DNA from: Balanoglossus misakiensis
Taxonomy: Eukaryota; Animalia; Hemichordata
Direction: 5' to 3'
DNA length: 64,000 nucleotides
Assembly (NCBI GenBank): GCA_040954595.2
Contig: CM082581.2
Location: forward strand, 6,068,699-6,132,698
Shown: positions 1 through 64,000 of the stretch, in pieces
How positions within the stretch are numbered: the first letter of the stretch is position 1
Layout: the number at the start of each line of letters is the position of its first letter
Notes under the pieces: generated by a model
What the model was told of the DNA's origin: nothing
Seen by the model: only the letters and a program-made list of their open reading frames with translations
The model's database searches: none
Program-made: the position numbers and the translations under genes

Positions 1-520
1 CGATCAGGCCCGATATTATCCACACGACCGTTGAAATGCACGCCAGCTTTTTCGCCGACATTTTTGCATCGTAAGTGAAGGGGTAGTTGATGGCAACGTA
101 GCGATCGATAGCGATGCAGCACAGGTGGTTGATCGACGAGGTGCACGCCACTATGTCGATCGCCAGCCAAAACTGGCAATAGACGCTGCCGAAGTACCAC
201 TTCCCGGCGAAGTGGTACGTGAGGGTGGTGGGCATGATGAGGGAACCCATCAGCTCGTCGGCGAAGGCGAGGTTCAGGATGAACAGGTTGGTCATGGTCC
301 GCAGGCGCCGGTACTTGAACACCGCCACGATGACGAACACGTTGCCCACGATCGCCGTCAGCGTAATCACGGCGAACACGATCCCCAGGACCATGTCGCC
401 GGCGCCCAGAGTCGACGCGGACTCGTCCTGTCCGCAGGAAGCGCCGCTGGAGTTGGCGAGGTCGCTCTCCGATGAAACATTGCACGGATTTCCCAGGTCC
501 ACATCATCAGGAGCGGCCAT
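1..520 (-). CDS. Aminergic class A GPCR (adrenergic/dopamine/octopamine/serotonin receptor-like), N-terminus to TM4; 3' end lies outside the window
   Basis: Manual translation from ATG at 520: MAAPDDVDLGNPCNVSSESDLANSSG...AIVGNVFVIVAVFKYRRLRTMTNLFILNLAFADELMG..MP..GKWYFGSVYCQFWLAIDIVACTSSINHLCCIAIDRYVAINYPFTY..VVWIISGLI. It contains TM1 GN, TM2 LAxAD, the amine-binding Asp3.32, DRY, the TM4 Trp and N-glycosylation sequons (NVS, NSS). A splice acceptor (tttatgcag, AG at 540-539) just upstream implies a 5'UTR intron. Missing from the ORF track because there is no stop in the window. Confidence 0.95.
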   Translation of the reverse strand, partial: MAAPDDVDLGNPCNVSSESDLANSSGASCGQDESASTLGAGDMVLGIVFAVITLTAIVGNVFVIVAVFKYRRLRTMTNLFILNLAFADELMGSLIMPTTLTYHFAGKWYFGSVYCQFWLAIDIVACTSSINHLCCIAIDRYVAINYPFTYDAKMSAKKLACISTVVWIISGLI

Positions 521-3500
521 CGTATCTCCAATTCACAACTGCATAAAACGCACCAACACAAAATTTGAGGGTGATTTCTGTATGAGGTAATCTAGCGTGA
601 TAACGACGATATGTGTCGCCGTTACTAGGTGCAAGAAGAGTAATACGTGCATAGATTCGATATCAAGCGTTGCCTGTCTAACAAACGTCGTTCCTTACCC
701 GTATGCAAGGTGCAAACTTAATATTTTTTGAAAACTTTCAGAAGTTCCGAGCGGAAAAAGGCTTGACTGAATAGGCGAACACCTGTTAACGCCACTGCTG
801 GACTCGCCGGTACAGGAAAGTGAAACTGCCGCTCGGTGTGACTGACGTGCTCTCTCCTCCCCGAGATAATCGCCCATGAAAACGAGAACGACGGGACATG
901 AATTGAATATTTCAATATTTGCAGGTACCAGCTTCGCTCGGTCTTGTGCGGATGTAGTACTCAAAGCGACAACGTTAACATCACGGTGAATGAACCTCTA
1001 TTTCCCCATATAGCTTCGGCTATACGCAGTGTGTGTAAGGTCGGTTGTCGACGACGCGTGCCGCTCAGAGGTGAACGTTGCCAGTTCCTGGAGAGAGGTG
1101 GCGCGAATAGTATTCCGCCGCCGCGGCCGTTTGCTAGTGTACCACCGGTGCGAATGTACAGCGAGACACCACGGCATGCCGTTAGACGCCACTTAACGAC
1201 TGAAAAACATCTTGGCACAAAATCAATACGAATCCATACATCGGCATCGATCTCTTGTGGGGAAATGCAAGTGCGACGATGTGCCGAACGCGGTGGCCAA
1301 TCCACAAATGACTCGATAACACCACATTGCGCGTGTACTTCCCCCAAGTATCCGCACAGCGCATGCGCGAAATGAGAGTTATCTTGGCTGGCTTTTCCTG
1401 ACCTCCCTATCTTCGCACAAGGGAAGCTGGCATGTGCTCTTGAGGATGCATTCAAAAACTGACCGACGATTGCGAACTTAATCTGGTGTATGTGCCATTT
1501 CGCTTTCACAGTTTAAAATAATCGCCGTGAAATTTATGCATGGCGGCTATCCAAGTCGTTGCCCAGCAGTAAGCATATGACAACAACTTGTTATTTTTCA
1601 TGGCGGGAAGCTTGGGATAACAAGGCTCCTGATTTGTCCTTCGCCAGGAGAAAAACGCCCTCAAAGTACAAAGACAACATAACCTGAATAAAGGTCGACA
1701 CTCTACCCAATGTCAGATATTTTCAGTACACACCGAGTAAATATCATGTGTTGCCACAGAAACAATTTTCGCGACAGCTTGCGAAGGCGATACTTCGCCA
1801 CAGGAAACGGTGTGACCGAAGTCATCACATTTCAACACTAGCCCTGCGCAGCACACACTGGCCCTAAATCCATCGCGGTTCAACTGATCGACGATCAACT
1901 TAATCGAAAGGGAATTCTAGTTCAACAAAAGAGAGCATTTATACCAGATGATAAGGTATTATCTCTTTACCCATGCATTAAATCTTAAAATTAACAAAAA
2001 AATGTGTTTTTGAGTCGACACCAGGGATTGGGCAATGTTTATAGCTGTACTCAGAACTTGAACAGTCTGCGCTGGGTGGCTGTTTACTGTGTCAAAACAC
2101 AACGCCGACACATGCCTGTATGAATATTTCACACTGATTTTCCCAACTCTCTATAACAGAGATGGCTGAAAATGACGCTCGCGTGACACCCCGGCGGTAA
2201 CAGCTGGCATCAGCTTCGGCTGGATTTACTGGTATAGATAATAAGCCCTAGATTCTGTCAAACATTTGGAAGAAGTAAAATCGTAAACCAGAATGAAAAA
2301 AACGCACCAAAGACTGAGCCAGCCTATGGACAGGTAATGTTTGGGGGAATTAGTAATGCATGTATTTCTGTTGCGACTCACACACAAAAATACAATATAC
2401 GTCTTTTTAAAGCGATTGTCGTGAAAATTAGGTCGAATTTGCTGGAATTGAAGTCAACACTTCACACAGTTGATTTCTTGCAACGGACATGGTAGCTCAA
2501 GTACAATGTACCGTGATGGAATGACTATTAAAGCCAGCGAAAGTGCGATCGTCTTCACAGTTCTCGTCGAGGTGTTAATTGTTTTGAATTATGCAAGACA
2601 GGGCGGCCGCTGTGTGGAGATGCCCCAAGGGCCAGATGGCGTATGCTCCAGCCGGCATTCACTTGCGCTTTCACCGAACCTCCCATTGTCAAGCATTGCA
2701 AAACACGTTACGTCACCAGCAAGTGTTTTCCCCGCCTGGTGGCCACGTATAGTGACACCCGGACAACCGACACAATGAACTCCCCATTTGACGTTTGCTC
2801 CCACGGCAATGATGGCATCACGATTTACTAAAGAAAACAAGCATTATATACGCTCACAACCTGTGACGCACAAGTACAAGAATTGTCCCCTCAATTCTGA
2901 CGCTTTACAATTGTAAGGGAAATTTAAATAGTCGCAATTTTATGCTATTGCCAAGACACAACTGACGACAGCAGAACTGGTATAATTCGAAGCTTTTTGT
3001 CTAATTACTACAGGATTATGTCATTTCCGCATTGCTAACACAGGACTACTGGAATCGCCGATTTTCATTGTGTTTGTGTTATTTGTGTCACGGTTGAAGA
3101 GCGGAATGATCTGTTTTTGTGTGACAAATTCTTGCCCTTGTGGTTGTGGAATGAAAACACTGTAAAAGCGGATCTGGTAATGTCAACGACTATAGGGGCA
3201 TTTGAGAGGCTTTAGATTGAAATGAACAGGGAAGGCCCGTACTTGCGGAATCTGTGCGCCGTCGGCCATGGAAATCCGCAGCAAACCGGTCCGTCAAAAC
3301 CATTCATCTTCATCGTCGACCGATGTTGTCACCTACACCCCGGCGACGGTGCGGGGAATGGGCAAAAGCGTCGCCGGCGGAATTGAAGAAAAGCCCCGAC
3401 AAATCCGCCGCCGATGCCCGCTGGCTTTATTGGAGGGAAAAGTCGAATCGATCTCGATGGGAGCAATGACGGCATCGGCGGTGCCGGTGATTTACTTGGT

Positions 3501-3994
3501 CGGTCTCCCGAGCCTGATTGGATTAAAAGTTAATTACAATTACTGATAACGCCGTGACCTTTTGTGCAGCGCTGTATATACTCTTGTGAGATTCCGCTCA
3601 ATAAAACTTCTCACGGAATTCCCACGTGCCAACACTGACTCCCTTCATCAACATCGATTTCACTGTTAAATAAATAACAAATTAAATTTATTTGTTATAC
3701 CTCCCCATTGGCACTGGGAATCTTTAAAAGAACGCCAGTGTTTGTCCGAAGAATTCCCCCAGTAATACCGTCCGAACCCAAATTGCGTATGAAACGTAAG
3801 TGATTAGCTGCGTAGCGGGGTTGCGGTAATGAACGGTGGAACTGTGGGGGAAACTAACTTCAACATCAGTTTATGAAATAATGTGTACGTTTTTCCCCTG
3901 TAGAATGTCATATCATTCCCGAAGGTTGTCTTCCATTTCATTTCATTTCATATCAGAGTCATATTAATATGCATGTATTAATATGTATGTATTA

Positions 3995-3996
<2 letters not shown>

Positions 3997-4025
<29 letters not shown>

Positions 4026-4199
4026 TGTATGTATGTATGTATGTATGTATGTATGTATGTATGTATGTATGTATGTATGTATGTATGTATGTATGTATGT
4101 ATGTATGTATGTATGTATGTATGTATGTATGTATGTATGTATGTATGTATGTATGTATGTATGTGTGTGTGTGTGTGTGTATGTATGTGTGTGTGTGTG
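3997..4199. repeat. (ATGT)n microsatellite followed by (GT)n
   Basis: Directly visible; explains the MYVC/HTYI ORFs. Confidence 0.98.
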
Positions 4200-5007
4200 A
4201 TAGAGGGCTGTGGTAGACTGCACAATTGATCTGATCTAGTCATGCGGATCAGACGACGATTTTCTTAATTGCACCATCGTGATTTCTTCGCGTATCTGAA
4301 GGATTTAGCTGTCTTGCTATTTCAGGACAAGTTGACCTGTGTCTAGGCTCAGAGGAACGCACAAACGACTTCGCTTCTTCATCGTTTACTATTAGGGTTT
4401 GCCCTTTACTCTGGGGGTTGTTGCGCTTTCCACATAAAAATTGATCCTGTGAGTTCGGATGTAAATTCCGTCGACAGTGTTTCAAGATTCAGTGTAGGCT
4501 CCTGTGGACTCTTATAAGATTCGATGATCTCCGAAGGAGCCCGGTAACTCCTAGAAATACGGACAGCTGTAAGAACTAACGTGTAAGGCAGTATGAACAC
4601 TCTGGAAGATCGTTCGCGAAGAAAATATCCACAATTTGCTCATTTAGGTTGATACTTCTAAAGAAATTAGATAGATAACTACTTGGTTTGTTTGCATTTA
4701 TATCGCCCACTTAAGTTGTTCTGGGGAGGGTCATTCTTAAATCCGTCCCATGAAACAATCTTCAATGCCACCGCGCTTCAATAATCGTTATTCTCATAAA
4801 TATTTCACTAGTACACTGTGAACACTGTTAGTGAAACTGGGGATTTCATTAACCTTTGCTAACACGAATAATTTTTATGGTAATCCGTTCAGAAATGTAC
4901 GAATTACATCCATTCAATTTCCTCGTCGAGATTTAGGATAATGATAAACATGATGAAGATCACGACGACGTTGTTGTTATTGTTGTAATCGTCGTCGCTG
5001 TTGTTGT

Positions 5008-5119
<112 letters not shown>

Positions 5120-8100
5120 CAGAGGTCAGAAATGTTCACGTTATCCCTTCGTCTGGTTTACGTAAGAGATTGTAATGAATCCGGAATCTGATTAAAATGA
5201 CCTGAAATCGAGAAGACGTACATGTATATCCAAAGTCAGCTTAACTAGATTTGAAATTCCGAACACTCTTGTGATTTTAACTTTGTATACGTGCTTACAC
5301 GTGGAAAGTCGGATTCACTGAATACTCGTTGGAAGAGACGGAGAAGAAGCCCAAGATGAATTTGCCCAGAGGGGGCCAATTCGATCCGATCGTTTTGATT
5401 GGACAGCAGCCGTCGTCGAAGACGTGGCATATGAAACTTGTTTACTTCGTAATCGCAGTCAACTAATGTGCACTCTGGGAGAAAGGTATTACCCACATAA
5501 GTGGATTGTGACGAATCACCCCCACATGGTTAATGCCTTTAAAGTAATGAGTTATGCTATTATACATCATTTGATTTCCTCTTTTCTCAAAGGCAAGCAG
5601 CGTTGCAGCCATTCATTTTTTTATGTTGACAAGAACTGTTAGGGTAGAAATGGGTAACCATTACTATTTTTTTTTCAAAATGCCTCTTTGTGAGTCATTT
5701 TGTTGTTGTGTTTTTTTCTGTCTACGTCGATGTCTACGTATGTTCGTCTCTGTTTGTCGGTTGCCAGGTAAGAGAGTGGTGCTCACAGTGATAAATCTTG
5801 TGTGCATACTTGAGTGGTCCCGCCTACACGATTTCTTGCTTGATCGTCTCGTATGTTCTTTCAAGTGCTTTTTTTGTTAAGCGTTATTGAAGACTAGGGT
5901 GCATGCTCGGGAAAAGTGTATTTGCCGTCATAAAAAAAGTCGAGCTGGACGGCCGGAGGGAAAATCGCACACTGTATGCTTAGAAGGATGTTACTTCATT
6001 GTGTCATCATTGCACGTATTCCAACCAGAAATAACGCCGCGTCCTTGCAAAATGGAGTACAATTTGATTTTTCGGAGGTGAAGGCCGCTCCGTGAAAGTG
6101 CACGTTACGTGACCACTGTATAAATAAGGGTCGTGTACCGTACCCTTCTCTCACAAGAAAAGCCATGATCCCATTTGATTGAGTCCCAATCGGCTTCTTT
6201 CATATGATCTTTTCTCCTGACGCTTTTGACTTCCGGGTATGACCTTCAGTTCATCCAATTGATTCCCATCCCCAGTAAATATTGAAAAAAAAACGTTCTC
6301 AGCAGTTTGCTATTAAAAGAAACTGCCTGCAAAGAATACGACGTAAGTGTCTTCGCAAGAATGATCTCAATTGTCCCGGGCACAGTCGTCAAACGTCCTC
6401 AAGGCGGCTTGGATGAAAAACTCATTTTACCGATGTCCCTGGGGACTTATTATGTTTGGCAACCCCAGTTTGAATGATACATGTTCTGAAACTCCATTCT
6501 TTGAAGCTCCATTAGCTGTATCTGTTCGTTATGCTTTAAGCAGTTTTGTTTTGTGTGTGTACTACAGGTTTTTTTCAAATTCTTGAAACATTACGAAATG
6601 TCCAGCATTCAGCTTATCAACATAACATATTTTGTTCGTCGAACTTTTGAAGTGATCTGAAGCAGTTCCGGAGCCCGCAAGGATGTTTCTGATTGGCCAA
6701 TTCTTTTCTCCACACACTCTTAAAACAGGTGCACACCCGGTGCATTGATGCTGTGTGAAGAAATTGTTCGCATCATAATAGCGTAAGTGAATTTGTGGTA
6801 TTGGACTGTTGAATGTAACGACCTCCCTTTCATTCGCATGCCCCAAATAAAATGTACTTTCGATTGCTGCTCTCGTTCACGTCAATTGACTGACCTCAGC
6901 GCATGCGCCTCGAGTTTTCCAGGAATATCCAATTAATGGGGGCGGAATTTGTGGGCGGCACCTGTTAATTATACCAATTAGTCTGGGACCATATGTTTAT
7001 GACGTAATCATGCGTAATGGGTAATAAGAAATCATTACTGATTACATTTCTGATAGCCGCAAAAGGCGGAAACGCAGTCTCCCGCGTCCGGAACCACTTC
7101 TCAAATTAGGTTCCGCGTTCGCATATTGCATGCACGTCTGACGCACATGTGCGCATAATTGTCTTTTATGAAGGGAGAAAACTATGCATTTTTGACTTAC
7201 CAAGCAAAATTTATATGAAAGTAATGGAAATAACCTTCAGACCACCCTCCCCTTTTAGCATTGTAGCTTATTAGCGTCGATGAAGCTTGGCGGCGTTTGG
7301 TTCTTGGTTGTGTCGAGAAATCGTTCTACCGGTAGAGGGTGAAATGACGCGTACCGCATCCCAGATTCCAGCGACATCATAAGCCTCCGGCGTCTTAATT
7401 AAGAAAATTGTATCCGGAGATTGATGCAAATTTATAGCCATTATAAAGTTAGCAGACATTATTAGAGTGGTTTGCAATTTTCATTTCCGTGCAAATGACT
7501 ATCTTAACACGTTTGAATTCCAAGGTCGATGGTTGCTTGGGGCATATCTGTATCATCTGAACGTGTGTTGGGGCACAAGTTGACGCGCCACTCAAGAAAG
7601 AGGGACTGTGGTCAGAATGACCTTACTTCTACCGTCCACTATGGCGGTCTCACTGTTTTGTATTCGACACATGAGACGAATATACCTTACAGTAAGGTAT
7701 ACTAGGTACACTCGACACCGACCGTATTAATATTTGATTGCACAAAAACAGCGAGCCGCCTCCACGTTCACTTTTTATACGAAATGAATCCGAGATCACC
7801 CTGGCACAGATCGGGAGGCGCAGTGTAGGCCTTCTCCTGACCTCAATATCCTTAATTCAATTATTTGGGGGCAGTATCCGCAATTCTTGGCAAATGAAAA
7901 AAACTCCAGCTCTCGTCCAAAATGGATTACACTCAAAATATAGTCTATATTCATGATATTTTCGATGAACCTGGGTATTTTCTTTCTTCTTTAATATAAC
8001 ACTAACTGGGTTGTCGAATCGAATAAACTTTTTCCGCAACCTACGGAACAATGGGATTGTCGTGATGGGAGCTCCGTCGGACGAGATTTTTTTTTCAGTA

Positions 8101-9344
8101 AATGCGTATTTCGACAGTAACATCATGCAACACGACTCGTGTAACCATTTCTGGCCGAATTCTAGTATCTAGTGATGATATTAAAGAACTAAACGTATTT
8201 TACCAGTTATTCTTTCAATAGACAATAAATATCATGATAACGTCGCTTGCGGCGCGCGGAGGAAGCATGTTTCCTATCCATCGGCACATATTGGACGTCG
8301 TCAGTGAAACACAATCTCAGTCACTTCTGTATAACGAGCTTAATAACAATACCTTTGACTATATCACGACTACATGAATGTAAGTATCACATTGCGAATG
8401 TGTTTTGGACCTTTGTATTTGGGCACGCTTCGGATTGCACATCGCAACATCAAGGGAATGTTCATTTTGTATCACGGAGGGGGGAGGAGGTTCGGCCGGC
8501 GAAGATACCATAATAAGCATTGCAGTTCTTTTGGGTTATTGCCCTTCTTAAGTGATGTGTATTCTCAATAATTAGAAAAAATACATATGTTCAGGGCACG
8601 CTAGGCTGATTTTGATGGAATATTCTTCCCATATTGCAAACAGATTATTTCTGACTGACGCGACAAGAAAGAATAGCGTATAGATTACTTATTCGGAGCT
8701 GGCATTATGTTCGATATCGGTAAACTACACTTAAAAATTAGTTCGTCTGGCCGTTTAAGGTAAATACACTGTAAATCGCATTAGGCTTTTGTACCAGTTT
8801 GAAAGCGGGTAAGATTCTGGCGTTGTGCGCATGGGCAACCTGAGCCAGAGGACAATCAGTGGCGTGTGATTATAGTTCGTATGGCATGATCCCAGCTTTC
8901 ATGGTTGTATATCAGGTCTTTTAAGCCTGGAGAAGTCAATCGATGATCCGATTTGGTTGTAGTCTGCTTTGAATCATTACACTGCGCTTGCTGGTACTAA
9001 CTGTATAATCGGTTAATTACAGTCGAGCGTTCCAGACATCAACTGCCAGAGATCCATGCCACTTTCGTGCAGCCGTCTTCATGTTTATTTAAGCTGCACG
9101 TAATTATCTTGACAAACTGAAAAAAGGTCGACGCGGATCTTTTTAAATTGATGTGAGCGATGACCAGAAACAACTCAATTTTTTCCTTCTTTCCTCGAGG
9201 GACTTGTTTCAATCACATACATGTAGACCTTGCTAGTTGACGTTGACCATTGACCAGCTCGCATTCTGCACGCATATACTTACCCCAGGCACTATTGTAT
9301 TTGGTTTGGCACTGTTTCAAATATCTGCAACTGTCTTGCATATC

Positions 9345-9461
9345 TCATTCATTCATTCATTCATTCATTCATTCATTCATTCATTCATTCATTAATTCAT
9401 TAATTCATTCATTCATTCATTCATTCATTCATTCATTCATTCATTCATTCATTCATTCATT
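9345..9461. repeat. (TCAT)n microsatellite
   Basis: Directly visible, with two TAAT interruptions. Confidence 0.97.
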
Positions 9462-10984
9462 CTCGCATGTATGAGGATGAGCTGTAAACGGAAAGAAATA
9501 GGCATCAAAGATACATCGATGGCAAAGAAGGTAATACAATAATTATGATGCACGAAACATAACCTTGACGCGCGTGGGTGTGTTCAGCGTTCACTGAAAT
9601 GTCATCAGCGAGATGGCCAGAGTGTCTCAGATGTTTCAACTCCACGGCAACAGAATTTCAGTCGAACCGAATCCAGTGTGGTATGTGCGCCGCGTGTTCC
9701 CATTTACCAATATAATTATGAAGCGAACCATGGAACCATAAAGCGGAGTGAATCCAACGCCTAAAAGTTCCCAGCGGAGACATTTCTTTTCCCATCACTC
9801 ATGTGCGCTCTTTCCAGTGTTATTGTTATCACCACCAGTCGCAGGTGTTTCACAAAATCTCCCCAATACCCCTAACATTCTATGTTACGTGTCGGTAAAA
9901 GTGAGATCGAAATGTCATCGCGACAATTTTTTTTGAGCTCGACGTCGAAATTGTTCGGTTATTCTACAGCTACGGAATAACATCGCCAATGCCTAATGTG
10001 TGCGCTTGTGCCCACTATCGACCGTATGACCAATCTATCGCGTCTGACTCTTCGACTTTGTGTATGGGTTTCTCTGTCTGTCTGTCTGTCTGTCCGTCCG
10101 ACCGTCTGTCTCTCTGCCTCTGCGTGAGAAATCTCAGCCTAATGACACGGAGCAGTAAAGTTTCAACTAACGCACGAACCCGGCTCCAGTGTGATAGGGT
10201 TAAATTTGAACATGCGTCATACGACAGTAACTGTCCGTTTGACTGGTACATGTACATGGCTGGAAGCTACTGAAGCCATGCATGCATCGCTGCAATTCTG
10301 CACGTTACAATATTGACATGCGCATTCGCCTCACCCTGGGGAGTTTACCTTTGCAGCCTTCTCTTTGTGCACGTGTTTAATGCTTGAGTGACTACTCACC
10401 TTTCATAGTTTGTCAACAAGTGTTGTAGGGAGGCATTCCGGACGAGTCTCTTCGTTCAACTATGTTAAACATCCGAAAGAAACGGTTTCGAAAAAGACCT
10501 GTTGATGTCTCCAAGAATACTGCGGCCTTCGAGCTATACCCGCTAACATTCCCTTCCCAAAGTAAATGACTGTGGGCTGTGTCTTTCACCCGGTCTGTTT
10601 TTCCAAGCGTGGTTCGTGAACATGTTAACTTTTTCGAACAGTCAGCGATGACAACAAAACGTGGATTGTACAGCAAAATGATGTATTTTAGCTAGGTCTG
10701 TACTGCCTTTTGAAAGAAGCCGCGAATGTCAAATCCTTGGAATAATTGTGTCACGTATGGACGACTTGATTGCCTCCAAATTTTAATGGGTATGCAGCAT
10801 ATCGAAGATAAAACGTAACGTTACTTGGCATTGGCGTTTCCGAGTTACATTAACCAAGGTCGATCACTGAGGAATTGTCGGTTACGGGTGTTGTATATTA
10901 CACTAATAAAACACCTGTGGTAATGGCTCAGCAAGCAGATGTTGCATTAAATGCATTAGACTCTAGGGGTCCCTGTTCCATCTC

Positions 10985-11110
10985 CGTCTGTCTGCCTGCC
11001 TGTTCATTTGTATGGCTGTCTGTCTGTCTGTCAGCCTGCCTGCCTGTCTGACTGTCTGGTCACATGCCTGCCTGCCCCATTGATTGATTAATTGTCTGTC
11101 TGTCTGGCTG
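10985..11110. repeat. Degenerate (CTGT/CTGC)n simple repeat
   Basis: Directly visible imperfect tetranucleotide tract. Confidence 0.75.
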
Positions 11111-13299
11111 CCGTCTTGCCTCATGAGACCCGCGTATCAATCAAAAGGAGCCGCATTTGTAATGTTAATATCTGGACCAGATGATCTCATTTGGTGTGAT
11201 TGAACCTTTGAGTGGCAGAAGTATAAGTCAAGAAATCAATAAAAGAATCTGATAAAACCTATGTATTTAAACTTTTGTCTATCTTCTTTTTGTCTGGTGA
11301 CCTTCTATTTTCTTCGTGTCGTATACATACATGAATTATGTTCGTTAATCACGGGGGGTCAATGGCTTCTTAATCTAATGAAATCAATATCTATTTTGAT
11401 CTGACGGTGATAAACGAACACGTAATTCTATCATTTGAGGGTGTTATGTATGAGAACATTTAATGTAGGACGATATCTCAGTAATATATTTTCTGGCAAC
11501 ACGCCCATAACTTATAAAACTGTGGCAGGACAACGAGATATCATTTAAACTCAGTGGATCCATCGACGGTAGCGTAGAGACGTCGTGAAGAATATCTGCG
11601 TTGGGCATCATTTCGGCAGAAACGAGAAGATTATATAAATTCAAATGTATTCTGCACATGCTCGAGTGGACCGTTTATTATATCATCATCAAGGAACACA
11701 ATCGGCTAACGTTTTCATGAGAGACCAGTCTATGTCGTCTTACTCATCCTGGCTTAAATGCCATCAGCTTACATGTATATGAGCATAGTGGTCTGTTTGC
11801 ATGGTGACTATACCCCAAGCCAAGCGGAGCAGGCACGTTTGCTGAATTGAATATTTCTTCGTCTTCCTCTAATTACACCTATTAATGGCCATTGCGGCAT
11901 TTTAAACCGAAGACGAGAACAAGCACGTTATCTCGGCGTATGTAATGGAGTGATTTCCCTTGTGATGTTGTTACTCTGAAGCTTTTTAATTGCCTGGGCT
12001 AGACTTACTGTTAGCCATCTCAACAGAAGAAGATGATGTTGCCTCTCCGAGTCGTTAGCTGCACGGGCGGTGTGTCTTTCAGACATGCCGACCGAACGGT
12101 AGTTAAGTGCTTCCCTCGTCAAGATGGTGCTGTATTTTTGCCTCTGTTTGCCGCGCGCCCTTTCAATGAATCAAGAAAAACACTGTCATGGTTTACAATT
12201 GCTGTCTGTCTTGTTAAAATTCCATTTGGCTTACAGTAAGAAACGTACGATAAATGCCTCGACAACCATTTCTTCTTCTGATCCACAGACCAAAGTTCTC
12301 CTTTTAAAAATTAACGTCCTACACATGATATTGAAGCAATTAGTACTTCATATATTCGGGGGTTCGGTTCTTTGGAACCATTTCAAACATGAGGTTATAA
12401 ATCTTTCTATTTTGTAGCAAATTCCTTGATGTTGAAATTGTACATTCTCTGGCTTCATATTTACATGTAGGCTCGTTAAATGCGGTAAGTGAAATGTGCA
12501 AGGCAAATGTATTGAGAAACATGATGAAGATTTCTTCACAAGTCGAAGTTAGCGCAAATCAACACTCTCTTCGGAACGAAGTCATCAAGCTTTATCCCGA
12601 AATTCACATTCCCGTCACACTTATACCGTTTTGAAGCGCGCGTATTTTGGATGTGGACGCAGGAAAACACAAAGCCTCTGTGCCAGCTGTTTGGACCGTC
12701 ACGGTTTACATTCACGCGAATCAAATTTTCATCCAAAGCCAACGAGCTCTTAATAACATCCACAATTCCCAGATTAAGCTAGATATAGCGACGAAAGTAC
12801 ATGCGACCGTATGGGGGGGGGGGGGGGGGGGGGAGGCAGTGTGTGTATTTCATCCGATGTCAATTCTTCACGTCAAAGTAGGCGATTATGGTTGTCAGGG
12901 TAATTTTGCCAGACAAATAACAGTATGTGCGCACAGGTTCTTTAGATTCCACGCAACAGGCAGTGCATTCGATACACCCATGATCAGTGTGATCGCGCTC
13001 ATACATAATCAAACCGACGCTACTGTTGATTAGCTAAGTACAGTACGCACGACCCTTGGTGACGCTTGTACGGTAACATCGCTCGATATTATTCTGTCTA
13101 CCTGTAAATGCTTATTGAGAATAACCAATATCACGACAGATGTACTCCCGATCATCACCGGTTCTTACCGGCAAAATAAACCTGCTACTGTTCACTGGCG
13201 TTAAGTAAATGGGATAAAATAGACTAAGTCCATTGAAAATGTGTTAAATTAAAAAAAGCAATATTCGCGTTAATACATTGAATTCCCGTTGCCATCAAG

Positions 13300-13620
13300 A
13301 TCAATACTAATACAGGCAGTAAGAGCAAATCTGCCACATCTGCCACTATCAACATTCATGAAAATTCCAATATTGTCATCGTCAGTGTTAGCAAGAATAC
13401 CTCCATTGTCATGTCTATTCGTGTAGGATGCAACCCCATTTATAAACAGACTAAATAGCATTGACGTGTGCCAACTTCACAGCATTCAAAACTATCACCG
13501 GGCTGCCATCAATCAAAACACGCGGTTCAATGTTTTCATAAAAAGAGGATACTACCAGTAAGCACTTGTTTTCCCGTGCAAACCGTAAACTAGGGTATTG
13601 ACCTACGCTACTGTTCAAAT
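13300..13620 (-). mobile_element. Decayed non-LTR retrotransposon (LINE) reverse transcriptase fragment
   Basis: Two adjacent minus-strand frames give KCLLVVSSFYENIEPRVLIDGS and LFSLFINGVASY..GGI..IGIFMNVD. This resembles the RT order 'slYenv..V.vnG' - 'LSPxLFSLFINDL' - 'ILLYADD', with frameshifts and a decayed YADD. Confidence 0.5.
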
Positions 13621-16619
13621 ACCATCGGTAGTTTGACATTAAATGACCCTGACACCTGGCAATATGGGGATTTGTAGATCTCTCAAATAAGTGGACAGCA
13701 ACGACTTCTTGACGCCTAATAAACGTACATTTCACAGAAAAGGTGAGTGCAACGATGAGGACATAGTTACTATAATATAAATATAGTAAAAGCTCCCAAA
13801 TTGCTTCATAGTTTTCTTCTAGCACTAAATTGCACTAGGCCTAACTGCGGTGGCTTTTTTGCACTTTCGAGGTCGTTGCCATGGTATACGCGTGAGTTTG
13901 CTTCTCATATGCTGCCTGTGTTACAGCCGTGGTTCAGAAATTCATCGATTCATTAAAACTCGGTCAAACTATACTTATCTGATCGTGCATTGTCAAGGTG
14001 CAAGATGTCTTCGTGTGCTTTGTGAACAAAGTGCAGTTATTAAAAAGTCAATAAAACGTAGAAAATGAGAGCAATCGAAGACTAATACCCTCCCTCACTT
14101 ACTCAATAACCGCTTTTATTATATATCGTTATTTGACATTGTCAAGGTTATTTAATATCGGAAATATACTGACTGAGATACAAAGTGTTCTACTTCATCA
14201 TTTTCACTAAATGTTTCCACTGTGTAGGAAACACGTCACGCAACACCGCCAGTCACGTTTGAACACGTAACTATAATAATCTTAATTTCAGGACCATAGC
14301 CCATTCAGATAAGAGACAAAGAAAGTAAACAAAACACACACGATAAAACCAGTAATATACGGAATTTTTAAAATACTATAACACAGCGGTAACGGAGATG
14401 TGATATCAAATGGATTAACGTGGAAGTAACTGCGAGCATGGCACCATGCGTGACGGTGGAAATTTTGTTAGGATGGGACCAACCATGGGCACAGCAAACC
14501 GTGACGTTGAACATTAATTTTCAATTTAGCTCAACGCTTGTTGGGTGGTTCACTTATATAGGAAAGCTTGGTACAAACTACAATTTAATTGAGATATATT
14601 TATTCGATATTGCTGTTATTTTTTTCACAATTAGATGAAGCATTCGTAAAGTGTCATGCCCTCTATAGGAAATAGATTATAACCTAGAAATTGTGATCTA
14701 CAGAAATACCCTTGACCCCTACCTGAATACTTTTCAGGTTCAAATTATCTGTGCGCGTCGAATCACAGACTGTAGCCTAATATACTAATACAGATAGAAT
14801 TGAGTGTGTGCGTGTATACATTGTACCAGGCAAAGATGCTCGTTTTGGAACATCAATATCGAACTCTCGTGGATGTTCCATTTACAGTCTGTGAAACAAC
14901 CACCCCGGTGATCACTTGTGGATTTTTCTTGATGGGAAAATATGAAGCAAGCCGACGACGACTCGAGGCAAATTTTCTGAAGGATGATGCCGTTTCCTGG
15001 AGAGGGTGCTTCAACGAGTCGGCTAATGGATTCTTACGTTCCTTCGCGGTCGTCCGTGTGTCACGGTGAAACACACCTCAATATACATGTACATGTACCC
15101 CCCCCCCCCTTTCACTGCATCAAACCCATGACTCGTTCCGTATTTGCTTGGGGATATACAATGTAGATCCCTCTTCCCTTTTCGTGTCATCTTCACGCCT
15201 TAACACTTTATCAGTCGGTGCATGGAAAAACCTCAATGGATGCAAATGTTTATGCCCATTCTTATACGCGGTGAAAGAGACACATTCCAGTTAACAGACA
15301 CTTGATTACCCTGACTGGGCATTAAATCCACATCAGCATCTGTATTTTTGATATTGTGGTTTGAAATCGAAAGTCGACTTTATGTTGAAAACCCTTATAG
15401 TACCGAAGTGTTGAAACGGGCAAGTCTATCATGAACGTACAACTTCGATATTTATGAACAAATAATTTACAACTTGGTGTGTGCTTGCCCAATACATCAC
15501 TACCGGTGCATCGTCAAGACCATTGTGGCGTTGCACATTGTATTCTTCCGCGATACGTTTGTTGATGCCACGATATGCCGTCCGGTCCCTATTATACCGT
15601 AACTGGCACACTTTGTTGATATCGTGCATGCATGATGAAATCTTACAGAACGTGGAGGTATTCTCGGGTAATTAGTCGTGTCTTAAATCTCAAAACACTG
15701 TTGGTTTAGCACGATTAAAATGCTTTGAATTTTCGGTATGTATATTCATCATTTCTCGTTTGGACACAAGATGCATTCCAAGTGCGACTGTCCAGATCAC
15801 CGTGCAGGCGTTGAGCCTGGAAGTAATTGCTATTGTTTTTATATACACTTTTATTCACCCTAAACGTTCCAGAAACGATTAAAAATAGCAATCGCAATAC
15901 ATGCGATGTAAAACAATGAAGACCTCCTTGCAGAGACGCCGTCCCAGTTTAGTTTTTTTAGCGAGGCAATTCCAACGATCTGCGTAAATTGGCCTGGTGT
16001 TTTGTTTCGTAAGCTATAGTCGACACGGTACTACGCCGTCTTGGCTGTAGCTGTAGTTACAGCACGTTCTTGAAGAACATGTTCCTGCATATTTGTTCTG
16101 CCGCAGGGTCGCTGTGACAGCAGCGAGCGGGGTAAATCTTGACGCGCGCGTAGAAGAAAGACTCCCGATCGTAACAACCCGGGGTCACAGTAGTGTGGCA
16201 GACTGAAATATTGATTTTTAATAAGAATAAAACTGCGTGCACCCTGGATAATAAGTGGTCCGAGATTAAACCCCCCGAGGGCAATCAACGGAGCGTAGAA
16301 GCTGCGCCAGCGTTAGTCCAAGTACTAATGGCGTCGGCGAAGTGAAATTGACGAGGCGTTCTCGTACAGTTTACAATATCAATTCATGTTCTTAGTTCTA
16401 CACACAACCTTCCGGCAATACTTGATGCTGAACAACTTTTCAGCCAGTTTTCTAACTCGTTATTACATTTGAATACATGTATGCCGAAGTGTCAAAGAAA
16501 GAAATTGATGCAAGGTATACTAGTCTAGTAAAAGATATACTGTTTGAGAGAAATCGATTGACGGCTAGAAGGAGATCGAGTTGAAAAGAAGGTATACAGA
16601 GACGTACATGTAGATTAAT

Positions 16620-16712
16620 TGATAGATAGATATATAGACAGAAAGACAGGCAGGCAGGCAGGCAGGCAGGCAGACAGGTGGGCAAGCAGGCAGACAGACA
16701 GACAGACAGGTA
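16620..16712. repeat. Compound (GATA/GACA/GGCA)n simple repeat
   Basis: Directly visible. Confidence 0.85.
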
Positions 16713-19700
16713 GGCATCCTGAAAGACAAACGCGTAGACACCAAGAGATGGGAAGGACGAACACAGAACAAACGACATGCGGCGACACAAAAAGAGCATT
16801 AATAGCAGAAACGTGACCAGAACCAGAATAATCACAGCGAGTGAAAAAAATAAAGAGTTGCTGCTGGATATACACATACCCTTCGGAATTCTATTATAAC
16901 AAATAAGCTCGAAGACGGAGAAAATAAAACTGTAATAACATAGGTCATTCTAGGCTTTTCCCTTTCGGGGGAGATTTCTGTTTCTGGGTTGGCAAATTCA
17001 ATTTCACGACTGCGCAGATTATGCGATGTTGAATTTGAAATGCATGTTTATCAAGAGACTTCAATAGGTGTTGGTAATAGACGCATCTGGCTTTATTATT
17101 TTTTCCTTGATATGCCCATTTCCTTGATAAGATGAAAGCGCTGATTAACACATTTTCTAGAAGAGTGTAATCCAATCGGCGTCTCATTACAGGAGAGCTC
17201 GTCGCCAGGGTTTCACACGGCGGGGATCAGAGGGCGCTGTTATGTATTAGGCTTGTGGGGATTTGCTGATTTGTTGACGACTATTTCCACTCGAGCGAAT
17301 AATCTATTTGACAACAGCTGTTTTTATTAAAATACAGTGAATGCAACCCACTTTTGGACCCACTTCTCCATGACAGGAATCGTGAGAGTTATTTTTATTA
17401 TGACAAAGGCGTCATTCTCTAGGGGTGGGGGTACTTAAATAATGGTAATGTTCCACACAAGGATGCACTACCCGACTGGGGTCGCCTGTCAAGCCAGCTT
17501 TAAATGCATGAAAGTGGGTGGTAGTTTTTAGTTTATGGTTCAGAAGTGGGTCACGTTCGGCCGCGGTCCTATTTTCTTTTATTGGCGTGAAATCGTTAAG
17601 TTTGGGGTGTAGGACCGCTCGCAAAAGCTAACCATGTTTTCTCATGGTTTGGCTGTCTGCACACACTATCAGCCAAAAGTGCAAGTCAAATTGTCCAAGA
17701 TTGGTCGGACTTTCTCAAATATCTAGTCTCTGGTTTTTGGACACAGATGTAGTCTTATTAGGATCGTTTGAATCGGCGTTTATCTGACAAACGCGTGTTC
17801 AATTTCAATATATATACAAGACTCGCCCGTATACAATGCATTCCTAATGGGATTTTTTTTTCGCCTCAATTGCATATCGATTTATAGTTAACGCTGTTAC
17901 GATTGTTGGAGCGTGTGAGATGAAATGAAGCACAGAAATTAATTTGCCAGACAAACTATTTTCGAGGAATCGCCGCAACAAGCGCCCTCATTAGTCAAAT
18001 GTCTGACCTGTTGTTTTCAATGACCACCAAACTGCTGATATGACCCACGTACATGTATTAACCTGCATATACAATCGGTACTAATACTTACGGCACCCCT
18101 CTTCTGTTTATTCGTTATTTCCAGGAAGTAGGAGCTACAATGTTGTGCGTCGTCTGTTTGTGTGATTTGTCGGTTGTTGTAGTAGAATATTTCGTTTTAT
18201 GAATTATGATACTTGTGCCGCATGTTATAATAGCGGTTACTCGCCATGTAAACCACTCATCAGTCAGGTTTACACACTGTCGCAGATCTGTCTAACCATA
18301 GCGCCCCCATACGTGGAATTCAAAAAATATGTTATCATCTTTATCAGTTAGCGGAGCACAAAGTAGGATGATAAATGACCCCCAGTACATTTTGTCTCCT
18401 TAAGGTCAGAGGTTACACGAAGACAAATGAAGAAACTTGGTGCCTATTTACTTTGGTTTGGATAGTTTATAATTTATCAACTATATATATTGATTGTGAC
18501 GTTTCTAATCGATTACATTTAAAAAGAAAGTAAAAGATTAAGATCAGATTACATGTACTTTAATAATACCGCTTAAATATTTTATAACGATATTTTCAAA
18601 GTCCACATATCATATGCACACAAGTGAATATGTTACAGTGATTTGTACTGATGTGCGTTTTTATACGATTCACACGAATCATTGAAACAGTAGATTTACG
18701 TTCAAAATATTTTCTCAGCCAACGATGACGCAACGTTTTCAGCAAAGCGGGAAGGTGTATTTCTTAAAAAATTGGTTTGTTATCTATCTCTTACGTGTAG
18801 ATAACTAATTTTTTTTACTTATAACATGCCTATTGTATAATCGCGTTTCCATAGAAAACGTAAGGTCCAAACAGTTGTCGTGATGAATGAGGTGATTGCA
18901 TGTCGAAGTGGGCGATAAATTACGAATGTTTTATGTGGTTCGTTAAATAAAACAATTAAATGCGAGTTCTGCTTCTGTAATTTTCACCTTTAATCAACTA
19001 TTCGTGAAAAAGCAATAACTGCTCGTTTTTATCAATTTTTGCAGGAGTTGAGATAATTGAAGAATTTTTTGTGAGGCTCACACGGAGAACCACTAGTTCA
19101 ATGCCAAGAAGTCATTTTATGGTACTGGCCTCCGTTCTCTGGCATTGAAGAGACACGTGCGGCGCAGCTGTGCGCAAAGCCTTTTTCATGAACACACACA
19201 GAGATTGAAAAAATACATTTTACCTTTGCAAACAAACTGTGGAATGTTAGAGTGGTAAACACATCCTTATGTGGATAAAATTAATGTGTCCCATGATGCA
19301 ATGGGTCCCATGATGCAATGGTCTGACTATTTTAGTAAAACGAAACAATTATCAGGAGTAGTAAAAGGCAAAAAAAAACGTCGAAAAATGCTCAGTTCTG
19401 AATCATTAATGGCCTGTATCGACAGTGCCTTTCTGAAAGATAGCATTGCAGATATTGTAATCCGAATCTGTTATTCATCCAACGCGATCAGCAGTAAATG
19501 TTGCCAGCTTGAAGGAGGGGGGAGTTTTCAGGGTTTTAAACAATTATCAAACGGCCATTCCAAATCTCACCGTTTTCTATTCAGACTCAGTCGGTGCTCT
19601 GGTCCGCCAGTCCCTTTCGGTGTATTCGGCGAAGACACGGCTCGGTTCGCGGTAAGTGACCGGGTGTTGTGCTGGTGCCAGTGCGAACCTCTGTCAGATT

Positions 19701-22700
19701 ACCTGTGGAGTGATCACGTGCGGTCCGGCACGTATTGTCCGACCACCACTGAGGCGAGGTTCAACAGTGTTAATTCTATGGCAACGGCAATTTCCACGAA
19801 ATTGTACTTTCTATTCTAATTAGGACAATCTGAAATTTCAAGAGAAAGGGGTCAGTACCGAAAGAGTCCCATTTGTGGTTTGAATAAACCCTCTATACAT
19901 GTATGTCCATTTAGACATGCCAGTTCCTGCAGCAAAGCCCATTAAAAGTAATACAGCCCAGCGTGCAGTATCTGTCCAGGTACGGACATTATCGCAATGA
20001 TCGGAAAACTTTCACTGCTTCGGTGAGTATTATTAAGCATGGTGTGTGGACTGTACGGCAAAAAAGCACAAAAAACAACCGGGCTCGCTTCTGTCACGGT
20101 GCGATGTCGGACATTTTTTGCACACGATGTTATTAGACTGCATGCAGTTGGTTGTCAAAGTACATTGTACGCATCCGTTTATCATAAATGTGCATGGTAA
20201 CCTCTGCCCCAAAGCGGGAATTGCGTTTACCCCAGGCCGAATTATCTGTAACCGGAGAAAAATGACAGATATTGGGCGCGCAATTTTAACTTAAAGGACA
20301 AACTGAAAAGTATAAAGACAGTCATTATTTTTTCCTGAAGAGGCATGTACCTTAACCTACAATGTACATGCATCATGCGCCACAAATGGTTTTCAGGAAA
20401 AGATGACGACGAGCGTGATTTCGGAAAAAATATAGCGGAGAACAATGATAAAAATTAACAAATTACTAAAATACAAGGAATGTCAAGGAGTGTGCACACT
20501 GCTATTTTGAATGTAAACTATTAAACAAATGATCTGAGAACCCATGACCTTAAAACTGCGGACATCCCCTCAGCTGCCCCTGGCCCAAAATAGCCTCCCT
20601 GTGATTCTTTCACGAAGACAAAGCCCCATTTTGTAAAGATGTACACAATACCTCCATTTTTCCTGATCAATTGCTATTTACCAATTTCAGAAAACATGTT
20701 AGTGATACATTATACATGTACATATTATACAACTAAAAGTATTCATTGTTTCTCCTGTTAATTATATTTGTATTATTACTTATTCAGTTTCTTTTAAAAT
20801 GTCTCTGGGATCTTTTGTGGGTGGATTGCGTTAAGCCCTTAAGTCGGTCACATTTTTATGAGTCAAACATTCCCTGAATTCCTTCGACCCATCCCTCATA
20901 GCAACGGTGAATCTCTTTGCCTTTTACGTCTGTTCTTTCAGAGGCGGGGGTTTAATTTAATGGCAGGCAAATATTTCTGCGTGGGATGTTTTTTTATTAG
21001 GAGTACCAAATACCCCCCAATAAAAATTAAGATGTGTCAGCGTCAACCTAGCCGGATTTAATCTATAACTTAGTATCATTTATTTATTTTGCAATGAAAA
21101 AACGAGCGGAATGCCTATCTCTGAGTTGAAATTATAATGTTTGTACATTGTAATACTTTGCGATATGGGCCAGTGGTCTACTTTTATGAATAAATCGAAT
21201 CAATCATTTTTGCGAAAAGCCACAAAACACCAAATTATCAGTTTAAATTCGTTCACAAAATGCCTGTAGTCTGATGTGAAATGGTGACAAATTAATGCGC
21301 GCCAAACGGTTTACGTTTTGGTCCATTTTGGTTCTTTAGGGGTTCCCCTTCAAACCCCGTGAATTTTCTCCACGAAATTCTATGAATTTCAGAGTGCTTC
21401 TTCGAAACATGCAGACTTCGGATTACCCTTCTGGACGATTGCCATTTACTGCTATGCATTGGTCAATGGCGTAATTGACTTGAATCGTGTACACGTGTAG
21501 GCACACATACATGTAAATAACCAGTTGTTTTCTCTCTCTGCAACATTTAAATCTGGCCAGTATTGTTTATTAAGCAATGAAAGTTCTCTATCTGGCATTC
21601 CTGGCGAAAGTGTTTACGTACACGTATTTATGCTTAAAACGTTCTGTCATCGAACTTTCTTCAAAGACACGGACCACTGCACTTTAAGCAAAGAACACTG
21701 CTCCCACGTCAGCCCACAGATACATTGTACCTCCGTCTTCTTTAGGGCCTGGACAGATTGTGGTCTGGTGCGATTTGGGGGTCAATGTTTTTGAGTGTGT
21801 GCAGGAGTCTAGTCAGGTGAGGATCACAAAATGTTGTTCAAGCATTTTGGGGGAATCGCTGTTTCGTGTAGTGACACTTTGATAAAATATGATCAACATT
21901 CTTAATGAATACACACTCACTTGAATACAGCCTGAGCCATGTCTTGTTTGGTCCGGCTGTATACAGAAAATCCCTAACCCTACATTTATCGCGACCGCAG
22001 TGTGTTTATCAGCCTGAACCATTTATGAATCTTCATTTTTTATTTTCAGAAGACAGTTAATTCTCGGAGTTTAGTTTATAACTTTAAAACTCAGTGCTCG
22101 TAAATGTGTATGCATAACAAGAGAGAAAAGTACGAAAGCAGTCAAAGCTGATTTGTTTTTGTTTTTTTTTGTTTTGTACGGGCCCCTTTTAAGCAAACAT
22201 TCCGATGATTCGCGTTGGAACTACCTCAAATATTTCTCCGGGATCTGAGGCAGGCAAAATCTCTCTTCAGATAAATTTATTATGGAAGCCATTGATTTAG
22301 GTGAAATTCCCATTTCACCAACCCGAAGGAAAGCATATACTACTATAAGTGTGGTTTGTTCGAAGTGTTTGAAGTATTTTGAAGAATATTAACCAAGTGT
22401 ATGTACCACGGCAATAGGTCTTTGAAGTCTATTTATCTTGCAAATCTGAATGGAACCTTCATGTTTTAAACAAAGTTTTGAAGATGCAGGATACGCTTCC
22501 TTTCACCTATTTGCTCTATTTGTTAAATTGTGAACTAATATTCAGCTTTTTCTAGACATGGTTCACCAAACCACAGTCCCTTCTATCACACTGTGACCAA
22601 ACACACTCACTTGACGAGAATTGAATTCCACCCTCCCAGAAATTCTCAATTGGTGTCGTCGTTAGAGTAAACACGGGCAAAGAAGGTTACTTGGTTGAAA

Positions 22701-24394
22701 TATGTTGCACAAATTGCGGTCTCCGTGACTGCCGATCTCAACGAAAATCCGAAATCGTTGCCTGCTACATGCGATCCAAAATGGCGCCTGTCATGTGACG
22801 AATCCGATGTTAAACTGCAGAGATGCAATGCGAGTTGTTGTCGACTAAATGGTCTACGTCGGTTACCAGAGGCAAACCAAGTAACCAACTGATCTCGGTG
22901 TGGGAGACTGTTGGGGGGGGGGATACCGTTACTCCACAAAACTTTGAAATGTTTGGATTTCACGTGTTGTCGAATATAGCCGCGTCTCTGAACGAGAGTC
23001 GGCGCAATCACTCAGAAGTTCACATTTGTCTGTCGCACAACACAACGAACCAAACGCCAAACAAAAACCTTGACATAGAGTAACTGGGCCTCGTGCATGG
23101 AGAGAGACAGGGGTGGGGATTCCATATATAATCAAAGGATGCTTTGTTTGAAACAGGATATTTTGCGATTATGACATACATGTAGCATTAATTTACGACC
23201 CTGCCCACTTTAGGCATTTTTATATGATATCGGACTTCATTTGATATAATACACTACTGCCGTTGCTACTGTTTAAACATCGATTTATTGCGCTCGACCA
23301 TAGGGGAGGCTGACTTTGCTTAGAAGTGTTTCAATATCCAAAACATTTCCAGCCATATTAATTTGAATTCGACGAACTGTTTCAAAGGAGTACAGTTATT
23401 GTTCAACACGAGTAAATATTGTCCTTTCGATGGGGTCATCTCATATGTACCGTGCTGTGGAAAAGTGGGAAGTTATGTTTGCATATTATCGGCCAGACGT
23501 TCGTCAGCGTTGCTGGAGGCTGCTGTTCTTATTAGAATTCTTTTAACAAGCGGACTCAAATATTGTTACCAGTCTGCACATCTCACGATTGTTTAACTGT
23601 TTGTTAAAATCCACAAGTTCATGTGGCTATCAAGCTTGGTATTGCCTGTGTGCAATGGGTTTGGAAGATGGTGGTCGGCTAAATTTTAATTATCACGGAA
23701 TGATTTTTCGATAGTATGTTAGCTTATTTTCAAACCTGATAGCGATATAAACAAACAAACAACGGGACGTGATTTTTGGGGTAACACGGAAACCTTGGCT
23801 AGTCGATCCGTGCAAGGTGCACTGATTCATACACCTCAAACAGTAGCAAATACCCGCAGCCAATGAGGTGCGCGTTGCTGTGGTAACGGTGTCACTTGGG
23901 CGGGTCTTAAAGCTTGTTGAATCCAGGCTTGTGTGTTTAGTCCGTACATGTACATGTACTTGCAAACCCAGTAGCGATTTCTCATATCTCACCCAGACTT
24001 TCTACTATTCAGAATCTACTAGGTACCGTTCCTTCTTATACATGTAGTTTACATTGTCAGTGAACGTTGAAAGAAAGAAAAATGGCAAGTTATGCTTAAG
24101 CAGGCGGACGCGCCGAGGCAAGCGATGCACCTGTGGAATCGGACCTTGGCCAAGGTGTACACTCGGCGCCACGAAATGGCGACGTGCTGCAACGGTGGCT
24201 TGGCGTCCAAGTCAACATGCATCGATCGCGTTCGGGTGCGTGTTTGAGTCATGACACCCGTCAGAGTGTGTGGTATGCGAACTAAAAGACGGGCATCCAA
24301 ACTAGTCTGTTTCAGAGTATACCTTCTTTACTAAACATTGACGATTCATGTTCTTTCCACAGACGCCAAGGTTCAGAGGACCTCGTTGGCCAAT

Positions 24395-24496
24395 ATGCTC
24401 GCCGAAGTGCAACTGGCCGAGCCAGGAAACCACTGGCCTATTGCTGCCACACCTGGCGACAATTCAGACATCGAAATACCTCACGATATAATGAAT
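24395..24496 (+). CDS. Spi/PU.1-type ETS factor paralog A (PNT + AT-hook + ETS, about 338 aa), coding exon 1
   Basis: Acceptor ttctttccacag (exon from 24363), ATG at 24395, MLAEVQLAEPGNHW...HDIMN, donor gtaagt at 24497; phase 0 matches the next exon. The frame is open up to the acceptor, so the true start could lie in an earlier exon. Confidence 0.7.
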
Positions 24497-25795
24497 GTAA
24501 GTACATACTTGCAGTAAAATGTTTCATCGGTAAAGTAAGTGTTCTGACTTATATTTGTTAGACAAAGCCCAATATTTATTTTAAAGCGTGCTCAAACTTC
24601 ACGTCACCGGAAAGGGTTAAATTCGTGAAAACATTCATAAACATGGTTTAAAAATCGAGAATAAATCAACTGGTGTAGGTTAATTACAATGAACTAAGAA
24701 AATCCAGATCTCTTCGATTTGACTACTTCTATACATGTACTTGGATGCTACTTTGAGCGCGTGCGCGTGCAATAATTGTTTTAAGTCTGCTTTGCAGTAT
24801 TCTAAATACCCGGGATAGTATTGCTCCGACACGGGCCCATTTTTAGAACGCTTACTTTGTCTTTTCGCTTCTGGGGTTTCCCGTGTCGTGTTTACAAATT
24901 TCAGTGCGTAAACAATGTCTTTCTGCCAGATAAATGAAACATTTCAGATGGGCTCCGGCAGCTCCGACGTCATGACCCGCAGTGACAGCGCAAATGGAAC
25001 TCCTTTGTGGCGCGGCTCCAGATTCGCCGAAGTCGACTTACTTTCCGAGAAAAAGAAACGAAAAGTGAACTAGGTCAATGGCGGCGTCAATTGAGGGAAA
25101 TTCCCTAAAATTTAGCGAAAACATCCAGGGTTTTTTCTCTCCCTATATTTCGCGTTGGGGTTACGAAATGTACACTTTCAGCGATTACGCCAACCCATGA
25201 TCGTATTTTAAGCACATTTTACGGTAAACACGACGAATTGTGACTTGAACAATCCGTATAAGCGCGGGTGGCGCTCTATACGTCAACAAGGGTAGCGTGT
25301 TCAACCCTGACCCAGTTACGCCTTCCCAATGGACCCTTGTTTTCGCTTCGGGGTCCAAATTTAAATAGACAGCGAACAAAATGGCGGTGACGGTTGCCAA
25401 TAGTGATATCTGCGCGGTCGAAAAACACATTCGTAACAAGGCGACCATATTGAAACTGACGCCATTGCCACGAAAGAATAATCAAAGCGGTTTGTAAATT
25501 AAAAATTAACCCAAATAGACATTCCGATACATCTGGTGACTATGATGCACCGTTGGACCGATACTCATTTGATATAATAACAGCTGCAAAATGAAAGTAG
25601 TCGAAATATTTAATTTTTTTGTCCGATGTGACCTAAAGTGAAGATGTTCTTCTACACTGCTGCTTAGTAAACAAACATTTGGTCATTTAAAGACGCCGTG
25701 TTACTTATCAAGTGACTAGCGAAATGATATTTCACACAAGAACAATTAATCCCATATTTTACATGCGTTTTCTTTCGTATCTGTCTTCGTTGCAG

Positions 25796-25865
25796 AATGA
25801 TCAGGCGGAGATCTATGCAGACTTCATCCGCCAAGATATTATTTCAGACATACAGACGCTCTTGG
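25796..25865 (+). CDS. ETS paralog A, coding exon 2 (pre-PNT helix)
   Basis: ttgcag|NDQAEIYADFIRQDIISDIQTLL|gtaagg; phase 0/1; homologous to SDIENL in paralog B. Confidence 0.85.
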
Positions 25866-26016
25866 GTAAGGGCGTACAAACAGGTGGGTGTTGCTATTGG
25901 CAATACACAATTTGAAAACTATATCGACCGGAGATGTATATTGATAGAAGCGAGAAGTCATCTCGTCTTTTTATTTTACATGGAATTTTTTTTTTTGATA
26001 TTTTACAAATTCACAG

Positions 26017-26262
26017 ATTGCCCCAATTGGACCGTGCCCTGCGTGTCAAAATTTCTGACTTTTGTCAACCAGAAGTTTGATTTGAAAAACAAGTTCCCAG
26101 CGCTGGCCGAGAAATACTCAATAGACGGCTACAAATTGTGCTCCATGTCGAAAGAACTGTTCACAGAAACATTCAACAACTATAATTGCCAAAACGGCGA
26201 CACTCAGGGTCTTTTTCACGATGTAGAGATGGTTACAGGGTACATTGAATGTCTGAAAACGG
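26017..26262 (+). CDS. ETS paralog A, coding exon 3 (Pointed/SAM domain)
   Basis: cacag|DCPNWTVPCVSKFLTFVNQKFDL...IDGYKLCSMSKELF...GYIECLKT|gtatgt; PNT pattern 'W...V..(W/F)L' and 'G..LC.(L/M)S...F'; phase 1/1. Confidence 0.9.
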
Positions 26263-26459
26263 GTATGTACGTGTATATAGTATATAGCTAAAGACATGTA
26301 TAATCGAGTCGCTCTTGGTACCAACATAATGGCCTTCTGTGGCATTTCTATGTTTTGAAAAGGGTTCGCTCGATTTCGCTTATTTTTCCGAGGGATGGGT
26401 AGCAGCCCTTCGCAAATCTGCGGACTCTATATAATATACATTTTCATCTCTTATTTTAG

Positions 26460-26656
26460 TGACAGAATGTCAACTTCCAGACCCAGCTCCAAACATAGGT
26501 GATACTTGTCAAAAGAAAGCATCAGATGAGAGTGATCAGCAGCTAGATTTGCTCGACTCCAGTGACCAGATACCCCCAAAAAGTACTTGTTTAAATTTAC
26601 TAGAAAGCGTACTACCTACATGTACTACTCAAGATGAGAAGTGTCTATACACATTG
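26460..26656 (+). CDS. ETS paralog A, coding exon 4 (acidic linker)
   Basis: ttttag|VTECQLPDPAP...KCLYTL|gtgagt; phase 1/0. Confidence 0.82.
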
Positions 26657-26699
26657 GTGAGTTGGGAAGGCTGGGCGAGCTGAAATACCGACAGAAAGC

Positions 26700-26706
26700 A
26701 GGCAGG

Positions 26707-26737
<31 letters not shown>

Positions 26738-26892
26738 TGTGTCTGGTTCTAGGACAGGCACGCAGGCAACTGCAGACAGGCAGAAATACAGACAGAGATA
26801 TGTAGTGTGAGACAGACAGACAGACAGACAGACGGGCAAAGGTAATACAGATACAGAGGAAGACAGAAATGGACTGGGAGAGACAGAGATAC
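26700..26892. repeat. Degenerate (GACA)n tract in an intron of ETS paralog A
   Basis: Directly visible. Confidence 0.85.
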
Positions 26893-27042
26893 ATGTAGCT
26901 AAAGAGGTTCATGACATGAAGCTGGCAACCTACCGTTCCACTGAGACCTCTGGTTTATTTATCCTTGGAGACAAATTGCTTACAAAATGGACGGGTTCAA
27001 CACAACTTTGACTCTTAACATGTTTTTGTCTTGTGTATGAAG

Positions 27043-27139
27043 GAAGACGAAGTTGTCACAGTTCGGGAACTAGAAGCGAATAATGGCGGACCAACCAGAA
27101 GAAAAAGAGGTCGGCCTCGAAAGGAACGACCATTGAAAG
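27043..27139 (+). CDS. ETS paralog A, coding exon 5 (AT-hook)
   Basis: EDEVVTVRELEANNGGPTRRKRGRPRKERPLK|gtaaat; RGRP core; phase 0/1. Confidence 0.88.
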
Positions 27140-27465
27140 GTAAATGTGTCCTATCATTCTAGAGCCAATAATGCATCTTCACAAGAAAGTAACAATTCGA
27201 TTTGCGTAGGATTCGAAATGTAGGTGCAAATTTTGACTCGAAAACTTCGCAGACAAAGTTCAAGTAGACTTTTAGTAAATCGTGTTTGGAAAGAAGTTTG
27301 GTGCATGTACATGTATAAGGACTGCGGCTCATAGTCACGTGAAGGCACAGGACCAGAACACATTGTTGTCGTTTTCACAAAGTCTGCGCATGACTGTAAG
27401 AACGTGTGTTTATCACTGCCCCTGACACGGCGACTTTAACATATTATCGAATGTTAATATTGCAG

Positions 27466-27770
27466 TCAAGAGGAAAAAGAAGAAAATCCTGTGGCAGTTC
27501 CTTTGTCGACATCTCGATGGCGGTGAATTCAAACACTGCGTCGAATGGATCAGCAGATCAGAGGGCCTGTTCCGCTTCATCAGCAGAGAAAAGGAAGCCA
27601 TCGCCAAACAGTGGGGCAAGGAGAAAGGCCACAAGCGAGTGATGACGTATCAAAAGATGGCGCGCGCGCTCAGGTACTACATCCAGAAGGACGCCATGGA
27701 GAGATGTCGGGGCAAACTGCACTACAAATTCCGCCGAGAGACGATGATTAAATATCAAAACATGACGTGA
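27466..27770 (+). CDS. ETS paralog A, terminal exon (ETS DNA-binding domain)
   Basis: ttgcag|VKRKKKKILWQFLCRHLDGGEFKHCVEWISRSEGLFRFISREKEAIAKQWGKEKGHKRVMTYQKMARALRYYIQKDAMERCRGKLHYKF...NMT*, TGA at 27768-27770. This frame is not in the ORF track. Confidence 0.95.
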
Positions 27771-30700
27771 GCACGCAAAGTGCTTACGTCAGTTTACCAA
27801 TAACGTTTAAGGAGGCTGTCTGGTATACTATAACCATCACCAGAACTGGTCTGCATGTGCCAGACGACCAAAATGTGCCACGATCTCGCAAATTGGCAGT
27901 GTTATACTACATTGTATGGTGTGAACAGAGTTCCTGCGAACACGACTTCTTTTCGCCAAACCTGTTGTACCTTAAGAACGCTCTGTGTACATTGGTATCA
28001 AACTCTGCACCAGTCTCGGAGTATTACTTGAGTGACAGACTCTTACGTCGCTACGAATCATCATTCGCAAGCGTGACGTTGTCAATAATGTTCGTTTATT
28101 CAACCACCCGACTGCATTTAGGCACAGACCAATCCCGTCCTGGAGGATTCCAAGGTTACTTATCTCAGAGTTTGTTTATCTATATTATATGTAAATAACA
28201 AGCTTTCCACTTTTGATTTATTTGTTATATGATTAATTTTCGTTTATCTATTATCCATTTAAGACTGTAAAAGTAAAGCGAGTTCCAATGCCCATTTCTG
28301 GCATTGGTGAAAAAAAAATAAAATAAGTTTTACATTCTCCACATTCTCTGTAACGTTGGAGTAGAGGAACATTTCACGTGCTTCTCTTCTTATCAACGTG
28401 TATCATTTCACATGACCTTAAGTATGCTGTGTTCCAAACCGTATGCAAAGCCAATAATTTGCTACGAAAAGTTGCAGCACTTGTTGAGAATCCACACAAG
28501 CTCCCATTGTGAGAAATATTGGATTGTTAAATGGAGGTACATGTATGTTGTCAGATAAACGAGATTTTCTTCGGTTTTATCGTGACGCACACAAATACAA
28601 TTCACACAAAACATTGAAGCAACATTTGAAGGGAACTAGGTAATTATTTCATTTATTGTATACTCAATGTCTGTATATATGATAGATTTAAACGGTTTCG
28701 CTTTTGTGAATTACATCACATTTGAGGTGTATCACACCCAACTTTGTGGAGATGTATATGTGTCGGTATGTAAAAGAGAAAAAATAAAAACAAAACAGCA
28801 GCAAAATTCCCTTTAATTCTTTGTCGCATTATTGTACTCCAAAAACTTGTGTTAAGGGGGGGGGGGTCTTTCATCAAACGAAATTAGTTTCGTTTGCCGT
28901 GTTTTGTCATTAATCAGGAACTCCTACGCTTATACCTAAGAATACTTCGCACATGGTCTTGTCATATGTGTCTTTTGACGCGAGAAAAATTTAAGTGAAT
29001 AGTCGACAGTTCAAGCAGAAAGATTTTATTGCATAAAGTCATTGTCATGAAATAAAATTTAACATTTCAAGAAACTTAGACTGATTTCAGTAGCAATACT
29101 GAACTTTGCTCGAATGTGTGCACATTACAAAACTCCTTAATTGAAAAATAAGAAAAATTGCCCTTATTTTTGATACAAAATATATTTTGGCTGCCCTTTT
29201 TAAAGAAACGAAAATAAAAAAGTAACTTGTTTTTCGAATACAGCGAACATACTTGGTTAGTGTATAGTGGTAGGTCGGGTATTATAGTCAAATGCTGACA
29301 ATGTCATGGATGGGATGAAGGTACATGTAAGGCTGGCCATGCCCTTTTTGTCATGGGACGGTTTCATCAATCGCTGGACGGCAAAAGGTCCTTCCTGCGC
29401 AGTGTTCGTTTCTATACTTCTCAAACGCTATGTGGGTTTCATGTGTCAGCGAAAAACGCCATTTCTTTACAGCCACAACGCAAAACAATGGATGGAAACA
29501 GTGGATGGAAATTTGAAAAGCCGAAGGCTGTCGTGTGACAACTTCGAGCTTAAAGTGACGGTAGAATATCTGTGGCAGGCGTGAATTTTTGCTCAAACAG
29601 TACCGGAGTATTGTAAGAACGGACGTATCTGTGGGTAAGATAAGGCATTTTTTGGTCTCTTTGACTTGATCTCTTGACTAAATACTGTTTTCAGTGGCAA
29701 GCAAATTTGGCTCTGAAACTAGTGAAAAGTAAACGTCTGGGTACATGTAAACACACAAAATACTGTACATAAATTATAAATCATTGACAATTAAATGTTA
29801 CCTGATTACAGAAAAAGGCACAACTTTTTTCTCCAGAAAACGGAAATAAACAGCGGTCAAACAAGACCCCGAACTACTCAGACATGGCACATTTGATTAC
29901 ATGTATGAGTTTGTTTGAGGTCGTGGTCTAGCTGTCAGTAATTGTGGAAATATGGTTTGCACGTCCAGCGTGCAGGGATGAAAATTTCAAGCACAATTAC
30001 CACGAGCGCATTTGAAGCAGACTATGTACCAAACTCTGCCACATCTACCCCCCCCCCCCTTCTCACTAAAATTACACTTTCGTTCAGTGCCGAGGACGAT
30101 AAAGCACTTTTATCATGGGACGGCACTCCCATGGAATTAAGCCCATGTGAAATCTAACGGTTAATTCTGCCAACCGCGACACGAATCTTATATCATAGTC
30201 TGTTCTCGTGGTAGATGTGCTCTTGTTTTTGTAACATACAAATTCAGATAAAAAACGCTCGATTATGAAATATCCGATAATAAGTGTGTAAAAATATAAT
30301 CTTAGATAATTTGTCAATAGTTCGATCACCGCACTATAAGTACAGTCCATAGGAAAGTTCAATACATCAAATCTCCCTGATACAATACTGCATTAGATTT
30401 CGTTGGCAAGATAACGAGTGAGTTAAAACTTTGTAAAAGTTTCAACTGGCAGAGCATTACAATCTTTTTTAGGAACTGCAAGCTTGTAAACATTTGAATG
30501 GTTAAAGGCAACCTCTACAAATCAAGATGTTGGTATGCTTGGTTTTGTCTATATCTGTCTCTTTTAGGATAAATATTAATTAACGTGGCAAAGCTGTTTT
30601 CAGCAACCGTACCCCGCATGCCAAAATGCAACATTGAGTATATTTCAGTGAATCGAAACTGAAATGATCAAAATTATGTCAAAAATGACAAATGTTGTCC

Positions 30701-31184
30701 CTTTAAGGAGACGGTTACGATTAAAGCATAGTACACCGTGATTGTCCCTTTAATCAATACTGTAATAACTCTCGTAAATGTCAAAGCTGCTCGGCTAACT
30801 CACATTTTGACAAAACTTACAACGAGCATTAATTGGTCACCGAAGATTTTACAACACGCGGAAGTCCTTGAAGTTGTATTGTCTGTTGTAAAATCTTTAA
30901 AGGCGGCTGTCATGGTTGACACTGGGAAATAATTTGTCAAGCACCAATTATATAAAAATATATATATGCATATTTCTTCGTATCCTAGGCTGGAGATGTT
31001 GTGATTCTGTCCTTTCCGAGTTGAAATGCGAACACCGTCTGCAAGTCGATGCGTCCAGTTTTGGAAATATCGTTCTTGCCCGGCGCGTATATTGCATAAG
31101 GAACGTGCACTGTTGTAGTTCGGTAACACGCAGTTATCGCTCGCCCGTCCACCACATGGCACCGGACGTTGGAAATATACAACA

Positions 31185-31489
31185 TCACACAGTGCCATAC
31201 ACACGCACGACCCCCGGGCAGAATTTGAAGTGCAGTTTCCCCCGGCACTTCTCCATCACCTTCTTCTTTTTGTAGTCCCTCATGGCGCGCGCCATTTTCT
31301 GATACGTCATCAGTTTCTTGTGGCCCTTCTCCCGCCCCCATTGGTTGGCGATGGACTCCTTCTCTCTGCTCACAAACCGGAAGAGGCCCTCAGATCGGTT
31401 GATCCAGCGAACGCAGTGTTTGAACTCGCCACCGTCGAGGTGTTCCAACAGGAATTTCCAAAGTATCTTCTTCTTCTTTTTCTTCGGTT
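31185..31489 (-). CDS. Spi/PU.1-type ETS factor paralog B (PNT + AT-hook + ETS, about 304 aa), terminal exon (ETS domain)
   Basis: ctag|[83 protein letters not shown]..GTV*; same 305-nt coding length and phase as paralog A. Confidence 0.95.
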
Positions 31490-31712
31490 CTAGACCCAAA
31501 ATAAAACCACCAGAAAGCATGTATAAATGAACATGATAAAACGTTTGAAACCGACTTTCATGTTGTGGATTACTTGATCGTGAACAAAAAAGACAAAATC
31601 AGTACGGAGTCTCAGCTGAGTCACATTAAAGATGTTGACGACGCCACTATTCAGGATTTTCCATCAGAATATTTGATTATTTCATAACTACGGTATTCAA
31701 CACTCGGCTTAC

Positions 31713-31827
31713 CTCCTTCCGGCCGGTATTTGCGTGGCCTTCCCCTTTTCCTCTTGACAGGTTGTTCCGTCGACCCATCATACTTCAAAGTTTCCTTAGG
31801 GACGGATAGTGATGACATCATCATAAA
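31713..31827 (-). CDS. ETS paralog B, coding exon 5 (AT-hook)
   Basis: ttgcag|FMMMSSLSVPKETLKYDGSTEQPVKRKRGRPRKYRPEG|gtaagc; phase 0/1. Confidence 0.9.
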
Positions 31828-32356
31828 CTGCAAACACAAGAAAAACGTCAACTTCATCAGTAAAGTAATGACCCAGGGTTGTCTGGTGTACTCAGTAATG
31901 CAAACACTCCAACTATTTTCGATTTAAGAAATAAAAAGAAGACGTTTCTCCTCTACATACGGTTTATAACATTGTATAGACAAAACTGCCATTTTGACCA
32001 GTGAAATTGTCCAGTGCTCGACTCATTATAATAGCTGTGCTTCACTACAGTTCCATGAATAGCAAAATAAGAATACGCCATTTTCATGACCCCTACATGA
32101 CCTTACATCCTCGTACTTCCGTTGTCAAAATTCTCCATCAGGTTGACTAAACCTCTACAAAAACTCTTAAATTGCAAGTGAAGTCAATAATCTACGTACT
32201 GAATTACAAAAGAGACTCTTTTTCAAGCCTCATTTAAGATGTTTCTTGTCCCACAATGGTGAATTTTGACAACGCAATACCAACGGAAGTACAAGGATGT
32301 AAGGTCATCTGGGGGTCATGAAAGTGACCTATTGCAAACAAAGATGTCTGTCTTAC

Positions 32357-32415
32357 TTCAGTCTCGGGAAAGACAACAGCACTGGCGTCGAAATCATGGC
32401 AGTTGTCAGGCGTTT
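32357..32415 (-). CDS. ETS paralog B, coding exon 4 (short linker)
   Basis: ttttccag|ETPDNCHDFDASAVVFPETE|gtaaga; phase 1/0 bridges the flanking exons. Confidence 0.82.
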
Positions 32416-32540
32416 CTGGAAAACAAACTGAGAAAAAAGACACACATCAGATAATTTGCTTTGAAGGAGGACTGAACCACAAAATAATCAAAGAATACTG
32501 CCATTTTAATAAACCCCAAACCATAGAGGGTTCGAATTAC

Positions 32541-32747
32541 CTGTGATCCAACATTCTAGATAACCCCTGATGATATCCGCGTCTTTACCAAAACTCTCCC
32601 GGAACTCTCCTTCTGACAAGGAGCATAGCGTGCTTCCATTCATTCCAATTTCGCCGGCCAGTGACGGGATGTTGTTGTCCAAGGCAAGCCTCTCATTCAC
32701 AAATCCTAAAAAAGTCACTACGTCATGTACATCCCATTCATAACAAT
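32541..32747 (-). CDS. ETS paralog B, coding exon 3 (Pointed/SAM domain)
   Basis: tttcag|CYEWDVHDVVTFLGFVNERLAL...MNGSTLCSLSEGEFRESFGKDADIIRGYLECWIT|gtaatt; phase 1/1. Confidence 0.9.
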
Positions 32748-32776
32748 CTGAAACAATAAACAAACACACTGTTGTT

Positions 32777-34055
32777 GAAAATTCGCAAAGTCGAAAAATT
32801 GTCATTTTTGGATGATTTTCATGAGCTATAACCCATGATTTTTTCAAAAAATGACGAAATTTTGAAAATTCGCAAAGTCGAAAAATTGTCATGTTTGGAT
32901 GATTTTCATGAGCTATAACCCATGATTTTGTTTCAAAAAAGACGAAATTTTGAAAATTCGCAAAGTCGAAAAATTGTCATTTTTGGATGATTTTCATGAG
33001 CTATAACCCATGATTTTTTTCGAAAAATGACGAAATTTTGAAAATTCGCAAAGTCGAAAAAATTTCATTTTTGGATGATTTTCATGAGCTATAACCCATG
33101 ATTTTTTTCAAAAAATGAAGAAAATTTGAACTTTCGCAATGTTGAAAAATTGTCATTTTTGGATGATTTTCATGAGCTATAACCCATGATTTTTTCAAAA
33201 AATGACGAAATTTTGAAAATTCGCAAAGTCGAAAAATTGTCATTTTTGGATGATTTTCATGAGCTATAAGCCATGATTTTTTCAAAAAATGACGAAATTT
33301 TGAAAATTCGCAAAGTCGAAAAATTGTCATTTTTGGATGATTTTCATGAACTATAACCCATGGTTTTTTTCAAAAAATGACGAAATTTTGAAAATTCGCA
33401 AAGTCGAAAAATTGTCATTTTGGATGATTTTCATGAGCTATAACCCATGATTTTTTCAAAAAATGACGAAATTTTGAAAATTCGCAAAGTCGAAAAATTG
33501 TCATTTTTGGATGATTTTCATGAGCTATAACCCATGGTTTTTTTCAAAAAATGACGAAATTTTGAAAATTCGCAAAGTCGAAAAATTGTCATTTTTGGAT
33601 GATTTTCATGAGCTATAACCCATGATTTTTTCAAAAAATGACGAAATTTTGAAAATTCGCAAAGTCGAAACATTGTCATTTTTGGATGATTTTCATGAGC
33701 TATAAGCCATGATTTTTTCAAAAAATGACAAAATTTTGAAAATTCGCAAAGTCGAAAAATTGTCATTTTGGGGTGATTTTCATGAGCTATAACCCATGAT
33801 TTTGTTTCAAAAAAGACGAAATTTTGAAAATTCGCAATGTCGAAAAATTGTCATGTTTGGATGATTTTCATGAGCTATAAACCATGATTTTTTTCAAAAA
33901 ATGACGAAATTTTGAAAATTCGCAAAGTCGAAAAATTGTCATTTTTGGATGATTTTCATGAGCTATAACCCATGTTTTTTTTCAAAAAATTACGAAATTT
34001 TGAAAATTCGCAAAGTCGAAAAATTGTCACTTTTGGATGATTTTCATGAGCTATA
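32777..34055. repeat. Tandem array of an AT-rich ~87-bp unit (about 14.7 copies), flanked by a 61-bp direct repeat
   Basis: Unit gaaaattcgcaaagtcgaaaaattgtcatttttggatgattttcatgagctataacccatgattttttcaaaaaatgacgaaatttt; 15 unit starts spaced 86-88 bp apart. Flanks 32716-32776 and 34056-34116 match with 2 mismatches. Confidence 0.97.
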
Positions 34056-34307
34056 CACTACGTCAAGTACATCCCATTCAAAACAATCTGAAACAATAAA
34101 CAAACACACTGTTGTTTTCTGGGAACGTGACTACGATTAACAAAATAATTTCAGATTGAGGCGACAGAATAAATTTGACCACTGAAACGTTCAAATATGT
34201 GAATTCTCTACATGTATCTTCACATTTTTGAAAAGGCAACGGTGTTAGAAAGCTAGACGTCAACAACAGTCATGTGATAAAAGTACTGTCATGTGAGATA
34301 AACTTAC

Positions 34308-34374
34308 TGTAATGTATCATCTTGCTCAAGTTTTCGATATCTGAGGTAATTGTAGCACAGAACAAATCTTCGAT
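34308..34374 (-). CDS. ETS paralog B, coding exon 2
   Basis: ttccattacag|IEDLFCATITSDIENLSKMIHY|gtaagt; phase 0/1; matches exon 2 of paralog A. Confidence 0.83.
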
Positions 34375-35639
34375 CTGTAATGGAAAAGAAACAAGTGCAC
34401 AAACAGAACAGTTATTTTACAATGCAGCTTCCATTTCCATGTTATTTACTAGTAAATGGGATAAAAAGATCAATGAAAAATTAACGAATGGATTCAATTG
34501 TGGCGTTAGAGTGAAATCTCAATAAGAGGAAATATACCTATCTATACCCAATATATTGCTACCTATCCACACCTTACAATACCAACCCATCTATACGCTG
34601 ACAGACTACTTACGTATAATTACTGACAAATGTACCCGCATGTACACACATACAAGCGCGCGCTCGATAACCCCTGGTTCATACATGTAATGTACCACTA
34701 TTGGTATCCGTGTGTCAATGTAAAGGGGAACTAATGCCACTTTACTTTTGCGGAAACAAACTCTGATATTTACCAAAGTTGTTCATTGTGCTATTGTGAT
34801 TCCCTATATTGTACTTCCAAATTCCATAAAAGGTTTATCTCAAATTCGATCGCGTGGTTTACGTTGCTAGAAATATAGAAGTTCAAATTTAGTAATAATA
34901 AGCACATTCTTTAACTACCACAGTATTTTAATAGTCAAGCTTGATTATAGCATGCAGGCAATATGTTCGACGTGACTTCCCTTCGCGAATAAAACAATGT
35001 CGTGGGGGGGGGGGGGGGGGTCACGACGATCATTAATGGCCATACTTGTAATATAGTTTACGACATAACAAACAGAGATTGCCAGGGTAATTAATTGTAT
35101 CAATCCCGGAGTGTCGAGTGTGACTTCTAAACTATGGTGGCGCTCTTGTTATATGACTATGAGCTGCAACGTTACATCACGATAATTACGAAAGGACAGC
35201 ATTCACTGACCAATAGCACTCGTGACTGTGGTCGTAAAATGGTAATTTCACGAGTTGACCCATATGTTGGCCGAAAACAGAATCCACCCACACAACCAGG
35301 GATTTCCCCAGGAGACTTCCGCTCTGCGGTTTCCAGGAAACCCACGCCGAGACTTCTGCAGAACAGCACTAAACACCCGAGGTATTGCGAATCATGCACA
35401 GCTCGATTTGACACTCTTCGGAGCAACACCTTCGATACCTTGCCCTTGAAACCTCGTTTTTTAAATAAACATTCTTTTGGTAAAAGAAGGTAACTTGGCG
35501 TCGTACGCCTGGCATACAATGTTTCTACTGTAAACTTTCCCCTGATCTCTGCCCTTCATTCTGAGACCCGTTACCCTGTTTCCATTATGTCTTTCACTAA
35601 TTTGGATGTTATTTTGCTATCTGACCAAGAAAGTTAAGG

Positions 35640-35698
35640 AAGAAGAGAAGGAGGGGGGAGGAGAGGGAGGAGGAGGAGGAGGAGGAGGAGGAGGAGGG
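35640..35698. repeat. (GAG)n purine tract
   Basis: Directly visible. Confidence 0.85.
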
Positions 35699-35923
35699 TG
35701 GACATCAAAGACAACTTGAAATTTACTGAAATATAACTCAGGACTTTATATTAAACGTGGAAAACATTTAAAAAATAGAACTATGAAACCACATGCCAAT
35801 ATAGGAGCCAATAATAATGCTAGGTATACAAGGTACAATTGTTCTAGTTTCCCATATCTTCTTAATTGCGACTGCTTTTTTCTGTCATCACTCGAATTAA
35901 ACTCCAAAAACGAGAATACTCAC

Positions 35924-36085
35924 TGTCAATCGATGCATTTTGTCGTCGACGTCACCTACACGATGGATTCCGAGGTCGCATTCGTCATCAAAGGGTACAC
36001 TCTGAGGCAGGCTGACATTGTCTAACGGCATCAAAGTCGAGTCCATGCACTCTTCGTAGAGAAAGAACTCAGCAGCTGCGGGCAT
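35924..36085 (-). CDS. ETS paralog B, coding exon 1
   Basis: Acceptor ccttttag (exon from 36129), ATG at 36085, MPAAAEFFLYEECMDSTLMPLD...DDKMHRLT|gtgagt; phase 0. Acidic, possibly an activation region. The frame is open up to the acceptor, so the start may be further upstream. Confidence 0.72.
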
Positions 36086-38235
36086 CGTTGCGGTCCTACG
36101 GTGACAGCGTTGTCCCAGTCTATCAAAACCTAAAAGGGAAATAGACGCTTTGAAAATGCAGTAGTCGATTGTGTTTTTTTCTTTTATATTCGGGTTAGTG
36201 TACGGTTTCCAAACTTGGGCACTGCTGCTCACTATAGTCAATAATTAACCGCATTCCAAGCGGTGACACACGCTATACGCAACGATTTTTTGAGTGGATG
36301 TATCTGTGGAGAGCAACCCCCCCCCCCCTTCAGCCTAAGCGGAGAATACTGGCAGTGGGGTAACATAGGAAAATGGTCGAAAATTCTACAGCGATATAAC
36401 TAGAAGTCATCTCGCCTTGACAGACTCCAGGGAGCTGTCAGCTGTACCTACCAACGTCACTCCGCACATTACACCATGCAAGTGGCCTATATGTCGCGAC
36501 ACAGCACACTCACCACCAATGCATAATGCCTAATGGCCCGATGCTGAAGTTTCCCCCGTAATATACGCTAATCTGTTACCTATATATGTCGTCCGTAAAC
36601 CGCGTACCTAGCACTGAACCAGTTGCTGGTGTCGATATCCCAATTTAATGGCACCTATCGGCCTATCACAATGCGCAGTGGGTTTGTTGTGTTTCAGTTC
36701 TATGGCAACTATCTAACGGTTCTCCCGGCAAGGTAGATTTCTAGTGGATTACCGAATAAATTGTACTGTTTTTTATATCGGTGAAATTTTAATAATGTTA
36801 CGGCCCCTCAGTAGCAACAATGGGGTTATTCATAATAAGTTGGAAGGAATTATGTAATTACAATGTGTGTCACGCACAATACAAGGCGTGGCGAGTAGGA
36901 TGGAAAGAAAAGGGAATATTACCTCTATAGACTAATTTAGACCACAATCGTGTACGACCAGTTCCTGGAGGATTAATATCGGCCACTGTTTTTATTTCTG
37001 TGTTTCGTTTAGCTGGTGTAAAATGATTCGCCTTTGTATATTACTGTTTTTAACTAATCTGTGTTGTTTTTAATTTTTTATTACATGCTCATTCGAAACA
37101 GTTTCAATCTTAATATTTTGAAAGGTTGTCAAGAACATGCAATGCCAAGCACACGACTCACAATCTAGTAAAAAAAAGTCGGCGATTTTCGTTGCATTTC
37201 AGGTGATTGATGTCGGATTTTTGCAAAGTTAACTTAGCATGGTATAATTTGTGTTTTGAAATTTATATTATAAAAGAATTAAGAATTTTATACTCTTCTA
37301 TAGTTGATTCACGAGCTCGACAAAAGTACTCCAAGTTCGCTTTTCTTTCTTCAGATTTAAAAGTTCGGTAGAAAACGATTCTGTGTCAACAAGGCCAAGT
37401 TGGTCTCCTGTAAGCGTGAGGCGATTGGCCTGAGTAGTTCAAATTATAGTGTGATCTTAGCCTAACAACAAGACGTGGGATTATTCTGTGATAACTGCAT
37501 GAATATTGTTGAAAAGTTGCTGAAAATGTGCATCACTTCTATCATACTATGTGCCCGGCCAACTCAAGAGAATTAATATAACATGTCAGATCGTCCGGTT
37601 AAGTTGCCGATTTCTTGCCTCTGATGAAAAACAAAAACAAATTCGTCTTCAATCAGTCTTACTCGCGTTGGTAGCACTACTGTTATTAAAACAGCCACGA
37701 AAGTCTCTCCTCGTCTGCCCAGATGTGATCTACACATGTACTTGTAGGCTCCACAGTAGACTTGCTCCAAGTCTATGGGCTTCATTATGTGTAGGGAACC
37801 CGAAACCACAAGCGCAGTCCCAAATTCGAAACTCACCTCACTACCAAAAACACGCTCAAGGCAAGCATGCACGCAAAAAGTATTGAAATTATTTATTATG
37901 ACAAAAAAAAACACCGAAAACACAAAAGTATTGAGATTTAAAAATCACAAAGCTCCACAGGGACATACATGATTGTACGACAAGTATACTCCGAGTTCTT
38001 CTTCATCGCAGTTTTACTCTACATTTTAACAATGATCCAATTATCCCACAATAGTTTGCTTTGGAAAAAAATAAAGGAAAAAAAGAAGAATAGTGAAGCA
38101 AGTGGAAAGGAAACCGTGCGAGGGAAATTCCTACAATTTCAACCGTGACCATCTCCGAATAACCACAGCCCGAAAACTAAGAAAAGCTACTCCGATCATC
38201 GAGAAAATCCGATCAATGAACAGTAAGTTACATAG

Positions 38236-38382
38236 ATGGATGGATGGATGGATGGATGGATGGACAATTAAATCCAAAACGACTAGTACAGACAATAATA
38301 TCAAATCAGATATACATTAACGAACAGAGAGGGGGGAGGTGGAGAGAGAGAGAGGGAGAGAGAGAGAAAGAGGGAGAGAGAG
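38236..38382. repeat. Short (GGAT)n and (GA)n tracts
   Basis: Directly visible. Confidence 0.75.
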
Positions 38383-41300
38383 CGAGAAATCATCCTCGCT
38401 TCAACAGTCAAGTTCATACACATTAGTGCTTCAGTGTAAAAGTTATAGAAAGCCAACACAAGTTAAAATGAAAAATCGATCTCACGTTCTGGAAACATGA
38501 AGTACTTACACATACATGTAGCCTCACCAGCGTAAAATTATTTTAAGGCGATATCTATACGCATGCAAATCTAGTCTCTGTCGAAATGATCCGGCGAGTC
38601 GAGTCTATAAGGCCGGTCCCGAACAAAACATAAATCAACGGCATCGACCGTGTGTTTTCCAAACAGGTGCACGGTTACCCACTGGTGGAACCTTGTGCCG
38701 CCATGACGAATTTCCATGAATTTCGAATTTTGCATATTTCTACGAATGCATGAAAAGAAGAGTTTTTCTGTATACATTTGTTCACTCGGCAACAATTTGC
38801 GAACGAAATTGTACCTACACCGGGGGACGTCCCTCGCCCGGTATGCCATTTTTACTGGTTCGCGATTAACCTCTCTAACTCTGACTTCTGTAGAAAACGT
38901 GCTTTAACTTATTTTCAAGCGAACTGGGGAATTAAAACGGAGTAAGTGGGGTCTTTAGCGTTGTGGATTTGTTTACTGAGTGTGGGGTTTATTAACAGGG
39001 CTTTACCGAGTTGTGAGATACTTTCAACATGACGTGTCCCTAACCCGAAGAGAGGGACACTGCATTGGAAGTTCGGCCACGTATTTCACGTACTACCTGA
39101 GAGGTGATGTTTATGGCTATGCAAGATGCCGCTTACTGTTTCTTCCCGAAAAGGAAGTCTCCCCGTGAAAAGATTTTTGCGTTTCTAAGTTTTATAACAA
39201 TGAAACGGATTTGTTCTGGCGAGTTTTGTTTCACACTCCATTTCTTGCGAGAGGTGTCGGCTCTTTGCCTTCACACGTTACTGCAGTATGTCGTGTGTTC
39301 GCGTATAGACCTGCAGCTTGCTTGCATCGAACTTGATATTTGCTACTTCTTGCTGCTGCTACTGTCCTGTTTGGGACAGTTGCGGACGGAGGAATTGCAG
39401 GGAGTGCCATAGAGCTTCTGAAATTGTACCAGCATTTTGGTATCCATTCAGAGTCACGACTGTTTTTTTTTCTGCCGTGTGCTTGTACTTTACATGCAAG
39501 TGTGTGTCTGCCGTTTGTACGCGTTAGTGTCCGCTGTGGCAGTTCTTGTCATTGGGAATAACAACTGCCATATTTTAAGCGCAGTGTAGCACATACAATT
39601 GAAACACTGAAAAGTATACCGACAATTCGACTTTCCCACAGTTTAATTTCAACCTTTGATGTGCAAATATGAACATATTATCTTTGTAATGTCATCTGAA
39701 ATCTACCAATTTGCTTTTTGAAACAGTTACTGGTGCCTCTCCTTCGCTAGCATTCAGACACACGGGACTCTTACGCGCACGAGAATAAATTGGGAGAGCG
39801 CAGATACAATGTAAGTCTGATTTAAAAAAAAAGGTCTGCCTTGTCTTTACCGGAATTTCTACCCTGTTTACACAGGTATAATAAGCCCCCCCCCCCAACG
39901 TGGAAGCAAAATTGAAGGATGACCTAACACAGCACCACTGCCAAGAAAGCAGCCTGAAGTGACGACTACCTGCTCGATCTCTGACGTTTCCAACATGGCT
40001 GCAACGTGGCGTTTTTGATGCTTAATAATAACATGATAAACATGTTATTTTTTTCTGTGATAAACAGCATCAACGATTCCTGGTACTTTTAGCAGAGTTC
40101 AGGGGCATCCAAGAAAACCGTGACGCCCCACTGGTATAAGTGGGGACGGCAAGGAAGGAGACTGGGGCGGCAAGAATGAAAGCTGCACTGACAATTCAGT
40201 CGAGAGTGTCTCCTGACAGATACAACATTTTCTAATGAAAATATTGTTTATCTAGCGAACTGAGATAAAACCGCTGCCGTCGACAGATCATGAGTCTAAT
40301 TAACTGATGGGCAATTTGTCAAAGAACTGGTACGAGTTTTAACGGGTATTACATGTTTGGAATTGCAGGCATTTGATCATTCAGTCTTGGCAGCGTATTT
40401 CTACAATGTATAGGGTGATATGAGGTCTGATATGTTCACTAAACGGTGTCTTTCTACCCAACACCTGTAGTATGGAAGGGAATCGAAGTAGTGAAGCGGC
40501 GATGATATCACGGACTCACTGGCGGAGGATGGTAATTTGGAGACCTAGTTATGACCAATTTGTCCACGTTCCTATTTGTACTCTCCTACCCACAGGAGCC
40601 CAGCGGGTACCTCACACTGTGTATACCAATAGAAATGCCCACGTCAACAAATGTGGGCCTATAAGAGTTATGTATACGCTCTCGACTATCTCAGTCTCAA
40701 TCCCAGATTCTCATGACTCCCGCAAATGTGTGTACTGCTTATTGCCTACCAGGTTAGTCCGGCAAAGGGATGGGTTAAACATTTGGTATAAATTTGTATT
40801 TAACATGGATATAAGCCACAGATATGTTCACGTCGGACGAGATAACCGACAAATGCAATCGGCCATTTTGAACTAGTTCTATAGTTCATGAACTAGTTCA
40901 ATCCAAAACACGTGGCTTAAAAGATACTTGTTCTGAATACCGAGTAAATAAAACAGGTTTTGTTTTTTGTGTGCCATGAAATTGAAATTATTATAATTTG
41001 AACCTGTGCTCAGTTGAATGCCCCGCCGGACACCTCATATCAGCGACTATCTTCGGCATTCTCTGAGGTCTGCAGTACAGTACATGTATATACAGAATTC
41101 CATTCACGCCTACAAAATTAGCGTTTATTTTCATTCTTATTAATTAAAATATATAATTTGCATCGTGTTCGGGAGAATATCAGGTCGACTGCCTTCCATG
41201 CAATTAGAACAAGACTAGGGCTTGGCAACATGGTTGTTGAAGCCTTGTGGTGCAGAGGTGACAGGGGGTTCAGCATTATGCAGATGGTCAAGAACCGCAG

Positions 41301-43435
41301 AATGCAGATGGCAAAAACCGATAACTTCACCGCAGACGACCTGAAATCTGTTCACACCCTACACCTCCCTTTTTCCACTGTACTATTCGACATTGGAGAA
41401 GTACATGTACCAGCTATAAATCTTGAATAGTCTCCAATTCAGCCAGGGCTGTGGCTCTGAAAAATTTGAAGGGTCGTTAAGGAATTCCACTTGATCTGGT
41501 GCAATTTCGCAGGGCAGTATTTTATCGAATTTGCGTTAAATCCACACTTCGCTCATCCATCAAAGGCTGGCACGCATAGGGTGATGATACATTTTACACG
41601 ACCCCTGTCCATCTATCAAATTCTACCCTGACACATTGACTGCAATTTTAAACGCTGGAATTTATTAATGCAATCGAGACACGCGTGATTCGTGTCTTTT
41701 TCTGACCTGTTCGGTCACGACGCTTGAATTTTCGAGGATTACTTCATGTGTTGTCACACCACTTCACTTCACTTCTCAAAATATCGATCATCGCGACCCG
41801 ACCCGCACCAAATGATCGATCACTTCTCCCAAACAGTGGTGACAAGACACTGGGTGGATGCGAACACAAAAAATAACGTAAACGCCCCTTCTTCTTCTGT
41901 TTGCAGCTGTAGATCTTTTCGATGCTAACGTTTACAATGACTACATGCACATATCATAACATCTCCAGTGGATAAAGTGGAAAACATATATGGCATGCCA
42001 TAATCATTTATGCCCAGTTACGATTCTTGACTGAAGTGATGAAATCACTTCTCACATTATTAAAATTCTTGAGGATAATTGACGATAAAGCCTACTTGGC
42101 AAATGACTCGATTATTCAAAGCGACCATTAAACATGATTCAGATAATCTGGGGAGCTTACTGCACTGACTATATCTCCCCAAGAAGCACACACACAGGCG
42201 AGTTAATTACGCCTTATGTGTGCTTTACGATTTTGCGTCGAAAAAAAGTTAACCGTTATTTCTAGTGTATACTGATGACTGATTACAATATTTTTCGTTT
42301 TAAATTGTGATAACCTAATAACTCAAATAATGAGGCCATGTTCCTTCATGTACAAGTGGTTAATATACTTGAGTAGTCCAGAAACAGAAAAAAGGGAAAT
42401 GTAAAAATGAAAATTTTGACAGAGTGCAATCTCACGATAAGCGAATGGTTTACAATCACAGTAAGTATCGCCATGGGAACCATTTTTTTCAAGGGGGAAA
42501 ATGGCCAAATTTGGCATGTTGAGACGTGAAGTTGTTATTTGTACAATGTTTACAATTGTCGTCAGAAATTTGTGCTGTAAATATCTGTAGGCCTTGGATC
42601 ATGCAATTAGACCCACACACGTAAGACAGATTTCCGAGTTGTCGATGTGACACAAGCAATAACTGTGCAATAACAGAAATCCCCGTATGGACATTCATAT
42701 ATTTTGTTTAGACCAAAAACCATCATGGCCGCCATTTGTTGTTTCAGTTTGGGCTGAGGTTACATTGAGGTCAAGCGATAAGAAACAAAACTGCGTCGTG
42801 CACAGGTTTTAACGCCGGTTACACTCACAATACGAAGTTGTAATGCCATTTGCATGTACATTCCCATGAAAATATCAAAATGGTACGTAATATCAAGTCC
42901 TGGAAAGAAAGAAAGTAAGAAAGTGTGTGTCTACTGTACGTCACCAAAACGACATTTGAATATTTATGACACTATGTACATGTATATACACTGGTGATTA
43001 GTTCGCGATCAAGGGCCCTCAGAAATTGTAAGCCTAGCTCCACTTTCTGTGAAAGTGTCCATCTATGTAATGGTAGCTGCAACTGTCCATATCTAAATGC
43101 CTTACCAGTTCAGAAATGCAGACATTATAGTGGTACCTCCCACGACGAATGCGGTGCTATGGTTTACACACCACGCCCAAATTGTACTCGGACTGAGCTG
43201 GTCTTCATTCAAAATTGCATGGCAACACTGGGGCGTGCTAAGTATGGCAACGATTCGTCGTTTCGTCATATACATGTCTTCGAAAGAACCCGACAATTAG
43301 CTTGCCACGTTTATATAAAATCATACATTTATTCACCAGTATTTTCTGTACGACACATTCTCATTCGCTGGGTTTTGTTATACGGAGAGAGCTGTTCGGA
43401 GTGTGGTTGTCAAGGTACAATTTACACGTGCATTG

Positions 43436-43511
43436 TCTATAAAGGCCACCTGTCTATAGAGGCCAGTTTCAGAAGTCCCTTGACTGACTGCTATAGACAG
43501 GTTTGACTGTA
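43436..43511. mobile_element. Truncated Tc1/mariner(pogo)-type MITE end
   Basis: Ends ctatagacaggtttgactg|ta, the reverse complement of TA|CAGTCAAACCTGTCTATAG, a typical Tc1/mariner-superfamily terminus with a TA target. An internal inverted copy acctgtctatag and repeated tatanaggcca units are present; the left terminus was not seen. Confidence 0.55.
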
Positions 43512-46500
43512 ACTGACTGATATACATGTACGTGTATTTTGCTCGGATACTAAGTACATCCAAATTGCAACGAAGTGAAAAATTGAATTTGACAAGATAA
43601 ATACCATAAAACTATTCAAAATGCAAGTTGCCTTTAAGATATTTTCCTCGGCTTGCTGTTTTTGTCTATATACGTGTACTTTGTGACTATTTTTTTTTCA
43701 TTTGTTCATAAAAAACGAGTGATTTGAAACCTTACAGTTATGTGTCCAGTCGTTGATCATAGACGAATCGAATATTCAACAGTGCGCTACATGCATGTTG
43801 CTATGACAATAGTGTTTTCTGTCAACATATATTTTGCGATCACGTGCTCCCTAATTTATATTCGTGTCTTTTGTGGCGCCGCGTTGTCATTGTTGGTTGA
43901 CCCGATTACTTTGTTGTTTGTGTTTTTGTGAGAGGGCGGCGCCCGGGGGGAGGGGGCGACTGCAGGAGAGCGCACAACACACACTGAGACACATATGGGC
44001 AGGTAGAGAACCGGACGGGCAGGGGGTGGACAGTCTATTGAACTAGTATTAGCGTAGTTAATAGAAGCGGAGACTTCACAATCCCGATTTTAAGACGTGC
44101 AGGCGTCTTTTCTGTTTTTACACGACACACGTATGTGTAATATGACAAATCTCTACATCGAATTAACATTTAACTCAAACATGTTTGTATGCGGCCAAAG
44201 GTGTTGTCTGTTTGACACGCCTGCTGAGCACATGAACCCAGGATCTTGTCACGGTATTGATTTTTTTTTAATATTTAACAATTCCGAGATAGTTTGCTCA
44301 AGCCACGGAAAGACAATCATGGGTGTGGACCACAGGTGCACTTGAAGTATAAAAAAAAAAACAGAAAAACAATACAAATATAAATGCAATTCGAAAGTGA
44401 ATTGTTTACTAACAGAAGTGTAATGGCTGCGAGTAATGTAGCACGCACCTCGAAAATCAGTCTCACATAAACTTTTTTTCTCATATTTTGATTAAGGTAA
44501 CTTTAGATTATTCTCCTTCATTCTCAACAAAATTGGGGGTCATCTGGCAAATTTGAACTTCAAAATGGCCGCTAGTCTCTGTGTTAACTCTACAGAGAAA
44601 TTTTAAAGCAAGACAAGCTTCAAATACAGCGATAGAAACATTTGCAGAACTTTCGTCTATTCTGAAAGTTCAATAGCCACATTCAATATGAAAAGCAGAA
44701 GAGGATATGCATGTACAAATGAGTTTCACACGCCGTGAGAAATACAGAAAGACGTTAATATCCTTGCATACCAACTTCCTGTCTACTAATATAGGCGCCG
44801 CTTAAAAGACCGCTTTATTACAAGACATGCCTGGGCCTAGCCTAAGATCTAATATACGCCACACACCTCCTACACTATTTAATACTTTTACATTGTAAAT
44901 CTTCATGACCAGCGGAAATAAAAACACTAGCTACGTAACAACGTCTGCTGGTATGGTCCACCTGCTTGTTTTATTGCATCCCATTGAAGCGTCTTTTCAA
45001 CACATATTACATGTACTTTAAGCTGGTGGAATACTCAAAAGTTAGAATATTGTCACTTACCCGATTTTTATGTAGATCGTTTATTAATGAATGTTAAAAA
45101 ACAAACAGAGAGAGAAAAAAGGGTGTTCCCATAGCAACTTTTTCAGTTATGGGGTTTTTAAATATTAGGGAAAATGTTGAGTCAGCACTTTTCTCGCTCT
45201 CCTTAGGCTACAGTTTTCCTATGGTGGAAATATCTGAACAGATCTATCAAAAAATCAAGCACGGTGACATAGTGATTTCTGTATATCATTTAACAATACT
45301 CCTATTTTGGCACCTTTTGTAAAGAAATTGCAATTTTGTACTGTTTTCTCAAAAGTCTACATTTAAGGCTATGGGGTGTGATAACCACGCACTGCATCTG
45401 GGAATATAGTCATCTACCTTAATCACGTGGAAAAGTAAAAAATCTCAATGCTACAACAGTATTCGTTAAGCTTGTTAGCCTCCCTATGCATAACCATATT
45501 AACATTTAGCTAATGTGCTTTTATTATAAAATTCATTTGCTTTTGATATTGGTCAACATCCGAAGATTTTTCAACGGCTCTGCATGGCTGAGTAGAAAAT
45601 TTTACAGCAAAACATATTTTAGTGCTTTTCAAGCAACAAGCCTTTAGTTGTACTTCGTCTTTTGCGACAAGGGAAGCCAACGGTTCACGATATATCGCCG
45701 GGGGGGGGACTAAAGATATTACAATCATCAACCCATGCTCTGTGAGGTGGTGCATTGTTTTGAGAAGCGGTGAGACAGTCTATCAAACACAATACAGGAT
45801 CTGAACGCGGATCTTCGTGCACTTCATCAATATCAAGAGAGGGCGAAAACAGCGCCGCCATGTCATTTTAACGCACACGAGGCATTAAACCGGTTGTCGA
45901 GTCGCGCTAACTCCGGGGCCGTGGTTCGACCGATAGCCATGCCATTATTCGCGACCTACGTGCAACACGTGTAGTCCACTGAACGACAACACAAGTCAGC
46001 GAGGTGACCTTATTTCACTCCGATTTAATTCTTGGGAGTTCAACAACCCGAAGGTTTCAATCGGCGAGAACGCGACCACAGCGCGGACACGGAGAAAGAG
46101 GTAAGTTCAGTTGCGCGCGGAACTGAGGAGCGTTATTCGCCCCCAGTAATGTAAGTCAGATCGTTTTAGGTATACCTGAAGGTTAGAGCGACCGAGTCCG
46201 AACCCAGGCAGTCAACATTTTATTCCGTTGTGGCACACGCCAGAACAAGCCACGCAGACGGTGTTCACGAACCATGTTAATCTATTCACACTCAAAAACG
46301 GTCGATTTGAGAGCTTACATTGTGAAGGGCGGCCTACTTTAATTTACCAGAAGGTCACCTGACCCGAATCCACGATCTGGGTGCTGCGATGAGGTAACAC
46401 ATTTGCGCAGGCGTTAATAGTTGTTAAAGGTCGGGGTCTGAACGGCCTTGTTCGGTGTTTCAACTCGACACTTGGCTGCAGTTTCATACATTTCGTAGAA

Positions 46501-49500
46501 TCGAGAATCGCGATTCTTGGAAATTTAAAGAAGGGGAAGATCGGGGTATATCGGGCGGCAACACCTGCAATTTTCAGACTTCAGGTAAATCTTGAACAGT
46601 TTTTTCTACTGCGCAATCGACATTTAGTGTAATGAGAACACAATGGACGCTAGATTAAGTATTACCGTTTTAACTCTTGTCATTTTCCCGGCAGGTTAAC
46701 TGGGCAGGTCTATCCAGTGATACTGCAGAGATCTGCTGAATATGGTACGGTAGAAGTCTCAAGAATCGTGTTCTGACGACATTTAACGTGAAACGTTCAT
46801 GGAGTGATTGACAACAAACTGACCGGCCGAAGAGAAATATGTATATTCTTTACAAACAAGTGCTTGACGCTGCAGTGTCAAAATATTGATTTTCACGTAA
46901 TTTTAATAAGCAGAGGTTCAAAAAGCGTTGTGTGCGATTGATTGTTTTAGCAGCGCGCTTTGTAACGTCATGCATCACTACTAAAAAACAATTCGTGTAT
47001 AGGGATTGACATAAGTCTACAAACATGGTAAGAGCTTCTCTGTCCGACTCGCTTTTCGCGGGCAGAACAGACAAATACGTAATATACATGTAACTCGATG
47101 CGTACCCACACGCACGCACACACAAGAAGTGCGTCGACGATTCGGGCTGCTCATGACATCATACTTCTAACTTTCACTCTAGTCTCTAGATCTTGAAATA
47201 TCTAAAAACAGACCTTGTCCTCGGTGACCCTGTTCGGAAGAAGTGTGTGCATTAATCCAACAAGTGGCTGTAAATTTCGGCGATTGCATGCTTTCAGCTG
47301 TAAGAGCGTATATTTTTGGAGTATGCCATAAACAATGGTATGTTACAAATACTTAGTGTGGTGTATTGTGACTTGGTTTTTAGTAGTGAGACAGACATTG
47401 ATTTGACACGCAGTCTAGATAACCTAAGTTTTCTACCTCATTTAGGGAATTGTCCAAGTTTACGGTTACATAGACCTCAGTCCCGCCTTGCCTTTTATAA
47501 GAAGGGGCTTTGCTTATCGGCTCATTACTATTCAAAACTTAAGCTTAGGTCCTAAGTCGATTTCAGTCTGGATAAAAAAATGTATTTCAACCAAAGATTG
47601 ACCATAACTTAAATTTGTCTATTTACTCTAACGTATGTCTTAGTTATGTAATTCTACTTAGATTTAGTTACAGTTTGGTCGCTGTCTTCTCCCAGTATAT
47701 CAACTTGAACTTGAAGCACTTTGCATGCATGTGCGTCTCTTTGAATTTCGAAGTTCAAAATGAAAACCTCATGCCTCGTGGGGGACGGTCAACACTTCAC
47801 TGAATCATCTTAATTTACATATTACTGAATACGTCTACAAAAAGTGGTTTGGTGTCAAGGGAAGTCGGTCTGCATGTGAGTGCATTCTTGGTTGACCGGG
47901 AGGGCTGTCGCAAAATGGGACATAGCAACCTCCGGCCGCACCAGAGACAGGTTGGTCATTCTGTCATCCAAACGCTTGGCCAATAACGTGCCATGCAGTG
48001 GGTGACGTGACCAAAAGGGGCGCATTTTGATTGGCCGAAATCAAGTGAAGGGAAGACACAATAGGCAATCAAAGCTTGCATTCCAGGGGAATTGCGAATA
48101 TTTGATTATCGCTGTCTCAACCACACGTGACATAAACTGGCAAATGATCGGGAAGTGCTGACTGCCGCATGTGCGTTTGCGAACTACGCAGTTGTCGTGT
48201 CCCAGCCCCCCCCCCCCCCACCCACGAGTTTTTAATGTTCGTGATTAAAATCACGAAGCTTCAGCATTTTCAGCGTGTTCACACTTCGTTAATACTTCGT
48301 GATTGATTTCTTGGTTTAAAGTTAGTTCGTAGCCTCATGTATCAGTGGTACTTCCTATACGGCGATCATCTACATTTAGTTCTACATTTTTGGCACAGTC
48401 CAACGTCAGTAAAATTTGAATTTGACTCTTATGCATCCGCTGTGATGACGTGTGCTGTTCACATTTCTGGAATTGGTTCTGCGCGCCAATCAACACAGAA
48501 GTAACCTGTGATGACCAAACAGGTGGTTGTTGATCCCACCGAGTGGATGCAAAGATGTCTACGTGTACATCAGGCGTCGAAGTAACATCGAAACGCAAAC
48601 ACGATACCCAGCACTAATAATAACGATATGCAAAGAAAAAAACTCGCAGCTGTATCTGCAAAAGGACGATACTCGTATTTGGAGTCAAATTCACAATGAC
48701 AGCATCAGAATGTCTAGATTGCAAACGCCCATGTTACTCCGTATTATTTGAAAGTGAATTTGCGCAAAAAATGTAGATATAAAAAGAATATATTGGAATC
48801 TAGTAGTGTATTACATAGCAAAGGTCCCCTATATAGTACGTCCACGTGTACCAGCAACTGTTCAAAAAAGTCTTTGAGTTGTAAAATTATTAGCCACGGT
48901 TCAAATTGGCCAAGGCGATGCACTGTATGTAGGCCAGCTGTACAAAAGGACACTGCACGCACAGAGAGCCATTCTTTCATTCGCTTGTTCGTCAACACGT
49001 ATAAATATGGGTATATGCATCCACAAGTACACGGGTATTTAACCAGCTATCTAAATGCTTTCTTCAGATTCACAATAATTTGTGGCACATTTTCTTTCTT
49101 TTGGCACTTTCAAAACCTGTGATGATGGCAGAAATCGAAGGGCGTGTCAAAAAGGACGCGTTGAAGATAATATCACTGCGCGGCCGATGGTCGACTCTCT
49201 GACTTAAAACATAAATTGGTGGCGTGAAGATAAAAATTTGACGTGAAATGTTCTACTCACCACGGATGAAATTTGAGCCTGGTTTCTTCTTTATAGCAAG
49301 TTGGACAGAAGCGAGTTGCAGTTTCGCAATGTAGATTCGAAGAACCTTGCATCGGAGAACGCTCTTTCTACTGGTTTCAGCGAACAACAGAGTACGCAGA
49401 GAATATTGATGTCTGAGTTCTCGATCGGTGATGCGTTGTTTTATTTAGCTAAAACTGGTTTTTGAGGCAATTGCGACGTTTTGAGAACTGATAGTTTCGT

Positions 49501-50254
49501 GGAAAGACTTGAAAAAAAGAAACTTTCAAAATAATTAGAGTATGCACCGCGACAGGTATGTCAACCAGTCGGTGTGGCAATTTTCATCGCTTGATCTGTA
49601 GACGTTCATCAAGTATTACCAGGAATTCCCAAATGATTTCTGGGAATCTTCTGTGAGGGAAAAGAAAACGAGGCCCCCTCTACCGCCCAAATCACCGATG
49701 TATGCTGAATACGTGGTTTAGGCAGGTGTCCTCAATTTAACCCGTGTCCCACTTTGGCGGTATCGGTATCGAAATCGGGCAATGCACTCAAAAACCGTCC
49801 TTTTAGAGATGATGTGGGTAGCTACTGTTTGCAATTACATGGTGTTTTTTTCAAGCTCCACACGCAATTCAGAGTAACTCTTGTACTTTCTTCTCAAAAG
49901 TTGTTATTTTTAATGTTTATCCATAAGGATATAATGACCTTCACGTTAAGTGTTTCGACCAAATGTGTTAATGCCATACTTCGGAAGTGCTGTGGCGTGT
50001 GACGTTAAACATACATGTATAAACAGGAAGAGCCCTGGTTGACTTTGTGTTAACATTTTTCAGGTGCCATTTTATCTGAATACATTGAGATGCGGGCGTT
50101 GGATGTGCGCAATCTCCGCCAATTAATATTAACGCGAGAAAATGCATGAACAATCGGCATCTATCATCACTGTCACGGGATTACCCAGCACTTCATAAGG
50201 TCATTCCAAGGCCACCTCCGATTGTGACGAAGTAATCTCGTTATCGCGCGGTAG

Positions 50255-50440
50255 AGAGAAGGGAAAGCCCCGGTTTATTGGCACGCGATTGGTCAGTTTC
50301 TCAGGGGCGCCATTGTTGCGGTCTCCATATATGGAAAGTTATCATGACGTGACACCTGCTCATAATGTCATTGTTTTCTCGTGTATTTTGTACTTTAGCG
50401 AAAAAACAATTACGTCACACAAAATGGTGCACGTGGCTAT
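50255..50440. promoter_or_regulatory. Candidate signal-responsive enhancer (kB-like, CCAAT, CArG, CRE-like, E-box cluster)
   Basis: gggaaagccc 50261, attgg 50288, perfect CArG ccatatatgg 50325-50334, tgacgtga ~50345, ttacgtca ~50410, cacgtg ~50430. Motif matches only. Confidence 0.4.
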
Positions 50441-52480
50441 AGCTTGAGCGGTAAGATTATTTCAGTCTGAGACAAATCAACGTTGCAAACATGATTGACC
50501 ATCATTACAATAACTCTCTTTCCTGTCATTTTCCTATTTTCATATCCAATATGAAAAACAAACGACTTGACTAGATTTAGTAAAATGGGCAAGGGTTCTC
50601 CTTTCTGAACCTTAAGTTTGTAAATTAGGCATGTAACTTTCTTCAGTTAGATTAGTCACACTTCCACTTGCCAGTTCTCCTTGTGTTATTTCTAACAAAT
50701 ATACACGATGTTCTGTCTACCGCGTGCGTGGTTGTGTGTGCTGACCCTTAATGACGTTTACGTCCTTTTTGATGCAAGGTTTTAAGTTTATCGGTGTGTT
50801 ATCGTAAATTAAACAGTGGAACGAATTTTACCGATAGCGCAAGCTGGGGTCGCGTTCATCATAGAGCCGATTTCTGTTCACAAACACACCGTCGGCATTG
50901 TTCCCACTGTTCGGCGAGACCCTGTCAACGAGTACGTGTTGTGTCAAAGTAAATTTATAATTGGAAATGTGACAAAAAGCATCATCGCATTGTTTGCCGT
51001 GATGTACGCTATAAGGCAGTTATATTGTGCGCTTACTTTGACTTGATGGCAATGGTGTCGTATGGGACCCGTATCCGCAGGCGCAGACGGTGCGACACCC
51101 ACCCTTTGGATTTTGTTTCTTTCGGTGATAGAATCTTTCTAAAAATGGCGCCTGATTGCAACACTTCTTTGTCGTAGATTTTGAGTAGATTTACGTCATA
51201 TAAAATGATACATGTACTATAGGATTGTAATGAAATAGGCGAGAGGAGGTAGATAAACTCTAGCAGTCCGCCTTTACGGTGTTAATATACATGTCATTGA
51301 CAGCCGCCGTTGGGTTAATATTTTTCATCGGGATAACGGAAACTGTAATATCGCCTGTGGGCGCTCTCTTGTATCCGAGTGTGGTCTTTATAGTTTTCAT
51401 TTGGTTGTTTATTTTGGGGGAAAGGAAAGAAAAATGTCAGAGTTTGTCGCTGGTGGGCGCCCTTCTCTCACAACTCATACACAACTGGACCCGGCCAATT
51501 TGTGTACGTTGCCTTGTTAGTTTGTATAGTCAGTCATTTGGCATAATCTGACTGGTCTGCTCATACGTTTCTCTCAGTTTCTGTGGTCAACTATGAAAAA
51601 TCTGCAACTTTGCTATTGATGTCGAAACACTTGGCATGCGTTCGAGCTCTCTGACTTTCAATGGCAGTAAAATTCGGTGTTTCAGCGACTCAATGGCACA
51701 AACACACATGCATGTAGCCGCGGCACTTAGTGCCGGTAGAGCGCCCTCCGGAACGACCTCCAATATGCACTTGTCTTTATGAATGTACATTTGTCCAGGA
51801 GTTTCCGGAACTTCGTGTCAGCTGCAATCAATTGTTCCGGGCGTGTTCGGACGTACGGGGGGGGGGGGGGGGGGAGGATGGTTGGATGGGCAGGGCATTC
51901 AACTTTGAGGAGAATATTATTAATAGCTTTAAAAGTCTCAGTTGCGTTTGTCTTCAACTATGACTCTTAACTATACCACTATGATCAATACTATACATCT
52001 AAATATAAAAATATAGAGAATTCAATGTAAAAGGATAAACAATACAACTATGTATATGTGCTTCTTGATCTTGCTAGAAATAAAATTGAAAGATCATCGG
52101 CATTACAGAAATTCACGTATGTCCCATGGAAAAAATGAACTAATCTTCCGTATCCGAAGGCCCGCCTCTTATGCATCCAGATAGACATGTTCGTGCAGAT
52201 AACCGGGAAATGATGCGTTTTAAACGTGTATTAATTAGTCCCTATTGTGGCAGTATGATGCACTGAGAGAAAGTCATCAGAATGCCATCGCTTTGACGCA
52301 ATTCTTATTCGAATCAGAATGCGGAAGCAAATGACAGAAATCACAAAGACAGTGTGTGGTAGAAATACTAGCAGTCACGACGTTTTAGAAATTGACACCG
52401 GCCGCGGTACACATTCCATTAACCTAAATTTTAAGTATAGGACAGAGCAACCAGAGAAATCCCTGGGTACTATGTCATTT

Positions 52481-52575
52481 GTCTCTGTCTCTGTATGTTT
52501 CTCTGTCTCTCTCTCTCTCTCTCTCTGTTTCTCTGTGTGTCTCTCTCTGTGTGTCTCTGTCTCTCTGTCTCTGTC

Positions 52576-52672
<97 letters not shown>
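52481..52672. repeat. (CT)n/(CTGT)n compound microsatellite
   Basis: Directly visible; explains the SLSL/RERE ORFs. Confidence 0.97.
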
Positions 52673-52674
<2 letters not shown>

Positions 52675-52734
52675 ATATCATAGTTTATCTAGGGGATCTA
52701 CGCGATATGGATATTAAACGGATAATTGCGGTTT

Positions 52735-53200
52735 GGTCGTGACGTGCGACCCGATTATGACGTCAATGGGAGAGTCATAAGTTATTGACAGCATGCAGTA
52801 ATTCTTTCACGATACCAGCATAATCAATACCGCCAAACAAAATGCCTTATCATTCTTTTCATTTCTCACTGACTCAGTCATCCGTCATCAAACGTAAACG
52901 TCACCATCCTGACCCAATTGTAGGGGGCGCTGTTCCGTGCGGGATTCCCTGTGACGTCAGCAATCCAGCAATCCGATTGACAAAGCACGTATACGTTTAC
53001 AGATGACGCAGCATTGCTTTGAATTAATACAGGGCAGGGCGTGTGTGTTCCCGGGCGCGTTGAAGTGGGTTTTGTTGCCATAGTGCCTGTTTAAACGTGC
53101 GACTGGCCAATCACAACGCACTTTCCTCGCAGCGTGACAAGCGATGCTGTCATTGTTTATTTTAGGAAGGTCACCCGATAAAAAGCCTTGGCCAGTAAAG
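52735..53200 (+). promoter_or_regulatory. Candidate CRE-rich proximal promoter of the 53410 ORF
   Basis: Two full TGACGTCA palindromes (52758-52765, 52952-52959), several TGACG/CGTCA half-sites, kB-like gggattccc 52941, CCAAT ~53107, TATA-like gataaaaa ~53178. Confidence 0.55.
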
Positions 53201-53409
53201 CCATTATCATTTGTGCCATATACGAGTGAACGACCAGAGAGAGGCTTTTACACAGTAGTCAACGCGAAGAACTTGTAAAGACTACAGTTCACGTACAGTA
53301 GCAGGTTTTACCTCCAGACCAGAAAACCTCAACTTGTCGGATCGGTCCGATACATGTACCTGTCGTCGATACTACGGAAAGCCCGTCAACTATTCACGCA
53401 CACACAACC

Positions 53410-53691
53410 ATGGCGGCTTTTCCCGTAATTCGTCCCCAGCAGCAGAACGCCTGCCACCGCCGGAACGCCCTGGCCAACGTTTTCGAGGGAATCGGAGAAA
53501 CGGCGCTGGAAAGGCTCAGAAGGACTTTTCAAGTCAATATCCACTTTGAAATCGACGTGAACAGCGATAACCTTCAAGTGGAAAATGAACTTGGACAGAG
53601 TACAAACCAGTCTGATGATGACGATACCAATAATTTCGATTATTCTCACACCTGTCCTGACTCGAGAGCTGACATTGGACGGTGGAAATAG
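53410..53691 (+). CDS. Small intronless protein (93 aa) with an RRNAL PKA-pseudosubstrate-like motif; candidate immediate-early/PKI-like gene
   Basis: Strong Kozak context aaccATGG, GC3-rich 5' codons, promoter-like upstream region, AU-rich downstream region with ATTTA motifs and ATTAAA at ~54266. No confident family assignment. Confidence 0.6.
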   Translation: MAAFPVIRPQQQNACHRRNALANVFEGIGETALERLRRTFQVNIHFEIDVNSDNLQVENELGQSTNQSDDDDTNNFDYSHTCPDSRADIGRWK

Positions 53692-56219
53692 CATTTACAA
53701 GAATCTGAGGAAATCCTTGGGTGAGCTTGGGGGACAATGATTTGACATCTAGCCCATGACTTATCCCAGTGAATCAGTATATATACATGTACATCTGATA
53801 CACTCGAGACCTTAAGCTTCATCTCATGGTCGCCGCCATTTGATACATGCACTATCAACATCATCGCAAGTGACGTGTCGGATAGCTTGTATAATGGTGG
53901 TCGACAAAATCAGGTGACGACTGTGAAGACTTCAAAGCGGTCCTTGTCCAGCATGGTACGTTCGACGCCAGTTCTGACTTAACTGCGGAAATCTCCGTCA
54001 ACCTCAAACGAGCGACGCTGCGGTCCCGTGGTTTGCGGATGAAAAGGAAACGGCTGACCGAATTAAAGAACTGTATACGATGTACTCAGAATTCCAACCT
54101 GCATATATAGACAGTAGACAATCAACAACATTGTGCATTGTAATATATTTCAGCACATTTTTTACCATTGTTATACGGTTTTTATTGCAAGTACATTCAT
54201 ATTTGAATACTTTACAATTTCTACATTTATGATTCCATGCTATTCAGAAGTATTTATGAATATTTATTAAACTGAGTATATTATTCACAACGGAAATGTG
54301 ACGCCTCTCTCTCGCTCTTTTGTTCAAGTCCCTGTGTTAGTCCAAACCCACTCGCCACCATAGTCACTCACAGGCCGGAAAAGTTCGGTTTAAAGCACAG
54401 ACCCTGCAGTAGGTAAGAAGGGGGTCAAGGTAAAGGGGGCATATCCTGTGTGAAGTAGTACTACTTCCGGATTGATAGCCCTCGATAGTGTAAAGCGATG
54501 TGTCGGTGATCGTCCAACGTTCTGAGCGCTGCCAAACTCCATGAATGATGGACACCATTCGAATTTATCTACATTCTGTAACTTAGACGTATCTCGGCTA
54601 TCAGTTTGAGACCAAATGATTATCTTTTTTTGTTTAAACATATACAATATTGTCTTTTTTTCAGACAGTCATCCCTATGTACGATTTTTCTGTCCCCCTA
54701 GGGTATATCATCCCACTCTCGTTAACGACTACGGTCATGGTATCTCAACAATTCATGATCGGACTCGATCAGACGAGACGCCTAGAAACAGTCATATACT
54801 CAGTGAAAAACGGGGGTTAACGGCGATCTGTAAAAATGTAGATCCGAAAAGCAAACAAGGTCCGGTCTCTTAAGGACAAACGTCAACATATTATTGGATA
54901 TCTCTCAATCACTTGCGTCATGTAGTAATCAGACTGAGTGAGAACAAACAAACACACCTTGCTAGTTTGTGCTTTTCCATAATGTGTCCCGGAAATGTGT
55001 AGTATACATGTATGTATAGTATTAGAAATGGAGGAGGACATAACTGGGCGATAGTTTACAATGCATAGCTGTACCTATACTCTCTCTCTCTCTCGTATTT
55101 TGTATTATAATGTGAAATGAAGGGCAAATTCAGTGTTTTAACAACTTCAACTGTATTTTTCCAGATTTACAAACGGGACAAAAATGTGTGTGTGGCATGA
55201 CAGCAATCAAAAACGACAACTTACAACGAAACCCCCGACAATAGGTTATCAATACACACAGGAAACGGACATGACTTATTATACAACAATAGCGTGTTAA
55301 TCCATTGCAACCGGTAATTTTGCGGGTATTTCCGAGCGCTTGAACCACCCACAGAGCGGGTCATCGATTGGTTCCCGACGTCGTCAGTTGTAACACGAGA
55401 TGAGCGCACCTAGAAATTAGCATCACCGTCTTGTGGTCACGTTTTAATTGCCACGATAGATAAAACACCATGGCGAATCGAACGAGTGGTTTTCTCAGAA
55501 TTTACTTCTGTAATGAACACCCAGTGCGTATGTTAGAATTGACTAGTAAATTTCCGTAGATGGCCAAGTTCTTATTACATCACGCACGTAGATACATGCA
55601 TGTACCGCGATCATTGGTTGGTCCATTCTGTGGACTGCGGATCATGACAATGCATTCAAAGCCCGTTCGCCGTTTCGCAAACATCTACGTTGTCTGGGTT
55701 CATTTGCATATGATGCCAACAGTGATAATACACCCCCACGTACTAGTAAGCATCATGTAATAGAGTCACCATTACATAACTTTGTCCTCCGGCACCGTGA
55801 TTGTGCTGAGCTGAGACTAATTGAATAAAACTGATAAGACCGCGTTATAAATCACAAGAGATCTGACATTTTCCTCGCAACCCGCGGGCTGACCAGAAGT
55901 TGAAAATGTCAAGTGCCATGCAAAATAACGTCACTTGCCCACTTGCGTGAACCGGTTTCATTCATACGCAAAGAGATCAAATATTCAACAAGAACGGTGT
56001 ACGTCACATGCGGCACTAACCAAATTTTATCTGATGTGATGATGAATATTTATACTGTGCACGTACAGCTTGCACACACACCACAGTTTGACATTTTGGA
56101 TTGTACTGGTTTATGCATTAAGTGGGGATGGAAGTCTACGTCATAACATAATCGGGGCCGTTACACAAGTGTCTCATATCACGTAGACTGATCCGTCGCT
56201 GAAGGGTTGTGAGAGGGGA

Positions 56220-56291
56220 CGGGAGAGAGAGAGAGACAGAGAGAGAGAGAAAGGGAGAGACTGACAGACAGAGACAGAGAGAGACAGAGAC
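56220..56291. repeat. (GA/GACA)n tract
   Basis: Directly visible. Confidence 0.8.
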
Positions 56292-57556
56292 TAGGGCGAA
56301 GGACCAGACCGGGCCTTCCAGTTTACGTATCATTCAGAGAAAGGGAAATCCGTCGCCAGTTTCGACTATAAGACAAACCATGAAACCGATACCAGTTTTA
56401 TGGGACCGATTTGAAGAAATATTGAACGTCAGGCCTCTGTGACCGTCACGCCTCTCTGAAGTATCTGAAGGGAGAGAGACTTTGGGGTAAATCCGCGGAT
56501 TACCAACCTGGCACACTTACAACAGTTCCAAATACATTGTACACCTTCTCATGTACTCGCAAAGCAAGCTAAGCCACCCCTTCGAGTAATACATACAAAG
56601 TACTGTAGTCGTGTCAAATGAGACAGGAATTCCAGATATCAGTAAAAAATAATATTAGCACAGAGGTTTGCTTATTTCTGAATTGGTCTCTACTTCATCC
56701 ATAAATTGGAGTGGCCAGACAGTTTTATTGTCTGCCAGGTGAAGTGACGACTTGTATAATAAAGATCGGGTCAACTGAGGACGTCCTTGGTCATTGTTGC
56801 GCATGTGCAATGAAAGTTGAATACTGCATGTGACTGCACCGAATTCACACCAATACCAGTGAAAACGAAGGTACGTCTATTAGCTAACTATCCTAACCTC
56901 ATGTTCTAAAAAATGAACGTCGGTCATGATCATAAACCGCCAAGTTGCGACACTGCTGCGCGTGTGACGTACAATGATACCAGCGTGACGTGTCTGTCTT
57001 GGTATGCGGGGCAGCGGTGGTATCGATCGATCGAATGCACCTGGCAACATCCGGGTGTAACATTGGGGCGATCTCTAATCTCCAGATCCGTGTGTATGAG
57101 CAAACTGGATTATGAGACTTTCGTGTAGTCTTCAAGCACGACTTCAGCATGTCCACGTCCGGGTTGTTTGATATCTAAGAAGGTGACGTGGGGACCCATG
57201 AGTTTCGTTTCGTGTGAGAGTTCTCCAAGGTCACGATGTGACCCTACTGGGTGTGTCACCGCTGTTTGCCATATCTCGTCTCGTATCTGCATTGGTCACT
57301 TGGCATTAGTGGATCCGGAGCGTTTATCATTGAGTGCCGGGGCACAAGACTGGGCTTTGCTCAGGCTTAGTTTTATCATAGACCCGCCCCAGGGTCTACG
57401 ATTTTATCTTGCTTAGATTATGTTGAGAAATAACCAACGACCACAGGTATTATGGCCAACTTTTGTAAAATCATTTAATTGTCTAAGGATTTCAAGTCCC
57501 TAATTTTGCCCGCCCAAATGATTAATTTTCAGTGACGTGACGGGACAAGTGCCAAA

Positions 57557-59029
57557 ATGGCTGCCGGAATCGACTTTGCGCTCGGCGCTGAGCTAAGTAA
57601 TAACTTGCAATTGCTGACCTGTTATGTCTGTACGAACCCAATGACGTCACCGAAGCTCCTACCTTGTTCCCATACGTTTTGTGAGCAGTGTCTCGAACTG
57701 TGGGTGGGGAAGAACCAAGGAAAGCTGCCGTGCCCCGTGTGCAGAGAAATGTGTCCGATGCCCCCTCAGGGGGTCAAGGGGCTGCGAAACAACCAATTCG
57801 TGGAAGGTTTGCTGGAGATATTCTCCAAGAGAGAAACCGAAGCGGTGATGAGATCGTGTGAAACCTGCCGGCAACCGGCGGTGGTGTGGTGCGTCGACTG
57901 CTGCCAGTTCTTCTGCCAAGACTGCCGCAGGTCGCACGAAATTGTTCGCTCGCTGAGCACTCACAGACTCTTGACTATGGAGGAGTACAACAGCGTCGAC
58001 GCGCCCAGGGCCTGCCAGGCGCATCCAGGTAGCCTGCTTGAGCTGTTCTGCGACCGTTGCCAGGCGACCCTTTGCAGAAAATGCGCCGAGGAAAACCACG
58101 GCGGGGCGTATCACGAGGTTGTACCCGTGGAAGAAGCGGTGAGAAAGTACCTCCCACTACTTAAGAACTACGCTTTCCAGGCGGACACATTGATGACGTC
58201 ACTGAAGAACGACGAAGAGTTGCTCGAAAGTACGGTCGATGATTTGAAGAAGCAAGAGCGAGAAATCACCGACAGAGTGTCGGCAGAAGCAGCCGAAGCT
58301 ATAAGGAAGATAAAAGAAGAAGAAGAACGACTTCTTCAAGAAGCAGCGAGAATCTCCGGCGAGAAAAAATCCCAGGCTCGCATCGGACTGGAAGCGATTA
58401 AGCTCGACATTGAACGTATGAAAAATGTACAAACCTACACCTCTGACCTACTGCAGACTGGAAACCGGTGTGACGTATTGAACAGAAAGAAAGCTTTGGA
58501 CGAAGGGTTCGAACACGTCAAACAAGCAGCCGCTTCACTTCAGAGGAAAATCCCACCGCAGGCCGTCTTAAAGTTTGAGATTAACGACTCGTTCTTCGCG
58601 GGGAGCACCGCCATGGGCAGTATCAGTTGCGAAGAGCGACCGCAGGTTTTCACCCAGGCGGACGACGTCGACGCGCTGCCGAAGTCGGGAGAGCCCTCGC
58701 AGTCGACGCCCGGGCAACCAGCAAACCGAACCAAGGACAGCAACACGACAGTCACGTGTCAAATTTGCCACTGCGAAGTTCACCGCAGAAAAACCCTACC
58801 CTGCAGTCATACATTCTGTGCGAATTGCATCGATTTAGAATTTGGCGGACAAACCAACGGTTCGTTCTGCCCACAATGCGGCTACGAAATCCATCCTGTA
58901 ATGAAGTTTGGGAAAATGCCGAAAGGAACTTTCGATCATCGTCTGGATCAGTCCCTTGTTCTTCCCGGCTATCCGAGAAACACCGGGTGCATCGTCATTG
59001 AATATCACTTTCCTGGCGGAATACAAGGG
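57557..59029 (+). CDS. TRIM-Deltex fusion E3 ubiquitin ligase (about 586 aa), coding exon 1: RING, B-box1, B-box2, coiled coil, second RING, start of Deltex C-terminal domain
   Basis: CYVC..LPCSHTFCEQC..CPVCR (RING-HC); CETC..WCVDC..FCQDC..H..H; CQAH..FCDRC..LCRKC..H..H; E/K-rich coiled coil; CQIC..LPCSHTFCANC..CPQC (RING-HC); GKMPKG..LPGY..GCIVIEYHFPGGIQG; donor gtaggt at 59030. Acceptor ttttcag lies 25 nt before the ATG. Confidence 0.95.
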
Positions 59030-59243
59030 GTAGGTCAAGTTTGCTACACGTATTTCTCACCCAAGCAATCACAAAGTTCATTACTCCGTAAATGTCATGT
59101 AGAATGATGTAACCTTAATATAGCTGGTTCATGAACTCCATAATTTAGTGGTGGATTTCTTTAATGCATTGGAAAACCAAGCTCACTTCAACATAATTTT
59201 GGCTAAGCGGGAAATCCTTATTTTGGAAATATTATTTTCACAG

Positions 59244-59458
59244 GAAGGCGACCCAAGCCCTGGCAATAAATACCGGCGTGCCACCTTCATGGCGTACCTA
59301 CCGGCCACTGACGAGGGGAAGGAAGTGCGCAAATTGCTGCACACCGCTTTCAAACGAAAGCTGACGTTCACCATCGGCACATCACGTGACGGAACCCCAG
59401 ACTGCATCATTTGGAATGGAATCGACCACAAGACAAGCACAACAGGTGGACCAGAAAG
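59244..59458 (+). CDS. TRIM-Deltex fusion, coding exon 2 (DTC domain)
   Basis: ttcacag|EGDPSPGNKYRRATFMAYLPATDEGKEVRKLLHTAFKRKLTFTIGTSRDGTPDCIIWNGIDHKTSTTGGPE|gtacgt; phase 0/2; classical DTC motifs AYLP..EG, FTIG, WN.I.HKT. Confidence 0.95.
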
Positions 59459-59751
59459 GTACGTGACTCTGAGAATTGTACATCATGGTAAATTTGTCCC
59501 AGCGATTCCAAGTTCAGCGAACCGATCACAAAGCCAATTCTTTAAAAAAAAATACTATCACAGACGTTTATACCCATGAGCGGTTTCACCGTGACTCCAA
59601 CGTGACCTTTACGTCCTTGCATTTTGTTGGTATGGGTTCAGCAATTCTTTCTTTCTTTGACTCTGTTATATACTGGGTCAACTCTATTACATCCACAGTC
59701 CCAATGAATGACTATTCATTTATGGCTAATGGATGCATGTGTCTTCTTCAG

Positions 59752-59824
59752 GAATGGATATCCCGATCCGGGTTACTTACGGCGAGTTAAAAAGCAGTTG
59801 GCAGCCAACGGCGTGAACTTGTGA
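59752..59824 (+). CDS. TRIM-Deltex fusion, terminal exon
   Basis: cttcttcag|RNGYPDPGYLRRVKKQLAANGVNL*, TGA at 59822-59824; Deltex GYPDP.YL..V...L...G terminus. Confidence 0.95.
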
Positions 59825-62800
59825 ACGAATGCGATAGGTCTACATCGGCGAGCAGAAAGTATGGCAGATGGCCGGCGCCAATACCTCGTTCATTGTCATA
59901 ACGAAGGCACTTCTGACAGAGTGTGTTTGACTACGTCTACAGACCAATAGAAAGTTTATAATGTATATTACATTTTAAGCACGGAAAAAATGTTTTTCCT
60001 TCTGTGTCTTTTCTCCAAAGCGAGCAAGGTTTTCAATTCGACTTTAGTAAGTTTAGTTAATCTGACCGTAGTGGGCGCTGTGTAAGAAGAGTGGAAAGTG
60101 TTGCAAAGTTATGTACATGTACGTCACTTTTCGGGCTAAAACACATTAGACATAATAATAAGTTAATGCACCAATACGCCTTTTTATAATTGCGGCAAAA
60201 TTATAGGAGAATATGTAACGATAACAGCTAGGCTCGGTTGAACGAAAATGGACTCGCTGTTTCATGATTTTCCCCCTTACTAAGACATGATACTAGTCAG
60301 CAGTCCTTGGGCATGATTACAAGCGACTGTGGAATTAAATGGACTCAACTGCGCATACCTCGCCAACAACTAGTAATCGCTGCTTATTCACGATACTTAG
60401 ATAAATATTTGCGTGCGATGGAGGTCGAAACCTCAATGAATCACGCATGGATGAGTCCATCATCTACTTAGAGACCTCATAAGGACTATTAAGCAGTGCG
60501 TTCTTATCACTGACGTCATCCTGAACTGGTTCCTTCATGGCACTGGCCGTGAAGTGTGCCGATATCACAGGGATCTGCGAGGCTTGTCCTTGCACTCCGC
60601 CCAGAACACGTACATGTACACTTTCAAGCTCAGATAGTGTAAGTCACCAGTGCTGTTAGGAATTGCCGCTTTCCGATCATTTTCTTCCATTTGCAGTGTT
60701 TGTATTACACTGTATATGCAGTGGATGTCACTGTCCTTTTGTTGTTGTTATTGTTGTTGTGTTGTGTTGAACTCGTATTCTCAATAATGAAAATTGAGAT
60801 ATAGATTTCCACTTGGATGCAAGTGTCATTATGATAGGTTATTCAACAGAACTTGCGTATACTATACAATCGGAACTACACAGGTATAATTTTTGTTTGG
60901 TAACAGAGATGTATTGAATTTTGTTGATAAACAGGGTGGCTAAGTCTTCTAATGGCCATATGGTGGCAGTATGGCATTATTTAATATTTATTTCATGTGC
61001 CTATCACTTACATGCATGTAGTCATATTTCAGTTACGCCATGTTGAATCAAAATGCGCTAATTTAAATTGACGACGGCGACTGAGTCACCGAATTCTCTG
61101 CTGGTACTGATATCAGTACTCTTAAGTCTGTTTATATGCCCTTAAGACTGGTGTCCTCAAAATATACTTACCTCAATAAAAACCAGGCACGGAATGAAAC
61201 CCAATAAGGGTTAGCCTGTTTGCTATCAATGGACCCCGGGTCAGAGAAATTTAATTCGACGAGAAACACCGGGACATAGCGTTACGTTGATATTCTACAA
61301 AGTCATTTTCTCTCTCGGTCGATCGAAAAGGTTTGAAGCCGTCAAAAGTCGGACGCGACGATTTCTTTAATTTTGCAGTACCGTCTTTGACTTCCATCAG
61401 CGCGAGTGCTTGTAAGTGGATTTGAAGAATGCATGGGATCACGGGGAAGCTATTTATTTATATTTGCACTAAGGTTATATAGGCTGTCCTCATTACTTAA
61501 CTTCTCTTGGTGGGTCTTTTGGTCAATCACAACCACGTGTTCGACTTATAATTAATTGACATGCGTTAACCCAAGCGGAGTCCTGAAAGTTTATCCCACC
61601 GATTTATTCGAAAAACGAACTGGCGAGGTTCATAGCAGCTCAGGCGGGTCACCATAGTGAAGGGGCACACCCATCCTAAATCTCTGCCAACGTCACGCGC
61701 CTTCGTAATAGAAAAGTGATCGCGAAACGTCAGCGCGGAATCTGCCATAAGATAGGGTTGCCTAGACACAACCGACCTATCATAGTGTCCCTAACCAAAC
61801 GATAATAAACTGTATCTCTCGCAAAGAAGAAAAAAGTTTCACACGAGAACGGGGCCTTTGGAAAAAACTTTGGCGAGGATGGCGCCGCAGCGAACCGGGA
61901 TAGTTGTCATCATGATTGTGGCTTTCGCGGTCGCGAAGGGTAAGTGCAGGATTTACTGACTTGTGTGCTCGGGACCATGCTTCGTATATGATAGGCTTGG
62001 TCGTCCTTCGGTATGAACAGCATGTGAATCATTCGGGACATGGCAATGTTTTGATCGTAAAACGAATCATGCACAGAGTCGCGATTTTAAACATGCTACA
62101 AACGCCGTGGAGTTTTATAGCAGAAGTTTAAGTGTGTATATTGACTGGTGAAACGGTATTCAAAGAACACAACGGATATAATATAACTAGAGTGTGTAAC
62201 CTATATCAATGGGATGCAATGACATGTATAGTTCAAATTTGCGGCTAGATTGGCGTTCCTTCCCTTGTCCGTCACGCGTTCTCCTTCGCCATGGTATCCT
62301 TCTCATTCGGGATAGGGTACCCCCCCCCCCCCCCATTGTACCGTGACGTCATCTGCTTAATAGTAAGAACTTAAAGTGACCATAAACGAACATAAGGTAA
62401 AACTCCAGGTTGTATTACTGTGGGTTTCGAGTTCAAGGAAAAACAAACATTTGTGCCACGCTTGGCGGATACTTCATCATGATGGGTTCAAAGGACACTT
62501 TTGGGGAAATGATTAGAAAACAAACGACACCACACGAAGTCAACGCATTTCAAATTAACCCAGGGAAACCTGTGATAGTGTTTGGTTGACAGAAATAAGA
62601 GAGAGTCGATGGGATAGTGAGAAAATAACATGCCTCGTCATCTCGTTACGCTGGGAGAATTTGCAGGGGAATAGACCTACCAGCCAACTGTGAAAAATAA
62701 TTTCTCTGCATAATAAAATAACGACAACATTTTGGAACTATTTTGAGATAATTACATGCGAATAAACTGCGCACAACTCCAAGCATAGTGCAGGTATAAC

Positions 62801-64000
62801 ACGATCCCGTTGTAGCCATTTTAATTAAATTGCAAATACCGGCAGAATTCTGACTTTCTCCCCACGTATGATAGCAAACACTGTTCGTTTTCAGCCAATT
62901 TCATTCGTATGTAATTATCCCAAAATAGCGATTGCTTGCAGGGAGGCCCAAAATGTCTGATGCATTTCTGCCACTTATTATCTTCATTGATCTGTGCACG
63001 TTGGCATTTTTGCGCAACAATGTCTGTTTAAGCCGCCGTTTTCAACCCACGGTCCTCATTAGTTGGAGTTCACGGATCATGTACAAGTGAATGCCAATCC
63101 CAAGTTGTATATAGTGATAGTTGAAATACTTCATAGACAACAGAATTGGGGTGACCCAATTGCAGCATCGGTAAATCACGCGCTGTGATATTCACAGTAC
63201 ACATCTTGCGTTAACTCCGAACATCAGTCATATTTTTTTTTTTTATTGAAAATGACTCGGTTTTCTTTTTATTGATGCAATTGAAGCTTATGGAATGTAT
63301 AAACTCGGTATTCAAAAGTCTTTTTATTCGTATTTTAGGAGCAAGCAGTCGTTAACTGACGTGGTTCATCTACATTAAAACGCAAAACATAAATCTCGAT
63401 TGACATATTGACTTTGCATAAATTGGTGAATAATTATATGCCACCTTTGGCGCTGCATGTTTTTCCTCAGGACCAAGAAAACAGCTGACAAATTTGAGAC
63501 CGGCTAATCCCACTGTGTGATAAAGTTGGTACAGTGGTTTATGCCACTTAAAATTGATAAGTGGAATCTTGGATATTTTAAGAAGACTCTTGCTAATTGT
63601 GTTATTATTACATGCTTAGTGCAGGAAAGGTCACGTCACACGCGTACGCCCATCTGGCCCCTGCAGAGCTGGTCTTTCCTGAATTCATAAAAATGTTTTG
63701 TCTATTTGACTATAATTCTGATCAAATAATATGTGTATACACATGAAATTGTTCGTTTCGGTGAAATGTTTACTCGCAACGTAATCGTGGTGAAAAGTAA
63801 CCAATGCAAAGATTGGCATTTCGATATTGAATACGACTACGCCAACTGTTAAAAGCCGACAATATTTTCCAGGCGCACTGAGTTAGAAGTGTTAACTTTA
63901 GCGGAATGTGACGAAGAACATAAATTAAAAAGGACGTGTAGGCCAAGCAGGCAGTCTTGTAGGACACACGAGGGCTTCAAGAAGGACGATGAACTATAAT

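Follow-up and report, generated by a model that had tools for sequence, protein, structure and literature searches.

An acorn-worm gene joining a TRIM tripartite motif to a Deltex RING-DTC end with four replaced pocket residues

TRIM proteins are classified by their C-terminal domain, and Deltex proteins are RING ligases known for placing ubiquitin on ADP-ribose and nucleic acids. Within a 64,000-nucleotide stretch of Balanoglossus misakiensis DNA (hereafter the window), we identified a real spliced gene (57557..59824, forward strand), likely from an acorn worm, that combines the two, with the domain order RING, B-box 1, B-box 2, coiled coil, RING and Deltex C-terminal domain (DTC) as read from Pfam and inspection of zinc ligands. 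Its DTC is not decaying and is predicted to fold intact, and PDB and profile alignments revealed that four of the five Deltex pocket residues tested are replaced (R535F, H582D, H594N and E608Q in DTX2 numbering). We therefore probably do not have here an ADP-ribose or nucleic-acid ubiquitylase, as judged from human DTX2 and DTX3L mutants.

Table 1. Features of the TRIM-Deltex gene and its product, in window coordinates.
Feature	Position	Strand	Details
Coding exon 1	57557..59029	+	491 codons: RBCC, linker, RING2 and initial 40 aa of DTC; open frame, donor GT at 59030; 48% identity along the exon to the P. flava orthologue
RING1, C3HC4, TRIM type	57620..57745	+	aa 22-62, linchpin Arg63; Pfam
B-box 1	57857..57967	+	aa 101-137; Pfam ANCHR-like B-box 4.3e-7
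B-box 2	58007..58129	+	aa 151-191; Pfam zf-B_box 1.1e-13 for the protein
Coiled-coil region	58130..58591	+	about aa 192-345; from helices of the orthologue model
Linker, poorly conserved	58592..58756	+	aa 346-400; 10/54 residues (19%) identical to orthologue
RING2, C3HC4	58757..58882	+	aa 401-441, Gly442 at linchpin position; all eight ligands
DTC, first part	58910..59029	+	aa 452-491; Pfam DTC positions 2-38 (at aa 452-490)
Intron 1	59030..59243	+	214 nt, GT..AG, phase 0
Coding exon 2	59244..59458	+	DTC core; Pfam DTC positions 42-110, 3.9e-22; PDB and profile alignments
F506	59286-59288	+	exon 2; DTX2 R535, replaced
W548	59412-59414	+	exon 2; DTX2 W578, kept
D552	59424-59426	+	exon 2; DTX2 H582, replaced
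Intron 2	59459..59751	+	293 nt, GT..AG, phase 2
Coding exon 3	59752..59824	+	end of DTC and stop; 77% identity to last 22 residues of the P. flava orthologue
N564	59753-59755	+	exon 3; DTX2 H594, replaced
Q578	59795-59797	+	exon 3; DTX2 E608, replaced

The three coding exons, with GT..AG at both introns, form an uninterrupted frame of 1761 nt (586 aa and a stop), just as the initial annotation had drawn it. Its two junctions were recovered as well, one contig of run X3 joining 59029 to 59244 and another joining 59458 to 59752 with each intron skipped exactly, on the understanding that X3 is presumably RNA (X1, X2 and X3 come from one sample and all carry the label 'DNA?'); in runs X1 and X2 neither joint is present and the introns are covered. 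The spliced X3 contigs have a depth of 3-5, X3 has no cover over 56500-58311 (a gap that at such depth counts neither for nor against transcription), and its contigs leave RING1 and the B-boxes uncovered and never carry the coiled coil and RING2 together. We link the RBCC to the DTC because exon 1 is open and because the NCBI model of the Ptychodera flava orthologue has the same build. The earlier observation that the TRIM part and the second RING share one exon and that both introns lie inside the DTC also holds. The position of intron 1 is the residue at which two P. flava isoforms diverge, and a tblastn search of eight proteins against the 64-kb window returned no locus other than this gene.

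This orthologue (XP_070540252.1, P0121; 48% identity over exon 1) shares with the window protein its domain order, first intron position and four replaced sites, and is its sister in both trees. It is a database gene model under the automatic NCBI name 'DTX3L-like isoform X1', for which we found no description. Our fold model is that of the P. flava protein (62-row alignment) rather than of the window protein, and it replaced a single-sequence fold with a pLDDT of 38.

The N-terminal half is TRIM-like. RING1 has its full zinc ligands, reaches 78 bits against a TRIM-RING profile vs 50 against a Deltex-RING profile (Pfam reports its residues 22-62 as two RING stretches) and, in the orthologue model, matches the TRIM2 RING at an rmsd of 1.8-1.9. 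Foldseek matches that model to the TRIM28 tripartite motif, and the model contains one 111-residue helix (186-296) followed by a helix at 299-323, with pLDDT of about 90 or more; positions 330-382, in the linker, fall below 50. Identity between window and orthologue is 24/41 residues in RING1 and 62/154 in the coiled coil, and reaches 31/37 (84%) in B-box 1, which is more conserved than the DTC (99/133, 74%). From the TRIM literature we infer that the coiled coil forms an antiparallel dimer.

RING2 is harder to place on its own, since in the window it scores 47.5 bits on the Deltex profile vs 49.0 on the TRIM profile, a tie. Ten of 11 RING2s from RBCC-DTC proteins score higher on the Deltex profile, including that of the orthologue (61.7 vs 48.8, Deltex-type), which is 52% identical to the window's. 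An origin of RING2 as a copy of RING1 is not favoured given these Deltex-like scores, although for the window's own RING2 the tie leaves this less clear. The linchpin Arg is found in 8/11 RING1s of these proteins vs 0/11 RING2s; the RING2 linchpin position holds Lys in the orthologue vs Gly in the window, and Gly there is common (19/94 Deltex-type RINGs). With eight zinc ligands kept, RING2 of the window protein may still work as a RING. Among the 16 RBCC-DTC loci, RING1 is present in all RBCC rows, and RING2 is missing from five; three altered fusions are without RING2 and others retain it, which is compatible with more than one fate.

The protein ends as a Deltex does, in a RING followed by a DTC (aa 452-584), and the domain appears well kept: 45/53 near-invariant columns are present in the window, and the orthologue's DTC matches Pfam positions 2-133 of 133 (7.8e-42), with pLDDT mostly 90-98 and a TM of 0.95 (rmsd 1.1) to DTX3L 3PG6. 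A second haplotype-like contig set has 10 silent and six non-silent codon changes in the DTC, no indel, and no change at the four replaced pocket sites. Together, conserved columns, orthologue identity, orthologue model and indel-free haplotype contigs indicate a domain that is not decaying. High DTC identity between window and orthologue is not special, as the intact pair P0122/P0138 reaches 67% and the altered pair P0143/P0284 only 47%.

The pocket itself tells a different story from the fold. In DTX2, ADP-ribose is contacted by R535, W578, H582 and H594 (PMC7442474), and in the orthologue the four replaced sites read Y, E, N and Q, again with W578 kept. Of the contacts R535, W578 and H594, the window retains W alone, and the catalytic pair H582 and E608 has become Asp and Gln (Glu and Gln in the orthologue). 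According to a DTX2 study, the reaction suffers when His582 or Glu608 is substituted, and markedly so in the case of E608Q (PMC7615817), and for DTX3L the ubiquitylation of ssDNA is reported as abolished by H707A and impaired by Y719A and E733A (PMC11460948). We compared these sites with 150 DTC domains of proteins without an N-terminal RBCC, in which R is kept in 147, H in 123, E in 124 and an aromatic residue or His at 594 in 147, and in which simultaneous loss of all four occurs in none (0/150). With substitutions at the Arg that binds phosphate, at the residue that stacks on adenine and at both catalytic positions, Deltex-style reading or modification of ADP-ribosylated or nucleic-acid substrates, suggested earlier for this gene, is unsupported; it would better fit the intact paralogues, for example P0122 and P0138. 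Some nucleotide binding could remain, as W578 and the second, neighbouring His are kept. What had been described as a complete RING-DTC unit is therefore complete in length and fold and not in its active site, and its assignment to the DTX3/DTX3L type agrees with DTX3L 3PG6 being the best PDB match of exon 2.

The TRIM-Deltex join is not confined to one worm. Among 289 proteins examined we counted 16 RBCC-DTC loci in four phyla, with gene models in acorn worms, amphioxus, molluscs, a soft coral and a sardine; isoform duplicates (P0001, P0139, P0285 and P0286) were excluded, P0213 (which groups with the clupeiform DTX3L-like rows and has its B-box behind the DTC) was counted as a non-fusion, and P0239, with a partial DTC, was left out of the residue counts and the DTC tree. 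The pocket is intact in six of the 15 loci with a full DTC and altered in nine, with Arg replaced by Phe, Tyr or Trp in 7/8 loci that lost it. R535 is kept in 7/15 RBCC-DTC vs 147/150 non-RBCC domains (Fisher p 8e-8), so that by this count RBCC fusion and pocket loss go strongly together, but the comparison of independent branches does not bear out correlated evolution (four pairs, sign test p 1). Intact and altered paralogues occur together in P. flava (one and three) and G. talaboti (one and one). The family sits near ADP-ribose signalling, in that P0151, a sister TRIM in the same clade, carries WWE-PARP and the abalone fusion P0153 carries a macrodomain. Among ESM Atlas clusters of at least 50 members, none had a B-box with a DTC and no feature match reached 0.9; a word-index search with a 13-row fusion alignment returned two proteins without recovering its own members, so it does not gauge the family's range.

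The trees unite the window, P0121, P0284, P0143 and P0144, all lacking both R535 and H582, in a single RBCC clade (98/97) that also takes in Saccoglossus P0150, whose model finishes with the apparent first residues of a DTC, and the sister clade holds the intact P0122 and P0138. A single origin of all fusions was rejected on the RBCC tree of 16 rows (p-AU 1.3e-7, and 4.3e-52 without the sardine), an outcome that tail loss or replacement would also give; 12 of 47 candidate non-DTC TRIMs failed the RBCC slicing rule and were excluded from this tree. On the DTC tree, a single origin was rejected with the full set of 15 rows (p 1.6e-5) and, weakly, with the 12 left once two long rows and the sardine were removed (p 0.034), and the pairings of acorn worm with amphioxus (p 0.13) and with the sardine (p 0.06) were not rejected. 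Given these pairwise non-rejections, and a constrained search that outscored the free quick tree by 18.8 log units, the DTC-tree tests are noisy. Several separate RBCC-DTC fusions are likely, not proven, and domain shuffling, the origin put forward initially, is likewise likely on the tree and profile comparisons.

We favour, with confidence slightly above even, the view that the window protein is a TRIM-type coiled-coil dimer that would ubiquitylate protein lysines through RING1, with the DTC repurposed as a non-catalytic module for target recognition. Early in acorn worms, an in-frame join within an exon would have linked an RBCC to the RING-DTC end of a DTX3L-like gene, after which, as the trees suggest, one acorn-worm branch kept the pocket and the window gene's branch rebuilt it. 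RING1, with its linchpin Arg, would be the ligase RING and, by analogy with TRIM biochemistry, would be activated once antiparallel dimers cluster on a target. The DTC would have lost ubiquitylation of ADP-ribose and single-stranded nucleic acid, if human DTX2 and DTX3L mutants are a guide, and target recognition rather than catalysis is its likely role because the residues for binding and ubiquitylating ADP-ribose are replaced.

Other roles would account for parts of these observations. The protein might act as a decoy or regulator that pairs with intact paralogues of the P0122/P0138 type, or competes for E2 or partners, and so dampens ADP-ribose-linked ubiquitin signalling. The paralogue mixtures of P. 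flava and G. talaboti would suit such a role, as would the regulatory hetero-oligomers described for closely related TRIMs (PMC13591260), but those intact paralogues are known from species other than the window's, and a pure decoy would have no need of the linchpin Arg and zinc ligands kept in RING1, so that we regard it as unlikely. We find it rather unlikely that RING2-DTC is the working ligase, with RING2 recruiting E2, the rebuilt DTC presenting a protein substrate whose lysines are ubiquitylated and the RBCC serving mainly to oligomerise or localise: the absence of a linchpin Arg from all 11 RING2s and of RING2 itself from 5/16 loci weighs against it, even though RING2 is intact and adjoins the DTC as in Deltex, and a DTX2 pocket triple mutant is reported to still discharge ubiquitin to lysine (PMC7442474).

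We also think it unlikely that the protein remains a dimeric enzyme of the Deltex type, able to bind ADP-ribosylated or nucleic-acid substrates and to ubiquitylate them, perhaps through altered chemistry with Asp or Glu for His. That reading would explain why the fold, W578 and the neighbouring His persist and why the His position is acidic in window and orthologue alike, and the WWE-PARP and macrodomain relatives fit it; four of five pocket residues are nevertheless replaced in both orthologues, including the DTX2-crippling E608Q, and the RING2-DTC linker, judged by eye, exceeds that of P0122 and P0138 by two residues; the DTX3L nucleic-acid reaction is reported to depend on RING-DTC geometry (PMC11460948). 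That the locus is an artefact of two adjoining genes, or that its TRIM trails a decaying Deltex remnant with no part in the functional protein, is highly improbable. No X3 contig spans RBCC to DTC, and P. flava isoform P0001 shifts frame after intron 1 and loses most of the DTC, yet one open exon holds RBCC, RING2 and DTC start, both DTC introns are spliced, the orthologue is annotated at full length, and conservation is far higher in the DTC than in the linker.

The natural pairs of intact and rebuilt domains within one genome make the role of a DTC without its catalytic pair directly testable. RBCC-RING-DTC proteins unite the TRIM and Deltex ligase types, and the intact members would ubiquitylate ADP-ribose as dimers while carrying a second RING of the lysine type. 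More tentatively, and as something we consider possible rather than probable, repeated independent grafts of Deltex RING-DTC onto TRIM scaffolds may constitute a TRIM class with two E3 chemistries per dimer, in which intact members ubiquitylate ADP-ribose or nucleic acids and window-like members read a new ligand; theirs would then be the first DTC with a specificity beyond ADP-ribose or nucleic acid. The weight of this is limited, as domain capture is already known in invertebrate and fish TRIMs and the functions are predicted from sequence.

Compared with known systems, the N-terminus has its best solved-structure matches in TRIM3, TRIM2 and TRIM56, with which it shares the RING, two B-boxes, long coiled coil and linchpin Arg in RING1, and from which it differs in its C-terminal RING-DTC module. 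With the RING-DTC of DTX3L/DTX3 (3PG6) and DTX2 (6Y22/6Y3J) it shares W578 and a C3HC4 RING with a full DTC immediately behind it, and, as in DTX3L and unlike in DTX1/DTX2, there is no two-residue insertion before the R535 position; it differs from them in the four replaced residues, in the additional N-terminal RING and in having RBCC rather than RRM/KH/Macro or WWE at the N-terminus. DTX3L proper is described with N-terminal RRM and KH-like domains, and Macro in older forms (10.64898/2026.04.23.720386), and a Pfam search of the gene's first exon, with E values to 0.1 allowed, found none of these. The searched literature yielded no description of the TRIM-Deltex architecture, the word deltex being absent from a TRIM review, a TRIM evolution paper and a fish TRIM repertoire; its recurrence in four phyla means that it is not a one-off. 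TRIM classes are reported to be born by domain capture, sometimes convergently (PMC3137616, PMC3503706), with lineage-specific examples in the zebrafish finTRIM-cyclophilin and chromodomain proteins (PMC3137616) and in the further captured C-terminal domain of amphioxus TRIM-MATH (PMC3503706). TRIM-Deltex resembles these as a new class via domain capture, and differs in that it is found across those four phyla, that its active site is altered in 9/15 loci, and that what was captured is a ubiquitin-ligase unit in its own right.

Evaluating the gene at 57557..59824 revealed that the three exons of the initial annotation are separated by canonical GT..AG introns and encode one uninterrupted reading frame of 586 aa. 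Pfam places in this frame the RING and B-boxes of an RBCC (RING, B-boxes and coiled coil, the TRIM front end), a second RING stretch and a Deltex C-terminal domain (DTC). Among solved structures, exon 2 best matched human DTX3L 3PG6 (3.9e-16), followed by DTX1 and DTX2. Three public runs from one sample (X1, X2 and X3) are all labelled 'DNA?', and we infer that X3 is an RNA run. One X3 contig covers 58793-59029 and resumes at 59244, which skips intron 1 and ties RING2 (the DTC-adjoining RING) to the DTC core, and a second omits the 293-nt intron 2, such that both junctions suggested for an RNA check were recovered; the interior of intron 1 has zero X3 cover. The X1 and X2 contigs cover both introns and contain no splice joints. 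None of the X3 contigs reaches from the RBCC to RING2, and RING1 (the TRIM-side RING) and the B-boxes lie outside X3 cover. Some ~24 nt upstream of the start codon, a tract rich in pyrimidines closes with AG, so the gene may have a further, non-coding exon upstream. Within intron 2, a short element is matched at very high depth by many unrelated contigs and is thus a genome-wide repeat. Elsewhere in the window, Pointed/SAM exons on both strands together with an ETS exon suggest two facing ETS-family genes.

Features of the window and domains of the TRIM-Deltex protein
Feature	Nucleotides	Strand	Protein or profile positions	Evidence
Rhodopsin-family G-protein-coupled receptor start, cut by window edge	2-529	-		Pfam 7tm_1, 4.8e-37
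Second Pointed/SAM exon, strand opposite to ETS exon	25728-26288	+
ETS-domain exon	31188-31595	-		3.4e-23
Pointed/SAM exon upstream of ETS exon	32509-32976	-
Pyrimidine-rich stretch	57520-57535	+
TRIM-Deltex exon 1	57557-59029	+
TRIM-Deltex exon 2	59244-59458	+
TRIM-Deltex exon 3	59752-59824	+
Short element in intron 2	59601-59640
C3HC4 RING			aa 22-62	Pfam
B-boxes			aa 101-137 and 151-191	Pfam
Second RING stretch				Pfam
DTC			profile 2-38 (exon 1), 42-110 (exon 2)	Pfam, 3.9e-22 (exon 2)

Searching with exon 1 returned 120 matches, among which the single close relative was a Ptychodera flava protein with 48% identity across the full length, a relationship that points to an acorn worm as the likely source of the window. 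Its longer isoform (P0121; XP_070540252.1, 571 aa) carries RING-B-B-coiled coil-RING-DTC in the same order, and the site of window intron 1 is the residue where the two P. flava isoforms diverge. Domain by domain, the two proteins are 59% (RING1), 84% and 51% (B-boxes), 40% (coiled coil), 19% (linker), 52% (RING2) and 74% (DTC) identical, with comparison DTC identities of 67% for one pair with an intact pocket and 47% for another altered pair. The window's DTC keeps 45 of 53 near-invariant columns, the eight lost including R535, H582 and E608 (DTX2 numbering). An AlphaFold model of P0121 (62-row alignment) had a mean pLDDT of 85.7, falling below 50 only in the linker and one short loop, and its predicted DTC matched 3PG6 (TM 0.95, rmsd 1.1) while its predicted RING1 matched the TRIM2 RING (rmsd 1.8-1.9). 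Variant X1/X2 contigs, probably a second haplotype, carry 10 silent and 6 non-silent DTC codon changes and no indel; changes at aa 503 and 540 fall close to the pocket, and the four replaced sites are unchanged. The window's DTC is maintained, not decaying.

Judged from aligned residues, the active site of the Deltex part is replaced. Published work gives R535, W578, H582 and H594 of DTX2 as ADP-ribose contacts (PMC7442474) and H582 with E608 as its catalytic pair, markedly impaired by E608Q (PMC7615817), and reports DTX3L ssDNA ubiquitylation to be abolished by H707A and impaired by Y719A and E733A (PMC11460948). Counting along PDB alignments, and aligning 167 near-full DTC domains by profile, placed F506, W548, D552, N564 and Q578 at the R535/W578/H582/H594/E608 sites, and Y, W, E, N and Q in P0121. 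The fusion noted initially is confirmed, and its initial interpretation holds in part: a reading of ADP-ribosylated or nucleic-acid substrates in Deltex fashion is not supported, the catalytic pair and pocket being replaced at four sites. Across 150 non-fusion DTC domains, all four of Arg, His, aromatic and Glu were present in 111, with one missing in 21, two in 16, three in 2 and four in 0; of 15 fusion loci whose DTC is full-length, 6 kept all four, 2 missed two, 3 missed three and 4 missed four. Arg was lost in 8/15 fusions (7 of these to F, Y or W) versus 3/150 other domains, matches possibly enriched for altered DTCs because the HMMER query, P0121, is itself altered. On the tree, which offered only 4 independent pairs, the test for a correlation of fusion with pocket loss was null, and so we do not claim correlated evolution. 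Pocket loss also occurred elsewhere, since lamprey P0124, which falls apart from the window in the DTC tree, lacks R, H and E. A 28-row clade of that tree, which includes diatom P0133, mostly has two or three DTC domains per protein, often with Pro at the position of the catalytic His, a small residue at that of the Glu, and the Arg kept.

TRIM-Deltex fusions are a patchy family over four phyla, of which this gene is one member. A full HMMER search with P0121 covered the best 150 of 12,985 matches. Among 288 collected proteins and the window protein, a DTC was present in 153 and a DTC plus B-box in 21; removing four isoform duplicates and P0213 (B-box behind the DTC) left 16 loci. Thus at least 16 RBCC-DTC loci from four phyla occur among the 289 proteins examined, all except the window's being taken as database gene models: one in the window, four in P. 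flava and two in Glandiceps talaboti among hemichordates; three in Branchiostoma; one each in Dendronephthya gigantea and Sardina pilchardus; and one each in the molluscs Haliotis rufescens, H. asinina, Potamilus streckersoni and Saccostrea echinata. A second RING is present in 11/16 and missing in 5/16. The H. rufescens protein (P0153; XP_048249660.1) is RBCC-Macro-RING-DTC with an intact pocket, which by its sequence would give a single TRIM both a reader of ADP-ribose and a unit that ubiquitylates it. The S. pilchardus fusion (P0148/P0285, two annotated isoforms, gene-model only) combines a fish TRIM25-like RBCC with a RING-DTC of DTX3L type whose pocket is intact, and seems to be a vertebrate case of its own. 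Precomputed Pfam lists give PARP, RING and DTC for P0129, P0131 and P0135, one adding a bromodomain.

The RBCC tree, built from 30 rows, pairs the window with P0121 as sisters (100/100) and unites them with P0284, P0143, P0144 and Saccoglossus P0150 in a six-row clade (98/97). This clade is nested in one of 14 rows (99/96), in which every named row is an acorn worm. Within the six-row clade, the five full members all lack R535 and H582, and the model of the sixth, P0150 (389 aa), ends, judged by eye, in residues resembling a DTC start. The intact acorn-worm fusions P0122 and P0138 fall in the sister group, beside TRIMs ending in NHL, WWE-PARP or OGFr-like domains. The window's RBCC clade holds a TRIM-PARP fusion, P0151 (G. 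talaboti XP_077991496.1; RBCC, then KH, WWE and PARP catalytic domain), and P0158, with an OGFr-like stretch at its end. The DTC tree, covering 132 columns in 165 rows, was poorly resolved. In it the sardine fusion joins proteins of KH-RING-DTC build and DTX3L-like ones from Engraulis (98), the amphioxus fusions fall beside two different proteins of RRM-Macro-RING-DTC build (99 and 94), and the coral fusion clusters with one that is Macro-RING-DTC (85). A single origin of all fusions was rejected on both trees, with noisy quick searches, and pairwise tests of shared origin on the DTC tree were non-significant; for the acorn-worm set a single origin is compatible with the tests. Since a single exon holds the RBCC, RING2 and the beginning of the DTC, either the join arose within an exon or an intervening intron disappeared later. 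The likely donors of RING-DTC are DTX3L-like genes, which in older lineages carried RRM and a macrodomain according to a preprint (10.64898/2026.04.23.720386).

Full-text literature searches, covering titles and abstract starts, few subscription papers and, for the larger searches, the top 15-30 papers, returned no description of a TRIM-Deltex fusion. The word 'deltex' is absent from the available parts of a paper on how TRIMs evolved (PMC3503706), a survey of fish TRIMs (PMC3137616) and a 2026 TRIM review (PMC13591260), as are 'TRIM' and 'B-box' from those of a 2026 Deltex review (PMC13658767) and the 2026 DTX3L preprint, whose Figure 1d (architectures of metazoan DTX3L orthologues) or supplements could hold such a form. 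A bivalve gene-family expansion table includes a DTC orthogroup (PMC8382680). The gene is real and conserved, and as a TRIM-Deltex fusion it is apparently undescribed.

Evaluating the two RINGs revealed that RING1 scored higher on the TRIM-RING profile (32 rows) than on the Deltex profile in 11/11 cases and that RING2 favoured the Deltex-RING profile (94 rows) in 10/11, the window's RING2 being a tie (47.5 Deltex versus 49.0 TRIM bits). The linchpin Arg is present in 8/11 RING1s, window included, and 0/11 RING2s, and is missing from human Deltex RINGs (PMC7615817). We lean towards a TRIM-type lysine ligase, in which the coiled coil would dimerise the protein, RING1 would supply catalysis and the folded, rebuilt DTC would form the recognition end. 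Antiparallel TRIM coiled coils hold two RING1-type RINGs at opposite ends, such that activity usually requires dimer clustering (PMC7752041). An aromatic for Arg and an acid for His could, speculatively, favour a cationic ligand.

The alternatives are each improbable. A decoy for intact paralogues, the least unlikely of them, has in its favour paralogues with intact pockets such as P0122 and P0138, and against it the linchpin Arg of the window's own RING1. Slightly less probable is a working lysine ligase made of RING2 and DTC: the window's RING2 has Gly at the linchpin, common enough among Deltex-type RINGs (19/94) that it is not necessarily dead, and no RING2 has the Arg. Less probable again, by a small margin, is retained Deltex chemistry, with the predicted fold and W548 in its favour and the replaced catalytic pair against it. 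An artefact or relic is very improbable, given the maintained DTC and spliced X3 contigs. For the preferred TRIM-type ligase, sequence tests place the protein with the TRIM family, whereas with the Deltex family it shares descent but lacks the catalytic pair and an intact pocket.

What the first reader, a model, noticed from the sequence alone, without database searches (positions are those of the whole stretch)
59410..59800. DTC domain has substitutions at the residues used for ADP-ribose/nucleic-acid ubiquitylation
Seen: WNGIDHKT and NGYPDPGYLRRVKKQL. Known: Deltex DTCs typically read WNxIHHKT...GYPDPxYLxxVxxEL; the first His (DTX2 H582/DTX3L H707) and the Glu (DTX2 E608/DTX3L E733) are implicated in ubiquitylating the ribose hydroxyl. 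By my manual alignment these are Asp and Gln here, the aromatic before GYPDP is Asn, and HPNPG is DPSPG, while the surrounding scaffold is intact. Inference: a binding-only (pseudo-catalytic) or re-specified DTC, perhaps serving as the substrate adaptor of the TRIM RING.
Basis: partly seen in the sequence, partly recalled or inferred. Interest (0 to 1): 0.7.

Follow-up and report, generated by a model that had tools for sequence, protein, structure and literature searches.

The report
Acorn-worm ubiquitin ligase with rewired pocket
This gene, probably from an acorn worm, encodes a predicted ubiquitin ligase whose Deltex end-domain has replaced the residues that human relatives use to grip and tag ADP-ribose; a known acorn-worm species has matching replacements in an otherwise well-kept domain, so the pocket has likely been re-purposed for a different, still unidentified target.

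Summary
Observation confirmed and extended. The finding lies in exons 2-3 of an intact, spliced three-exon gene (57557-59824, +; 586 aa): RING, two B-boxes, coiled coil, second RING, DTC. Against DTX2/DTX3L, catalytic His582/707 is Asp552, Glu608/733 is Gln578, and adenine-stacking His594/Tyr719 is Asn564. These are not sequence errors. A Ptychodera flava orthologue (XP_070540252.1) has Glu/Gln/Asn/Tyr at the same four sites and the same short loop, and its DTC is 74% identical to the window's versus 47% elsewhere. The domain therefore changed early and was then conserved. Three of four side-chain ADP-ribose contacts are gone, so 'binding-only' is weakly supported. More likely the pocket abandoned ADP-ribose and now reads another ligand for the N-terminal TRIM RING (inferred, untested). 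His-less DTCs recur: 40 of 155 related domains, including lamprey, killifish and sponge. None of those 155 lost all four residues. My literature searches found no description of such domains. New variant of a known kind; interest 0.5.

The parts
57557..59029 (+). Exon 1 (aa 1-491): RING1, two B-boxes, coiled coil, linker, RING2 and first part of the DTC
   Evidence: ORF; Pfam; donor GTAGGT at 59030; joint 59028>59243 in X3 contig
57620..57745 (+). RING1 (C3HC4, aa 22-63), linchpin Arg63 (Arg56 in P. flava); likely the working E3 RING (inferred)
   Evidence: Pfam zf-C3HC4; motif scan; linchpin role from PMC7615817 section 9
57857..58129 (+). B-box 1 (aa 101-137) and B-box 2 (aa 151-191)
   Evidence: Pfam ANCHR-like_BBOX and zf-B_box
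58133..58561 (+). Coiled coil (about aa 193-335)
   Evidence: Long helices H186-295 and H306-324 in the AlphaFold2 model of the orthologue; match to TRIM3/TRIM28 chains
58757..58882 (+). RING2 (C3HC4, aa 401-442), all eight zinc ligands kept, linchpin Gly442 (Lys in P. flava), Deltex-type
   Evidence: human DTX linchpins are K/Q/G (PMC7615817 section 9)
58910..59821 (+). Deltex C-terminal (DTC) domain, aa 452-586, over three exons
   Evidence: Pfam PF18102 on all three exon pieces; orthologue model superposes on 3pg6 at rmsd 1.0-1.2 A over 135-136 columns
59030..59243 (+). Intron 1, 214 nt, GT-AG, phase 0
59244..59458 (+). Exon 2 (aa 492-563)
59250..59252 (+). Asp494, in place of the His of HPNPG; Tyr in P. 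flava
59286..59288 (+).
59376..59393 (+). Phosphate-binding loop (aa 536-541), one residue short, conserved Thr-Thr replaced; also short in P. flava
59412..59414 (+). Trp548 = DTX2 Trp578, kept
59424..59426 (+). Asp552, in place of catalytic His582/His707; Glu in P. flava
59459..59751 (+). Intron 2, 293 nt, GT-AG, phase 2; holds a short dispersed-repeat fragment at about 59590-59640
59752..59824 (+). Exon 3 coding part (aa 563-586 and stop)
59753..59755 (+). Asn564, in place of adenine-stacking His594/Tyr719; Asn in P. flava
59795..59797 (+). Gln578, in place of catalytic Glu608/Glu733; Gln in P. flava

Best explanation
The gene encodes a TRIM-RING-DTC fusion protein whose DTC has replaced the catalytic His-Glu pair and three of four ADP-ribose-contacting side chains, so it likely neither ubiquitylates nor tightly binds ADP-ribose, and the conserved rebuilt pocket likely serves as a substrate reader for an uncharged or cationic, non-ADP-ribose ligand that would be ubiquitylated on lysine by the N-terminal TRIM RING. 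Shown: gene structure, splicing, the substitutions, matching ones in P. flava, conservation of the altered DTC, linchpin residues. Predicted: fold kept (model of the orthologue). Inferred from human DTX mutants: loss of ADP-ribose chemistry and binding. Inferred, untested: a new ligand, and RING1 as the working ligase. History (inferred): a DTX3L-like RING-DTC was joined to a TRIM N-terminus in an acorn-worm ancestor that kept canonical DTX paralogues; the pocket changed on the stem branch and was then held by purifying selection.
For: (1) Residue mapping to DTX2/DTX3L with contact list from PMC7442474 and mutant data from PMC7615817 and PMC11460948. (2) P. flava orthologue P0272 has Tyr/Glu/Asn/Gln at the R535/H582/H594/E608 sites and the short loop: same residue class at all four sites although the proteins are 53% identical. 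(3) DTC 99 of 134 identical against 205 of 435 for the rest (p 4e-8) and 107 of 179 for the zinc domains (p 0.011). (4) Quick tree: the pair forms a clade (SH-aLRT 99) with a long stem (0.63) and short tips (0.21, 0.22; median tip 0.38). (5) Of 56 columns conserved in 85 canonical DTCs, six depart in both species, and five of those are the Arg, His, Glu or the phosphate loop. (6) Window copy versus the second version in run X1: 10 synonymous and 7 non-synonymous changes listed in the DTC, dN/dS about 0.22. (7) AlphaFold2 model of the orthologue: DTC pLDDT mostly above 90; rmsd 1.0-1.2 A to the DTX3L DTC. (8) No Glu in the C-terminal helix of either species that could stand in. (9) RING1 linchpin Arg, RING2 Gly/Lys. 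(10) Another acorn worm, Glandiceps talaboti, has canonical DTCs (P0102, P0148).
Against: No ligand is identified and nothing was assayed. Only two species carry the gene in my data. Trp548, Thr555 and (in the window) Ser538 are kept, and S567/S568 bind phosphate through main-chain atoms, so weak nucleotide binding may remain. Asn at the stacking site occurs with intact His/Glu in P0062 and P0099, so that change alone is tolerated. The enrichment of departures at pocket columns is partly circular: p 8e-5 to 1e-3 with the defining columns, p 0.21 without. High DTC identity could reflect fold constraint; no orthologous canonical DTC pair was available as a control. The model was folded with an alignment of mostly canonical DTCs and is of the orthologue, not the window protein. 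RING2 keeps all zinc ligands, and Gly/Lys linchpins are normal for active human DTXs. Other acidic changes (Asp494, Asp540) are not conserved, so there is no general charge reversal.
Confidence: 0.5

Rival explanations
1. Binding-only reader: the DTC still binds ADP-ribose or nucleic-acid 3' ends, cannot esterify them, and hands ADP-ribosylated proteins to RING1 for lysine ubiquitylation.
For: Trp548, His553, Thr555, Gly536 and the fold are kept; phosphate contacts at S567/S568 are main-chain; Asp/Glu could still hydrogen-bond a ribose hydroxyl (inference).
Against: Arg535, His582 and His594 equivalents are all replaced, the loop is shortened, and P. flava has Asp at the Ser567 site. Most other His-less DTCs keep Arg and the aromatic residue (38 of 40) and are better candidates for binding-only; this pair is not like them.
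Confidence: 0.17
2. Dead pocket, living domain: the pocket has no ligand, and the DTC is kept for its fold or another surface (packing on RING2 or the coiled coil, E2 contact, a protein partner).
For: His and Glu tend to be lost together across DTCs (32 both lost, 6 His only, 16 Glu only, 88 neither, of 142; rows not independent), as expected from relaxed constraint. Positions 494, 538 and 540 differ between the two species or versions. P. flava has a RefSeq isoform (X2, P0152) without an intact DTC.
Against: Asn and Gln are identical, and acid and aromatic classes are kept, at the four pocket sites in two species whose proteins are 53% identical; unconstrained pocket residues would be expected to drift.
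Confidence: 0.16
3. Still an enzyme, new substrate: Asp552/Glu acts as the base in place of His, braced by Gln578, and RING2-DTC ubiquitylates a hydroxyl of a neutral, non-phosphorylated ligand such as a glycan held on Trp548 and Phe506.
For: Acid kept at the base position in both species; lampreys independently have Glu there (P0111, P0276). His-Glu to Asp/Glu-Gln is a complementary swap (inference). RING2 is intact and Deltex-like. Aromatic plus Asp/Glu/Asn/Gln is the usual make-up of sugar-binding sites (recalled knowledge; search gave no citation).
Against: PMC7615817 reports that all tested substitutions of His582 or Glu608 impaired NAD+ ubiquitylation, and that a His recurs in known hydroxyl-ubiquitylating enzymes. 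No candidate substrate is known.
Confidence: 0.12
4. Artefact, decaying pseudogene, or normal Deltex activity.
For: All reads come from one sample; none of the runs is on record as RNA.
Against: Open 586-aa frame, both introns joined at GT-AG in X3 contigs, matching changes in an independent RefSeq protein, dN/dS about 0.22. E608Q and H707A are tested loss-of-function changes.
Confidence: 0.05

Closest known systems
Human DTX3L / DTX3 RING-DTC (PDB 3pg6)
   Same: C3HC4 RING followed by DTC; best PDB sequence match of exon 2 (E 3.9e-16); orthologue model rmsd 1.0-1.2 A; same GGP-xx-x-GYPDP loop length; non-Arg linchpin.
   Different: H707->Asp, Y719->Asn, E733->Gln, Arg->Phe, shorter phosphate loop; N-terminus is a TRIM (RING-B-box-B-box-coiled coil), not RRM/KH-like domains.
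Human DTX1/DTX2/DTX4 RING-DTC (PDB 6y5n, 6y22, 6y3j)
   Same: DTC fold; W578 and T585 equivalents kept.
   Different: R535, H582, H594 and E608 equivalents replaced; no WWE domains; RING-HC rather than RING-H2.
Ptychodera flava XP_070540252.1 ('DTX3L-like isoform X1', P0272)
   Same: Whole-length orthologue (304 of 569 identical), same architecture, same class of residue at the four pocket sites, same short loop.
   Different: Glu for Asp, Tyr for Phe, Asp at the Ser567 site, Lys linchpin in RING2. Named automatically; I found no paper on it.
Haliotis rufescens XP_048249660.1 (P0106), TRIM-macrodomain-RING-DTC
   Same: TRIM N-terminus joined to a RING-DTC C-terminus, so the fusion type is not unique.
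   Different: Has two macrodomain hits and a fully canonical pocket (Arg, Trp, His, His, Glu); does not group with the acorn-worm pair in the DTC tree.
Other His-less DTCs: lamprey (P0111, P0276), killifish/poeciliid (P0043, P0088, P0025), sponge Oscarella (P0286), unnamed tandem-DTC proteins
   Same: Catalytic His replaced (Glu, Ser, Leu, Pro), usually with the Glu too.
   Different: They keep the stacking aromatic and mostly the Arg; separate origins on the tree; none is a TRIM fusion.
TRIM2/TRIM3/TRIM56-type RBCC ligases
   Same: RING-B-box-coiled coil with linchpin Arg.
   Different: The C-terminal substrate-reading slot is filled by RING2-DTC instead of filamin/NHL repeats.

Membership tests
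Deltex (DTX) E3 family, by architecture | C-terminal DTC domain (PF18102) | tested here: met
   Exon 2 79.3 bits, cut-off 25; orthologue 143 bits over 132 of 133 positions; fold match to 3pg6
Deltex (DTX) E3 family, by architecture | RING directly before the DTC with intact zinc ligands | tested here: met
   C3HC4 at aa 401-441
ADP-ribose/nucleic-acid-ubiquitylating DTX enzymes | Catalytic His (DTX2 H582 / DTX3L H707) | tested here: not met
   Asp552; Glu in orthologue
ADP-ribose/nucleic-acid-ubiquitylating DTX enzymes | Catalytic Glu (E608 / E733) | tested here: not met
   Gln578 in both species
ADP-ribose/nucleic-acid-ubiquitylating DTX enzymes | ADP-ribose contact side chains R535, W578, H594/Y719 | tested here: not met
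   Phe506 and Asn564; only Trp548 kept
ADP-ribose/nucleic-acid-ubiquitylating DTX enzymes | Measured ADP-ribose binding and ester-linked ubiquitylation | not testable with these tools
   Needs ITC/NMR and E1-E2-E3 assays
TRIM (RBCC) E3 ligases | N-terminal RING, one or two B-boxes, coiled coil, in that order | tested here: met
   Pfam; helices in model; TRIM2/3/56/28 chains
TRIM (RBCC) E3 ligases | Antiparallel dimer and RING-dependent lysine ubiquitylation | not tested
   Linchpin Arg63 present; activity and dimer not tested
DTX3L orthologues proper | RRM/KH-like N-terminus and PARP9 partnership | tested here: not met
   N-terminus is a TRIM; no RRM or macrodomain among Pfam hits; feature list from bioRxiv 10.64898/2026.04.23.720386 section 5

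The most novel reading that the evidence does not exclude
The Deltex catalytic pocket has been rebuilt with an Asp/Glu-Gln pair and an aromatic floor (Trp, Phe/Tyr) into a site for a neutral, phosphate-free hydroxyl ligand such as a microbial or exposed host glycan. That would make this a two-RING TRIM immune ligase that primes a non-protein target with ester-linked ubiquitin through RING2-DTC and extends chains through RING1, and the first Deltex domain with a substrate other than ADP-ribose or nucleic acid.
Probability: 0.1. Interest if true: 0.85.

Novelty: new variant of a known kind. Interest (0 to 1): 0.5.

Why it matters
The His-Glu pair is described as strictly conserved, but that statement rests on five paralogues from four vertebrates (PMC7615817, legend of Fig. 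S9). The data here show His-less DTCs arising repeatedly, and one conserved acorn-worm lineage that changed both the catalytic pair and the binding residues. It is a natural separation-of-function variant: it allows a test of whether DTC domains have ligands or roles beyond ADP-ribose and nucleic-acid ends, and of how a TRIM can adopt a former enzyme as its substrate-reading domain. It also means automatic 'DTX3L-like' names in invertebrates do not imply ADP-ribose ubiquitylation. The reach is limited by the narrow taxonomic range and the lack of any identified ligand.

Tried and rejected
No whole genome is held for this window, so canonical DTX paralogues in this species could not be counted; tblastn finds no second DTC in the window. 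Word-based protein search with exon 2 gave only 2 hits, and with aa 390-491 none; the HMMER search and the exon-1 search replaced them. No RNA holder is listed; X3 is called RNA-like only because its contigs join both introns. The Atlas search with the orthologue returned ordinary DTC clusters and no TRIM-DTC cluster. Earlier scan findings: none by sequence or by words. Literature: 'DTX3L'+'hemichordate' 0 papers; 'Deltex'+'DTC'+'pseudoenzyme' 0; searches listed nothing on TRIM-DTC fusions or His-less DTCs (listings only); no citation found for sugar-site residue make-up. Rejected: (a) general charge reversal of the pocket, because Asp494 and Asp540 are Tyr and Arg in P. flava and Asp540 is His in the second version; (b) a register shift that makes His553 catalytic, because that His is a separate near-invariant column (180 of 185) and the alignment has no gap there; (c) an insertion in exon 3 suggested by a loose end at 59764 in run X2, because the junction reads GATCGATC, typical of proximity-ligation libraries (recalled), and X1 and X3 run through it. 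The careful tree did not finish; the quick tree is reported. No complex was predicted, since no binding claim could be tested with that tool.

Full report
1. What is in the sequence. The finding covers parts of exons 2 and 3 of one gene on the + strand: exon 1 57557-59029, exon 2 59244-59458, exon 3 59752-59824, with GT-AG introns of 214 and 293 nt. The joined frame is 586 aa with no internal stop. Pfam finds RING (aa 22-62), B-boxes (101-137, 151-191), a second RING, and DTC (PF18102) on all three exon pieces, at consecutive profile positions 2-38, 42-110 and 114-133. Contigs of run X3 join 59028>59243 and 59456>59750 at GT..AG, cover exons and not introns (apart from a repeat), and show no other letter in the listed pieces. 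The three runs are one sample and none is on record as RNA, so this shows the spliced form exists, not its level.

2. Residue mapping. Exon 2 matches DTX3L (3pg6), DTX1 and DTX2 chains. Counting by hand along the printed alignments, one offset puts R535, S567, S568, W578, H582, H594 and E608 on the right letters of 6y22, and another puts H707, Y719 and E733 on 3pg6. W578 (Trp548) and T585 (Thr555) are kept. Papers: PMC7442474 (passages) lists W578 and H594 as stacking adenine, H582 as binding the ribose hydroxyl, and the R535 side chain and S567/S568 main chain as binding the diphosphate; S568A/H582A/H594A was made to abolish binding. PMC7615817 (passages, section 9 and supplement legends) proposes the His-Glu pair, finds all tested substitutions impair NAD+ ubiquitylation including E608Q, and bases 'strictly conserved' on five paralogues from four vertebrates. 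PMC11460948 (passages): H707A abolishes, E733A impairs and Y719A is defective in ssDNA ubiquitylation. PMC13714323 (passages) confirms the Arg, His and Thr contacts in DTX4.

3. How unusual. A HMMER search with exon 2 found 1512 proteins at E<=0.001; I analysed the best 150 plus one more, giving 186 DTC stretches, a set biased towards sequences like the query. His occupies the catalytic column in 141 of 185 (Asp 0), Glu in 100 of 157 (Gln 2), Arg in 178 of 186 (Phe 0), F/Y/H in 161 of 173 (Asn 2). Of 155 stretches with all four columns, 88 are canonical, 40 lack the His, and none lacks all four (31 stretches with a gap in a key column were dropped, and some Glu-less rows are gene fragments that read into the intron). 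His is present in 86 of 93 single-DTC proteins but only 25 of 53 stretches from two-DTC proteins, where Pro often replaces it. Named His-less examples are lampreys (His>Glu, Glu>Asp), killifish and poeciliids (His>Ser, Glu>Asp) and a sponge (His>Leu, Glu>Gln, Arg>Cys). A quick tree of 145 domains needs 17 changes of the His label, at least 7 forced by well-supported branches (few columns, many open forks). Loss of the His is therefore recurrent. Of the 40 His-less stretches, 38 keep both the Arg and the aromatic residue; this gene does not.

4. The orthologue. Among 138 hits to exon 1 (best 120 listed), one covers the whole query: Ptychodera flava XP_070540253.1, whose cluster holds the full isoform XP_070540252.1, P0272. 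The window is therefore probably from an acorn worm (inference). P0272 has Tyr, Glu, Asn and Gln at the R535, H582, H594 and E608 sites, the same short loop, and Asp at S567. Identity by region: RING1 56%, B-box 1 81%, B-box 2 52%, coiled coil 39%, linker 21%, RING2 51%, DTC 74% (99 of 134, against 205 of 435 elsewhere; p 4e-8). In the tree the two form a clade (99) with stem 0.63 and tips 0.21 and 0.22: change first, conservation after. Of 56 columns conserved in 85 canonical DTCs, six depart in both species: 494, 506, 539, 540, 552, 578. The enrichment for pocket sites is strong when the defining columns are counted (p 8e-5 to 1e-3) and absent when they are left out (p 0.21), so I give it little weight. 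A second version of the gene in run X1 (allele or paralogue) shows 10 synonymous and 7 non-synonymous listed changes in the DTC, dN/dS about 0.22 (five listed differences were not shown), none at Phe506, Asp552 or Gln578. An AlphaFold2 model of P0272 (69-row alignment; DTC blocks pLDDT 91-98) superposes on the DTX3L DTC at rmsd 1.0-1.2 A. The fold is predicted intact; the model is of the orthologue and leans on canonical rows.

5. The two RINGs. RING1 has the linchpin Arg in both species; RING2 has Gly or Lys. PMC7615817 reports that human DTX RINGs have Lys, Gln or Gly there, are suboptimal for lysine transfer, and rely on the DTC His-Glu pair for the hydroxyl reaction. With that pair gone, RING2-DTC is predicted to be poor at both reactions, which leaves RING1 as the likely working ligase and the DTC in the position where TRIMs carry their substrate-reading domain. 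This step is inference. TRIM-DTC fusion is not unique: an abalone protein (P0106) has TRIM, macrodomains, RING and a fully canonical DTC, and does not group with the pair. Another acorn worm, Glandiceps, has canonical DTCs, so the ancestral activity is likely kept by paralogues.

6. Mechanism and rivals. Best (0.5): ADP-ribose chemistry and most binding are lost, and the conserved rebuilt pocket (Trp, Phe/Tyr, Asp/Glu, Asn, Gln; no Arg) reads a different, uncharged or cationic ligand for RING1. Rivals: binding-only ADP-ribose reader (0.17); dead pocket in a domain kept for another surface (0.16); acid-for-His catalysis on a new neutral hydroxyl such as a glycan (0.12); artefact, pseudogene or normal activity (0.05). 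The sugar-site and cation-site resemblance is recalled knowledge, not a test. A general acidic reversal of the pocket is rejected, since Asp494 and Asp540 are not conserved.

7. Novelty. [quoted passage not shown] The P. flava protein is in RefSeq under an automatic name. Searches found no paper on His-less DTCs or on this gene. A 2026 preprint on DTX3L evolution (passages and section 5) reports the catalytic residues as conserved in the mammals it analysed, and a 2026 review (passages) has no mention of TRIM or invertebrate variants. Most subscription papers are not searched. Verdict: real, conserved, a new variant of a known kind; function inferred only; interest 0.5.

Noticed in passing
P0004, P0012, P0020, P0023 and about 25 similar unnamed ENA/JGI/Logan proteins: A large group of tandem-DTC proteins in which one DTC often has Pro in place of the catalytic His and frequently has no RING before it, while the other keeps His; many lack the Glu in both. 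They form their own clade (97). A possible active/pseudo DTC pair; no organism names available.
   Followed up: partly
P0111, P0276-P0281 (lampreys); P0043, P0024, P0025, P0088 (killifish, poeciliids): Vertebrate DTX3/DTX3L-like paralogues with the catalytic His replaced (Glu in lampreys, Ser in the fishes) and Glu replaced by Asp, shared across species (columns read for P0111, P0276 and the four fish proteins).
   Followed up: partly
P0106, Haliotis rufescens XP_048249660.1: TRIM + macrodomains + RING-DTC with a canonical catalytic pocket: an ADP-ribose reader, a Deltex enzyme and a TRIM in one chain.
   Followed up: partly
P0152, Ptychodera flava isoform X2: RefSeq isoform that leaves the frame right after the exon-1 end (GIQG) and so lacks an intact DTC; its tail appears to be another reading frame of exons 2-3.
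   Followed up: no
window 57400-60000, runs X1 and X2: A second version of the gene with about 12% or more difference in intron 1 and contig depth about 41 against 25 for the window version; a very divergent allele or a near-identical paralogue.
   Followed up: partly
window 57557-59029 and 59459: The whole TRIM part and RING2 lie in one 1473-nt exon, while intron 2 falls where several unrelated DTC gene fragments (P0016, P0032, P0092) also break off, suggesting an intronless TRIM block joined to an old intron-bearing DTX gene.
   Followed up: no
window 25728-27767 (+) and 31188-32976 (-): Two convergent, similar ETS-family genes, each with a SAM/Pointed exon and an Ets-domain exon (Pfam): an inverted duplication.
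   Followed up: partly
window 2-532 (-): N-terminal part of a rhodopsin-family GPCR (7tm_1), running off the window start.
   Followed up: no
window 59590-59640: Short fragment of a high-copy dispersed repeat inside intron 2 (very high summed depth and many loose ends).
   Followed up: no
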